Virus record (IMG/VR): IMGVR_UViG_2778261094_000007 | From: a virus | Taxonomy: Duplodnaviria > Heunggongvirae > Uroviricota > Caudoviricetes | DNA: 7,594 nucleotides | Reading direction: 5' to 3' (one strand) | Shown here: piece by piece, positions 1-7,594 of the stretch | How the letters are laid out: each line of letters opens with the position of its first letter | Position numbering within the stretch: position 1 is the first letter of the stretch | Position numbers and translations under genes: made by a program | The notes under the pieces: model-generated | Seen by the model: only the letters and a program-made list of their open reading frames with translations | What the model was told of the DNA's origin: nothing | The model's database searches: none

Positions 1-42
1 TAGTCTAAAAACTAGTATTAAGACTATCACTTATTTAAGTGA
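1..42. promoter_or_regulatory. Two adjacent palindromes: imperfect 26-bp palindrome (1-26, arms tagtct/agacta around actagt) and perfect 7-bp inverted repeat tcactta-tt-taagtga (27-42); candidate recombinase or repressor binding sites
   Basis: Direct reading: 1-26 matches its reverse complement at 22/26 positions; 27-33 is the exact reverse complement of 36-42. Lies immediately upstream of the decapitated integrase frame. Confidence 0.3.
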
Positions 43-242
43 TACTGGTTGTCTGGAGATTCAGGGGGCCAGTCTAAGGAGCAGCCGATCAATCTCGTCA
101 AAACTGGCTTACATGCTTAGGATCGCTCTATGAATTTGCTAAACGCCGTTATGACGGAATACCAGACAGTAACCCTTTTCACGGTCATAACCTCGAAGCA
201 CGTCGCACAATCGAGAGTTATCAACCGTTTACACCTGAACAA

Positions 243-806
243 ATGCAAAAGCTACTTGATGCAGCGGAGCCGGAGATCAGAAATATTATTTTAATGGGCT
301 TGTTTTCAGGATGCAGATTAGACGAACTGGCAAGCCTGAAAAAGTCAGAGGTTGTAACTGTGGAAGGAATACGCTGTTTTTATATCAGCAAGAGTAAGAC
401 TAAAGCAGGGATCAGACACGTTCCGATACATTCAAGACTATCGATTATTGTCGATGAATATTTAAATCATAATTATGGTGAATATTTGTTCCCTCACTCG
501 AACAAAGTAAAAAGAATCGACGGCAAGAAAGGCCCGTTCTATTCTCAAGCATTCTCACGTTTACGTCGTAGCGTCTTGCCAATCGCTACAGATAGACAAT
601 GCTTTCACAGCTTGCGCGGGATGTTTATCACTTGTCTTGATCGTGCCGGAGTGCCTGAACAGCGGATCGGAGCCATTACCGGACATACAGAGCAGAGAGC
701 TAAAACAGAAGCCTTTCGCACCTACTCACAAGGGGCAAGCATTCCAGAATTAGCTGAATATGTAGAATTAGTAAAATATGAATTAAATATTGATTTTAAG
801 GCGTAA
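243..806 (+). CDS. int: Tyrosine recombinase / phage-type integrase, C-terminal catalytic domain only (5'-truncated, probable remnant)
   Basis: Translation carries the ordered tyrosine-recombinase catalytic residues: Arg in FSGCRLDE (315-317), Lys-rich hairpin KSKTK, H-x-x-R in HSLRG (606-617), His in ITGH (684-686), Tyr in RTYSQ (723-725). The frame is open upstream to 78 and encodes linker-like sequence (LGSLYEFAKRRYDGIPDSNPF) but contains no ATG/GTG/TTG and is closed by TAA at 75-77; no Shine-Dalgarno before ATG 243. Confidence 0.8.
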   Translation: MQKLLDAAEPEIRNIILMGLFSGCRLDELASLKKSEVVTVEGIRCFYISKSKTKAGIRHVPIHSRLSIIVDEYLNHNYGEYLFPHSNKVKRIDGKKGPFYSQAFSRLRRSVLPIATDRQCFHSLRGMFITCLDRAGVPEQRIGAITGHTEQRAKTEAFRTYSQGASIPELAEYVELVKYELNIDFKA

Positions 807-814
807 AAAATCAT

Positions 815-832
815 AGGCGCTTCATTGCGCCT
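815..832 (-). terminator. Hairpin between convergent genes (aggcgc-ttcatt-gcgcct), likely intrinsic terminator for the minus-strand cluster and possibly bidirectional
   Basis: Perfect 6-bp GC-rich stem with 6-nt loop, 4 nt downstream of the 218-aa gene stop (839-837); on the minus strand it is followed after 4 nt by a run of six T (complement of A 805-810). It is also 8 nt after the integrase stop. Confidence 0.45.
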
Positions 833-836
833 TGTC

Positions 837-1493
837 CTATTTCACTTCTCCGTCATACGTCGGGAGGGTGTCTTTAGTGGTGCTGGCTGTTCCTGCATTG
901 GTTGGCACTCGGCTTTTTACCTGTCCGCCTGTGCTCTTAGGTGATGCGGTCTTTACAGCAATAGCATTAGTGGTTGCATAGCTCACCAGGCGGATTTGTT
1001 CGAACTGCAAATCGAACTGTAAAGCTGATTCTGTTTTATATTCGTAGTCAATGCCTGTCAGAATCATATTATCAAACGTCTTATGCTCTGTGCTTACAAT
1101 AATAGGCTGTCTGGCATTCATTATTTCATCAAGATAAGCAATAGCCTGTGAACACCTGTTACCGTTCACCCCTGCACTTGATAGCATATCACCACGTAAT
1201 GCTAATGGTGTTTCTGTAATAATGCCTGAAAGCATAAGTTTATTATTCTTGATCCTGACATTATCAGATACATCATTACCATCCTGCACAGGATACGATG
1301 TAACATCGGCAGAACGTGAAACCTTAGTTGCCGGAACAGCGTCAAAAGTAATAGCTTTATAACTGGCTATCGTTGATGCATTTTCGTTATTCAGGTTGCT
1401 ACATATAATGGCAAATCCGTTATCAGATTTAACCTTGCTGTTAGATGTATTAATGTTAGATGTGCTGTTGATCTGACTTTCTTTGATAGCCAT
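837..1493 (-). CDS. Hypothetical protein, 218 aa, Asn/Ser/Thr-rich low-complexity termini; possible virion or tail-associated protein (function not established)
   Basis: Long ORF; ATG at 1493 preceded by AAGGA (1507-1503) with 9-nt spacing; last gene of the co-directional cluster, ending at the terminator hairpin. Confidence 0.65.
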   Translation of the reverse strand: MAIKESQINSTSNINTSNSKVKSDNGFAIICSNLNNENASTIASYKAITFDAVPATKVSRSADVTSYPVQDGNDVSDNVRIKNNKLMLSGIITETPLALRGDMLSSAGVNGNRCSQAIAYLDEIMNARQPIIVSTEHKTFDNMILTGIDYEYKTESALQFDLQFEQIRLVSYATTNAIAVKTASPKSTGGQVKSRVPTNAGTASTTKDTLPTYDGEVK

Positions 1494-1515
1494 TTATATT
1501 AATCCTTGTGTAATG

Positions 1516-1544
1516 AGCGGAAAGCAATAAATATTGCCCCCGCT
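1516..1544 (-). promoter_or_regulatory. Nested intergenic stem-loop (outer agcgg/ccgct, inner gcaata/tattgc) between the 633-aa and 218-aa genes
   Basis: Outer 5-bp stem 1516-1520 / 1540-1544 and inner 6-bp stem 1524-1529 / 1532-1537; sits in the 73-bp gap just 5' of the 218-aa gene ribosome-binding site. No U-tract on the minus strand, so more likely an RNA processing or stability element than a terminator. Confidence 0.3.
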
Positions 1545-1566
1545 TTATTATTAGTTATCGTTAAAC

Positions 1567-3468
1567 TTAGTTAACGCTACTCTGTCCTGACAACGTGCTA
1601 AGAATCAGATTCGAACTAAACTGATTGTTGTTCGCTCTGATCTCAGTGCGGATTAAATCCTGAAAGCCGGGACCGTTAGGGATGACGTTAACAGAGATCA
1701 TATCACTCGGCACCGTAACCTGTGCATTCACGTTAACAGGGGTTGCGTATTGACGTTGTAGGCTTACAGTCGGCTGATAGGCTTCTGCTTTACGTGCAAC
1801 AAGGGTTGATCCGTAGCTGTTAGCATTGCCATTAATTAAATCAGTCCACCACCCTGGAACGCCGGACTGTGTTTCCTCACCGCGCACAATACGCCCTACA
1901 TCTCTCGTATCGAGTCCAGTTGCATAACGAATACCTTCATTGATAATCGTTGATGGCGACCATTCCCCATCTGTAACAGCGTCCATAACCTTTTGTGTCT
2001 CAGGTCGGTTATCATTCTCACCACGGCTAAGATGTTTATTAATCCAGCTTGTGATTTGATTCCCGTAAGAAGTCATAGAGGTCAGTAATACAGCGCCTTG
2101 TTTAGCCAAATCCCCGAACGATGCACCAACACCATAAGCTGCATTCTGTAAGGCTTTGCTTTCTTCCGGTTTGAGTGCTGGCATGTTGGCTATGCCATCA
2201 AAGAAGCCCAAAATAGCCTGATTCGATAGTCCATCTGTCAGACGGTCAAAGGCTGTAGCTGTCTTGTTAGCTGCGCGATATTGCTCTTTCTGTGCTTCTG
2301 TCAGTAGCTGCCCGTTGTTTTTCATATCAACCATCGTTTTACGGAACTCTTCCCCATCACGGGAAAACATCTTGAGATAATGGCTGGCATCGTCTGCTAA
2401 TGGTTCGATCAGGGATATGATGGCTTCTTTAGTCATTCCTCGGCGTTCACCTTCTCTCACCACGTCTTGTAGGAGTTGCAGCGGTCGCCCCTGGTAGGAA
2501 GCTATCTTATCTTTGTTCCATGCAAAGGCATTCTGAATATCATTTAATGATCCTTCCCCGCCTCGCCACTCTTTTTTCTTACTATCCCATTCAGCAGTTC
2601 GGCTTTGATGACCAATGCGTTCGTTTAAGTCTTTGATATTATCAGTGGTCTTGTCCGCGCTTGCACTTGATACACCGTTTGCCCTCCCCCAATTAACCAT
2701 TGCAGCCACCTGATTGCTATCGGCACCTACCAGATCGCTCATCTTCTGCAATTCCATACGTTCACGGGCTTTTTCCATTCCAGCAGATACAGCCATACTT
2801 CCTAAGCCAACGGCAGCGCCGCCGATAATGCCACCAACACCGCCCATCATTAACGCGCCACCGCCGCTAACACCTTCTTTGTGGAGCTTCTTAGCAGTAA
2901 CTGGATATACCCCCCCAGCGGCAGCATTACGACGCGTAGCAGCGGCTGCGGCTCGTCTTTCTAATGTGATGCGGTCACGGATCAGGGCATTCATCTTCGC
3001 TTGCGATATAGCGCCGGATTCATAGAGGCGGGTTTGTTCCTTAATGTAACGTAGAGCATCGTGATATTTCTTAATATCCATCCCTTCGCCATAGCGGGAA
3101 TTGTTCTTGATGCCTTGTAACTGGCGATATGATGCAAGGCGCTTGATCTCTGCCTTTTCAGCAATTGAGGCTTGTTTAGCCTGTGCTTTAGCGAGGTTTT
3201 TAGCTTCCTGTAGCTTCTGTTTAGTGCTGGCTTTAGATGCCTGTGTCTCAGATTTAACAGCCTGCTTAACATGCTGATCATGCTGGCGCTGAATCTCTTT
3301 TCCCAGCCTCTGTAAATCTTTCTGACGTGCTGCCGCCACTTGCACAGGTTTGATCCCCTGCATCTTCTTTTGTAGCTTATCCACTTCATTCTTAGCTTTC
3401 TGTAAGCTCTTGAAATCAGTGGTAAATGTCACAACATTACTAATTCGTGAGGCGTTAATTTCTAACAT
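1567..3468 (-). CDS. Large coiled-coil plus glycine-zipper membrane-segment protein, 633 aa; tape-measure-like or ejection/pilot-like protein
   Basis: 1.9-kb ORF. N-terminal ~170 aa are K/Q/A/E-rich heptad-like sequence (coiled coil); aa ~201-231 read GGGALMMGGVGGIIGGAAVGLGSMAVSAG (DNA 2776-2868), a glycine-zipper hydrophobic segment typical of tape-measure and membrane-inserting phage proteins; C-terminal ~400 aa globular. AGGGA 10 nt upstream of ATG 3468. Confidence 0.85.
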   Translation of the reverse strand: MLEINASRISNVVTFTTDFKSLQKAKNEVDKLQKKMQGIKPVQVAAARQKDLQRLGKEIQRQHDQHVKQAVKSETQASKASTKQKLQEAKNLAKAQAKQASIAEKAEIKRLASYRQLQGIKNNSRYGEGMDIKKYHDALRYIKEQTRLYESGAISQAKMNALIRDRITLERRAAAAATRRNAAAGGVYPVTAKKLHKEGVSGGGALMMGGVGGIIGGAAVGLGSMAVSAGMEKARERMELQKMSDLVGADSNQVAAMVNWGRANGVSSASADKTTDNIKDLNERIGHQSRTAEWDSKKKEWRGGEGSLNDIQNAFAWNKDKIASYQGRPLQLLQDVVREGERRGMTKEAIISLIEPLADDASHYLKMFSRDGEEFRKTMVDMKNNGQLLTEAQKEQYRAANKTATAFDRLTDGLSNQAILGFFDGIANMPALKPEESKALQNAAYGVGASFGDLAKQGAVLLTSMTSYGNQITSWINKHLSRGENDNRPETQKVMDAVTDGEWSPSTIINEGIRYATGLDTRDVGRIVRGEETQSGVPGWWTDLINGNANSYGSTLVARKAEAYQPTVSLQRQYATPVNVNAQVTVPSDMISVNVIPNGPGFQDLIRTEIRANNNQFSSNLILSTLSGQSSVN

Positions 3469-3502
3469 GTTAATTGTTTCCCTGTATTATGATTGTTGTT
3501 TG

Positions 3503-3700
3503 TTATTGTTTTTTAAAGCAATAATATTGGATTGCCTCAAAAGTGCTGCATCCAGTCTGAAAGACACGCTGCCGCACATTATTCGAATCAATTGAAAGCA
3601 TTCTGCATAAGGCACTGACATTGATTATTGAGTCATCGCTAATAGCTGCCAGTTCTTTTACAGATTTAAGAATTAATGCCTGTGAATTTTCTGTGTTCAT
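3503..3700 (-). CDS. Small hypothetical protein, 65 aa
   Basis: ORF in the same orientation between the capsid-like and 633-aa genes; ATG at 3700 preceded by a purine-rich GAGAGAAAA stretch; non-low-complexity composition. Short, so uncertain. Confidence 0.45.
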   Translation of the reverse strand: MNTENSQALILKSVKELAAISDDSIINVSALCRMLSIDSNNVRQRVFQTGCSTFEAIQYYCFKKQ

Positions 3701-3826
3701 TGGTTTTCTCTCACATATATATTTTTATTTGGGTTTGTAGACAGTAGAAAAACAAAAAAGGGCAAGAGACAGCGCATATTTTGCTTATATGATTATCCCT
3801 TACCCTTATTGCCCCGATTATTTCCA

Positions 3827-3843
3827 GACGATGGGGAATCGTC
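3827..3843 (-). promoter_or_regulatory. Stem-loop gacgat-gggga-atcgtc 13 nt downstream of the capsid-like gene stop; candidate partial terminator or mRNA 3'-stabilising hairpin
   Basis: Perfect 6-bp stem with 5-nt loop read directly; not followed by a U-run on the minus strand, so not a canonical intrinsic terminator. Confidence 0.3.
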
Positions 3844-3856
3844 TATTAACGCTTTA

Positions 3857-4888
3857 TTACGCAGCAGATCCGAAGATGATAGCTTGCGGAATGTTGTTTA
3901 CTGGCAGATAAGATGTCTCAGTAACCACAGATGGGAATTGGAATTCATCCTTGATTAGATATTGGTGATGTAACACGGCATCTTGACCTAACTCAGCATG
4001 ACGCACACCAACGCCGCTATGAAGCTGGTAACACTGTGCCGCTTTATCCATTACCGGAACAATTGCGAAACCGTTCTCTCCGATGTGAGCAACAATCTCA
4101 GGAAACATTGACACGTCAATAACAGTGATCCCACCAATCTGGAAAGAGTCATAGGCTGGGTTAGAATCAACCATACGGGTAAACAGGGCCGTAGCACTCG
4201 CATCGCCTGCATATTTCACCATGTCACTGATCAGCGGGTTAGATGACAAACCATCAGCAGCAGCGCCAGCAGCAAAGATAATTACACCAGTTCGCTTTGC
4301 AGCAAGACCAGACCCCAGCTTTTCACTCTGTAAGCGCACCGCTTTACGAATAGCAAGGAACGGGTTAACAGTAGTCGATGCAAAGTCGATAGCGGGTACC
4401 GTGGTTTTAGCCTGACCGTCGAGGAAGTCGAGATCACCTTGTCCGGCATATTCAGATTCAACTTTCAGGCCCAGCAGCGCGGTAATCAGATCCACTTCAA
4501 CACGGTTTGCGTGTGAACGGTAATGAGCCTCAGAGAAATCATTAACCGCTACCAGCATAGCATCAGAACGGTTTGGATATTGGCGGCTGTATTGTTCCAG
4601 GTCACGAGAAGTAACAGCGTTAATACTGCCGACGTGTTTCATCTGGAAAAGTTTGTTTGACCATTCCTGACGTTTAGAGGCGTTCCAGTCGCTTTGAGCG
4701 TAAGGCGAGGTTTCCCCAGCTACCTGCACAAACTGATCGATCAGGTCGGTAAGAAGAATGCTGTTTTCTGTATGATATTGCACATCGAACAGATCGAGAT
4801 TAGTAATCAGGGTATTAAGTGCATTCTCATAAGCAAAAGGAGTTACTACCGCAGTATTAACGCCAAAATATGTTGATAAATCATTCAT
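3857..4888 (-). CDS. Putative major capsid protein, 343 aa (size and position compatible with a lambda gpE-type capsid protein; assignment by context only)
   Basis: Long ORF with a strong ribosome-binding site (AAGGAAAATAATA-ATG), directly downstream of a ~127-aa Ala/Val-rich gene in the decoration-then-capsid order seen in lambda (gpD 110 aa, gpE 341 aa); low Cys, rich in A/V/S/T/D. No sequence-level identity to lambda gpE could be confirmed by eye. Confidence 0.8.
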   Translation of the reverse strand: MNDLSTYFGVNTAVVTPFAYENALNTLITNLDLFDVQYHTENSILLTDLIDQFVQVAGETSPYAQSDWNASKRQEWSNKLFQMKHVGSINAVTSRDLEQYSRQYPNRSDAMLVAVNDFSEAHYRSHANRVEVDLITALLGLKVESEYAGQGDLDFLDGQAKTTVPAIDFASTTVNPFLAIRKAVRLQSEKLGSGLAAKRTGVIIFAAGAAADGLSSNPLISDMVKYAGDASATALFTRMVDSNPAYDSFQIGGITVIDVSMFPEIVAHIGENGFAIVPVMDKAAQCYQLHSGVGVRHAELGQDAVLHHQYLIKDEFQFPSVVTETSYLPVNNIPQAIIFGSAA

Positions 4889-4902
4889 TATTATTTTCCT
4901 TG

Positions 4903-5286
4903 TTAAGTCGTAGGGATCGCAAGTTCTTCATAACCAGCAATTACAAAGCCGAGAGATTGCAGTTTTGCAATAACACTTGCCTTTTCCATGCTGTTAAATT
5001 CAATCCCATCTTCAGCCAGAATAACGAAAGTAGGATGTGCAACCACTACGCTTTCCTGTCCTTCATAAGCCGGTTCAACTACTACGTGAGCAATATCAGA
5101 TGCAGTTGTTGCTTTGGTGCCATCGGCTTTCAGCAAAGCCCCGACAATAAGATCGTCAGTGAGAGGTGAAGCCAGTTTGACGAGGCGATCTTGCAGCACT
5201 GGATCAGCAGCGTAAGCTACTACCTTACAGCGTGAACGGGAATTATCCGCATTCACTGCTTTTAATTTTCCATATGGGTTAGCCAT
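4903..5286 (-). CDS. Putative head decoration protein, 127 aa (lambda gpD-like by size, position and loose motif resemblance)
   Basis: ORF immediately upstream of the capsid-like gene (14-nt gap) with the same AAGGAAAATAAT initiation motif; segments SRCKVVAYAAD and GALLKADGT loosely resemble lambda gpD SRKLVAW and GILAVAADQ. Low-confidence function. Confidence 0.75.
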   Translation of the reverse strand: MANPYGKLKAVNADNSRSRCKVVAYAADPVLQDRLVKLASPLTDDLIVGALLKADGTKATTASDIAHVVVEPAYEGQESVVVAHPTFVILAEDGIEFNSMEKASVIAKLQSLGFVIAGYEELAIPTT

Positions 5287-5290
5287 AAGA

Positions 5291-5488
5291 TTATTTTCCT
5301 TTCAGTTGTTTAATTTTAGATTTAAGGGCATCAGCAAGACTAACCGCATCAGCCGATTTAAATAATTGGGCAGTGGTAGAACGAAGACTTTCGGGAGTAA
5401 CTCCCAACAGTGCGGCAACCTTAATGAGGTTTTCATCACTAACAATCATCGTTTCCCCGTCTTTGCTGATAATCATTTCTTGTTTCAT
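5291..5488 (-). CDS. Small hypothetical protein, 65 aa from ATG 5488 (the ORF track extends to a TTG at 5530); first gene of the structural cluster
   Basis: ATG at 5488 is preceded by AGGAA with ~9-nt spacing, whereas the TTG at 5530 has no Shine-Dalgarno and adds a hydrophobic extension that overlaps the upstream hairpin. Its TAA stop (5293-5291) lies inside the ribosome-binding site of the next gene. Confidence 0.6.
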   Translation of the reverse strand: MKQEMIISKDGETMIVSDENLIKVAALLGVTPESLRSTTAQLFKSADAVSLADALKSKIKQLKGK

Positions 5489-5520
5489 AAATAACGTTCC
5501 TGTTAGTGCCAGACAAATAA

Positions 5521-5568
5521 AAAGCCCCAATGCCGTAAGAGGTTAATTCTGACCAGCAAAGGGGCTTT
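5521..5568 (-). terminator. Terminator-like hairpin (stem aaagcccc / ggggcttt, ~32-nt loop) followed on the minus strand by UUUUUAUUUG, ending ~30 nt upstream of the first structural gene
   Basis: 8-bp stem arms at 5521-5528 and 5561-5568 read directly; minus-strand sequence downstream of the stem is ggggctttttatttg. The unusually long loop lowers confidence. Confidence 0.35.
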
Positions 5569-6425
5569 AACGTGCGGGCAATTACATAATTGATAAGTTA
5601 AACTATAAGAGGATTAAACATATCAGCAAATACACTTTTTAAATATACTTGATGATATGCTTAAAGGGTGAATAGATACTCCTGAAAACATGCTCTTAGG
5701 AAAACATGCGGAATCAATCAGGAATATCTATTCGGGGCGCGGTGGCCAACCGCTATCTTTCATGGTGTGGATGCACCAGTCAGATTTTAAGGAATCACTA
5801 TTCCAATCTACTCACAGATTAAATTTTTAATAATGATTAACTACACCAACAGTAATCTACCGTTTCAGAAAATCGTTTTTACAACCAAAGCTTATAGATC
5901 CGCATTCTATAAAACCCGTTTTGCTATCAATATTTCCAAAGTTTATTGCACCATTCTTAGCTAAACTCTCTCTGCTTGCGGCTAACGCTATGCAGATGAT
6001 TGTTTTTGACAACAACTTAATAGATTATTCTGTTACTAACTTCTGTCATTAAATAATAGTTTAATGATGTTAGTAAATAGTTATAAAATATAACTATCAG
6101 TGTAAGGCTCTTTAATGTTTTCTGACAAAATAAGGAGCTTTAGGATAAGCATAGATGAAAAATAAGAGCGGGAAGGGCAAGGAGATAACACCTACCCGCT
6201 TTTATCAAAATTAAGCACAATGCCTAACAACATTCATCAACACAACGTAGAAACAATCAACAATCAAAGAGGGAGTTATGATTATTCTAAAACTTCTTGA
6301 GAGATGGAAGGTAATATTTGTTAGAGGTTAATGCCACTCAACCTTTGAGGCTATCACCTTCCATATGCAGGGATTTATGACAGTAGAAGGATTAACACCA
6401 GTCAAAACCTTTTTATCTACCCCTA

Positions 6426-6445
6426 ATTTCATTATATAATGAAAT
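6426..6445. promoter_or_regulatory. Perfect 20-bp palindrome atttcattat-ataatgaaat; candidate operator or protein-binding site
   Basis: Sequence equals its own reverse complement over 20 bp; lies 28 bp downstream of the 102-aa gene stop in the AT-rich spacer; related ttcattat repeated at 6466-6473. Confidence 0.3.
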
Positions 6446-6472
6446 TGTTATAAATGCAAATGATTTTCATTA

Positions 6473-6781
6473 TCACTTAGAAGAAATAGCACTTTTTGCT
6501 AAATCATCTACTAATTGCTGAATCTCTTCACTTGCAGCCTTTAACGTGCTGGCGGTGTCTGTGATGATTTGAGTGCACAGCCTGGCATCGTCCTCTGATA
6601 GCTCTAAATCGCTCACCAGAGAGATAAAATCGTCAAGGCTTACATTCACCTTCATTAAGCTAATAACGCATTGAGAGAGCGTGTAATCGCATAAATCTGA
6701 ATAGGCTTGATTTATTCTTGTTTGTAGTGAGATAGTCAGATCTAAAAGTTGTTCCATTGCATTGCTAATATCTTCTTCCAT
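6473..6781 (-). CDS. Small strongly acidic hypothetical protein, 102 aa
   Basis: ORF with AAGGAG ~10 nt upstream of ATG 6781; its start overlaps the stop of the upstream gene (TAATG, 6783-6779), indicating translational coupling; composition is strongly acidic (many D/E, few K/R). Confidence 0.7.
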   Translation of the reverse strand: MEEDISNAMEQLLDLTISLQTRINQAYSDLCDYTLSQCVISLMKVNVSLDDFISLVSDLELSEDDARLCTQIITDTASTLKAASEEIQQLVDDLAKSAISSK

Positions 6782-7026
6782 TATGCGGCTTCTCCTTGTA
6801 ATGCATCATTAATCATATTCAATACGATGTTAAAAGGTGTCTTGAGCGTCAGCACTTCATCACGATAACGCTCTAATGCTTCGTAGTCTTCTGTTTCTTT
6901 TGCCAGTCGGATTAACTCAGCATAGTTTTTTGCATCAGACAGGATCATCTGAAATAATTGTGTTTCTTGAATATAGCCAATCATTATTTTTCCTTTTTCG
7001 AATATTTTCATTGGGCGCTTATACAT
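6781..7026 (-). CDS. Small hypothetical protein, 81 aa (alternative start at ATG 6984 giving 67 aa)
   Basis: ORF inside the coupled operon; ATG 7026 has only a weak GGGTG upstream, whereas the in-frame ATG at 6984 is preceded by AAAAAGGAAAAATA, a strong Shine-Dalgarno resembling that of the capsid-cluster genes. Confidence 0.65.
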   Translation of the reverse strand: MYKRPMKIFEKGKIMIGYIQETQLFQMILSDAKNYAELIRLAKETEDYEALERYRDEVLTLKTPFNIVLNMINDALQGEAA

Positions 7027-7041
7027 ACACCCATCATTTTA

Positions 7042-7500
7042 TTAGTTAGAACGTTTGTTAGAAGCTAATGTATCTTCTAAATGAGCCATCAGATCGACTT
7101 CCGATGCACCACCTACACAATTATTGAAAGCGTTAAATCCCAAAAAATGATGATAGGAGCTAAACCCTAAAAGCTGCCAACGTTTCAGAGTGCCATCAGA
7201 AATGATAGTTTGTTTTCTTGTTCTTGGGCGAAAGTAAACGCCTGGCATTGACTGGATTATTTCTAATTCTTCATCGCTTAATTCAGGGGATTCTGCTTCA
7301 AGAATAAATATTATCTCTTCCCCTGGAATTTCGTTATTGGTGTGTGTCGGTGGACGTTGTCTTGTTGAATTGAAGTTACTGTTTTTTTCAATACGTTTTA
7401 AGTTATTACGTTTCTTTTTCCCATTTTCCCTCTTTTTATGTGGATTATAAAAACTTAATGTCATTGTTACGATGAATATCGCCATAAATGCATTTGCCAT
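7042..7500 (-). CDS. Hypothetical protein, 152 aa: N-terminal hydrophobic segment, Lys/Arg/Asn-rich linker, acidic stretch, C-terminal domain
   Basis: 459-nt ORF in ~30% GC DNA where stop codons are frequent; N-terminus AFMAIFIVTMTLSFY is hydrophobic (possible membrane anchor or signal), followed by KKRENGKKKRNNLKR. No clear Shine-Dalgarno before ATG 7500, so the start is uncertain. Confidence 0.55.
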   Translation of the reverse strand: MANAFMAIFIVTMTLSFYNPHKKRENGKKKRNNLKRIEKNSNFNSTRQRPPTHTNNEIPGEEIIFILEAESPELSDEELEIIQSMPGVYFRPRTRKQTIISDGTLKRWQLLGFSSYHHFLGFNAFNNCVGGASEVDLMAHLEDTLASNKRSN

Positions 7501-7594
7501 ATGTATTGCCCGATCTGGGTAATGACTCCAACTTATTGATAGTGTTTTATGTTCAGATAATGCCCGATGACTTTGTCATGCAGCTCCACCGATT

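Follow-up and report, generated by a model that had tools for sequence, protein, structure and literature searches.

The palindromic left edge of a prophage-like contig is very probably an IS2 end lying within an integrase gene

The viral contig analyzed here (7,594 nucleotides in full, hereafter the window) opens with about 80 bases in which two palindromes and a twice-occurring heptamer, AGTCTAA, directly precede an integrase gene whose N-terminal part is missing. A first-pass annotation had taken this arrangement for a recombination junction, either the core or the arm sites of an att site, or for an operator, located exactly where the integrase frame is broken. What are these bases, and why does the integrase begin where it does? 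We hold with high confidence that window bases 1 to 76 are the left end of an IS2 copy in inverted orientation, inserted at codon 164 of a prophage-type integrase gene. The features on which the argument turns are listed below; positions are those of the window.

1 to 76, minus strand: IS2 left end (IS3 family), assigned by sequence identity, IS2 nt 76 down to 1
1 to 26, no strand: imperfect palindrome, IS2 nt 51 to 76, in which ACTAGT is framed by the −10 hexamer of PIRL (TAGTCT) and a second TAGACT
21 to 29, minus strand: extended −10 of the promoter PIRL, TGATAGTCT, IS2 nt 48 to 56, spanning the overlap of both palindromes
25 to 44, no strand: perfect 20-bp palindrome TATCACTTA-TT-TAAGTGATA, IS2 nt 33 to 52, a dyad around the repressor site of OrfA (InsA)
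35 to 76, minus strand: IRL, the 42-bp inverted repeat that terminates IS2 on the left, with its transposase-binding and cleavage domains (PMC3299598, PMC3219604)
71 to 76, minus strand: IS2 terminal hexamer TAGACT with TA at the end, contributing six bases to the second AGTCTAA copy
75 to 77, plus strand: TAA stop, made of the IS2 terminal TA and the third base of integrase codon 164
77 to 81, plus strand: AGGAG, the presumed IRL-side copy of a 5-bp target-site duplication
78 to 806, plus strand: codons 165 to 406 of a tyrosine recombinase (integrase) gene, a 3′ fragment that retains the catalytic domain in full and the last part of the SAM-like domain

The sequence elements reported at 1 to 80 are genuinely present. 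The imperfect palindrome at 1 to 26 consists of two arms without a spacer (1 to 13 and 14 to 26) that are complementary at 11 of 13 positions, and the perfect one, initially placed at 27 to 42, extends two bases further on each side, so that it has 9-nt arms around a 2-nt center. Chance expectation was estimated from dinucleotide-preserving shuffles of bases 1 to 80. Perfect palindromes with 9-nt or longer arms arose in 4 of 2000 shuffles and palindromes of two 13-nt arms with at least 11 matches in 8 of 3000; since so few shuffles match either one, both palindromes are unlikely to be there by chance in 80 nt. When the whole 7.6-kb window was shuffled instead, a palindrome with 9-nt arms appeared somewhere in 37 of 200 shuffles. 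AGTCTAA does occur at 2 to 8 and at 71 to 77, with no further copy in the window, and the TAA at 75 to 77 lies in frame with the integrase, whose open frame runs from 78 to the stop at 804 to 806. As a motif in its own right, the heptamer was rejected, because some repeated 7-mer is found in 463 of 3000 shuffles of the same 80 bases (15%) and one base of the second copy derives from the target: its last A (base 77) belongs to the integrase gene, and the other six bases belong to IS2.

The identity of the left edge emerged from comparison with complete E. coli genomes. Megablast of window bases 1 to 400 against 5,426 of them gave matches that split at base 76/77. The first 76 bases alone were found in 4,676 of the 5,426 genomes, at 20,749 places in all (median 3 per genome), with 100% identity among the matches listed; 17,034 of the places are chromosomal and 3,715 are on plasmids, and the flanking genes vary from place to place, as is typical of a dispersed multicopy element. 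In annotated records, the block stands directly 5′ of a CDS named “IS3-like element IS2 family transposase,” and an unrelated host feature begins one base beyond its other side; other IS2 copies are annotated with a frameshifted transposase. Read from an annotated copy (TAGACTGGCCCCCTGAATCTCCAGAC...), IS2 nt 1 to 76 are the exact reverse complement of window 1 to 76, and a window coordinate is thus 77 minus the IS2 coordinate. The orfA ATG lies 15 nt past the block, just beyond the left edge of the window.

The features published for the IS2 left end were all found at their published positions, namely a 42-bp IRL ending in TA (35 to 76) and, just inside it, the OrfA site TAAATAA (31 to 37) and the extended −10 TGATAGTCT (21 to 29). 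Nothing of substance sets the window apart from IS2: all 76 nt are identical to the annotated copy, and the IRL agrees at 41 of 42 positions with the sequence printed in PMC3219604, the one difference being G for A at IS2 nt 32, a common variant. Of IS2, the window carries only these 76 nt. Outside it lie orfA and orfB, which encode a DDE transposase by way of a programmed −1 frameshift, as well as the right inverted repeat and the duplicated target site. The IS2 left end itself is already known, and the insertion site is new but unremarkable.

On the other side of the junction, the sequence behaves in an entirely different manner. Bases 77 to 400 form part of a single-copy gene, annotated as “tyrosine-type recombinase/integrase,” in 181 of the 5,426 complete genomes, and among the matches listed they are 100% identical to loci encoding WP_001296954.1. 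Homology with these 181 genomes, in which the integrase is uninterrupted, begins exactly at base 77. Window 77 to 7517 is collinear with, and 99.9% identical to, a locus of E. coli strain 503025, where the integrase (WP_001296954.1) is intact with 406 aa and comprises a DUF6538 domain, a SAM-like core-binding domain (residues 117 to 188), and the catalytic domain. The SAM-like assignment is a weak Pfam match (20.4 bits, below the cut-off of 22.3). The fragment retained in the window still matches Pfam Phage_integrase (E = 5e-13), and its first start codon is an ATG at 243. The IS2 sequence ends directly before the third base of codon 164 (CGA, Arg; locus 8999 to 9001 in strain 503025), a point inside the SAM-like domain. 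Thus, the first-pass annotation was right that the frame is broken here and that 76/77 is a true recombination junction. The stop at 75 to 77 is an accident of that junction, in which the TA of IS2 meets one base of the integrase.

A separate interruption of the same integrase was noticed in a long-read ENA contig (ERZ27273522, contig_3206_polypolish, about 2822 to 3000). There the gene is split into ORFs of 159 aa and 187 aa with no IS; one extra T (TTCTTTAGATG versus TTCTTAGATG) accounts for the split, and this may be a real frameshift or a homopolymer sequencing error.

Could the junction nevertheless be an attachment site, with block 1 to 80 serving as attL/attR core or arm sites of the neighboring integrase at an island boundary? 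The resemblance to phage and island att sites is clear enough, as a recombination junction with inverted repeats lies beside a tyrosine recombinase gene. However, the breakpoint falls within the integrase coding sequence at codon 164 rather than at an element/host boundary outside it, and in related strains with an intact gene the integrase runs straight through this point. An att core is expected to be specific and repeated at the other end of its element, whereas the 76-nt block is spread genome-wide and at all of its 20,749 places is an IS2 end, that is, part of an element moved by a DDE transposase. The motifs recur nowhere else in the window. In the strain 503025 locus, the palindromes are found only within that strain's own IS2 copy, 4 kb away in another gene and not at an island edge. 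A tRNA search of the window and the related 18-kb locus, aimed at a tRNA-linked att site, returned none. We therefore regard the attachment-site proposal as almost certainly wrong; at 76/77, the left inverted repeat of IS2 meets its target with its outer tip. The correct annotation is an IS2 end disrupting an integrase gene and not an att site, a correction of little import beyond annotation.

The same proposal held that the integrase N-terminal domain is missing at this point, and an intact N-terminus continuing in frame directly upstream would have spoken against a genuine break. What lies upstream can be read from a public draft contig (PGCD01000073.1 of GCA_009869705.1; 7,616 nt), which has the identical junction and, beyond it, 119 nt that match IS2 perfectly and include the orfA start. 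Since this contig runs into IS2, the sequence upstream of the window is IS2 and not integrase. The window lacks the N-terminal part because IS2 intervenes and the contig stops inside it. A full-length IS2 followed by the 5′ half of the integrase would then lie just beyond the left edge, and a simple insertion would read ...CAACGAGGAG / TGGATTTGCCCC...IS2...CCAGTCTA / AGGAGCAGCC. Most likely, the “missing” domain is not lost but sits about 1.3 kb further left. The insertion has probably inactivated the integrase of this small prophage-like element and so locked the element in place in this strain.

A less orderly history can also be considered, in which what lies left of the junction is an incomplete IS2 or the product of a deletion or inversion mediated by IS2, and the integrase 5′ half has been deleted or is located elsewhere. 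IS-rich genomes often carry IS-mediated deletions and inversions, and the window breaks off within an IS element on either side. Furthermore, an exact-pattern scan of metagenome contigs for the predicted IRR-side junction, with its AGGAG duplication, gave no match. On the other hand, IS2 ends here at its precise terminal nucleotide, as it does after transposition, and the related draft contig carries at least 119 nt of perfect IS2. Simple insertion is also the commonest outcome, and the same element in another strain offers a clean example with a 5-bp duplication. Taken together, these points make a rearrangement unlikely, and a simple insertion of IS2 remains the preferred explanation.

The clean example is found in strain 503025, where another IS2 copy (locus 13176 to 14505, corresponding to window 4251/4252) interrupts the 343-aa head-like gene of the element and is flanked by the 5-bp duplication CAAAC. 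With this second site, IS2 has struck the element in at least two independent events.

The window has the appearance of a short-read contig, which raises the question of whether its left edge is a chimeric join of an IS2 read end to an integrase fragment. Its two ends carry 76 nt of IS2 and 77 nt of IS1, and the contig is thus bounded by repeats. The exact IS2-integrase junction is present in none of the 5,426 complete E. coli genomes, and an exact-pattern scan of viral contigs for the window's own IRL-side junction gave no match. Yet the join falls precisely where IS2 ends, and the public NCBI draft contig shows this junction too, with a different length of IS2, although that contig is possibly not independent of the source of the window. 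De Bruijn assemblers would be expected to leave about k−1 to k repeat bases at contig ends without making false joins. An assembly artefact is accordingly very improbable. We infer instead that the window is a whole short-read contig, broken at repeats by a de Bruijn assembly with k of about 77.

The right edge fits this description and is listed here with the genes that lie between the integrase fragment and the IS1 end.

837 to 1493, minus strand: Dit-like tail protein, downstream of the integrase fragment
1567 to 3468, minus strand: tape-measure-like protein (PHROG E = 1e-72)
3857 to 4888, minus strand: major-head-like protein, a weak match
7518 to 7594, no strand: IS1 end, 77 nt (GGTAATGACTCC...), beginning where collinearity with the strain 503025 locus stops at 7517

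The 77 nt at the right edge match regions annotated as “IS1-like element IS1A family transposase” at 71,621 places. Relative to strain 503025, this IS1 end is inserted at an intergenic spot.

If the left edge is an IS2 end, the palindromes should find their meaning in IS2 biology. The 42-bp IRL is bound by the transposase and terminates in TA-3′ rather than in the usual CA-3′, which makes it the recipient end (PMC3299598, PMC3219604). When the ends of the IS2 minicircle abut, this TA-3′ creates the Pribnow box of a strong promoter, Pjunc (PMC3219604). Judged from its position in the sequence, the tip hexamer TAGACT may be read as that Pribnow box. In the window, then, the stretch from 35 to 76 would be bound by transposase, and its tip would supply the −10 box of the junction promoter upon circularization of IS2.

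OrfA (InsA, 14 kDa) is a repressor that docks at 5′-TAAATAA-3′, and its footprint protects IS2 nt 39 to 48 (PMC3299598, which credits the demonstration of binding to Hu et al. 1994). TGAT at IS2 bp 48 to 51 opens the extended −10 of PIRL, a weak promoter (PMC3299598). TAAATAA (IS2 nt 40 to 46, window 31 to 37) forms the exact center of the perfect palindrome. PIRL reads away from the integrase and drives orfA and orfAB leftward, out of the window. A consensus promoter scan over the IS2 end returned nothing; since PIRL is an extended −10 promoter lacking a −35 box, no consensus match was to be expected.

Because the published OrfA site and PIRL map onto it, the operator reading is correct for the palindrome at 25 to 44. 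Of the two functions initially suggested for the block, the operator therefore stands for this palindrome and att falls, and the operator serves IS2's own OrfA repressor (PMC3299598) and is unrelated to the integrase. In the proposed scheme, OrfA would dock at the dyad operator and repress the adjacent weak promoter PIRL, and the imperfect palindrome at 1 to 26 would represent the −10 hexamer together with the first part of the orfA leader. The second TAGACT (IS2 nt 70 to 75, window 2 to 7) does lie within this leader.

Comparable arrangements exist in other insertion sequences. In IS1, InsA acts at the inverted repeats of its own element, a parallel to OrfA of IS2. A second parallel, with IS30, whose truncated transposase acts over its own promoter, has been drawn by the authors of PMC3299598. 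Common to all three is a small helix-turn-helix product of the element that binds at or beside a terminal repeat and thereby overlaps the transposase promoter, but IS1 and IS30 belong to other families and have other sequences. OrfA of IS911, also of the IS3 family, lacks a repressor function (PMC3299598).

Neither PMC3299598 nor PMC3219604 mentions a palindrome or dyad at the IS2 left end. To see how far the symmetry is kept, we gathered IS2-like left ends from plasmids and genomes of Klebsiella, Pantoea, Scandinavium, Superficieibacter, Erwinia, Rahnella, Providencia, and Aeromonas, in which identity falls as low as 82% for OrfA and about 75% for DNA. The dyad core is kept in the 13 left ends compared, which come from six or more genera. 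Five pairs at the core of the dyad are complementary in nearly all 13. Compensatory changes were seen at two of the nine pairs: CAC/GTG is replaced by CTC/GAG in Aeromonas as well as in a Klebsiella element of 75% identity, and TA has become CG at another pair in Aeromonas. In one E. coli variant, the two center bases are inverted and read TT instead of AA, and the Rahnella element has lost one center base with the arms kept. Overall, 87% of the dyad cells are paired, versus 27 to 51% when the partner column is slid. The covariation score exceeds that of all 500 shuffles, in a set of 13 related sequences with few independent changes and against a control that ignores relatedness.

Symmetry, overlap with the extended −10, and paired changes, as anticipated for a repressor operator, are thus observed here, and protein binding is taken from PMC3299598. 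The comparative check is supportive but not decisive, the sample being small and its sequences related. The imperfect palindrome is near-invariant in enterobacterial relatives and partly kept in Aeromonas and in the 75%-identical Klebsiella relative. As a functional unit it is unproven; its symmetry may follow from the presence of the −10 hexamer and of another hexamer much like it.

Going one step further, we suggest tentatively, and with rather less than even confidence, that TAAATAA may be only the center of a 20-bp operator for an OrfA dimer, with half-sites TATCAC/GTGATA conserved by compensatory change between Escherichia and Aeromonas. As part of the same tentative suggestion, IS2 nt 51 to 76 might be a second, hitherto undescribed control site, acting as a protein site or as an RNA hairpin in transcripts from the junction promoter. 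If true, a larger dyad operator would refine known IS2 biology and would not amount to a new kind of system. That the OrfA operator of IS2 is a conserved dyad would be a minor point for IS biology.

Folding of the RNA from IS2 nt 1 to 120 paired UCUCCA in the IRL (nt 18 to 23) with the UGGAGA Shine-Dalgarno sequence (nt 82 to 87) with z = −3.2. The two strands of this helix lie at 13193 to 13198 and 13257 to 13262 of the strain 503025 locus, and the window contains it in part (54 to 59). A fold-back in read-through transcripts, by which IRL nt 18 to 23 would sequester the orfA Shine-Dalgarno sequence, was rejected as a candidate: it is predicted for E. coli IS2 and is absent from the consensus fold of the 13 relatives.

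IS2-like sequences also turned up in assemblies of Streptosporangium, Paenisporosarcina, Lamprocystis, and Brevibacterium, as contigs of 0.5 to 1.5 kb whose OrfA is 95 to 100% identical to that of E. coli IS2. Most likely, such IS2 contigs in non-enterobacterial assemblies reflect contamination from E. coli-derived reagents or cloning hosts and not horizontal transfer.

As for the element that carries the interrupted integrase, the other ORFs tested downstream of the integrase fragment matched no family. Megablast of window 77 to 7517 against phage genomes (50,697 phage records) gave no DNA match. PADLOC defense models found nothing in nine ORFs of the window, nor did an Rfam scan of the window yield anything. 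In strain 503025, the element adjoins a type III secretion (ETT2-like) gene cluster. It is a small, uncharacterized cryptic prophage or satellite-like element beside the ETT2 region.

Two further palindromes were observed within the element, in an ORF-poor stretch of about 940 nt (5547 to 6472). A perfect one of 22 nt, AATTTCATTATATAATGAAATT, lies at 6425 to 6446, where it overlaps a −10 element (TATAAT) belonging to a promoter-like minus-strand site; the second, ATAGTTATA-AAA-TATAACTAT, lies at 6077 to 6097. Both may be operators of the element's own regulatory region.

Follow-up and report, generated by a model that had tools for sequence, protein, structure and literature searches.

The left end of this locus raises the question of how a tyrosine integrase gene can come to hold a full set of catalytic residues while lacking both a start codon and its N-terminal part, and whether what is left of it is a remnant or a small enzyme in its own right. 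In the first-pass annotation of the window (by which we mean the whole 7,594-nucleotide stretch of DNA analysed here) the gene was described as a decapitated integrase, and was explained either as an inactivated integrase or as a domesticated small recombinase of the FimB/FimE size class. The features of the fragment are as follows, with catalytic residues numbered as in the full-length protein.

77–806, + strand: integrase 3′ fragment, annotated here as a pseudogene; nt 492–1221 (last base of codon 164 to the stop codon) of the gene for a 406-aa lambda-type tyrosine integrase
78–242, + strand: codons 165–219, comprising core-binding helix 4 (residues 168–188) and the inter-domain linker, as placed by profiles, the AF2 model and a start-codon scan
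243–806, + strand: 187-aa ORF from internal Met220, holding the catalytic domain; a gene-caller artefact
315–317: catalytic R244
396–398: catalytic K271
606–608: catalytic H341
615–617: catalytic R344
684–686: catalytic H367
723–725: catalytic Y380

Translated in frame, window 78–806 is free of stop codons and is closed at its upstream end by a TAA at 75–77, and a start-codon scan of 78–242 finds no in-frame ATG, GTG or TTG, just as the first-pass annotation had reported. It had also remarked that the ATG at 243 has no Shine-Dalgarno sequence, and the sequence directly upstream of this codon, TTTACACCTGAACAA, indeed contains no Shine-Dalgarno-like purine run. The profile search with PF00589 that it had proposed returns a match to window 78–806 of 49.6 bits against a cut-off of 27.1 (E = 5e-13), and judged by this score, which is far above the cut-off, the integrase assignment is not a chance resemblance.

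All six of the catalytic residues previously claimed for 243–806 (R, K, H-x-x-R, H and Y) are found, and all six are invariant in 18 homologues that are 66–99% identical. R244, K271, H341, R344 and H367 align pairwise with the equivalent motifs in P2 Int and Tn1549 Int, these being weak matches obtained with the full-length protein from a loosened PDB sequence search that gives no match at E ≤ 0.01. The tyrosine requires separate consideration, as the Pfam, PHROG and NCBIfam profile alignments end near residue 370, short of Y380. They stop there because of the spacing between the last histidine and the tyrosine, which is 13 residues (H367–Y380, inside the invariant GHT.Q..KTEAFRTYS at window 684–725), about 3 residues longer than in distant phage integrases and to be compared with roughly 9–10 residues in lambda-type, Tn1549 and P2 integrases. 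In the 18-sequence family alignment there is no variation at Y380 or in the KTEAFRTYS around it, but there is at Y392 and Y398. An alignment of five sequences with distant phage integrases places R378 opposite the canonical tyrosine column, but we overruled this candidate as Y380 is the sole invariant tyrosine among the 18. The AF2 model is of low confidence at residues 368–382 (pLDDT < 50). On the evidence of family conservation, and not of the Pfam alignment, Y380 is the nucleophile.

Window 77–806 is identical at 730 of 730 positions to L001 4001–4730, which is part of an intact gene of 1,221 nt encoding the 406-aa protein WP_001296954.1, annotated as a tyrosine-type recombinase/integrase. 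Of the 185 complete E. coli genomes with this gene, 178 have it in one piece, leaving about 7 without an uninterrupted copy; a full-length reading frame, which the first-pass annotation had considered might emerge on correction of the sequence, is therefore to be found in other strains, but not in the strain of the window. The intact protein contains DUF6538 at residues 8–61 and PF00589 at 215–370, and the search for an N-terminal SAM-like domain suggested earlier yields a weak PF02899 match at 117–188 (E = 6e-4). The Xer family profiles align from residue 118 of the intact protein, and residue 4 of the window's translation is aligned to position 63 of the XerC profile.

An AlphaFold model computed from the family alignment (mean pLDDT 72.5) has a three-stranded sheet and a helix at the N-terminus (residues 9–65), a core-binding four-helix bundle (helices at 105–115, 122–138, 151–163 and 168–188) and a catalytic domain beginning at about residue 217. 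The structures it matches best are full-length lambda integrase chains, aligned over some 400 columns, followed by Tn1549 Int, an archaeal Xer protein and Brujita Int. The intact protein is thus a three-domain lambda-type tyrosine integrase, sharing with the heterobivalent lambda Int the N-terminal β-sheet and helix, the four-helix core-binding domain, the PF00589 catalytic domain and the R-K-H-R-H-Y residues, notwithstanding an identity to lambda Int of only 16–17%. The N-terminal DUF6538 domain would then be of the arm-binding type; literature searches returned no paper mentioning DUF6538. A further departure from lambda-type integrases is that the window copy lacks residues 1–164.

An explanation for this missing part is provided by the DNA immediately to the left of the fragment, the features of which are listed here.

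1–76, − strand: terminal 76 nt of IS2 (IS3 family), the end upstream of the transposase start; 100% identity
75–77, + strand: chimeric TAA stop, composed of the final ‘TA’ of IS2 and the ‘A’ at integrase gene nt 492
77–81: AGGAG, the putative right-hand copy of the 5-bp IS2 target-site duplication

Window 1–76 matches L002 2001–2076 at 76 of 76 positions, abutting an IS2 transposase that is annotated on the minus strand with its start at L002 1985. The element in L002 is 1,331 bp long and is annotated as ‘IS3-like element IS2 family transposase’, and the 76-nt match is its end. The transposase is read leftwards, off the window and away from the integrase remnant. Of 5,426 complete E. coli genomes, 4,676 contain the 76-nt sequence itself, with about 20,700 occurrences in all. 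At the breakpoint the intact gene reads ...CAGAAGCAACG/AGGAGCAGCC... (L001 3990–4010, ...caacg/aggagc...), and the window reads ...GGGGCCAGTCTA/AGGAGCAGCC..., the end of IS2 being ...ccagtcta. The breakpoint therefore coincides with the true IS2 terminus to the base. The comparison with full-length homologues proposed in the first-pass annotation thus locates the break between gene nt 491 and 492, with an IS2 terminus upstream of it. In the model the corresponding position, 164/165, falls between core-binding helices 3 and 4. The window copy retains one core-binding helix, the linker and the entire catalytic domain; a complete core-binding (SAM-like) domain, which spans about 105–188 in the intact protein, is absent from the window, which has its last helix only. 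The stretch back to 78 that had been described as linker is integrase sequence in the proper frame, but it is in fact the last core-binding helix together with the linker.

The window corresponds to positions 37–7630 of the NCBI draft contig POAN01000078.1 (GCA_003983655.1; L008), that is, to the contig without its first 36 nt. The first 112 nt of this contig are all IS2 (112/112), and there is an IS1 sequence at the opposite end:

7518–7594: terminal 77 nt of IS1 at the right contig edge, identical to L003 13567–13643, the end of an annotated IS1A

In every IS-free copy of the surrounding island the match to the window ends at 7517 (L015 10262). By these sequence matches the window is a short-read draft contig broken in repeats at both ends, with IS2 on the left and IS1 on the right, and the integrase looks headless because the draft contig ends inside IS2. 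As a separate observation, the junction at 7517/7518 indicates that in the lineage of the window the island carries a second IS hit, by IS1, beyond which the remaining ~5.3 kb of the island would lie, if retained.

The proposal that best accounts for these data is that IS2 inserted into codon 164 with duplication of AGGAG, leaving a split integrase pseudogene at the contig edge, and we place the probability of this reading at about 0.93. IS2 makes 5-bp target duplications. A parallel case is seen in strain Br_190_kylling (L004 3428–4758), in which an IS2-like element lies after nt 918 of the same gene, nt 914–918 are duplicated and both halves of the gene are kept. If AGGAG was likewise duplicated at the window site, the other half of the gene should encode residues 1–165 followed by VDLPLYFQTSVIT, an N-terminal::IS2 fusion of 178 aa ending in ...DDQKQRG-VDLPLYFQTSVIT, and other lengths of duplication would give different fusion tails. 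An exact-sequence look-up identifies the predicted fusion as WP_244578290.1, a ‘DUF6538 domain-containing protein [Escherichia coli]’ present on 3 contigs. Because the predicted fusion exists exactly in E. coli assemblies, there is strong sequence evidence that the gene was interrupted by a simple IS2 insertion, and not deleted.

The course of events would then be that, in one E. coli lineage, IS2 transposed into codon 164 of the integrase gene of an island at glyU, duplicating AGGAG, and that short-read assembly later stalled at the multi-copy IS2, such that the window starts with the last 76 nt of the element and continues with gene nt 492. The N-terminal 165 codons would lie across the 1.3-kb IS2, followed by 13 IS2 codons, presumably in the same genome, and the left junction expected under simple insertion would read gene ...CAGAAGCAACGAGGAG/TGGATTTGCCCCTATATTTCC, the latter being the other IS2 end. 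The 3′ fragment would most likely be a silent and recently made pseudogene, consensus scans suggesting that it is not expressed. Compared with IS2 as it is known (1,331 bp, 5-bp target duplication), the element here has the same terminal sequence and a break at the exact IS terminus, and the 5-bp duplication is backed by the reciprocal fusion protein and the L004 insertion, although only 76 nt of it (112 nt in the source contig) are visible, the body of the element, where two overlapping transposase ORFs with a programmed frameshift would be expected, lying outside both the window and the source contig. For the first-pass annotation this means that ‘decapitated’ is apt insofar as the window copy is without residues 1–164, while ‘interrupted’ fits better now that the fusion has been found exactly; ‘inactivated’ holds, the copy having lost its first 491 nt, which encode the N-terminal domain and core-binding helices 1–3, and having no translation start.

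A related possibility is that an IS2-associated deletion or rearrangement removed or relocated the 5′ third of the gene, and perhaps attL with it, in the genome of the window, for instance when two IS2 copies recombined, and that the integrase is truly decapitated. The window stops within IS2, which puts the upstream sequence out of view, the lineage is rich in IS elements (the IS1 hit in the same island being an instance), and that the N-terminal half lies in the same assembly is something we infer. However, the reciprocal product with its exact 5-bp duplication exists in E. coli assemblies, and a deletion would not leave it. We therefore consider this reading very unlikely; a rearrangement may, though, have followed later in a sub-lineage.

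The insertion reading also bears on the idea that the catalytic part is expressed as a domesticated recombinase, a protein of 187 aa (or 242 aa) acting as a FimB/FimE-like invertase or regulator. The ORF is close in size to FimB and FimE (about 200 aa), which belong to the same catalytic superfamily, and its six catalytic residues are intact. However, the DNA of the remnant is 100% identical to the intact allele; because of this identity the IS2 event is recent, and there has been no time for adaptation. Signals for expression are likewise lacking in the scans performed: besides the missing start codon in residues 165–219 and the missing Shine-Dalgarno sequence at Met220, a consensus scan of window 1–900 finds no promoter-like site on the + strand, and the IS2 transposase is transcribed away from the fragment. 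A protein begun at Met220 would start just 24 residues before Arg I and be without three of the four core-binding helices. Among NCBIfam models there is no FimB or FimE match at E ≤ 10, but only XerA, XerC and XerD, all far below their cut-offs.

The relatives of the fragment point the same way. The best 120 homologues listed are all 335–410 aa long, mostly about 390–407 aa. E. coli, Klebsiella, Citrobacter, Enterobacter and Cronobacter are represented among them, and DUF6538 is combined with PF00589 in nearly all. The members of the 187-aa cluster are labelled ‘partial’, and an identical ORF arises from independent truncations. The intact gene has in-frame starts at nt 1, 52 and 103 and then none until Met220, which is why the ‘187-aa ORF’ recurs on contigs with different 5′ breakpoints. 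Unlike FimB and FimE, then, this fragment is a recent IS cut of a 406-aa gene, without a model match or translation signals, the relatives found all being long. The suggestion of a domesticated FimB/FimE-class recombinase is accordingly one that we abandon as having next to no likelihood, and the 3′ fragment is therefore, as far as its sequence and that of its homologues tell, inactivated and with no sign of domestication.

That the IS2-integrase junction is a chimeric misjoin and the gene intact in the real genome is scarcely credible: the junction does lie at a contig end in a high-copy repeat, where misjoins happen, but it has been assembled independently from different sources (L008, with 2 samples and 7 similar places, and L014, with 3 samples), its reciprocal is an annotated RefSeq protein, and it matches the true IS2 terminus to the base. 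None of the 5,426 complete E. coli genomes contains the junction, which counts against the favoured reading insofar as the two junctions are not seen together in any closed genome; an exact search with 40 nt spanning it gives 0 hits in a species-representative collection, a result of little weight as this holds one genome per species.

The IS2 insertion that we favour can be set in the context of the element to which the integrase belongs. In the IS-free strain D3 (L015) a 13,353-bp element lies between 22-bp direct repeats, TGGAGCGGGCGAAGGGAATCGA, at L015 2226–2247 and 15579–15600, the right copy being inside tRNA-Gly(CCC), at its 3′ end; both repeats are outside the window. The D3 integrase gene occupies L015 2333–3553, about 85 bp inside the left repeat. 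To the left of the island the ETT2 type III secretion cluster ends in a GH15 ‘glucoamylase’ gene, and to the right are actS and xdhABC. By this comparison the integrase is that of a 13.4-kb island inserted in tRNA-Gly (glyU), next to ETT2. The location in D3 agrees with the published ETT2 site, where ETT2 adjoins glyU and a glucoamylase-like gene stands at the ETT2 end (PMC2808357). Literature searches, which took in ETT2 papers in part, brought up no description of the island as a separate unit. As in lambda-type systems, the intact integrase lies beside an att site formed by the 3′ end of a tRNA gene, and the direct repeats, the tRNA 3′ end and the adjacent integrase are shared with other tRNA-integrated islands and prophage remnants with decaying integrases, from which the glyU island differs by its unusual cargo. 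Because the integrase is split, the island in the lineage of the window has probably lost autonomous excision, and its being locked in place, as the first-pass annotation suggested, would be a reasonable consequence.

The same gene has been broken independently in other E. coli lineages (L012 1–29, L009 1–21, L006 1–77 and L005 9343–10564), in addition to the E. coli gene interrupted after nt 918 in L004. These breaks include two IS2 insertions, one at nt 119/120 and one in the opposite orientation at 146/147, as well as a different multi-copy IS at 181/182 and a frameshift of 1 nt. In one draft contig (L007 4669–7147) an integrase 3′ fragment, from nt 612, directly follows a 643-aa variant of the tape-measure-like gene described below, on the same strand, in what looks like an inversion or rearrangement within the island. 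Selection for immobilisation was entertained as a cause of the repeated IS hits and set aside, as ordinary decay suffices and only about 7 of 185 complete genomes are without an uninterrupted copy.

Beyond the integrase fragment the window contains a short hairpin and part of the island cargo.

815–832: GC-rich hairpin with T-runs on both strands, from a consensus scan only

The hairpin lies between the convergent integrase and Dit-like genes and, from its sequence, looks like a bidirectional terminator. The Dit-like gene (window 837–1493, − strand; 218 aa, PF21821) is adjacent to a ‘tape-measure’-like gene (1567–3468, − strand; 633 aa, phrog_16051), and the two products are respectively 60–64% and about 33% identical to those of an adjacent pair in ~150-kb phAPEC8-type myoviruses, the pair being found in Phapecoctavirus, Justusliebigvirus and Dompiswa. 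A 343-aa ORF at 3857–4888 (− strand) has a weak match to a major-head-protein profile (phrog_29, E = 1e-4), but belongs to no Pfam or NCBIfam family, and tblastn against 50,697 phage records yields no match. Between two same-strand gene blocks, window 5531–6472 is a stretch of about 0.95 kb with no ORF of at least 60 aa; with a GC content of 0.31–0.37 it is more AT-rich than any other part of the window, contains two short hairpin-forming inverted repeats at 5670–5733 and 6304–6364, matches no Rfam family and might serve the island in regulation, as an origin or in packaging. Neither the window nor the island proteins gave hits in Rfam, tRNA or PADLOC scans, no known defence-system models being matched, and no terminase, portal, tube or replication genes were recognised in the 13-kb island. 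It is conceivable, but unlikely, that the glyU island represents a hitherto undescribed element, a phage satellite or one that interferes with tails, tied to the ~150-kb phAPEC8-type myoviruses.

An integrase pseudogene disrupted by IS2 is a routine kind of event, and for the 3′ fragment itself no novel reading survives the evidence. The practical lesson is that, when an ORF seems headless at a draft contig edge, an IS end is the first thing to look for; here the very ‘stop codon’ closing the integrase frame is itself partly IS2. Integrated elements commonly lose excision as they decay or become fixed, and beyond annotation the split integrase matters little. The island cargo may merit separate attention, and if the satellite reading were true, the IS hits in the integrase would mark the fixation of a useful element in some lineages.

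Follow-up and report, generated by a model that had tools for sequence, protein, structure and literature searches.

A conserved enterobacterial island with its own capsid and tail-core genes is a probable phage satellite

The cf-PICIs carry a full head module, comprising portal, protease, head-tail connectors and small terminase, and have temperate phages as their helpers. The satellite SaPIbov5 encodes Ccm, an HK97-fold homologue of its helper's capsid protein that makes satellite-sized capsids; unlike the island described here, SaPIbov5 is a Gram-positive PICI with cos packaging and without decoration or tail genes. PLEs bring a tape measure, a chaperone and a baseplate hub of their own, with chimeric tails as the result (PMC11838301). 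This published precedent for the tail part was overlooked in a preliminary description of the present locus.

The 7,594-nucleotide stretch of DNA analysed here (the window) is part of a small mobile island of E. coli and related gut bacteria, which supplies four virion parts: capsid, decoration protein, tape measure protein and tail-tube initiator. The window probably covers the right-hand two thirds of an integrative phage satellite of 13.35 kb, which is inserted at the 3' end of the tRNA-Gly gene glyU and most likely takes the remaining particle parts from phages of the phi92/phAPEC8 group, which are large and lytic. This family of islands has apparently not been described before. The window contains the following features:

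1..76: end of IS2 (IS3 family), interrupting the integrase; matches IS2 in many records and is not found in intact islands
77..806, plus strand: tyrosine integrase of the island, C-terminal portion (about residues 164-406); Pfam Phage_integrase 2e-11, phrog_1 2e-23
837..1493, minus strand: tail-tube initiator (Dit-like), 218 aa; Pfam Dit_like 5e-28
1567..3468, minus strand: tape measure protein, 633 aa; phrog_16051 1e-72, PDB Phi92_gp134 1e-49
3503..3700, minus strand: conserved 65-aa protein between capsid and tape measure, with homologues in this place in five other islands
3857..4888, minus strand: major capsid protein, 343 aa; lambda gpE family, HK97 fold
4903..5286, minus strand: capsid decoration (cement) protein, 127 aa; gpD/SHP fold by AF2 and Foldseek
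5291..5488, minus strand: opening gene of the structural operon, 65 aa if read from ATG 5488, as in RefSeq
5514..5568, minus strand: hairpin with U-run resembling an intrinsic terminator, some 26 nt before the first structural gene; z -3.4
6156..6460, minus strand: putative structured non-coding transcript of about 270 nt; fold z -3.87, terminator at 6200-6156
6460-6431, minus strand: sigma-70-like promoter TTTGCA-18-TATAAT, preceding that transcript
6473..7500, minus strand: three small island genes that precede the spacer, of 102 aa, 81 aa and 127/152 aa
7517..7594: end of IS1, inserted in the island; intact islands carry the Rep-like gene onward here

The cassette at 837-5530 lies on the minus strand in the order 65-aa protein, decoration, capsid, second 65-aa protein, tape measure and tube initiator, and is followed by the convergent tyrosine integrase. 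All six ORFs lie at the coordinates previously given for the cluster, and the integrase said to bound it is real. In an intact copy of the island (L001), the element spans 13,353 bp, has a perfect 22-nt repeat of the 3' end of glyU at its two boundaries (L001:19403-19424 and 32756-32777), and carries the full 406-aa integrase (DUF6538 N-terminus; L001:19510-20730) next to the distal att repeat. Other E. coli carry the rebuilt empty site contiguously and with 100% identity, and 3746 of 5426 genomes have it at ≥80% coverage. A search of viral and metagenome contigs for the predicted circular attP junction gave no match, and the IMG/VR matches to the island are provirus calls from isolate genomes only. 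The GC content of the island is 40.4%, compared with 39% in Stephanstirmvirinae phages and 50% in the E. coli flank. Because IS2 splits the integrase, the copy in the window's strain is probably immobile. The lack of terminase, portal, protease and tail tube genes reported for the window, together with that of a sheath gene, holds for the whole element between the att repeats in L001, so packaging genes do not lie just outside the window; neither a small terminase nor a recognisable pac/cos site was found in the island.

The proposal that the 343-aa protein is a capsid protein is borne out by matches to Pfam Phage_cap_E (PF03864) in 10 of its 14 homologues, and by Foldseek, in which the top matches of the model are capsids throughout (PhiTE at 2e-10, ICP1, Bas63, Sf14 and lambda), although the confidence of that model is low to moderate (pLDDT 58). 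Identity to the ESCO13 MCP is 24% (E 5e-4), and the structural neighbours PhiTE, ICP1, Sf14 and Bas63 are also the sequence matches of the phage capsid. The 127-aa protein, as had been suggested, is of the gpD/SHP type: its AF2 model (pLDDT 77.6) retrieves the decoration chains of PhiTE, Sf14 and Bas63 at 1e-5, SHP at 5e-4 and also lambda gpD. It has 141 homologues of about 125 aa each, and all 120 of those listed come from Enterobacteriaceae or unlabelled samples. No sequence similarity between this protein and its Stephanstirmvirinae counterpart was detected, and the best identities of the capsid and decoration proteins to any sequenced phage are 24-25%.

The tail-core genes resemble those of Stephanstirmvirinae only. 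The tape measure protein, already recognised as such, is 32-33% identical to the tape measures of these phages and matched 134 phage records, the listed ones being phages of about 146-155 kb, which proved to be Stephanstirmvirinae wherever taxonomy was checked; of the 50,697 records, none from another phage group matched. Most of its identities to phages are just 30-40%. In all, 15 of its first 16 residues are identical to those of ESCO13, and a C-terminal LSTLSGQS motif is common to island and phage proteins. Island tape measures are 599-634 aa long, against 662 aa in the phage. The fourth structural gene, missed in the preliminary description, encodes the tail-tube initiator, which is 63% identical to ESCO13 gp261 and has PDB matches to Phi92_gp135 (1.6e-68), 9cuy_K (annotated 'tube initiator protein'; 7e-7) and Pam3 gp17. 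It is missing from the Klebsiella and Citrobacter islands and lies at another place in that of Enterobacter. The order of structural genes in the island is the phage order minus nine intervening genes.

A search for this gene set across genomes, as had been proposed, found the minimal set to be conserved as a unit. The order decoration, capsid, (65 aa), tape measure recurs in K. pneumoniae, a second E. coli type, Citrobacter, Kosakonia, Kluyvera, Enterobacter and Raoultella; related islands are thus known from at least seven genera, with intact reading frames and 41-57% capsid identity. They are elements of about 11-13 kb, usually with the integrase at the tape measure end, but their integrases are unrelated between members and the sites used are tRNA-Gly or tRNA-Thr genes. 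No portal or terminase gene is present in any related island examined. The cassette is under purifying selection (dN/dS 0.06-0.24; 0.14 for the capsid gene and 0.09 for the 65-aa protein at 3503..3700).

At the DNA level, patches of 94-98% identity are common to the island and Phapecoctavirus and Justusliebigvirus genomes, among them a 320-bp patch 93.6% identical to gp053 of Mt1B1_P17 and a 167-bp patch 98% identical to a Bas60 gene. Such patches point to recent contact between the island and these phages. The candidate helper lineage, to judge from the tape measure and tube initiator, is the Stephanstirmvirinae (phi92, phAPEC8/ESCO13; lytic myoviruses of about 150 kb). In gp053, a winged-helix (Rep-like) domain of the island type, at 88% amino acid identity, is joined to a T5orf172/MUG113-type endonuclease, a domain that scored under the Pfam cut-off (21.2 vs 22.3 bits) and was assigned mainly from a PHROG match. 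To judge from its predicted domains, this architecture would match the logic of ICP1 Odn against PLE (PMC8263062). The candidate helper, the shared patches and the Odn-like gene support the earlier suggestion of a new helper-dependent satellite or capsid cassette. Counted against the satellite reading are the 24% capsid identity, the dissimilar decoration proteins, the lack of attP in contigs and of a small terminase or pac/cos, the provirus-only IMG/VR matches, the sub-threshold nuclease domain of gp053, and the capsid pLDDT of 58.

The roughly 1-kb AT-rich spacer of the preliminary description measures 942 bp, with 34% GC vs 41.7% for the window, and past it the element extends into small genes for regulation and replication. 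In seven of the nine islands scanned, L001 among them, a promoter was called with one or more terminators after it, the exceptions being L003 (no terminator call) and L017 (no promoter call). A terminator similar to that at 5514..5568 precedes the structural genes in L007, L010, L013, L015, L016 and L017, while none was flagged in L003 or L014. For the first gene of the operon, a 65-aa product from ATG 5488 is more likely than one of 79 aa from a TTG codon (5291-5530); that TTG start falls within the terminator hairpin. Equivalents by position, of 64-73 aa, are found in other islands, and it may be speculated that this protein is a small scaffold. The ribosome-binding sites of the cassette had been called strong; AGGA-type sites are indeed present, at a spacing of 7-9 nt, but are decent rather than exceptional. 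The 65-aa protein at 3503..3700 and the three genes at 6473..7500 have no match in Pfam, PHROG or PADLOC, although the 127-aa product upstream of the spacer is kept in eight other islands at 33-50% identity.

The life cycle that we infer would begin with infection by a phage of the Stephanstirmvirinae (phi92, phAPEC8/ESCO13 or Bas60-type), upon which the island would be excised by its own tyrosine integrase and replicated from an iteron origin by the Rep-like winged-helix protein. Read-through of the spacer terminators would switch on the structural operon, and island DNA would be packaged into a small, island-built shell suited to about 13 kb, with portal, scaffold/protease, terminase, neck, tube, sheath, baseplate and fibres coming from the phage. 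The tail would be chimeric, its core of tape measure and tube initiator being island-made, as in PLE with ICP1, and particles would probably be produced at the phage's expense.

Several of these observations could also be accommodated by a non-transmissible defence island, spread only vertically or by generic means, in which the four virion homologues are dominant-negative decoys that poison Stephanstirmvirinae assembly. All four have diverged from the phage parts to which they are homologous, the conserved tape measure termini could dock into phage tails, and an Odn-like phage gene implies that the island harms the phage; neither a packaging signal nor a small terminase was found in the island, nor an attP junction in viromes. 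Interference with tail assembly is a known defence strategy (PMC11364771, PMC11838301). This reading nevertheless appears unlikely, as the elements, constant in size at 11-13 kb, themselves carry an integrase, a Rep-like gene and an iteron origin, and swapped integration modules in several genera argue for efficient horizontal movement. A complete shell pair of capsid and cement exceeds the needs of a decoy, none of the ten small island proteins scanned had a PADLOC match, and known satellites both interfere and transfer, such that the two roles are not exclusive.

The distance of the capsid and decoration proteins from all sequenced phages, and the 30-40% identity typical of the tape measure, would suit a satellite of some other, unsequenced helper, for instance a temperate myovirus, with the likeness to Stephanstirmvirinae reflecting shared tail-module ancestry. 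This is distinctly improbable, given the patches shared with Phapecoctavirus and Justusliebigvirus, which imply recent co-residence, the 63% identity of the tube initiator and the confinement of tape measure matches to one phage group. The other option raised in the preliminary description, an unusually eroded prophage, would here be a phi92-related temperate remnant with genes kept by chance and no present function. Both the IS2 and IS1 damage in the window's strain and a gene order resembling a phage structural module with internal deletions could be read in this way, but the same reduced set persists with intact frames under purifying selection in at least seven genera, boundaries are precise and attB is intact, integrases and tRNA sites are swapped, and no member examined has portal or terminase. 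Moreover, a search with the capsid gave only 18 clusters, of which the full-length ones are all 339-346 aa, and every genomic context examined for them is an island. This reading is already largely refuted and very hard to credit.

The island shares with P4-like satellites a size of about 11-13 kb, tRNA integration and a tyrosine integrase, as well as a capsid decoration function (Psu in P4) and a size fitting a small capsid. However, as stated previously, it is not a P4 set: homologues of Psu, Sid, Delta and the alpha primase-helicase are absent by Pfam and PHROG, and P4 has neither a capsid nor a tail protein. The island resembles enterobacterial cf-PICIs in being an integrative element of the 10-15 kb class with its own HK97-fold capsid protein and, probably, helper tails, but has tail-core genes in place of their additional head genes. 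The mycobacterial EPIPs are small satellites with both MCP and tape measure, a likeness in gene types; unlike the island, they have a small terminase, scaffold, head-tail adaptor, stopper and serine integrase, a prophage helper with a siphovirus-type tail, and unrelated hosts (bioRxiv 10.64898/2025.12.02.691453).

The differences from PLE are that PLE takes the ICP1 capsid protein and reshapes its assembly via the external scaffold TcaP, whereas the island has its own capsid and decoration proteins; that the recombinase of PLE is a large serine enzyme and its initiator is of the RepA_N type, where the island has a tyrosine integrase and a winged-helix protein of the HTH_36 type; and that PLE brings the baseplate hub BhuB where the island brings a tube initiator. 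The island has no recognisable tail chaperone, although the 65-aa protein at 3503..3700 lies in the place that the chaperone has in PLE, and it shows no sequence homology to PLE genes. Each of the two is a small integrative island, apparently tied to one virulent myovirus lineage, with iterons and a Rep-like protein; each has its own tape measure, slightly shorter than that of the phage, and a baseplate-proximal tail protein, both diverged from the phage versions (19-41% identity in PLE; 33% and 63% in the island); and each is matched by a chimeric phage nuclease reusing the island Rep DNA-binding domain, Odn in ICP1 and the putative nuclease gp053 in Mt1B1_P17 (PMC11838301, PMC8263062). With its likely dependence on phi92/phAPEC8-type phages, the island is probably to E. 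coli what the PLE satellites are to the cholera bacterium.

The window is chromosomal E. coli DNA with 100% identity to the ETEC strains B7A and TW10573; in approximately 72 of 5426 complete genomes it is present over 80% or more of its length. It holds part of one copy of a larger island, and its ends are those of two insertion sequences:

Window 1-76: end of an IS2, which splits the integrase gene
Window 77-806, plus strand: 3' part of a tyrosine integrase gene, converging on the cassette
Window 5530 to 837, minus strand: six head-to-tail ORFs forming the structural cassette
Window 7517-7594: end of an IS1, which parts the small-gene operon of the island from its Rep-like gene

The integrase placed by the preliminary description at one side of the cassette is hence the remaining part of this tyrosine integrase gene. 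With its integrase gene split by IS2 and its cassette cut off from the replication genes by IS1, this copy of the island is probably disabled and immobile, though its structural ORFs are intact. The ribosome-binding sites of the cassette genes are of the AGGA type, and the GC content is 41.7% for the whole window and 34% for the 942-bp gap at 5531-6472.

At ~7415-7430, a poly-A run differs by one base from that of strain D3; in the window strain this leaves the annotated ATG of a 127-aa gene out of frame, and the ORF becomes a 152-aa form with a hydrophobic N-terminus. The 102-aa acidic protein encoded at window 6473-6781 (26394-26702 of L001, the locus with the intact island copy in strain D3) carries the RefSeq name 'transporter', for which family searches provide no support. 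A 166 kb E. coli plasmid from chicken (NZ_CP126938.1, 29493-38782) matches window 838-7517 at 98.5% identity. As the integrase is absent from this copy and IS3-family transposases are interspersed within it, the cassette on the plasmid looks, from its sequence, to have been moved by IS.

In IS-free strains, represented by L001, the cassette has the ETT2 secretion cluster on one side and glyU/actS on the other; intact islands are found in E. coli of the D3, EcPF20 and PKF11 types. The direct repeat TGGAGCGGGCGAAGGGAATCGA, 22 nt long and perfect, lies at the 3' end of the tRNA-Gly gene, with its second copy 86 bp upstream of the integrase gene; the element so bounded measures 13,353 bp, and the integrase adjoins the distal att site. 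Joining the outer flanks via one copy of the repeat rebuilds an empty site that many E. coli genomes carry without interruption and at 100% identity, and this attB is present at 80% coverage or more in 3746 of the 5426 genomes. Since the empty site exists intact in other E. coli, the element is a clean site-specific insertion. From the tRNA side, its content is as follows:

A small variable region, with genes for a hypothetical protein, a YecR lipoprotein and a serine invertase
A non-coding region of about 1.8 kb, holding four 17-22-nt iterons beside an AT-rich stretch and a hairpin
Genes for a 60-aa protein and then a 62-aa RHH-like protein
The gene for a 222-aa Rep-like protein with a winged helix of replication-initiator type (HTH_36, phrog_270)
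Genes for four small proteins of no assigned family
The spacer, the structural cassette and the integrase gene

The origin-like region at L001:29780-29930, outside the window, comprises four semi-palindromic iterons at 29829-29930 (CCTAGGAAATGAGTTCC), an AT-rich stretch and a strong hairpin, features that make it a candidate replication origin of the island. Between it and the tRNA, L001:30488-32450 holds the invertase (of the Hin/Pin type), YecR lipoprotein and hypothetical genes; different genes occupy this position in the Klebsiella island, which suggests a variable cargo slot. Family and profile searches detected no terminase, portal, protease, neck, tube, sheath, baseplate or fibre gene anywhere in the element. 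The lack of terminase, portal, protease and major tail genes reported in the preliminary description thus extends to the entire 13,353 bp, and the packaging genes that it had allowed might lie just outside the window are missing from the intact element at L001.

Four of the cassette products could be assigned. The 343-aa protein had no Pfam match in its own search, and 10 of 14 homologues match Phage_cap_E (PF03864, the lambda gpE family; best 2.6e-9). Its AlphaFold model, of moderate quality (pLDDT 58), matches capsid proteins only, with PhiTE the best (2e-10) and ICP1, Bas63, Sf14 and lambda also found; the protein is accordingly a predicted major capsid protein of the lambda gpE family, with the HK97 fold. 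Directly upstream of the capsid gene lies that of a 127-aa protein without a family match at the sequence level. Its model (pLDDT 77.6) matches the decoration chains of PhiTE, Sf14 and Bas63, as well as SHP, with a Foldseek probability of 1.0, the SHP being that of phage 21, followed by lambda gpD; this is a predicted gpD/SHP-fold decoration protein, identified by fold only. The 633-aa protein is the tape measure protein (phrog_16051, 1e-72; Phi92_gp134 in the PDB, 1e-49). The labels 'capsid-like', 'decoration-like' and 'tape-measure-like', originally read from the sequence, therefore stand. Directly after the tape measure gene, the 218-aa protein is a tail-tube initiator, matching Pfam Dit_like PF21821 at 5e-28 (98.1 bits against a cut-off of 24.2 bits) and, in the PDB, Phi92_gp135 (1.6e-68), the 'tube initiator protein' 9cuy_K and Pam3 gp17. 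In contractile tails, the tube initiator is the ring that joins the baseplate hub to the tail tube. Both 65-aa cassette proteins lack a recognisable family in Pfam, PHROG and PADLOC, and PADLOC gave no match for ten small island proteins.

The tail proteins point to a single group of phages. Among 50,697 phage records, the tape measure matches 134 and no others, those listed being 146-155 kb in size, and the tape measure of the Klebsiella island matches the identical set of 134. The three with checked taxonomy (ESCO13, Mt1B1_P17 and PaulScherrer) belong to Phapecoctavirus or Justusliebigvirus, in the subfamily Stephanstirmvirinae. In ESCO13, a phAPEC8-type phage, decoration (132 aa) and capsid (333 aa) are followed by nine neck, sheath, tube and chaperone genes, and these by tape measure (662 aa) and gp261 (233 aa); of the proteins named with their sizes, the island retains all four, the first two and the last two of the series. 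Identity to ESCO13 varies widely between them:

Tube initiator: 63%
Tape measure, C-terminal 450 aa: 32%
Capsid protein: 24%, over a 183-column local alignment (E 5e-4)
Decoration protein: none detectable

For the decoration proteins of island and phage, neither BLASTP nor profile comparison detected similarity. The two tape measures agree at 15 of their first 16 residues and have a C-terminal LSTLSGQS motif in common; those of the islands, at 599-634 aa, are all shorter than the 662 aa of the phage. The phage capsid protein is Phi92_gp124, and its sequence relatives, the capsids of PhiTE, ICP1, Sf14 and Bas63, are the same set as the structural neighbours of the island capsid. The GC content of the island (40.4% in E. 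coli, 40.7% in Klebsiella) lies near the 39% of the phages, the E. coli flank having 50.4%. The names 'chaperone' and 'scaffold' considered for the 65-aa proteins are guesses, there being no similarity to the phage genes at the equivalent positions.

The gene set was compared across 11 loci, from K. pneumoniae, E. coli type 2, three Citrobacter species, Kosakonia, Kluyvera, Enterobacter and Raoultella. Capsid homologues of 339-346 aa are found in Klebsiella, Citrobacter, Cronobacter, Pluralibacter, Enterobacter and the second E. coli type, and a profile search recovered 141 decoration homologues across the Enterobacteriaceae, all of ~125 aa and all labelled hypothetical. The order decoration, capsid, (65 aa), tape measure is present in every locus that is long enough, usually with the integrase at the end, and the related elements are ~11-13 kb in size and carry no further virion genes. 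Across them, identity to the window is 41-57% for capsid, 24-32% for tape measure and 32-71% for decoration. The tube initiator is optional: both E. coli types have it, Enterobacter has it relocated to a position upstream of the head genes, and Klebsiella and Citrobacter lack it. The insertion site is tRNA-Gly(CCC) in E. coli and K. pneumoniae and tRNA-Thr(CGT) in one Citrobacter and in Raoultella (loci L010 and L016), and the Enterobacter island has a different, 551-aa recombinase at its opposite end (L015:454-2109); integration modules, with their tRNA sites and unrelated integrases, are swapped between members of the family. Between the window and L001, dN/dS is 0.13 for decoration, 0.14 for capsid, 0.09 for the 65-aa protein, 0.24 for tape measure and 0.06 for tube initiator. 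Conservation of the set as a unit across genomes, proposed earlier as a check, is hence observed in several genera. The alternative then offered, that of an eroded prophage which kept only these genes, is very improbable, given the same set across genera, intact ORFs and dN/dS of 0.06-0.24; random decay is ill-suited to explaining a conserved, selected and mobile unit.

Two stretches of DNA are shared between the island and these phages. The longer covers 320 bp, is 93.6% identical in the phages Mt1B1_P17, muut, inny and BI-EHEC, and encodes the winged-helix domain of the island Rep-like protein, found at 88% amino acid identity as residues 119-210 of gp053, an early gene of Mt1B1_P17 (2634-3620 of locus L008; NC_052662.1 20722-21708). 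The shorter covers 167 bp, matches PaulScherrer (Bas60) and VEcB at 98% identity, and is the 62-aa RHH-like gene (L001:28326-28514), of which 52 of 53 residues are identical to bas60_0101 (2968-3153 of the PaulScherrer locus L009), a hypothetical early gene in the Justusliebigvirus phages Bas60 and VEcB. The island-type winged helix occurs in only six of the 50,697 phage records searched, and it was the sole match in these records when nine small or unassigned island proteins and the Rep-like protein, with the RHH protein left out, were concatenated as a tblastn query. Outside this domain, gp053 carries another winged helix, which has diverged, and a predicted endonuclease domain at its C-terminus (phrog_681 endonuclease, 2.4e-18; MUG113, 4e-4, just under the cut-off; T5orf172, 0.037). 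Phages Mt1B1_P17, muut and inny have a gene of gp053 type, and ESCO13 has none. Odn of ICP1 is a fusion of a T5orf172 nuclease with a RepA_N-like domain (42% identity to PLE1 RepA) and cleaves the origin of PLE at the iterons (PMC8263062). With a DNA-binding domain of the island Rep-like type and a putative endonuclease of T5orf172/MUG113 type, gp053 may be a nuclease of Odn design, and by analogy it would target the iteron origin of the island. The first 50 kb of Mt1B1_P17 contained one match to the iteron motif, probably by chance.

The spacer upstream of the cassette has an organisation of its own. Read on the minus strand, it has first a sigma-70-like promoter (6460-6431) and then a well-folding stretch of ~270 nt (z -3.87) closed by a hairpin and U-run (6200-6156); the predicted ~270-nt transcript (6156-6460, minus strand) contains several CU-rich, anti-Shine-Dalgarno-like tracts and its own terminator. 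There follow a 65-nt patch (5802-5739), 80% conserved in E. coli type 2 where the spacer is otherwise diverged, with the hairpin GCGGTTGGCCACCGC, and another terminator-like hairpin (5568-5514, z -3.4), which stops ~26 nt short of the ATG at 5488. A 79-aa ORF would start from the TTG at 5530, the end coordinate of the cassette in the preliminary description, but this codon falls inside the hairpin, and for that reason the first cassette gene is more likely the 65-aa one that RefSeq calls from ATG 5488. Of nine islands scanned, seven have a near-consensus promoter with one or more terminators behind it, and seven have a terminator immediately ahead of the structural genes, in sequences that differ between islands. 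This layout suggests that either the structural operon depends on read-through (antitermination) for its expression or the short transcript acts as a regulatory RNA. The CI RNA of P4 and SviR of PLE are known satellite regulatory RNAs, and by analogy the ~270-nt transcript could be an RNA of this kind or an antitermination leader; the two-sequence RNAalifold comparison of it is too thin for a claim of RNA conservation, and an Rfam scan of the window gave no match at E up to 1. The 1-kb AT-rich spacer of the preliminary description is real, at 942 bp and 34% GC, and is not the place of lost packaging genes, being occupied by a sigma-70-like promoter, a predicted folded transcript and terminator-like hairpins.

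It is reasonably probable, on the indirect evidence of homology and DNA exchange with these phages, that the island is a helper-dependent satellite of Stephanstirmvirinae, contributing its own shell and tail core and drawing the remainder from the phage. The satellite would supply capsid and cement together with tape measure and tube initiator, and all other virion parts would be taken from a lytic myovirus of phi92/phAPEC8 type; the 11-13 kb element would be packed in a small capsid, by analogy with P4, SaPI and PLE. The phages may counter with a putative Odn-like nuclease that would bear a captured satellite origin-binding domain. Counted against the satellite reading are the failure to find a small terminase or pac site in the island, the lack of a match to the predicted attP junction in public viral and metagenome contigs, and the capsid protein, which is 24% identical to that of the phage and would need to fit the phage portal and scaffold. 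The IMG/VR relatives are provirus calls from isolate genomes and are uninformative on packaging. The main rival, a defence island acting solely by poisoning phage assembly, is unlikely in our estimation, and a satellite of a different helper more doubtful still, the tape measure and the shared DNA both leading to the one phage group.

The wider proposal, for which the chances seem about even, is that a widespread, unnamed family of Enterobacteriaceae satellites stands to phi92/phAPEC8-type phages as PLEs do to theirs, with a new division of labour and an Odn-like counter-defence in the phage. The literature, covered incompletely, yielded no description of the island, its proteins, or satellites of Stephanstirmvirinae, Phapecoctavirus or Justusliebigvirus. 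Satellite detection uses four marker sets, P4-like, PICI, cf-PICI and PLE, and a set of capsid, cement, tape measure and tube initiator without portal, protease or terminase fits none of them; such elements are probably missed or mislabelled 'incomplete prophage'. The arms race between satellites and lytic phages is best known from PLE and ICP1 in Vibrio cholerae. If correct, the proposal would offer a tractable counterpart in E. coli, Klebsiella and Enterobacter, as well as a natural experiment to learn which parts of a virion have to co-evolve with a genome of given size. The phages phi92, phAPEC8 and BASEL Bas60 are in standard collections, and cryo-EM structures of the phi92 capsid and baseplate exist. 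Phages of phAPEC8/phi92 type are also therapy candidates, and the island, in ~1-2% of complete E. coli genomes with related types in other genera, could explain gaps in their host range if it hijacks or blocks them.

As in satellites generally, the island combines its own integrase and att sites with an incomplete virion and packaging set. Its tape measure and baseplate-proximal protein are homologous to those of the phage, as in PLEs, which encode tape measure, chaperone and baseplate hub proteins 19-41% identical to those of ICP1; PLE chimeric tails are slightly shorter, and efficient transduction needs the PLE tape measure protein (PMC11838301). However, the second tail protein is a tube initiator rather than BhuB, and whereas PLEs have a large serine recombinase, a RepA_N initiator, the TcaP scaffold and a Vibrio host, the island has a tyrosine integrase, an HTH_36/phrog_270 Rep-like protein, its own capsid and Enterobacteriaceae hosts. 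Capsid genes on satellites have a precedent in the cf-PICIs, and the island resembles these in having its own HK97-fold capsid protein, but no portal, prohead protease, head-tail connector or small terminase is found among its proteins. A combination of capsid and tape measure is described for the mycobacterial EPIPs (bioRxiv 10.64898/2025.12.02.691453). The preliminary description was also right to set the cassette apart from the classical P4 set, there being no Pfam or PHROG match to Psu, Sid, Delta or the alpha primase-helicase. Membership of the P4-like, cf-PICI and PLE groups is rejected in each case on the defining genes; the island is most PLE-like on the tail side and partly cf-PICI-like on the head side, and would constitute a satellite family that is new and divides the virion genes in a new way.

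Follow-up and report, generated by a model that had tools for sequence, protein, structure and literature searches.

Organization of the locus

We analysed a 7,594-nt stretch of DNA (the window) in which structural genes on the negative strand are flanked by a convergent integrase gene and by small early genes (Table 1). The sequence predicts co-transcription, in this order, of the first small ORF, the gene for a cement-like protein, the capsid gene, the 65-aa ORF, the 633-aa ORF and a tail tube initiator gene, ending at a terminator-like hairpin. The 370 nt on the 5' side of this operon (5531-5900) were strongly structured (folding z=-6.4) and belong to an AT-rich spacer that has a counterpart of 0.5-0.9 kb at the equivalent position of related islands (see below); in alignments, for which the window coordinates were not optimal, the operon-upstream regions were poorly conserved among islands. 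On the other side of the spacer, the 152-aa early protein belongs to a family kept in all related islands. PADLOC, NCBIfam and Rfam gave zero matches among the window genes or in the window DNA.

[quoted passage not shown]
Feature	Position	Strand	Basis or remark
IS2 end, inserted in the integrase gene	1..76	.	IS2 truncates the integrase
Integrase, C-terminal 187 aa (of a 406-aa tyrosine integrase)	243..806	+	Pfam Phage_integrase E=2e-11
Bidirectional terminator-like hairpin	815..832	.	Lies at the shared end of the structural operon and the converging integrase gene
Tail tube initiator (Dit-like), 218 aa	837..1493	-	Pfam Dit_like E=5e-28
TMP, 633 aa	1567..3468	-	ATG start, stop after 633 aa; PHROG, PDB and phAPEC8 homology
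TMP C-terminal tip, aa 621-633, LSTLSGQS	1570..1608	-	69% island-versus-phage identity
TMP aa 261-360, conserved central-domain core, EGERRGM motif	2389..2688	-	54-62% island-versus-phage identity
Gly/Ala-rich hydrophobic "glycine zipper" of TMP, GGGALMMGGVGGIIGGAAVGLGSMAVSAG, aa 202-230	2779..2865	-	Kyte-Doolittle peak
TMP N-terminal tip, aa 1-20, starting MLEINASRISNVVTF	3409..3468	-	62% island-versus-phage identity
65-aa protein between the capsid gene and TMP	3503..3700	-	Conserved, weak helix-turn-helix signal
Major capsid protein, HK97/lambda-gpE type, 343 aa	3857..4888	-	Family profile versus PDB
127-aa protein, phage cement/decoration-like by position and size	4903..5286	-	Synteny with phAPEC8 gp115 and phi92 gp123
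First small ORF of the structural operon, 65-79 aa in the family	5291..5530	-	Family-conserved
AT-rich non-coding spacer, 0.94 kb, between early and late modules	5531..6472	.	GC 31-37%
Three small early genes, 102, 81 and 152 aa	6473..7500	-	No family matches
IS1 end	7517..7594	.	Separates the window from the remaining early region, with its candidate replication initiator and its regulators

The tape-measure gene

The 633-aa ORF was found as the initial annotation had placed it and is, judging by homology, a real tail tape-measure protein, homologous over its full length to those of phages. A PHROGs profile scan matched it to phrog_16051 ("tail length tape measure protein") with E=1.3e-72, and a search of the PDB to 21vq_V (Phi92_gp134) with E=1.1e-49. 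Against phAPEC8 gp104 (E=7e-62) identity was 38% over aa 1-68 and 32% over aa 197-632; both termini and the centre aligned with phAPEC8 gp104 and phi92 gp134, bearing out the tape-measure-like layout that had been noticed at first. Overall identity to the phage TMPs was 28-32%, and the island proteins (613-639 aa) were 25-45 aa shorter than those of the phages (647-662 aa).

Similarity between island and phage TMPs was concentrated in three segments, the two tips and the central core (Table 1), in contrast to 6-35% identity over most of the protein. Residues 1-15 had a single difference relative to phAPEC8, and L623, S627, G628 and Q629 were invariant between island and phage. The conserved tips are the parts expected to touch components encoded by a helper phage (see below). 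In phi92, the C-terminus of gp134 has been located by cryo-EM inside the baseplate, as a trimeric TMP, residues 631-656 being the portion resolved there (PMC13450770); these residues correspond to the C-terminal tip of the island TMP.

Of 5426 complete E. coli genomes, 99 carried the allele, which was full length in all but one of them, and diverged orthologues in the island family had dN/dS values of 0.12-0.24, indicative of purifying selection. The ORF is therefore not a chance frame.

Predicted structure of the TMP

The protein had the extended alpha-helical architecture (in an AlphaFold2 model) and the hydrophobic segment expected of a TMP. Helices covered aa 19-197 (block pLDDT about 40-86) and most of 224-546, and 30% of the residues in the N-terminal third were K, R, E or D. 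The long N-terminal coiled coil first proposed was thus recovered as a long helical region, although a/d heptad periodicity was clear only at aa ~15-42 (z=4.6 in a crude heptad test). Similarly, of the large C-terminal globular part that had been described, only aa ~235-395 formed a confidently modelled domain (pLDDT 75-89), the sole one in the protein, whereas aa 400-633 were modelled as low-confidence helices. When the model was compared with the PDB by Foldseek, no structure matched with E below 1, the C-terminal 230 aa being of low confidence. A peptidoglycan-hydrolase domain (lysozyme, SLT, M23 or NlpC), for which a check of the C-terminal part had been proposed, found no support, as no match was obtained in Pfam, NCBIfam or Foldseek, the last with the same low-confidence C-terminus.

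The glycine-zipper segment is real and constitutes the strongest hydrophobic peak of the TMP (Kyte-Doolittle 19-residue mean 1.63), but the interval first given for it, 2776-2868, was one codon too wide at each end. It contains five overlapping small-xxx-small-xxx-small motifs, and its transmembrane hydrophobicity is borderline. AlphaFold2 modelled these residues as non-helical with a pLDDT of about 20. Nearly all island and phage homologues have the hydrophobic peak (here aa 204-223) at about one third of their length; its position is conserved and its sequence is not. Since phage TMPs keep a hydrophobic Gly/Ala segment at this position, membrane insertion would be an ordinary property of a TMP.

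This bears on the function preferred by the initial annotation, that of an internal ejection/pilot protein or membrane-targeting effector with no part in tail measuring. The Gly-zipper-like segment with its borderline hydrophobicity and the absence of tube, sheath and chaperone genes in cis would suit such a protein. We nevertheless hold this function to be very improbable, given the end-to-end homology to a structurally located TMP, the tube-initiator gene directly 3', and the occurrence of the hydrophobic segment in bona fide phage TMPs. Scans of Pfam, PHROGs and NCBIfam gave no match to P22-type ejection, microvirus pilot, secretion or conjugation proteins, and no similarity to toxin families or enzymatic folds was found with Pfam, PHROGs, NCBIfam, PADLOC or Foldseek against the PDB. 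P22 gp7, gp16 and gp20 and the microvirus pilot protein H resemble the TMP in being helical and partly hydrophobic and in that they may enter the envelope during DNA delivery; it has no sequence or profile similarity to these proteins, and both homology and neighbourhood place it in a contractile tail.

Neighbouring structural genes

The tube initiator matched PDB 21vq_N (Phi92_gp135) with E=1.6e-68 and was 63% identical to phAPEC8 gp103, whose gene lies immediately 3' of the phage TMP gene. The order is the same in the window, with a gap of 73 nt from the TMP gene to the initiator gene. At the nucleotide level the initiator gene was ~68% identical to those of phapecoctaviruses, and in distant BLASTn comparisons of the island with phages DNA similarity was confined to this gene and to the 5' part of the gene for the TMP. 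Among the loci examined, the tube initiator was limited to this E. coli lineage and one further locus (L038).

Upstream of the TMP gene, the succession of capsid gene, 65-aa ORF and TMP gene agreed with the first description. The 65-aa protein was 33-49% identical across the island family; Sigma70_r4_2 was matched by 6 of 8 members and HTH_17 by 3 of 8, with a best E value of 0.006. Compared with the phAPEC8 proteins gp105 and gp106 as candidate chaperones, it had no similarity to either. The family profile of the capsid protein matched PDB 9zbi_A (E=4e-19) and the phi92 major capsid protein gp124 (E=1.3e-18), both over the full length. The capsid protein itself matched phrog_29 with E=1e-4, its orthologues contain Pfam Phage_cap_E, and the phAPEC8 major capsid protein matched those of type-B islands with E=3e-10.

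The 127-aa protein is a probable, not a proven, cement or decoration protein. Its best PDB profile matches were decoration proteins at non-significant values (E=0.98 and 0.22), its similarity to phage cement proteins was weak (hhalign probability 5%, E=0.008), and its AlphaFold2 model was unusable (pLDDT 43).

The integrative element

An intact copy of the element in strain D3 (NZ_CP010140, 3,712,225-3,725,599) comprised 13,353 bp between perfect 22-nt direct repeats at the 3' end of tRNA-Gly(CCC), with an intact 406-aa tyrosine integrase gene at one end (locus L001, 14510-15730). In E. coli this insertion site adjoins the ETT2 locus. Strain JX21CE33 likewise has an intact island. The element also encodes small regulators and a 222-aa wHTH protein that matched replication-initiator PHROGs weakly (E=4e-6 to 1e-3), and it contains four 22-nt iterons; in place of the 222-aa gene, relatives have other initiator- or helicase-like genes.

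Scans of all ORFs of the 13.35-kb element against Pfam and PHROGs revealed no portal, terminase, protease or connector gene, and tube, sheath, chaperone, hub and fibre genes were likewise absent from these scans. As to packaging specificity, no TerS, pac or cos site was recognised in the island. The early statement that the locus lacks major tail and chaperone genes therefore stands island-wide for tube, sheath and chaperone, but it had missed the tube initiator at 837-1493. A tailocin or other contractile injection system was rejected because the island is without sheath or tube. The gene context appeared non-canonical because the TMP gene belongs to a small satellite-like island and not to a phage. 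Its closest counterparts are the TMPs of the Stephanstirmvirinae (phi92 gp134, phAPEC8 gp104, PHROG 16051), with which it shares a near-identical N-terminal tip, the central domain, the SGQS tip, the hydrophobic Gly/Ala segment roughly one third of the way along the protein, and the adjacent tube-initiator gene. Unlike in these phages, the island gene is not preceded by chaperone genes and lies on a 13-kb integrative island instead of a 150-kb genome. The Stephanstirmvirinae are virulent phages of 150 kb and, to our knowledge, lack integrases; the island is thus unlikely to be a Stephanstirmvirinae prophage.

The copy in the window is probably no longer self-mobile, on account of the IS2 in its integrase gene and the IS1 in its early region; its TMP gene is intact despite both insertions. 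In strain TW10573 the capsid gene was disrupted by IS1 and IS2, and fragments consisting of the small ORF, the TMP gene and the integrase gene were found beside IS elements on E. coli plasmids. All these observations would fit the decay of what was once a prophage, or another element derived from a phage, with the TMP as a functionless leftover. We regard such decay as quite improbable for the locus, because the minimal gene set and its order are intact in at least 10 genera, the TMP is under purifying selection and full length in nearly all E. coli copies of the allele (see above), and the att repeats of strain D3 are perfect. In addition, the related phages are virulent, large and free of integrases (background knowledge), and an identical 11-14-kb architecture would not be expected to arise repeatedly from a series of random deletions.

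Related islands across Enterobacteriaceae

A compact layout (small ORF, ~125-aa gene, capsid gene, ~63-aa gene, TMP gene and integrase gene) occurred in at least 10 enterobacterial genera. The hosts were Klebsiella, a second E. coli lineage, Citrobacter, Buttiauxella, Kosakonia, Scandinavium, Pseudenterobacter, Enterobacter, Raoultella and Pluralibacter. Gene order did not differ among them, and the 11-14-kb architecture with intact ORFs recurred across the family. One relative (L038, from sample SRR16178778) assembled into a contig of 14,281 bp whose two ends overlap exactly by 30 nt, which indicates a circular assembly. A terminal overlap was absent from three further contigs of 12-16 kb (one of them, L041, truncated and hence hardly informative), and the single circular contig could stem from a tandem array or from a relative of plasmid-like nature instead of an excised satellite. 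Most IMG/VR matches were prophage-style predictions made on bacterial genomes, others were true phages of 150 kb, and consequently they do not show encapsidation. A literature search with partial journal coverage returned no satellites of phAPEC8, Phapecoctavirus, Stephanstirmvirinae or rV5, which suggests that the island family is apparently undescribed.

A proposed satellite of virulent myoviruses

We consider it probable, with room for appreciable doubt, that the TMP is the ruler of a PLE-like integrative satellite of virulent T=13 myoviruses. The helper would be, we infer, a virulent myovirus of the Stephanstirmvirinae type (phAPEC8, phi92 and relatives). Upon infection by the helper, the island would excise and replicate; its late operon would be expressed, and its own, probably smaller, capsid shell would assemble on helper portals. 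Co-assembly of the island capsid with the helper portal is an assumption, as the capsid proteins of island and putative helper are only 21-24% identical. Chimeric tails would be built as follows: the island TMP trimer would dock in the helper baseplate hub through its conserved C-terminal tip, the island tube-initiator hexamer would be placed above it, and helper tube and sheath would polymerise along the TMP up to its conserved N-terminal tip, which helper terminator proteins would cap. If ruler and tail scale as in phi92, where a TMP of 659 aa goes with 24 tube rings, 633 aa would correspond to a tail lacking about one ring, or roughly 4 nm. As has been proposed for TMPs elsewhere, the Gly-rich hydrophobic segment would serve in crossing the membrane when DNA is ejected.

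For the broader proposition, that large virulent T=13 myoviruses (Stephanstirmvirinae and relatives) are parasitised throughout the Enterobacteriaceae by an undescribed family of 11-14-kb satellites encoding only their own capsid, cement and ruler, we see the chances as even. In such a family, and at the same even balance, the tube initiator would be self-encoded only in the present lineage and the rest would come from the helper. It is equally a toss-up whether borrowed portal, packaging motor, tube, sheath, baseplate and fibres would then yield hybrid heads and tails, and we are as evenly divided on whether these satellites would differ from P4, PICI, cf-PICI, PICMI and PLE elements.

The same genes could serve a different end, that of an assembly-poisoning defence island in which TMP, tube initiator and capsid act as dominant-negative decoys against a phAPEC8-type phage, so that dead particles are formed. 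We think it unlikely, though worth weighing, that the locus works in this manner; similarly unlikely is the corollary that the bacterial population would be protected while the island itself is not moved in virions. In favour of it, conservation of the TMP is centred on its interfaces with phage parts, the remainder having diverged, no packaging genes were detected in the Pfam and PHROGs scans, and IS-crippled copies retain an intact TMP. Interference with tail assembly is moreover documented for the Tai systems (PMC11364771) and for Rta of PLE11 (PMC12987554). Against it, there were zero PADLOC matches, one relative was circular, and capsid, cement-like protein, candidate replication initiator, integrase and att sites in a fixed order across genera have more the appearance of a transmissible element. 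The defence and satellite explanations overlap and are not exclusive, since satellites usually both interfere and spread.

Comparison with known satellites

The V. cholerae PLEs supply a TMP, a chaperone and a baseplate hub protein (BhuB) of their own, 20-41% identical to those of ICP1, and the PLE-encoded tail proteins give rise to chimeric, shorter tails; the helper, ICP1, is a virulent phage with a T=13 capsid (PMC12987554). The present element resembles them in being a small island that integrates, that encodes an integrase and a (here candidate) replication initiator, and that carries a diverged TMP and an inner-baseplate or tube-start protein of a virulent T=13 myovirus. In both cases the TMP is shorter than that of the helper, and tube, sheath and fibres are missing from the element. 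Unlike the PLEs, the island has no recognisable tail assembly chaperone, and it contributes a major capsid protein of its own together with a cement-like protein, whereas a PLE reshapes the helper coat by means of the TcaP scaffold. The host family also differs, and in this comparison the PLEs are taken from their published description and the island from its genes alone.

Likeness to the cf-PICIs is found in the enterobacterial integrative island, the own HK97-type capsid gene and the TMP-like gene present in some members. According to Alqurainy et al. 2023, the cf-PICIs reportedly carry a complete set of head and packaging genes (TerS, HNH, portal, protease and head-tail connectors). Identity with a cf-PICI was rejected because the Pfam and PHROGs scans of the island revealed none of these genes and no terminase, its head genes being limited to that of the major capsid protein and perhaps one for a cement protein.

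Should the element prove to be a satellite, a PLE-like parasite would be resident in E. coli, Klebsiella and related bacteria, a parasite of phAPEC8/phi92-type virulent phages, which are popular therapy candidates against APEC, ExPEC and Klebsiella. Such a satellite could cut the yield of these phages, mobilise chromosomal DNA between strains and account for differences in susceptibility between strains. It would also represent a second, independent swap of a tail ruler by a satellite, after the PLEs (2026), and a case in which the coat protein itself is replaced, as opposed to a helper coat that is re-scaffolded. The selection of a TMP for incorporation and the re-programming of capsid size would then be testable in a tractable host.

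In existing annotations the TMP gene appears as "hypothetical protein" or, misleadingly, as "TolA family protein". Membership of the TolA family was rejected, there being no Pfam or NCBIfam match, and we suspect that the PGAP label given in some genomes derives from the Ala/Lys/Glu-rich helical region.

Identity of the 633-residue protein

The 633-codon ORF was found at exactly the coordinates reported in the initial annotation, and its upstream neighbours, a 65-aa ORF and a 343-aa capsid-like gene, were as described there. Its product is almost certainly a homologue of tail tape measure proteins (TMPs). It matched PHROG 16051, 'tail length tape measure protein' (E=1.3e-72), and chain V of PDB 21vq, Phi92_gp134 (E=1.1e-49), while tblastn retrieved 134 phage records, nearly all of them Phapecoctavirus, Justusliebigvirus and relatives (Stephanstirmvirinae), with 32-34% identity across the C-terminal 400 residues. 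Pairwise comparison with phAPEC8 gp104 (662 aa) also aligned the N-terminus (residues 1-68 were 38% identical, with one difference in the first 15), and in a multiple alignment the island and phage proteins were colinear end to end. The TMP family is a known one, to which this protein is a new and divergent addition.

The initial annotation had favoured an ejection or pilot protein, or a membrane effector, over a tail ruler. This reading is contradicted by the TMP homology and by the gene found downstream, whose 218-aa product matched Phi92_gp135 (E=1.6e-68), the hexameric tube initiator of phi92 (PMC13450770), and was 63% identical to phAPEC8 gp103, encoded by the gene after the phage TMP; a tail gene, overlooked initially, thus does come after the 633-codon ORF. 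Family and fold searches with the 633-residue protein gave no match to ejection, pilot, secretion or conjugation proteins, TolA, defence systems or cell-wall hydrolases. Its PGAP name varies among RefSeq genomes (e.g., NZ_CP127035.1) between 'cell envelope integrity TolA family protein' and 'hypothetical protein'; as no TolA model matches, we rejected the former label, a spurious assignment that the Ala/Lys/Glu-rich helical region has probably triggered.

The Gly-rich motif described from the sequence is present, one codon narrower on each side than claimed. Hydrophobicity along the protein reaches its maximum there (Kyte-Doolittle mean of 1.63 over 19 residues), and the segment contains five overlapping small-xxx-small-xxx-small motifs. 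Since this Gly/Ala-rich segment occupies the same position in phage and island TMPs, we regard it as an ordinary TMP feature, plausibly used in membrane passage at ejection. An AlphaFold2 model of modest quality (24 homologues as input, mean pLDDT 54) showed long helices at residues 19-197, disorder across the Gly-rich part (pLDDT about 20), a single confident domain at about 235-395 (pLDDT 75-89) and helices of low confidence beyond about residue 395. The proposed long coiled coil stood as a long charged helical region, which is the safer label, but a crude heptad test found canonical heptads only around residues 15-42.

Identity between island and phage TMPs peaked at residues 1-20 (62%), 261-360 (54-62%) and 621-633 (69%), and was 6-35% in the remaining regions. 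The conserved C-terminal tip is the part seated in the phi92 baseplate, where residues 631-656 of the trimeric TMP gp134 were resolved by cryo-EM (PMC13450770). Conservation in three peaks is the pattern expected if the island TMP must still fit phage-supplied parts. A pure decoy, or assembly-poisoning defence, would account for the same pattern; that reading also fits, and in silico it is inseparable from satellite behaviour.

Organization of the island

The genes of the window belong to an island and not to a phage. The window is E. coli chromosome between an IS2 end and an IS1 end. In strain D3 this DNA is uninterrupted, and the island is bracketed by direct att repeats, one copy of which is the 3' end of tRNA-Gly(CCC); it adjoins the ETT2 type III secretion locus. 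After the integrase come, in order, the genes for the tube initiator, TMP, 65-aa protein, capsid protein and a 127-aa protein, and a small ORF. Beyond the spacer lie genes for a number of small proteins and for a 222-aa wHTH protein similar to replication initiators; further features are a serine recombinase, a YecR-like lipoprotein and four iterons, which are probably an origin or operator. Searches with the ORFs of the whole island found no portal, terminase, protease, connector, tube, sheath, chaperone, hub, wedge or fibre genes.

Coordinates of features in the window and in related loci (L001, E. coli D3; L003, L006 and L041, related islands; L044, plasmid copy)
Feature	Coordinates	Strand	Remarks
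IS2 end	1-76		
Tyrosine integrase, part in window	243-806		406 aa in D3; convergent with structural operon
Terminator-like hairpin	815-832		closes structural operon
Tube initiator	837-1493	minus	218 aa; 73 nt downstream of TMP ORF
TMP	1567-3468	minus	633 aa
Gly-rich motif of TMP	2779-2865		residues 202-230
65-aa protein	3503-3700		between capsid and TMP genes
Capsid protein	3857-4888		343 aa
Spacer	5531-6472		AT-rich, non-coding, 0.94 kb; between early genes and structural operon
Structural-operon leader	5531-5900	minus	370 nt
Long hairpin in leader (example)	5670-5685 / 5718-5733		
IS1 end	7517-7594		
Direct repeats of D3 island	L001 14403-14424 and 27756-27777		perfect, 22 nt; 13,353 bp apart
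Iterons of D3 island	L001 24829-24930		four of 22 nt (GATAGGAACTCATTTCCTAGGT); outside window
Short Phage_integrase-family genes	L003 1484-2062; L006 854-1432; L041 1844-2422		192 aa
Truncated island, plasmid pCP53-92k (L044)	NZ_CP033095.1 3181-6810		66-aa ORF, TMP homologue, integrase

The capsid gene encodes a genuine major capsid protein of 343 aa. A profile built from 10 island orthologues matched PDB capsid proteins across their whole length (9zbi_A, 4e-19; Phi92_gp124, 1.3e-18), and the phAPEC8 MCP matched a second island capsid type (E=3e-10). The 127-aa protein has the position and size of the phage cement proteins (phi92 gp123, phAPEC8 gp115); similarity to these was below significance in profile comparisons, so its cement role is putative. 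The 65-aa protein, conserved across the island family, showed weak helix-turn-helix matches (Sigma70_r4_2 in six of eight members, best E=0.006) and might be a packaging-specificity factor, excisionase or regulator rather than a chaperone.

The leader upstream of the structural operon folds far more stably than shuffled sequences (MFE -108 vs -74.5 kcal/mol, z=-6.4) and holds long hairpins. The spacer matched no Rfam family, and its counterpart in related islands is a gap of 0.5-0.9 kb at the equivalent position; regulatory leader, non-coding RNA, and pac or ori region are candidate roles for it.

Distribution and conservation of the island family

Chromosomal TMP homologues with 29-59% identity were found in Klebsiella spp., a second E. 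coli lineage, Pluralibacter, Raoultella, Citrobacter, Buttiauxella, Kosakonia, Scandinavium, Pseudenterobacter and Enterobacter. Their neighbourhoods share one gene plan. Proteins of ~60 and ~58 aa are followed by a variable replication gene, whose product is either a wHTH initiator (221-293 aa) or helicase-like (about 490 aa), and then by products of about 93, 128, 74 and 100-118 aa. On the far side of the 0.5-0.9-kb gap come products of 65-74 and about 120-125 aa, then the capsid protein (342-346 aa), a small protein (62-66 aa) and the TMP (613-639 aa), with a convergent integrase last. Among the related islands compared, the tube initiator gene was restricted to the window's lineage and one relative, L038; its identity to phapecoctaviruses (63% at the amino-acid level, about 68% in nucleotides) suggests that it was acquired later.

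The TMP genes of the family were intact, with dN/dS of 0.12-0.24 where measurable, and in a neighbour-joining tree the phage TMPs formed a single clade, with the island TMPs falling into two deep ones, which argues for old lineages and not recent debris. Single copies are nevertheless under erosion by IS elements. In the window, IS2 truncates the integrase and IS1 cuts off the early region, which has probably left this copy immobile; in strain TW10573 (L037), IS1 and IS2 lie in the capsid gene. As the insertions differ by strain, copies were inactivated independently with the TMP still intact: the window's TMP gene is identical to that in strains with uninterrupted islands, and its allele occurs in 99 of 5426 complete E. 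coli genomes, at full length in 98. The reading of the island as a decaying remnant is contradicted by what was found on conservation, selection and att sites.

A possible satellite of myoviruses

The closest functional precedent for the island is the Vibrio cholerae PLE. PLEs encode a TMP, a tail assembly chaperone and a baseplate hub protein 20%, 20% and 41% identical to those of their helper ICP1, a virulent T=13 myovirus, and PLE particles incorporate the PLE TMP, not that of ICP1, and have tails about 10 nm shorter (PMC12987554). By this analogy we lean towards the 633-residue protein being a working ruler of chimeric tails in a helper-dependent satellite. Its C-terminal tip would dock in the helper hub, the island tube initiator, where present, would start the tube, helper tube and sheath would polymerise along the island TMP, and the conserved N-terminal tip would meet the helper terminator. 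As phi92 has 24 tube rings and a 659-aa TMP (PMC13450770), simple proportion predicts about 23 rings for a 633-aa ruler.

PLE re-scaffolds the ICP1 coat protein, whereas the island encodes its own capsid protein and a cement-like protein, which suggests a shell of its own, probably of smaller size, assembled on helper portals. Having a capsid protein and a ruler without portal or terminase sets it apart from P4, PICI, cf-PICI, PICMI and PLE, and from its gene content it looks like a new variation on the satellite theme. A full-text literature search of incomplete coverage yielded no description of the island family, nor of satellites of phAPEC8, Phapecoctavirus, Stephanstirmvirinae or rV5-type phages.

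The relative L038 (Logan contig SRR16178778_1816, 14,281 bp) is circular in assembly, as judged from an exact 30-nt terminal overlap. Its TMP, capsid protein and tube initiator are 57%, 56% and 61% identical to those of the window's island, and it carries a complete early and late gene set, the tube initiator and an HNH-like ORF, in the order expected for an excised element. L038 could represent an excised or episomal form; given that its integrase-family gene encodes 189 aa and that the large integrase is missing, an episomal variant or tandem array may be the case instead.

A second integrase-family gene, a short one, is found in many related islands, at the other end from the large integrase; for it, dimer resolution or membership of a neighbouring element are candidate roles. 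Citrobacter sp. NCU1 (NZ_NRDO01000039.1; L010 / L016) has two family islands about 13 kb apart on one contig, each with its own integrase and with differing capsid and TMP alleles. Truncated copies also occur on IncY and conjugative large E. coli plasmids, flanked by IS elements; the TMP homologue of plasmid pCP53-92k has 619 aa and about 28% identity.

Follow-up and report, generated by a model that had tools for sequence, protein, structure and literature searches.

A conserved terminator-like hairpin between a structured leader and a promoter-less capsid/tail-like gene cluster in an enterobacterial integrative element

A hairpin of the kind that ends transcription, placed directly in front of a set of virion-protein genes, raises the question of how these genes are transcribed at all. 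The minus strand of the 7,594-nt stretch of DNA analyzed here (the window) carries such a hairpin, named t2, immediately upstream of a cluster of six genes whose products include capsid- and tail-like proteins (Table 1). The initial annotation of this sequence read it as a possible antitermination checkpoint, of the Q/qut type that controls phage late genes or of a helper-dependent type, and gave as an alternative that the hairpin could be the 3' end of a small RNA. In this work the region was examined by RNA folding, promoter and palindrome scans, homology searches and comparison with related loci. The reading that we favour, with a probability of roughly 0.55, is that t2 is a functional Rho-independent terminator that gates a promoter-less capsid/tail-like operon, and that polymerases pass it likely by means of a factor-dependent antitermination.

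The window matches Escherichia coli chromosomes and ends in IS2 (1-76) and IS1 (7517-7594). Intact copies form an island of about 13 kb that adjoins a tRNA gene, i.e. glyU beside ETT2 (D3, NZ_CP010140), thrW (PE144) or leuX (CE0021a); the copy in the window is decayed, since it carries the two IS elements and a 1-nt frameshift right after the ATG of the one early gene that is conserved in the whole family, of which WP_000516769 is an intact allele. The synteny of the island is conserved and comprises, in order, a recombinase gene, an early operon that lies on one strand, an ORF-free stretch of 0.5-1 kb, the six genes of the cluster, and an integrase gene on the opposite strand. The early operon encodes an O-like/DnaD-like HTH initiator along with several small ORFs. 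Regarding the cluster, homologues of the major capsid protein-like (MCP-like) product carry PF03864 (lambda gpE family), and the protein itself gave no tblastn match in 50,697 phage records. The Dit-like and the tape-measure-like (TMP-like) proteins are 63% and 32% identical, respectively, to the products of two adjacent genes of ESCO13, a lytic myovirus of about 150 kb that belongs to Phapecoctavirus. The island has neither a terminase nor a portal gene, and the NCBIfam and PADLOC searches gave no matches; scans of IMG/VR with the loop motif described below, with a leader motif and with a profile of the MCP-like protein returned nothing beyond these E. coli islands and matches due to chance. 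Literature searches gave neither an account of the island or of its RNA nor a described satellite of Phapecoctavirus. The island looks like an unrecognised satellite or defence element, integrative and satellite-like.

Table 1. Positions of the features described in this work, in window numbering.
Feature	Position	Strand	Basis or remark
Leader promoter P_L, TTTGCA-18-TATAAT	6431-6460	-	10/12 matches, best in window
Operator-like dyad over P_L, TAACAATTTCATTA, one mismatch to TAAC-N6-GTTA	6437-6450		palindrome scan
Perfect 22-bp palindrome centred on the P_L -10 box	6425-6446		palindrome scan
Leader RNA, non-coding, highly structured, about 0.9 kb	5511-6424	-	fold and genome matches
t1, internal terminator-like hairpin, core AGCGGG/CCCGCU then CUUAUUUUUC	6152-6206	-	-17.4 kcal/mol
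Hairpin with the invariant loop motif (U)CCUAAGA	5688-5709	-	stem turnover between loci
t2, putative terminal intrinsic terminator, branched hairpin (5568-5521) and U-rich tract (5520-5510)	5510-5568	-	fold and comparison
Second operator-like palindrome, TAACAGGAACGTTA	5492-5505		15 nt after the t2 stem; overlaps the Shine-Dalgarno AGGA
Six-gene promoter-less cluster downstream of t2	837-5488	-	profile and homology matches
Cluster gene 1, 65 aa	5291-5488	-	
Cluster gene 2, 127 aa	4903-5286	-	
Cluster gene 3, MCP-like, 343 aa	3857-4888	-	weak match to phrog_29
Cluster gene 4, 65 aa	3503-3700	-	
Cluster gene 5, TMP-like, 633 aa	1567-3468	-	phrog_16051 at 1e-72
Cluster gene 6, Dit-like, 218 aa	837-1493	-	PF21821

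Structure and conservation of the terminal hairpin

The outer stem of t2 is formed on the minus strand by AAAGCCCC (5568-5561), which pairs with GGGGCUUU (5528-5521) around the core GCCCC/GGGGC, and the U-run (UUUUUAUUUGU; UUAUUUGUCU at 5520-5511) lies directly 3' of the stem. On the transcribed strand a G+C-rich stem thus runs into a tract rich in U, as in an intrinsic terminator, and only 32 nt separate the end of the stem from the ATG (5488-5486) of the first ORF of the cluster, which has 65 codons. The terminator-like hairpin of the initial annotation is confirmed by this arrangement. The ribosome-binding site that was described together with it as strong is also present (AGGA at 5501-5498, with a 9-nt spacer), but adequate is a better description of it.

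It had been considered that a loop as long as 32 nt could leave the hairpin without a stable structure. The predicted fold is stable: the hairpin by itself reaches -22.5 kcal/mol, and RNAfold on the 76 nt of the region gives -29.9 kcal/mol (z = -3.5), a value equalled by 1 of 200 shuffled sequences. The 32-nt loop is itself paired, by a 5-bp stem (UGCUG 5558-5554 / CGGCA 5535-5531) and by a second inner helix of 3 bp (AGA/UCU), and the apical loop that is left has 7 nt. When 60 to 450 nt of upstream RNA were included in the calculation, the outer 8 pairs were formed with a probability of 0.70-1.0, that is 1.0 for six of the outer pairs, 0.92-0.94 for the second-outermost and 0.70-0.84 for the outermost A-U pair. 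Neither arm of t2 finds a complementary segment of 7 nt or more in the upstream RNA, and the stem was kept in every folding context; given that neither a competing antiterminator helix nor an Rfam aptamer was found, classical attenuation and a riboswitch were rejected as explanations of t2. The hairpin does not have the compact form with a loop of 3-8 nt, and a consensus terminator scan missed it because only loops of this size are admitted by the scan. Its branched shape of 48 nt is atypical in comparison with textbook terminators.

The hairpin was compared between the window and 22 further loci, which include E. coli variants and representatives of other enterobacterial genera (Citrobacter, Buttiauxella, Kluyvera, Phytobacter, Scandinavium, Raoultella, Yersinia, Klebsiella, Cronobacter, Pluralibacter and Enterobacter). 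A hairpin with a U-run occurs 32-79 nt before the ATG of the first cluster gene in all of these loci but that of Yersinia, and in at least 10 genera; this first gene belongs to one orthologous family in 15 of the 16 loci tested. A strict scan of the 120 nt upstream of the start codon, in which a perfect stem of at least 5 bp, a loop of 3-10 nt and at least 5 U among the next 8 nt were demanded, was positive in 19 of the 23 loci, against a background of 0.074 per 120 nt in all the fetched DNA. The 19 positives come from Escherichia and from every other genus named above except Yersinia, and their hairpins lie 33-79 nt before the ATG. The window and two close variants of it (L002 and L003) fail the strict scan solely because of the expanded loop; in the Yersinia relative (L015) the 120 nt before the first-gene start contain no terminator. 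In L016 and L017, the nearest relatives with a different stem (their MCP-like proteins are 56% and 84% identical, respectively), the site equivalent to t2 is occupied by short, compact, canonical terminators, and compact forms are also found in 17 other loci.

The sequences of the terminal stems are unrelated between loci, for example GGCGACUUCGGUCGCC followed by UUGUUUGUU, AGGGGCUUUAUUGCCCCU by UUUUAAUC, AAGGCCACGCUAAAUAGUGGCCUU by UCUUUUAU, and AAAGCCGGAAGCUUUCCCCUUCCGGUUU by UAUUUUAUC. Among the E. coli variants there are three types of hairpin at t2 that differ by compensatory changes: the outer G-C pair is changed to U-A (AAAUCCCCC/GGGGGAUUU), and the inner UGCUG/CGGCA is replaced by GCUAU/AUAGC, while the apical sequence GAWUKAACCUCUUA is invariant across the E. 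coli types. In the HH107-type variant the U-tract is weaker. Both covariation and a conserved position, either of which would point to selection, are therefore seen at t2, and the occurrence of unrelated stem sequences at the same position across loci argues for a functional intrinsic terminator. As judged from this comparison, the pattern of conservation is that of selection for a strand-specific RNA terminator, and neither a chance inverted repeat nor a DNA site fits it. We consider it highly probable that a functional terminator separates the leader from the operon, and we infer that termination at t2 is efficient in vivo.

The leader RNA, its promoter and its internal terminator

The conserved promoter from which t2 would be transcribed is P_L, a near-consensus sigma-70 promoter that points toward the cluster from about 0.9 kb upstream. 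P_L begins 12 nt past the stop codon of the last ORF of the early operon, which encodes an acidic protein of 102 aa, and its predicted transcription start is at approximately 6424. In other genera the promoter is conserved at the same place, with TTGACA and a 17-nt spacer followed by TATACT, CATAAT, TAGAAT or TAAACT. A nearer promoter had been proposed 50-200 nt upstream of the hairpin, and the sequence on which the proposal rested, TTGCTG-N16-TATAGT, is present at 5629-5602; it is lost in the E. coli variants L002 and L004 and lies inside a predicted hairpin of about 20 bp (5664-5616), so this candidate was abandoned. Terminated RNAs initiated at P_L would be about 0.26 kb long if they end at t1 and about 0.9 kb if they end at t2. 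Given that the conserved promoter is located at this distance, the terminated RNA would be large and highly structured instead of the short small RNA that had been suggested as an alternative.

The leader is AT-rich, and its length across loci is 0.5-0.9 kb. At least 80% of it is carried by 271 E. coli genomes, with 86-100% identity among the matches listed; no annotated gene was present in the leader in any of the 40 listed matches, out of 283 records, and no conserved ORF was found in it. Its predicted structure is extreme, with MFE z values against shuffled controls of -7.6 in the window, -7.3 in Citrobacter and -10.8 in Enterobacter. A cmscan search with Rfam (E<=1) of the window and 7 related loci gave only tRNAs and noise, and the C4 model RF01695 (P4 CI / C4 antisense) did not match any of these sequences; the comparison of the leader with phage genomes by blastn gave nothing.

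Individual hairpins of the leader keep their shape and change their stem sequences between loci. This turnover across genera was tabulated per locus, since hairpins of unequal size misalign in a single alignment. The clearest case is the hairpin with the loop motif CCUAAGA, whose stems are GCAUGU/GCAUGU, GGGUUGGC/GCCAAUUU, GCGGGG/CCCCGC, GGCUGG/CCAGCC or AGGGGG/CUCCCU depending on the locus; TCCTAAG is the most widely shared 7-mer of the leaders that is not AT-rich, and occurs in 8 of 15 lineages. A complementarity of 6 nt (CUCUUA/UAAGAG) exists between the loop of t2 and the CCUAAGA loop, and its placement is inconsistent between loci. The position of t1 is also kept with different stems, GGGGCC/GGCCCC followed by UCAUCUUUUU in L016 and GCGGCGG/CCGUCGU followed by UGCUUAUUUU in L017, and a penultimate terminator is located about 100 nt before the last one in L007, L021, L023, L025 and L026. 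The presence of a second terminator in series within the leader would also fit a processive antitermination.

Signals known from antitermination systems were sought in the leader. Partial matches to a lambda-type boxA may be explained as hairpin arms: the candidate CGCUCUUA (6170-6163) is the 3' arm of t1, and in other genera the candidate UGCUCUUUAC changes together with its partner in a hairpin, as seen with UGCUUUUUAC in L007. For the RfaH ops element GGCGGTAGnnTG just ACGGTAGATTAC was found near 5866-5855, with 7 of 12 matches, and it is not conserved in L016 and L017. Hexamers that resemble a -10 box (TAGATA, TATAGG), which would be candidates for a sigma-70-dependent promoter-proximal pause, are present at about +5 to +15 in several loci. 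Segments of the leader that could pair with the beginning of the first ORF were discarded given that this complementarity is not conserved in L002.

A promoter dedicated to the leader together with terminators of its own is equally the anatomy of an RNA gene that stands by itself. In the first rival explanation, t2 would mainly define where a large, independent non-coding RNA, the actual product of P_L, comes to its 3' end; this RNA would act in trans, as a structural component or as a decoy, and the downstream genes would receive a fixed, unregulated trickle of transcription, a stoichiometric valve as in type III toxin-antitoxin systems. The near-consensus promoter dedicated to the leader, the extreme predicted structure, the loop motifs that are conserved while the stems around them turn over, the strength of terminators that have no switch structure, and the lack of a recognisable antiterminator in the island are all consistent with this proposal. 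On the other hand, leader and operon are always found together, in a fixed order and only 32-79 nt apart, and no other promoter was found for the operon; two strong terminators in series would nearly silence six conserved, intact genes unless they are overridden, and no repeats of the ToxI type were found. We regard this explanation as improbable, although it is the one that survives best among the rivals.

Operator-like dyads and the gap before the first gene

The motif TAAC-N6/7-GTTA has 2 matches in the window, where 0.24 are expected per 7.6 kb, and copies of it bracket the leader. In six loci (L016, L017, L006, L013, L025 and L026) a perfect copy lies inside the spacer between the -35 and -10 boxes of the promoter, and in L011, L012 and L023 it lies just upstream of the -35 box; the second copy is found in most loci about 15-25 nt past the terminal terminator. 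When the stretch from the upstream region to the leader was scanned in 11 loci, perfect dyads were found only at the two leader ends. Scans of whole loci revealed that the TMP-like gene has extra copies at its 3' end, and so does the TMP gene of ESCO13. Since the copy at the promoter is not transcribed, TAAC-N6/7-GTTA would be a DNA site, and its position over the -10 box fits a putative operator.

The second rival explanation makes of t2 an insulator against transcription that comes from the early operon and from P_L, so that the cluster would be driven by a non-sigma-70 promoter, specific for a helper phage, in the 32-79-nt gap, possibly by means of the TAAC-N6/7-GTTA dyad. In support of it, most loci keep the sequence of the dyad at a nearly fixed distance from the terminator. 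A lytic partner from Phapecoctavirus, which could reprogramme the RNA polymerase, is suggested by the Dit-like and TMP-like genes, and in that phage a promoter likewise stands behind a terminator between structural genes. However, across loci the dyad and the ATG are separated by anything from 3 to 40 nt; in the window, where the dyad coincides with part of the Shine-Dalgarno sequence, a start site could not be accommodated upstream of it; and the sigma-70 leader promoter contains the same dyad, in the manner of an operator. Moreover, no conserved -10 box follows the downstream dyad, unlike the same dyad at P_L, which together with the variable distance to the ATG argues against a second promoter. 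Other promoter types fared no better: between 5700 and 5489 the scan of the minus strand showed no sigma-70-like promoter; the sigma-54 look-alike TGGCAC (5509-5504) has no -12 GC element and is absent in L002; and the T4-type late promoter TATAAATA appears after t2 in only 1-3 loci and is not conserved. We hold an insulator function with a phage-specific promoter behind it to be distinctly unlikely.

The weakest proposal, that the inverted repeat acts as DNA, i.e. as a cruciform or a protein site in an origin of replication, a packaging site or a recombination site, could draw on an AT-rich, non-coding region bracketed by dyads in an island that encodes an O-like/DnaD-like initiator, but we give it hardly any credit given that the stems turn over completely, tolerate G-U pairs and in every case have a strand-specific U-run behind them on the coding strand, and no iteron arrays were found.

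Passage through t2 and its place among known systems

The preferred reading, a terminator that gates the operon, can be laid out as a sequence of events. Transcription would start at the conserved sigma-70 promoter P_L, which probably is repressed in the resting island given that its -10 region is covered by the operator-like dyad. The polymerase would then cross the folded leader and meet t1 and afterwards t2, and only those polymerases that pass both terminators would reach the Shine-Dalgarno sequence and the ATG of the first gene, where the second dyad is located. The operon would be transcribed from P_L only, or by read-through from the early operon, which runs straight into it. Given that a conserved promoter is missing between t2 and the ATG and that none would fit there, the cluster must be transcribed through t2, which is the layout of an antitermination checkpoint, and the capsid/tail-like genes are probably expressed only when the RNA polymerase reads through t2. 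The checkpoint proposed in the initial annotation is upheld as regards this gating layout, by the missing downstream promoter, the conserved position of the hairpin and the terminators in series; its assignment to the Q/qut type is not, since no Q homologue was found.

How the polymerase would pass is a more tentative part of the reading. The lack of a competing partner for the t2 stem and the presence of strong terminators in series make a factor-dependent processive antitermination likelier than an attenuator based on a hairpin switch; that read-through at t2 is regulated, by an active antitermination, is a proposition to which we would give slightly less than even odds. The candidate factor may be the leader RNA acting in cis, an early protein of the island, or a factor of the helper phage. 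Searches with Pfam, PHROG, NCBIfam and PDB sequences revealed no Q-, N- or RfaH/LoaP-like antiterminator among the early ORFs. One early protein, of about 127 aa and with the basic N-terminus MGRKERNxLKRIE, is conserved in the whole family and may be a binder of RNA; no homologue of it could be detected, the PDB sequence searches with the early proteins were empty, and its AlphaFold model is of low confidence (pLDDT 54).

Among the known systems, the closest in layout is that of phage lambda (pR'-qut-6S RNA-tR' and Q), where a promoter, a non-coding leader and an intrinsic terminator also stand directly before a promoter-less head/tail operon, and where the last early ORF likewise abuts the late promoter. 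In contrast, the leader of the island is 0.5-0.9 kb long and extremely structured, whereas that of lambda has 194 nt, and the island has two serial terminators in the leader and an operator dyad over the promoter; as it has no recognisable Q, the likeness to Q/qut is one of analogy and not of membership. The put sites of HK022 and the EAR of Bacillus are alike in concept, given that a structured nascent RNA could make the RNA polymerase resistant to terminators; an antitermination of this kind by an RNA in cis would explain why a folded leader is conserved in front of terminators that have no switch structure. However, the two stem-loops of put add up to about 70 nt, whereas the RNA of the island is about ten times larger and has other motifs, and such an activity is purely hypothetical for it.

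In the immunity systems of P4 (CI RNA and P_LE leader), P1/P7 (c4) and N15 (CA), the leader of a satellite or temperate element is also terminated before the first ORF, and the leader RNA is itself the regulator; nonetheless, those systems control early or antirepressor operons through the seqA/B/C complementarities, and not structural genes. Type III toxin-antitoxin systems (ToxIN) share a terminator between a non-coding RNA and protein genes that sets the ratio of both, but the island has neither tandem 36-nt repeats nor a ToxN-like endoribonuclease, and its downstream genes encode homologues of virion proteins. Riboswitches, T-boxes and attenuators likewise have an intrinsic terminator in a structured 5' leader, although the leader of the island is far longer and shows no mutually exclusive antiterminator helix and no Rfam aptamer. 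Regarding the dyads, one copy at the promoter and another several hundred bp downstream, near the first gene, resemble the auxiliary operators that act by looping (lac O1-O2, gal OE-OI, lambda OL-OR); for the island, looping may occur, as judged from the geometry of the sites.

A terminator in front of late genes is by itself textbook phage biology, and the hairpin taken alone is nothing out of the ordinary. The unusual part is the whole cassette, i.e. a promoter covered by an operator-like dyad, an RNA of 0.5-0.9 kb with z values of -7 to -11 and conserved loop motifs, terminators in tandem, a second operator-like dyad and an operon that lacks a promoter. At least 10 enterobacterial genera share this cassette, which has no match in Rfam or in 50,697 phage records and, like the island, appears to be undescribed. 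A bolder proposal, which we consider somewhat unlikely at present, is that t2 marks the 3' boundary of an undescribed class of large (0.5-0.9 kb) structured RNA, specific to this new family of satellite-like islands with homologues of Phapecoctavirus tail proteins, that is itself the regulator: either a processive antiterminator in cis that lets only the polymerases initiated at the leader promoter pass two or more terminators, or an RNA that works in trans or as a structural component, with the terminator fixing its ratio to the capsid/tail-like proteins. Should the leader turn out to be a functional large RNA or a cis antiterminator, it would represent a new class of RNA and a new way for a mobile element to time the expression of structural genes; if it does not, the locus would still be a clean and testable example of early/late gating in a new family of elements.

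Repeated and complementary elements in the leader

The leader, the non-coding structured RNA (~0.9 kb in the window) preceding the capsid/tail-like cluster, is flanked in each locus by paired copies of an operator-like palindrome, TAAC-N6/7-GTTA, one at the leader promoter and the other just past the terminator. Within the leader, ~260 nt from its start, there is a second terminator-like hairpin (t1), whose position is conserved in two related loci (L016 and L017) with different stems. Just downstream of t1 in the window, positions 6057-6087 repeat the promoter/operator segment (6424-6454) with 74% identity; therefore, leaders of the E. coli type may have originated by tandem duplication of a unit formed by operator, RNA and terminator.

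The apical sequence of the terminal terminator hairpin (t2), AUUAACCUCUUAC, is invariant and includes the anti-Shine-Dalgarno-like motif CCUCUUA. It appears again in the leader's 5' domain (5535-5547 versus 6320-6332 in the window; also 5604-5610), and shows 6-nt complementarity to the conserved loop CCUAAGAG (5700-5693), so that a tertiary or kissing contact between the t2 apex and this loop is possible. Two leader segments (5545-5561 and 5621-5633), one of them the inner 5' strand of t2, are complementary to UAUCAGCAAAG (5459-5477) at the start of the first ORF; the L002 variant does not keep this complementarity.

Coordinates of the leader elements and of the island
Feature	Window	Other loci	Remarks
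Terminator-like hairpin t1	6152-6206		-17.4 kcal/mol, plus CUUAUUUUUC
TAAC-N6/7-GTTA copies	5492-5505 and 6437-6450	pairs in L006, L011, L023, L025 and others	
Perfect 22-bp palindrome AATTTCATTAT/ATAATGAAATT	6425-6446		centre is the leader promoter's -10 box
Island	837-7500	intact copies: L001 14510-27829, L002, L003	
Second ORF-free stretch		L003 3903-5681, equivalent to L001 23720-25494	

Decay of the window copy

Only one early protein is kept family-wide, of ~127 aa with a basic N-terminus (MGRKERNxLKRIE), and no known domain was found in it. In the window its gene (7042-7500) carries a 1-nt frameshift past the ATG, the extended ORF has IS1 ~20 nt upstream, and the integrase gene is cut by IS2; the window copy of the island is thus decayed.

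The island and its link to phage ESCO13

The ~13-kb island is inserted at glyU, thrW or leuX and has relatives in at least 10 enterobacterial genera. It encodes an integrase, a recombinase and an O-like initiator, and its virion-gene homologues are only a subset (MCP-like, TMP-like and Dit-like), with no terminase or portal among the island genes. In intact islands the recombinase gene and the early operon are separated by a further stretch without ORFs, ~1.8 kb long, for which no match was found in Rfam.

The MCP-like protein had no matches among 50,697 phage records. The Dit-like and TMP-like (tape-measure-like) proteins match the products of neighbouring genes, gp261 and the tape-measure gene, of ESCO13, a lytic Phapecoctavirus, a myovirus of ~150 kb (window 837-3468 versus 6001-8817 of the phage), with 63% identity over 180 aa for the Dit-like protein and 32% for the TMP-like protein. 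Between these two genes the phage itself carries a canonical terminator and, after it, a sigma-70 promoter of consensus type, TTGACA-17-TACAAT (7990-8115 of the phage).

As a whole, the island looks like an apparently undescribed satellite-like or defence element and, because its Dit-like and TMP-like proteins resemble those of adjacent ESCO13 genes, these sequence comparisons suggest the lytic Phapecoctavirus group as its helper or its target.

Follow-up and report, generated by a model that had tools for sequence, protein, structure and literature searches.

A predicted structured leader RNA with two intrinsic terminators precedes the capsid operon of a phage-satellite-like island in Escherichia coli

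An ORF-free spacer ahead of the capsid operon of an Escherichia coli genomic island most likely encodes, as judged from sequence comparisons, a heavily folded non-coding RNA of approximately 0.9 kb that is read from the minus strand and is equipped with a promoter and two terminators. This leader RNA matches no known RNA family in Rfam 15. The constant succession of promoter, structured RNA, terminator(s) and an operon for which no σ70-type promoter of its own was found points to a cis-acting gate, and we give an even chance to the proposal that the leader RNA would control read-through into the structural operon by regulated antitermination. The spacer was analyzed within a 7,594-nucleotide stretch of Caudoviricetes DNA (IMG/VR record IMGVR_UViG_2778261094_000007), hereafter referred to as the window, as a follow-up to an original prediction that had been made from the letters of the window without database searches.

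The island, which is approximately 12-13 kb long, is integrated in E. coli beside a tRNA-Gly gene that adjoins the ETT2 type III secretion locus, and every island gene in the window is on the minus strand. Its structural operon is read in the order 65-aa gene (5291-5488, with the ATG at 5488), decoration-like gene, major capsid protein gene (3857-4888), tape-measure-like gene (1567-3468), and Dit-like tail protein gene (837-1493); in the window, the place between this first 65-aa gene and the major capsid gene is taken by a 127-aa gene, and that between the major capsid and tape-measure-like genes by another 65-aa gene. Genes of 102, 67, and 127 aa lie on the far side of the spacer from the capsid genes, and the small proteins flanking the spacer did not yield any match in Pfam, PHROG or the PDB. 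The major capsid protein was assigned through a weak PHROG major-head match and through homologs of the lambda gpE family, in which PF03864 was found. The Dit-like protein shares 60-64% identity with gp103 of the approximately 150-kb virulent phAPEC8-like phages (Phapecoctavirus, Stephanstirmvirinae), and the C-terminal two-thirds of the tape-measure-like protein are 32-34% identical to gp104 of these phages; the gene order is also that of phAPEC8-like phages in condensed form (decoration, capsid and, further on, small gene, tape-measure, and gp103). No terminase, portal or replication gene is annotated in the island, and literature searches turned up neither this island nor any Stephanstirmvirinae satellite; the island is probably an undescribed phage-satellite-like element of a new satellite-like or assembly-interfering kind. 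The copy in the window has been degraded by IS insertions, with the end of an IS1 at 7519-7594 and, at 1-76, the end of a widely repeated element, which we take to be IS2, that cuts the integrase short.

The original prediction described 5531-6472 as an AT-rich spacer in which neither strand has an ORF of at least 60 aa. An ORF-poor stretch is indeed present at this place and the longest ORF within it is 52 aa on either strand, while the ORF-free gap proper is 5489-6472, because the downstream gene begins at the ATG at 5488 and not at a TTG at 5530. The GC content, previously put at roughly 25-30%, was measured as 34.0% for 5531-6472 (36.9, 31.0, and 33.9% in its thirds, and 30% in the lowest 200-nt segment), as compared to 41.7% for the whole window. 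Of 5426 complete E. coli genomes, 281 contain the 942-base spacer; identity is 90-100% except in two records, and the copies listed are without an annotated feature (PGAP); a second allele type of the spacer was found in 64 further E. coli genomes. Conservation across the island is mosaic. At locus L005, the capsid module has been swapped for an allele that is 20-31% identical in protein, and 5700-6470 is still 94-100% identical, with 95-100% identity in the core of the spacer, despite the swapped module adjoining it; in other strains, the divergent part is 5600-5850. Comparison of divergent spacer alleles by tblastx produced matches that were equal in all frames, without a preferred frame, and a pseudogene or hidden gene in the spacer was rejected on this basis. 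Searches against Rfam 15 found no match in the window at E-values of up to 1 on both strands, and identified tRNAs only in seven related loci at the gathering score.

Support for a folded RNA comes from a 158-nt structured module near the operon end of the spacer (5811-5654, minus strand), which was delineated by RNAalifold, a covariance model and inverted repeat I1. With only four to five independent diverged E. coli allele lineages as the basis for covariation, RNAalifold predicted 30 pairs in this 3' module, 17 of which are changed on both sides; 99.2% of the cells are paired, as compared to 29-44% with partners slid by 1-3 columns, and 0 of 500 shuffles reached the observed value on four of five measures. 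Twenty-six metagenome loci that were added to the alleles brought only already known types. The module thus carries compensatory substitutions beyond those in the controls, as is characteristic of a structured non-coding RNA, and its covariance model scores 150.5 bits in the window. Within the module, a helix ATCT/AGAT encloses hairpin A (5778-5763) with the invariant TGCATCCACA; it is followed by hairpin B (5753-5739; GCGGT-tggcc-ACCGC), the arms of which read GCGGT/ACCGC in the window vs GCGAT/ATCGC in the L018-type allele, and by a 16-bp stem (5733-5718 with 5685-5670) with GAUUCC and a further hairpin inside it, the loop of which, UCCUAAGAGC (5701-5692), is conserved. Hairpin B, which has 5 bp and covaries, makes up together with a junction the GC-rich 21-mer cggggcgcggtggccaaccgc at 5733-5753; the original prediction had positioned this 21-mer exactly and had considered it isolated, while it is in fact embedded in the module. 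A comparison of the 21-mer with the phAPEC8 "PHIRE promoter" motif did not reveal a convincing relation. Next to the module, a further long hairpin (5615-5661, minus strand), identified by the minimum-free-energy fold and by alignments, follows the conserved CACCCUUUAAG and has arms that differ yet stay complementary in three allele types.

The inverted repeats that were found mechanically coincide with the covarying helices, and the whole leader folds more stably on the minus strand (-263.5 kcal/mol, z = -10.1 vs shuffled sequences) than on the plus strand (-230.5 kcal/mol, z = -7.5). Approximately 18 G-U cells in the helices would be A-C mismatches on the plus strand and fit the minus strand only, which identifies the minus strand as the RNA strand. 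These observations also bear on a reading of the spacer as a DNA-level site, i.e., a packaging site (cos or pac) for a helper terminase or an origin of island replication. An island without a terminase, a portal or an obvious replication gene needs cis-acting sites somewhere; moreover, the core of the spacer is unusually conserved beside swapped modules, and its place upstream of the head genes resembles that of lambda cos, which is likewise located upstream of head genes. Compensatory changes and strand-specific G-U pairs, however, are unexpected for a site in double-stranded DNA. An origin had been among the functions suggested for the spacer by the original prediction, but 5489-6472 contains neither a DnaA box (≤1 mismatch) nor iteron families; the only match to the lambda cosN 12-mer GGGCGGCGACCT (≤3 mismatches) is at 5410, outside the spacer, and the spacer has no DNA similarity to any phage record. 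A second non-coding gap in the island, which is larger than that at 5489-6472, could host such sites, and we regard a DNA-level site in the spacer as improbable.

The RNA would begin at a predicted leader promoter (6459-6431, minus strand), which starts 14 nt past the stop codon of the upstream 102-aa gene and consists of a -35 hexamer TTGCAT (6459-6454), a 17-nt spacer and a -10 hexamer TATAAT (6436-6431); a promoter scan read the same site as TTTGCA-18-TATAAT, with 10 of 12 matches to the σ70 consensus. The near-consensus hexamers and the 16-18-nt spacing qualify it, by consensus match only, as a σ70 promoter, and the predicted transcription start is near 6424. A second internal promoter was plausible in the L027 allele only and was not retained. 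Two stem-loops would form the 5' module. Stem-loop 1 (6369-6424, minus strand), identified from the allele alignment and single-sequence folds, holds GTTAATCCTTCT (6396-6385), which is nearly invariant across E. coli alleles, and has an apical hairpin of the form UUnnC-UGG-nGUUAA; its outer stem differs by allele yet remains complementary (GTAGA/TCTAC, AATCG/CGATT or GAATAG/CTATTC). While stem-loop 1 takes the same shape when each allele is folded singly, automatic alignment gave weak RNAalifold support, and the outer-stem covariation was recognized by inspection and single-sequence folds. Stem-loop 2 (6304-6364, minus strand) is a long hairpin (GGAAGGT...ACCTTCC) found through inverted repeat I2 (6304-6316 with 6352-6364), alignments and folds; the L018-type allele has a different but complementary version (GAAAGCG...CGCTTTC) and the L027-type allele has none.

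Assignment of the transcript to the minus strand changes the interpretation of two micro-ORFs on the plus strand, a 17-aa ORF1 (6278-6331) and a 19-aa ORF2 (6155-6214), which the original prediction had positioned correctly and had proposed as leader peptides or small regulatory proteins. That prediction looked at the wrong strand: ORF1 is antisense to the leader RNA and overlaps stem-loop 2, and ORF2 is antisense to the internal terminator T1 described below. Neither frame is conserved; when homologous islands were checked, ORF1 was frameshifted in 9 of 34 sampled copies, ORF2 had lost its stop in 6 of 34 and was truncated in 1 more, and neither had a match at other loci, including the L018-type and L027-type E. 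coli alleles. The spacer is more AT-rich than its surroundings (34% vs 41.7% GC) and a GAGGGAG motif is located just upstream of ORF1, both of which would suit an AT-rich spacer that is silenced by H-NS and from which the two micro-ORFs are translated. This reading is nevertheless very improbable, given not only the frameshifts, the lost stops and the lack of matches elsewhere but also the position of both micro-ORFs antisense to covarying helices that are kept in other E. coli allele types and the absence of frame-specific conservation in tblastx. The broader expectation that the spacer would host a promoter and RNA, on the other hand, agrees with the near-consensus promoter, two intrinsic terminators and covarying helices predicted here.

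The first of these terminators, T1 (6200-6158, minus strand), is internal to the leader and is predicted from a hairpin (AGCGGG...CCCGCT; -17.6 kcal/mol) followed by CTTATTTTT, with the U-tract CUUAUUUUU. The L018 and L027 alleles each have a counterpart at an equal relative position, also composed of a hairpin and a U-tract and unrelated in sequence, so that T1 is represented in three E. coli allele types. Between T1 and the 3' module is an AT-rich variable middle segment (5833-6153, minus strand), which contains a perfect 9-bp palindrome, ATAGTTATA-nnn-TATAACTAT (6077-6097), and which is 95-100% conserved in window-type copies; the L018-type allele has another sequence in its place, and the L027-type allele lacks part of it. 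The second predicted terminator, T2 (5568-5515, minus strand), corresponds to inverted repeat I3, in which AAAGCCCC...GGGGCTTT is followed by TTATTTG (hairpin energy -23.0 kcal/mol, tract UUUUUAUUU); at L005, the T2 stem shows a compensatory change (AAATCCCCC/GGGGGATTT). Both T1 and T2 combine a GC-rich hairpin with a directly following U-tract on the transcribed strand, as expected of intrinsic terminators, and a simple terminator scan missed both because their loops exceed 8 nt.

T2 ends approximately 27 nt ahead of the start codon of the first capsid-operon gene, and in the window a promoter scan did not find any σ70-like promoter past T2 and ahead of the operon; a helper-phage-specific promoter may be located between T2 and the start codon. 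This interval contains a palindrome, TAAC-AGGAAC-GTTA (5486-5507, minus strand), around the ribosome-binding site that precedes the ATG at 5488, and TAAC-N6-7-GTTA occupies the equivalent place in 13 of the 21 sequences compared, with near variants in others. We did not find a conserved alternative pairing able to disrupt T2; pairing of a GCCCC linker with the 3' arm of T2, considered as an antiterminator, is not kept in the L002-type allele and was rejected.

Related islands, found via the capsid protein, are present in Klebsiella, Cronobacter, Citrobacter, Pluralibacter, Enterobacter, Buttiauxella, Kluyvera, Phytobacter, Scandinavium, and Raoultella, and further related loci are a short contig from Kosakonia and an atypical locus in Yersinia. 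In the ten genera named first, an ORF-free gap of 0.45-0.75 kb occupies the same place as the gap of 0.86-1.1 kb in E. coli alleles. A TTGACA-like hexamer, a 16-18-nt spacer and TAnnnT were found in the gap, mostly near its 5' end, in 17 of 21 family leaders. A hairpin with a T-run is located approximately 25-75 nt ahead of the first capsid-operon gene in all 10 of the gaps that were folded (from E. coli, two species of Klebsiella, Cronobacter, Citrobacter, Pluralibacter, and Enterobacter); loci added later have the same hairpin and T-run, with the exception of the atypical Yersinia locus. The layout of a promoter, a 0.45-0.9-kb ORF-free leader and a terminator is kept in at least 11 other enterobacterial genera. 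Leaders of other genera have covarying long hairpins of their own, both partners having changed in 13 of 17 pairs, and they escaped detection by the covariance model built from the E. coli 3' module; as far as sequence comparison can tell, the family-wide conservation is one of architecture and not of demonstrable homology.

The comparisons within and beyond E. coli also speak to whether the spacer could be a decayed remnant of ancestral phage genes without present function, e.g., of genes between the regulators and the decoration gene of phAPEC8-like genomes. Such an origin would be in keeping with an island gene order that mirrors a condensed phAPEC8 structural module and with a middle segment that is variable and partly dispensable. 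It would not be expected, however, to leave helices that are maintained by compensatory substitutions or a promoter and terminators that are kept across at least 11 other genera, and no protein-level similarity is left in any frame; a decayed remnant is disfavoured and, in our estimation, extremely improbable.

Under the cis-acting gate that we propose, the σ70-type promoter right after the 102-aa gene would drive an untranslated, structured minus-strand leader of approximately 0.9 kb, in which the 5' module with its two stem-loops would be followed by T1, the variable middle segment, the 3' module of covarying helices and T2, with T2 sitting just ahead of the ribosome-binding site of the structural operon. 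RNA polymerase would normally halt at T1 or T2, and the capsid and tail genes would be expressed only once polymerase becomes termination-resistant, presumably on helper-phage infection; the conserved RNA modules would act as antitermination or recognition elements. Transcription of the spacer, regulated termination and an acting factor are all predicted here from sequence features. Among the island proteins, the conserved 127-aa protein, whose N-terminus is basic, would be a possible partner. A protein of 127-135 aa with a basic, probably disordered N-terminus is found family-wide in the related islands; the conserved 127-aa protein has no detectable homologs of known function, with no match in Pfam or the PDB and no homology to N, and its structure model is of low confidence (pLDDT 56.6) and thus too poor for a fold search.

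Several known systems share parts of this arrangement. Like the lambdoid late leader (pR', 6S RNA, tR', and Q), the island has a predicted strong promoter directly after a small regulatory gene, from which an untranslated leader would lead through an intrinsic terminator to structural genes (here without a σ70-type promoter of their own having been found), and its major capsid protein belongs to the lambda gpE family, given PF03864 in the homologs. By contrast, the lambdoid leader is approximately 0.2 kb long, as compared to approximately 0.9 kb for the elaborately structured, covarying island leader with its two terminators; neither a homolog of Q nor a Q-binding element was identified, the upstream island proteins lack Pfam and PHROG matches, and the apparent relatives of the island tail genes are virulent phAPEC8-like myoviruses. 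Antitermination of the lambda N/nut type was considered and rejected, as the lambda boxA-like CGCTCTTA is present in the T1 tail of the window allele type only and not in L018 or L027. In the P4 immunity leader (CI RNA; seqA, seqB, and seqC), a satellite operon is controlled by premature termination in a structured leader. The island resembles P4 in being satellite-like and in having predicted termination within a structured leader RNA; unlike P4, its leader has no C4/CI match in Rfam and was not found to contain repeated complementary boxes of the seq kind.

Other mobile elements, too, have long structured leaders that contain terminators, as well as processive antitermination based on RNA; examples are conAn, which consists of a large RNA and a small protein in Gram-positive conjugative elements (PMC8191782), and the zipper-type attenuator in the 456-nt leader of the pLS20 conjugation operon (PMC13401043). 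With these two systems and the HK022 put RNA, the island shares a large structured RNA at the head of a long mobile-element operon, intrinsic terminators that guard against spurious expression and a small protein gene close by. They belong, however, to another host clade and element type; their likeness to the island leader is architectural only, and no zipper-like alternative pairing with T2, as in pLS20, was found here.

The main rival to a cis-acting leader is one or more trans-acting satellite RNAs, namely an RNA of approximately 270 nt from the promoter to T1 and a 3' RNA that ends at T2, which would simply be the end of an RNA gene. Conserved single-stranded CU-rich motifs (GUUAAUCCUUCU, GAUUCC, and UCCUAAGAGC) would then pair with Shine-Dalgarno regions of island or helper-phage mRNAs. 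A precedent is SviR of the Vibrio cholerae PLE satellite, a 210-nt sRNA that has a promoter and a terminator of its own and controls genes of both satellite and phage, one of them in the capsid operon (doi 10.1101/2022.04.08.487710). SviR resembles the predicted island RNA in that it is non-coding, has a promoter and an intrinsic terminator to itself, lies in a conserved ORF-free region, belongs to a satellite of a virulent myovirus and is linked to regulation of a capsid operon. In addition, the promoter and T1 delimit a discrete RNA of sRNA-like size; UCCU motifs, which are complementary to AGGA-type ribosome-binding sites, are kept across E. coli allele types in predicted loops, junctions and unpaired segments; and CCUAAGA hairpin loops recur in other genera. 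SviR, however, is approximately 210 nt long and acts in trans through defined seeds; the island RNA would have a length of as much as 0.9 kb and would run in the direction of the capsid operon that it adjoins, and no targets of it were found. Within the island, complements of four conserved motifs match the opposite strand of the leader itself, and the only other hit, in the Dit-like gene, has 1 mismatch. The 79 kb of phAPEC8 searched contain one exact 10-mer vs approximately 0.15 expected by chance, and neither search yielded anything beyond chance. A 0.9-kb RNA with two tandem terminators would also be atypical for an sRNA, and the constant abutment on the capsid operon, in the same orientation and with no intervening promoter, would be left unexplained. 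We thus judge trans-acting RNAs to be unlikely, while still a serious competitor to the cis-acting leader.

As a cis-acting gate, the leader would probably be the late switch in an island of a new kind, either satellite-like or assembly-interfering, given that the island genes are phAPEC8-like, that terminase, portal and replication genes are not annotated and that the island is undescribed in the literature searched. We put forward more tentatively the possibility of an undescribed class of large (0.45-0.95 kb) structured RNAs that would define an undescribed family of approximately 12-13-kb integrative islands in Enterobacteriaceae. In this view, the islands, with only capsid, decoration, tape-measure-like and Dit-like genes related to those of virulent phAPEC8-like myoviruses, would be satellites or assembly-interfering parasites of lytic phages. 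The RNA would either respond to infection as a switch, in the role of a sensor or of an RNA-based processive antiterminator, or regulate the morphogenesis of helper and satellite at several sites.

Approximately 6% of complete E. coli genomes (281 + 64 of 5426) carry this spacer, which has clear RNA covariation and no Rfam match and has never been annotated, although E. coli is the best-annotated organism. If the antitermination gate holds true, RNA control of late genes in Gram-negative bacteria would gain a new example, and helper sensing by a new kind of satellite-like island would become accessible to experiments; the helper appears to be a virulent phage from a group that is employed in phage therapy. 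Given the homologs of phage capsid and tail parts in the island, the switch may decide between defence, interference and transfer.

In the genome from which the window derives, the island copy is disrupted on both sides, since an insertion-sequence end is found at each end of the window. Positions 7519-7594 represent an IS1 end, as indicated by the IS1A-family transposase annotated under the match, and positions 1-76 represent the terminal sequence of an insertion sequence, which also occurs in thousands of plasmid records; we take the latter to be the left end of IS2. The element end at 1-76 has cut the island integrase down to its C-terminal 187 aa (243-806).

Several minus-strand genes precede the leader. 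One of these (7042-7500) encodes a family-wide protein of 127-135 aa with an N-terminus rich in lysine and arginine (MGKKKRNNLKRIEK); in the window, the start codon of other strains (ATG, 7424-7422) does not lie in the reading frame, and the ORF starts instead at the ATG at 7500 and yields 152 aa. Both a 152-aa and a 125-127-aa form are found in the protein database. Another (6473-6781), located directly upstream of the leader promoter, encodes an acidic protein of 102 aa. Depending on the strain, genome annotation calls this protein "transporter" or "hypothetical"; the "transporter" label has no support from any Pfam or PHROG family. The N-terminal part of this protein represents a further mosaic breakpoint, with 6700-6980 being different in two other island copies (L003 and L005).

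In its variable middle segment, the leader carries a perfect 9-bp palindrome, ATAGTTATA-nnn-TATAACTAT (6077-6097), and a weak promoter-like site (6128-6099, minus strand) lies immediately upstream of it; this palindrome, which is absent in the other leader allele types, looks like an operator. Of the 21 sequences compared, 13 have a short TAAC-N6-7-GTTA palindrome between the start codon and T2, the predicted terminator before the capsid operon, and in the window (5494-5507, minus strand) the palindrome flanks the ribosome-binding site on both sides; this palindrome could form a small RNA hairpin or serve as a protein-binding site.

E. coli has at least two ancient alleles of the capsid module downstream (i.e., the 65-aa gene, the decoration-like gene, and the major capsid protein gene), with protein identities of just 20-31% (window 3800-5600 versus L005 6324-7952). 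These alleles have been swapped beside near-identical leader DNA, and the recombination boundaries of the swap fall around 5560-5700.

A second ORF-free gap of 1.4-2.4 kb, larger than the leader spacer, was observed outside the window (L001 17270-19040); it is flanked by the island early genes and a small recombinase and occupies the same position in L002-L005 and L016-L023. In E. coli, this recombinase is a serine resolvase/invertase of 183-185 aa, except in strain H22, which has, like the other genera, a tyrosine recombinase of 186-205 aa. Within the gap, a predicted promoter (TTGACA-17-TAAAGT) faces the early genes, and a perfect 15-bp palindrome is present (L001 18276-18310). The gap could be a switch that works by inversion, or else a further RNA or DNA element.

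In the virulent myovirus phAPEC8, GTAGGGCGGCAATGGTGCCG is annotated as a "PHIRE promoter" (L065 556-575, 1787-1806, and 3202-3221). This motif is able to fold as a small GC hairpin, and its copy at 3202 directly follows a host-type promoter annotated at 3165-3201; rather than a promoter, the motif could therefore be an RNA element of the 5'-UTR.

The island (window 837-5488; L001 8059-21378) is a member of a family of elements of approx. 12-13 kb that has apparently not been described before. Members of the family, loci L016-L038 among them, come from no fewer than 12 enterobacterial genera and are integrated at tRNA sites or elsewhere; their gene content is limited to integrase, Dit-like, tape-measure-like, capsid, decoration-like, and small genes. 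This gene content, along with the likeness of the island tail genes to their counterparts in virulent phAPEC8-like myoviruses (identities of 60-64% and 32-34%), suggests that the family may represent satellite or assembly-interference elements directed at lytic phages.

Follow-up and report, generated by a model that had tools for sequence, protein, structure and literature searches.

A conserved block of small early genes in a phage-satellite-like integrative element of Escherichia coli

Introduction

To our knowledge and in the literature searched, only Vibrio cholerae has satellites of virulent phages that have been studied in depth, PLE being a satellite of the virulent myovirus ICP1. There is support for a hijacking of ICP1 capsid proteins by PLE (PMC8096241). 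The Escherichia coli element described here resembles PLE in several respects. Both integrate as islands of some 13-18 kb that encode an integrase and a replication initiator and have iterons, both hold many small orphan genes in co-directional operons and an incomplete set of virion genes, and both have an apparent tie to a virulent rather than a temperate phage, in our case judged from genes alone. They differ in that PLE has no sequence homology to the genes of the element, and probably in that the element carries its own homologues of capsid, cement, tape-measure and tube-initiator proteins.

The capsid-forming PICIs (cf-PICIs) of Enterobacteria are likewise satellite-like islands with their own capsid gene(s). 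They bring a complete module for head and packaging (portal, protease, terminase subunits and connectors) and take only tails. The element differs from them in having no portal, protease or terminase gene while having tail genes (tape measure, tube initiator), and in that the relatives of its structural genes are virulent 150-kb myoviruses. With a tube initiator that is 60-64% identical to that of the common Phapecoctavirus phages, the E. coli island would be a tractable second system beside PLE and ICP1. Phages of the Phapecoctavirus type are being explored for therapy, and the element could bear on phage-therapy failure, on transduction and on the reprogramming of capsid size and tail length. 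Its three orphan proteins, a mini-peptide and a leader RNA are conserved core parts without an assigned role, and are therefore the parts in which new regulatory or takeover mechanisms should first be sought.

Results and Discussion

Reading frames and damage in the window

The window is the whole 7,594-nt stretch of DNA that was analysed. An earlier note, made from its letters alone, had pointed to a tightly packed operon of three small genes as a candidate accessory system. Its minus strand indeed has three co-directional open reading frames, of 152 aa (7500-7042), 81 aa (7026-6781) and 102 aa (6781-6473), the last two joined by a TAATG stop/start overlap at 6783-6779. The description of the last product as acidic (pI 4.05, net charge -13) and of the DNA as AT-rich was also confirmed, with a GC content of about 36.5% at 6401-7400 versus 45-53% in the tape-measure and capsid genes. 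The gene models were revised as follows.

7518-7594, no strand assigned: end of an IS1 element, matching IS1 with 97-100% identity in many records
7406-7500, minus strand: mini-ORF encoding a small hydrophobic peptide, which in intact copies has 31 aa (MANAFMAIFIVTMTLSFYNPHKKRENGKKET)
7415-7419, minus strand: A5 run with a 1-nt deletion, which puts the native p127 start codon out of frame
7042-7424, minus strand: p127 gene with native ATG at 7424-7422 and a GAGGG Shine-Dalgarno site, frameshifted in the window
6781-6984, minus strand: p67 gene for an acidic 67-aa protein, with an AGGA Shine-Dalgarno site and a conserved start ATG at 6984
6473-6781, minus strand: p102 gene for an acidic protein of pI 4.05, its start overlapping the p67 stop codon (TAATG)
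1-806, plus strand: end of an IS2 element (1-76) inserted in the tyrosine integrase gene of the element, and the integrase remnant

The 152-aa gene turned out to be a chimera, in which a 1-nt deletion joins the 31-aa hydrophobic mini-ORF to a true gene of 127 codons. The hydrophobic N-terminus ascribed to the first protein is thus present as a segment, but it belongs to the separate mini-ORF, which starts at 7500 and in the window is fused in frame to p127 as the N-terminus of the 152-aa frame. At the deletion the window reads GGGAAAAAG (A5, 7419-7415), while strains D3, B7A and TW10573 have A6. None of the 181 complete E. coli genomes having this stretch was at least 99% identical to the window over it, and among the matches listed for these genomes every match spanned one additional base relative to the window. 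Frameshift fusions of the mini-ORF and p127 are retained in several assemblies.

For the middle gene the conserved start is ATG 6984, giving 67 aa instead of 81. The 14-codon extension from 7026 is absent or closed by stops in other variants (absent in L005 and L036). With the start at 6984, the distance to the upstream gene is 57 nt and not the 15 nt reported before. Nor do the three genes make up an operon of their own. The IS1 end lies 17 nt upstream of the 152-aa frame, which is 3-4 nt past the p89 stop of intact elements, and the alignment to the intact strain D3 diverges exactly at this end; intact copies have p89, p222 and p60 before the trio in the same orientation. At the other end of the window, the C-terminal 187 codons of the integrase are left (243-806), whereas intact strains have 406 aa. 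The module in the window is probably inactive, with the trio cut off from its promoter by IS1, a frameshift in p127 and an integrase disrupted by IS2.

An integrative element at tRNA-Gly

The window is part of a previously undescribed 13.35-kb integrative, phage-satellite-like element of E. coli; no description of it was found in the literature searched. About 5% of complete E. coli genomes have the element, integrated at the 3' end of tRNA-Gly (glyU); strains D3, B7A and EcPF20 are examples with an intact copy. In L001 a 22-nt direct repeat occurs at 11403 and at 24756, the latter being the tRNA-Gly 3' end, and the two copies are 13,353 nt apart. Several features of a satellite come together here, namely the att repeats at tRNA-Gly, the 406-aa tyrosine integrase, the initiator-like protein p222 and four iterons, in an element without a full set of virion and lysis genes. 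Satellite behaviour of the element, i.e., induction and packaging, is what we infer.

The intact early operon has the order p60, RHH, replication initiator p222, p89, mini-ORF, p127, p67 and p102, and the four 22-nt iterons are located upstream of it. The RHH product is a ribbon-helix-helix-like protein, and p222 matches replication-initiator families (HTH_36, phrog_270/186/391). A candidate early promoter was found upstream of the operon; inside it there was no convincing terminator, and no promoter for the trio block above chance level. The gene order is observed directly, and from the early promoter we infer that p60 through p102 would be driven as a single transcription unit. The trio is accordingly real and conserved, but it is the distal part of an early operon and not a free-standing accessory module.

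Among the variants of the element, L034 has a gene for a protein that combines a CapR-homology domain with T5orf172, domains which have been discussed for both PLE and ICP1 (PMC8096241). This protein was considered as a sign of PLE-like repression and the idea was rejected. Full-length CapR plus T5orf172 is typical of homing-endonuclease-like phage genes (PMC8096241), the L034 protein has this full-length form, unlike short CapR, and the match is for this reason weak evidence.

Late structural genes

The remaining genes of the window form a structural cluster on the minus strand, to which roles were assigned with the help of the gene roles known for phi92 (PMC13450770).

837-5488, minus strand: late structural cluster, its first gene a 65-aa ORF, with a second 65-aa ORF also present
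4903-5286, minus strand: cement-like protein, 127 aa, in the late cluster
3857-4888, minus strand: capsid-like protein, 343 aa, its profile weakly matching the phi92 major capsid protein gp124
1567-3468, minus strand: tape-measure-like protein, 633 aa (phrog_16051 tape measure, 1e-72)
837-1493, minus strand: tube-initiator/Dit-like protein, 218 aa (Dit_like, 5e-28)

The 218-aa tube-initiator-like protein is 63% identical to phAPEC8 gp103 and 60-64% identical to the Phapecoctavirus homologues, and the 633-aa tape measure is 32-34% identical to tape measures of the phAPEC8 type. By sequence, the structural genes of the element appear to derive from the phAPEC8/phi92 lineage of virulent myoviruses. 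The 60-64% identity of the tube-initiator-like protein is also the only pointer, and an indirect one, to a helper phage in this lineage. Terminase, portal, sheath, tube and lysis genes are absent from the 13.35-kb element, and no scaffold or protease gene was recognisable in it by Pfam and PHROG scans.

Conservation and family searches

Of 5,426 complete genomes, 290 have the trio arrangement, and in 210 of these the match extends over at least 80% of the region. Gene order is identical across 14 mosaic variants and also in two divergent lineages, L032 and L034, where identity to the window falls to 49-53% for p127, 27-82% for p67 and 25-26% for p102. All three proteins are under purifying selection (dN/dS 0.17 for p127, 0.29 for p67 and 0.51 for p102, with dS up to 1.5-2.5). 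The block is kept, whole or in part, at the same position in every variant of the element examined, after the replication initiator and ahead of the late-gene control region, not at the terminal cargo sites, and it persists while the surrounding integrase, replication, capsid and tape-measure modules are swapped. In the L009 and P0186 variants p89, p127 and half of p67 have been lost, from which it follows that the block is dispensable for persistence in the chromosome.

The proteins were rightly called uncharacterised. No significant match to the trio came from Pfam, PHROGs, NCBIfam or PADLOC, a profile search against PDB sequences gave nothing below E=0.03 and only noise, and Foldseek against PDB and BFVD returned no match at E<=0.001, in agreement with the earlier view that no family can be assigned. 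No homology to housekeeping or known regulatory proteins appeared for any of the three. A k-mer/HMMER search of 5.8 billion proteins with the trio found relatives in Escherichia only, and p67 and p102 have homologues only there, those of p102 in L032 and L034 being positional homologues at 25-26% identity. An exhaustive profile search widened the p127 family to 34 clusters in Enterobacterales, adding Klebsiella, K. aerogenes and Rahnella, all without names; two scans of GTDB species representatives, one with the Klebsiella p127 and one with a capsid alignment, found nothing. The p127 of intact strains is identical to RefSeq WP_000516771.1. In RefSeq p102 is named "transporter" and p67 "ABC transporter ATPase"; both names are unsupported and to be dropped.

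The lack of a family, together with the damage of the window copy by IS1, IS2 and a frameshift, could suggest that the frames are meaningless openings in AT-rich remnant DNA. This reading is already contradicted by the conservation data and is hardly credible: dN/dS of 0.17-0.51 was obtained with dS up to 1.5-2.5, lengths, order and overlaps are kept at 25-50% protein identity, and the p127 family extends to Klebsiella and Rahnella. The arrangement is in fact conserved even in lineages that share only 25-50% of residues. The suggestion of a phage moron or accessory system did not survive either, as the trio genes are absent from 50,697 phage genomes and sit in the conserved core of the element. 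Being orphan, under selection, absent from phage genomes and syntenic in diverged lineages, they are core element genes and not morons, and probably core genes of the early operon of a satellite-like element.

The mini-ORF was found in all three lineages compared (window type, L032 and L034), preceding or overlapping the p127 start in each. It encodes a peptide of 23-37 aa in which a TM-like segment, the motif SF[YFK][NP] and a basic tail can be recognised. In length, in the single TM-like segment and in the basic tail the peptide is similar to Hok, TisB and related membrane peptides, from which it differs by having no sequence similarity to any family and no identified antisense RNA. Where it overlaps the p127 start, the mini-ORF could equally serve for translational coupling or as a leader ORF. 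A toxin/antitoxin or toxin/immunity set, as the earlier note had it among its options, would make the peptide a membrane toxin counteracted by a downstream protein. The conserved TM-like, basic-tailed peptide of 23-37 aa at the head of the block fits, as peptides of this kind are seen among type I toxins and among small lysis and exclusion peptides, and so does the tight packing with overlapping genes. However, the trio proteins match no toxin/antitoxin family, those of type II included, and no immunity family in Pfam, NCBIfam or PADLOC, the peptide-p127 fusions persist in several assemblies, and the block belongs to the fixed core of the element and not to its cargo. Moreover, variants of the proteins recombine separately from one another: the p67 of L034 shares 82% identity with that of the window and its p102 only 26%, which argues against a matched pair, and in L016 p67 is 41% identical with p127 at 95% and p102 at 81%. 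We regard the toxin reading as very improbable and return to the trio as core early genes.

Promoter, leader RNA and terminators

Downstream of p102 a second set of conserved features was found on the same strand.

6431-6460, minus strand: sigma-70-like promoter TTTGCA-18-TATAAT, 13 nt past the p102 stop codon
6158-6425, minus strand: candidate structured leader RNA of about 265 nt with two conserved hairpins, ending in terminator T1
about 6200-6158, minus strand: intrinsic terminator T1 (z -4.3)
5512-5568, minus strand: intrinsic terminator T2, about 25 nt ahead of the first late gene (dG -23 kcal/mol, z -3.3)

The divergent lineage has TTGACT-17-TATAAT at the equivalent promoter position, and L032 has a terminator at the position equivalent to T2 (dG -15.4, z -4.0), so that promoter, structured RNA and two terminators are present in both lineages. 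The leader RNA has an MFE z-score of -3.7, with hairpin 2 at -5.0, and hairpin 1 contains the invariant segment CUGGYGUUAAUCCUUCU. Between the two lineages 95% of pair cells were paired, versus 40-52% in slid controls, and 12 pairs were changed on both sides; across the mosaic variants the columns are 97-100% identical. No Rfam family matched in the window, the leader RNA included. A scan of IMG/VR with a 17-nt motif of the RNA gave 105 stretches, and the promoter-and-RNA context was recovered in 4 of these, all of window-type sequence. The p102 lineage co-varies with the lineage of the RNA cassette, which could be simple linkage as the two are adjacent.

The resulting layout is p102, a strong promoter, the structured RNA, a terminator, about 600 nt between T1 and T2, the second terminator and then the late genes. 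Since T2 ends 25-35 nt ahead of the first late gene, there is no room for a separate late promoter. In lambdoid late control (Q gene, PR', 6S RNA, tR', late genes) the regulator gene likewise precedes a promoter and a short structured transcript that ends in a terminator, with the late genes coming only after further terminators. This arrangement, with a promoter that looks constitutive, was found in two lineages. The likeness is one of layout. Unlike in lambdoid phages, no protein of the trio resembles Q or N, p102 is acidic and not DNA-binding-like, and the RNA of the element is longer (about 265 nt) and matches no Rfam family; read-through of the terminators would be a prediction. Pfam scans showed no antiterminator homology for the proteins of the block. 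A lambda N-like arm in p127, suggested by a by-eye register in the basic helix (R6, R11, E13, K14, W18/F18), found no statistical support, as hhalign of the p127 profile against lambda N gave a probability of 0.5%, and it is no more than a lead.

The acidic proteins p67 and p102

In the AlphaFold2 model of a natural p67-p102 fusion (P0001), which is of low confidence with a pLDDT of about 60, p67 (pI 4.3) is predicted as three helices and p102 as a hairpin of two long helices. MAFFT repeatedly paired part of p67 with the p102 N-terminus, but BLASTP found nothing, and paralogy of the two was rejected. The AlphaFold2 model of p127 is of still lower confidence, with a pLDDT of 55, and both models inform on helical content only. 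p127 has a basic N-terminal helix (MGKKKRNNLKRIEK) and the conserved core SPxLSxEE...GVYFKPRxR...WQxLGF.

Small early proteins, of phages as well as of the Vibrio PLE satellite, in many cases work by binding and neutralising other proteins. By analogy p67, p102 and perhaps p127 could be inhibitors of host or helper-phage proteins, and the targets could be restriction enzymes (in the style of DNA mimics), RNA polymerase, or replication, packaging or assembly factors of the helper. Several observations agree with this, namely the acidity of p102 (pI 4.05, charge -13 over 102 aa) and p67, the all-helical predictions for both, their place among the early-operon genes of a mobile element for which the structural genes suggest a virulent helper, and a fast, mosaic evolution as known for arms-race genes (25-100% identity within one species), with the highest dN/dS of the trio in p102. 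Like Ocr and ArdA, p102 is small, acidic and encoded early on a mobile element. Unlike them it has no Pfam match (a Pfam scan at E<=0.1 gave only noise, hence no sequence membership in either family) and its predicted fold, of low confidence, is just a two-helix hairpin. With 19% acidic residues p102 is moderately acidic, less so than classical DNA mimics, and a model of this quality is too poor for mapping surface charges; the DNA-mimic idea for p102 is by these data neither favoured nor disfavoured. No Ocr, ArdA, defence or anti-defence profile was matched, nor any component profile of PADLOC-DB by the trio or its neighbours. Finally, helper specificity would be marked by the type of the tape-measure or capsid module, which the protein variants of the block do not follow. 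An inhibitor role is on balance doubtful.

Another role could lie in assembly, with p67 and p102 as small internal scaffolds or size-determination factors for a small head, for which phi29 gp7 and SaPI CpmB are precedents. The element has its own capsid-like and cement-like proteins and yet no recognisable scaffold or protease, and small scaffolding proteins resemble an acidic protein with a long helical hairpin such as that predicted for p102. Scaffolds are, however, needed in bulk and normally encoded beside the capsid gene, while here a promoter and two terminators separate the trio in the early operon from the structural genes, and no scaffold fold or sequence was matched. We consider this role improbable.

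A possible role of the block

Our preferred, tentative reading is that the mini-ORF and the trio are distal core genes of the early operon which may act in a late switch or in helper takeover; the data weakly suggest one of these two functions, and the combined assignment seems quite possible. The block would act after replication starts, and would switch on or gate the terminator-guarded late operon, take over the helper phage, or both. Herein p127, with its conserved basic N-terminal helix, would be a candidate for nucleic-acid binding, with p67 and p102, both acidic and helical, as candidate protein-binding partners. A role in the late switch or antitermination specifically is rather unlikely, and the helper phage, and not the element, may supply the late activator. 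It also counts against our reading that L032 and L035 have an additional gene of 69-70 aa between p102 and the promoter.

Taken to its full extent, the reading would make the window a damaged copy of an undescribed class of E. coli satellites that parasitise virulent 150-kb phAPEC8/phi92-like myoviruses and hold a switch or takeover module, a combination that we propose with considerable reserve. Such a satellite would bring its own capsid, cement, tape-measure and tube-initiator proteins and borrow all else. If this is true, the block would represent a new family of regulators and the leader a new structured RNA.

Native genes of the block

Three co-directional reading frames were present on the minus strand, and the last two shared a TAATG overlap at 6783-6779.

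7500-7042, minus strand: ORF of 152 aa
7026-6781, minus strand: ORF of 81 aa
6781-6473, minus strand: ORF of 102 aa (p102; p-numbers give protein length in aa)

As the earlier note had described, the region was AT-rich relative to its structural neighbours, with a GC content of ~36.5% (6401-7400) vs 45-53% in the tape-measure and capsid genes, and the last product was acidic (pI 4.05, net charge -13). The first two frames, taken there as native genes, had to be redrawn. Alignment with the intact copy of strain D3 showed that one A of the run GGGAAAAAAG is missing from the window, which has A5 at 7419-7415. The native start is ATG 7424-7422, preceded by GAGGG, from which the window reads only MGKRNVIT-stop; the long 152-aa ORF exists solely through an upstream mini-ORF that has come into frame, and its product is a chimera of this mini-ORF with the p127 frame. 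In D3, B7A and TW10573 the 127-aa protein is annotated by RefSeq as WP_000516771.1. A 66-nt query across the A run matched 181 complete genomes, none of the 181 at 99% identity, and every match listed spans 67 nt. The middle gene is 67 aa long (p67) rather than 81, since its conserved start is ATG 6984. An AGGA Shine-Dalgarno site before this ATG is retained in all variants, while the 14-codon extension is missing or closed by a stop in L005- and L036-type copies of the element.

The hydrophobic N-terminus ascribed to the first protein belongs in intact copies to the separate mini-ORF, which overlaps or directly precedes the p127 start, a position kept in three lineages.

Window 7406-7500, minus strand: unannotated mini-ORF, 31-37 aa in the window type, MANAFMAIFIVTMxxSFYNPHKKRE...
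Locus L032 9916-10020: mini-ORF of 34 aa, MESLIFFLVFMIASFFNTARRKPKRR...
Locus L034 9415-9486: mini-ORF of 23 aa, MSMLVITAVFVICSFKPIHQKLA

A TM-like stretch, the motif SF[YFK][NP] and a basic tail are common to all these peptides (23-37 aa). A few assemblies (protein variants P0121-P0127) have the mini-ORF fused to p127 through indels in A6 or T5 runs; in variant P0144 the p127 core carries a different TM segment at its N-terminus.

The p127 protein begins with a conserved basic helix, MG[KR]K[KE]RNxLxRIEK, and has a conserved core (SPxL[ST]xEE..II, GVYFKPRxR, WQxLGFxS..Y.GW..FN); its AlphaFold2 model reached pLDDT 55. An exhaustive profile search gave a family of 34 clusters, including Klebsiella, K. 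aerogenes and Rahnella, all named "hypothetical". Homologues of p67 and p102 were found in Escherichia only. A natural read-through fusion of p67 and p102 (P0001, 170 aa) was modelled by AlphaFold2 as all-helical (pLDDT 60), p67 forming three helices and p102 two long ones. Foldseek and PDB profile searches of the block proteins gave no match. The widely used RefSeq names "transporter" (p102) and "ABC transporter ATPase" (p67) had no domain, TM segment or homology behind them in any scan. The proteins might, being small and acidic, inhibit or mimic proteins of the host or the helper, a role to which the charge of p102 would be suited and which is possible but doubtful.

The element and its probable early operon

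In E. coli chromosomes the site is flanked on one side by the ETT2 island, or by a permease gene in strains lacking ETT2, and on the other by tRNA-Gly-actS-xdhABC. In the IS-free strain D3 (locus L001) a 22-nt direct repeat (TGGAGCGGGCGAAGGGAATCGA) occurs at 11403-11424 and 24756-24777, the second copy lying at the 3' end of tRNA-Gly; as att sites, the repeats delimit a 13.35-kb element with the following gene order.

Tyrosine integrase
Late cluster (window 837-5488, minus strand), on the strand opposite to the integrase: tube-initiator/Dit-like 218 aa, tape-measure-like 633 aa, 65-aa ORF, capsid-like 343 aa, cement-like 127 aa, second 65-aa ORF
ORF-poor gap of ~1 kb
p102, p67, p127, p89, p222, 62-aa ORF, p60
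~1.7 kb of non-coding DNA with four 22-nt iterons
Serine recombinase, YecR-like lipoprotein, 85-aa ORF

The p222 protein matched HTH_36 and the PHROG replication-initiator and DnaD-like families. The 62-aa ORF had a weak match to a transcription regulator, and its sequence looks ribbon-helix-helix-like. The iterons (GATAGGAACTCATTTCCTAGGT-like; L001 21829-21930), each with internal dyad symmetry, are likely an origin of replication or an operator array upstream of the early operon. A candidate early promoter, TTGACA-17-TAAAGT, precedes p60, and the gene run from p60 to p102 contains no convincing terminator; the three ORFs therefore close a longer early operon, for which the gene order is seen directly and a single transcription unit is inferred. 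The three-gene operon of the earlier note is a cut one, with IS1 separating the block from the rest.

Window 7518-7594: IS1 end, directly after the p89 stop codon
Window 1-76: IS2 end, inside the integrase gene

The window copy is thus decaying, with its integrase truncated by IS2, its block split from p89 and the early promoter by IS1, and its p127 frameshifted. TW10573 and B7A carry IS1 or IS2 at other places, so IS insertion into the element is frequent and many copies are degraded.

Conservation and mosaicism

Among 5,426 complete genomes, 290 had the block region, 210 of them with at least 80% of it covered, and nearly every listed genome match had three CDS annotated under it. Pairwise dN/dS was 0.17 for p127, 0.29 for p67 and 0.51 for p102, at dS up to 1.5-2.5. 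That the ORFs are meaningless is contradicted by these data and is highly improbable.

Mosaicism is strong in the element family: tape measures come in at least three types, capsid/cement and integrase in two each, and p222 in several. Nearly all variants keep the order p60...p222-p89-p127-p67-p102-gap-late genes, the exceptions being deletion variants. Two divergent lineages, L032 (an E. coli assembly) and L034-L036 (Logan assemblies), keep the same block and its overlaps at 49-53% (p127), 27-82% (p67) and 25-26% (p102) identity to the window type; here a helicase-like protein of 485-492 aa, together with a winged-helix protein, stands in for the replication initiator. Variant P0153 joins the N-terminal half of p127 to p67. 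In P0186 and L009, p222 is joined to the C-terminal half of p67, and p89 and p127 are lost.

Variants of p127, p67 and p102 recombine independently of one another, which argues against matched toxin/antitoxin-type pairs; a toxin-antitoxin or toxin-immunity set, with the TM-bearing mini-peptide as toxin, is quite improbable. Neither p127 nor p102 had a homologue among 50,697 phage genomes, so the block belongs to the core of the element and is neither moron nor cargo. The three families, all of them orphans, are conserved as part of it, very probably as core genes with which the early operon of a satellite-like element ends. The original observation was in this way partly confirmed. Its interpretation was supported in part, since the genes are conserved and uncharacterised but do not form an accessory three-gene moron.

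Structural genes and the supposed helper

The late cluster encodes relatives of the cement, major capsid, tape-measure and tube-initiator proteins known from virulent phAPEC8/phi92-type myoviruses. The 218-aa protein was 63% identical to phAPEC8 gp103 (E 1e-89), the gene directly after tape measure gp104, and 60-64% identical to homologues in 132 Phapecoctavirus-type phage records; a second Dit type reached ~53% to this group. The tape-measure types were 26-34% identical to those of the phAPEC8 type, and the capsid profile had a weak match to the N-arm of the phi92 MCP gp124 (E 0.011). The cement+capsid and tape-measure+tube-initiator pairs of the element mirror gp123/gp124 and gp134/gp135 of phi92 (PMC13450770). 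Genes for a terminase, portal, sheath, tube or lysis function were not found in the 13.35 kb. Judged from this gene content, the element resembles a satellite that would depend on virulent 150-kb myoviruses as helpers, or else an assembly-interfering island; it may be a satellite of virulent coliphages of a new kind. The literature searched held no description of it. The block proteins could be assembly or scaffold accessories, which we regard as unlikely.

A candidate leader RNA and the possible role of the block

A cassette of promoter, structured RNA and two terminators follows p102 (window 6460-5512, minus strand; L032 11185-12005; L035 3560-4375).

6460-6431, minus strand: promoter TTTGCA-18-TATAAT, 13 nt past the p102 stop codon
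6425-6158, minus strand: structured RNA of ~265 nt, MFE z -3.7
T1: hairpin and U-run closing the structured region, dG -15.4, z -4.3
5568-5512: second terminator T2, dG -23, ending ~25 nt short of the first late gene

Column identity over 6400-5880 was 97-100% in eleven mosaic variants with widely different flanking proteins, and the layout recurs in the divergent L032/L035 lineage, where TTGACT-17-TATAAT is followed by two hairpins, T1 and T2. In a joint alignment of the two lineages 95.2% of pair cells were paired, vs 40-52% with slid partners. Both-side changes affected 12 pairs, seven of which belong to the stem (13 bp) of hairpin 2, vs 0-3 in slid controls; this covariation rests on two lineages, and each double change counts as a single event. 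The segment CUGGYGUUAAUCCUUCU was invariant, and the RNA had no Rfam match. The cassette may hold a regulatory leader RNA of a new kind, or serve as a site of antitermination or processing. Since a separate promoter would not fit after T2, late-gene expression appears to depend on reading through at least two terminators. The lambdoid order Q-PR'-6S RNA-tR'-late genes is alike in layout only.

We tentatively propose, mainly from position and at rather low confidence, that the block takes part in an early-to-late switch at this adjoining cassette and/or in helper takeover, with p127 as candidate nucleic-acid-binding component. The cassette layout, the basic helix of p127 and the co-variation of p102 lineage with RNA lineage speak for such a switch. 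Against it, no homology to antiterminators was found, adjacency of p102 and RNA could account for their co-variation, L032 and L035 have an extra 69-70-aa gene, and L009 and P0186 are deletion variants. The three orphan genes by themselves are of moderate interest; their value lies in what surrounds them, namely a satellite-like element that had not been described and has ties to virulent coliphages, together with a structured leader RNA and a mini-peptide, both conserved.

Additional copies and cargo

Some E. coli genomes (e.g., APEC E16002) had two or three block-matching places, and there may be more than one family member per genome, possibly at other att sites. The sole non-chromosomal copy seen was on a 166-kb E. 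coli plasmid from chicken liver (NZ_CP126938.1 29493-38782), where 88% of the window is matched at 98.5% identity and IS3-family elements lie on the flanks. At L034 2282-4623 the element end carries cargo instead of the Dit-like and integrase genes, namely a 332-aa protein with CapR homology and T5orf172 (homing-endonuclease-like) and a superinfection-immunity (Imm_superinfect) protein.
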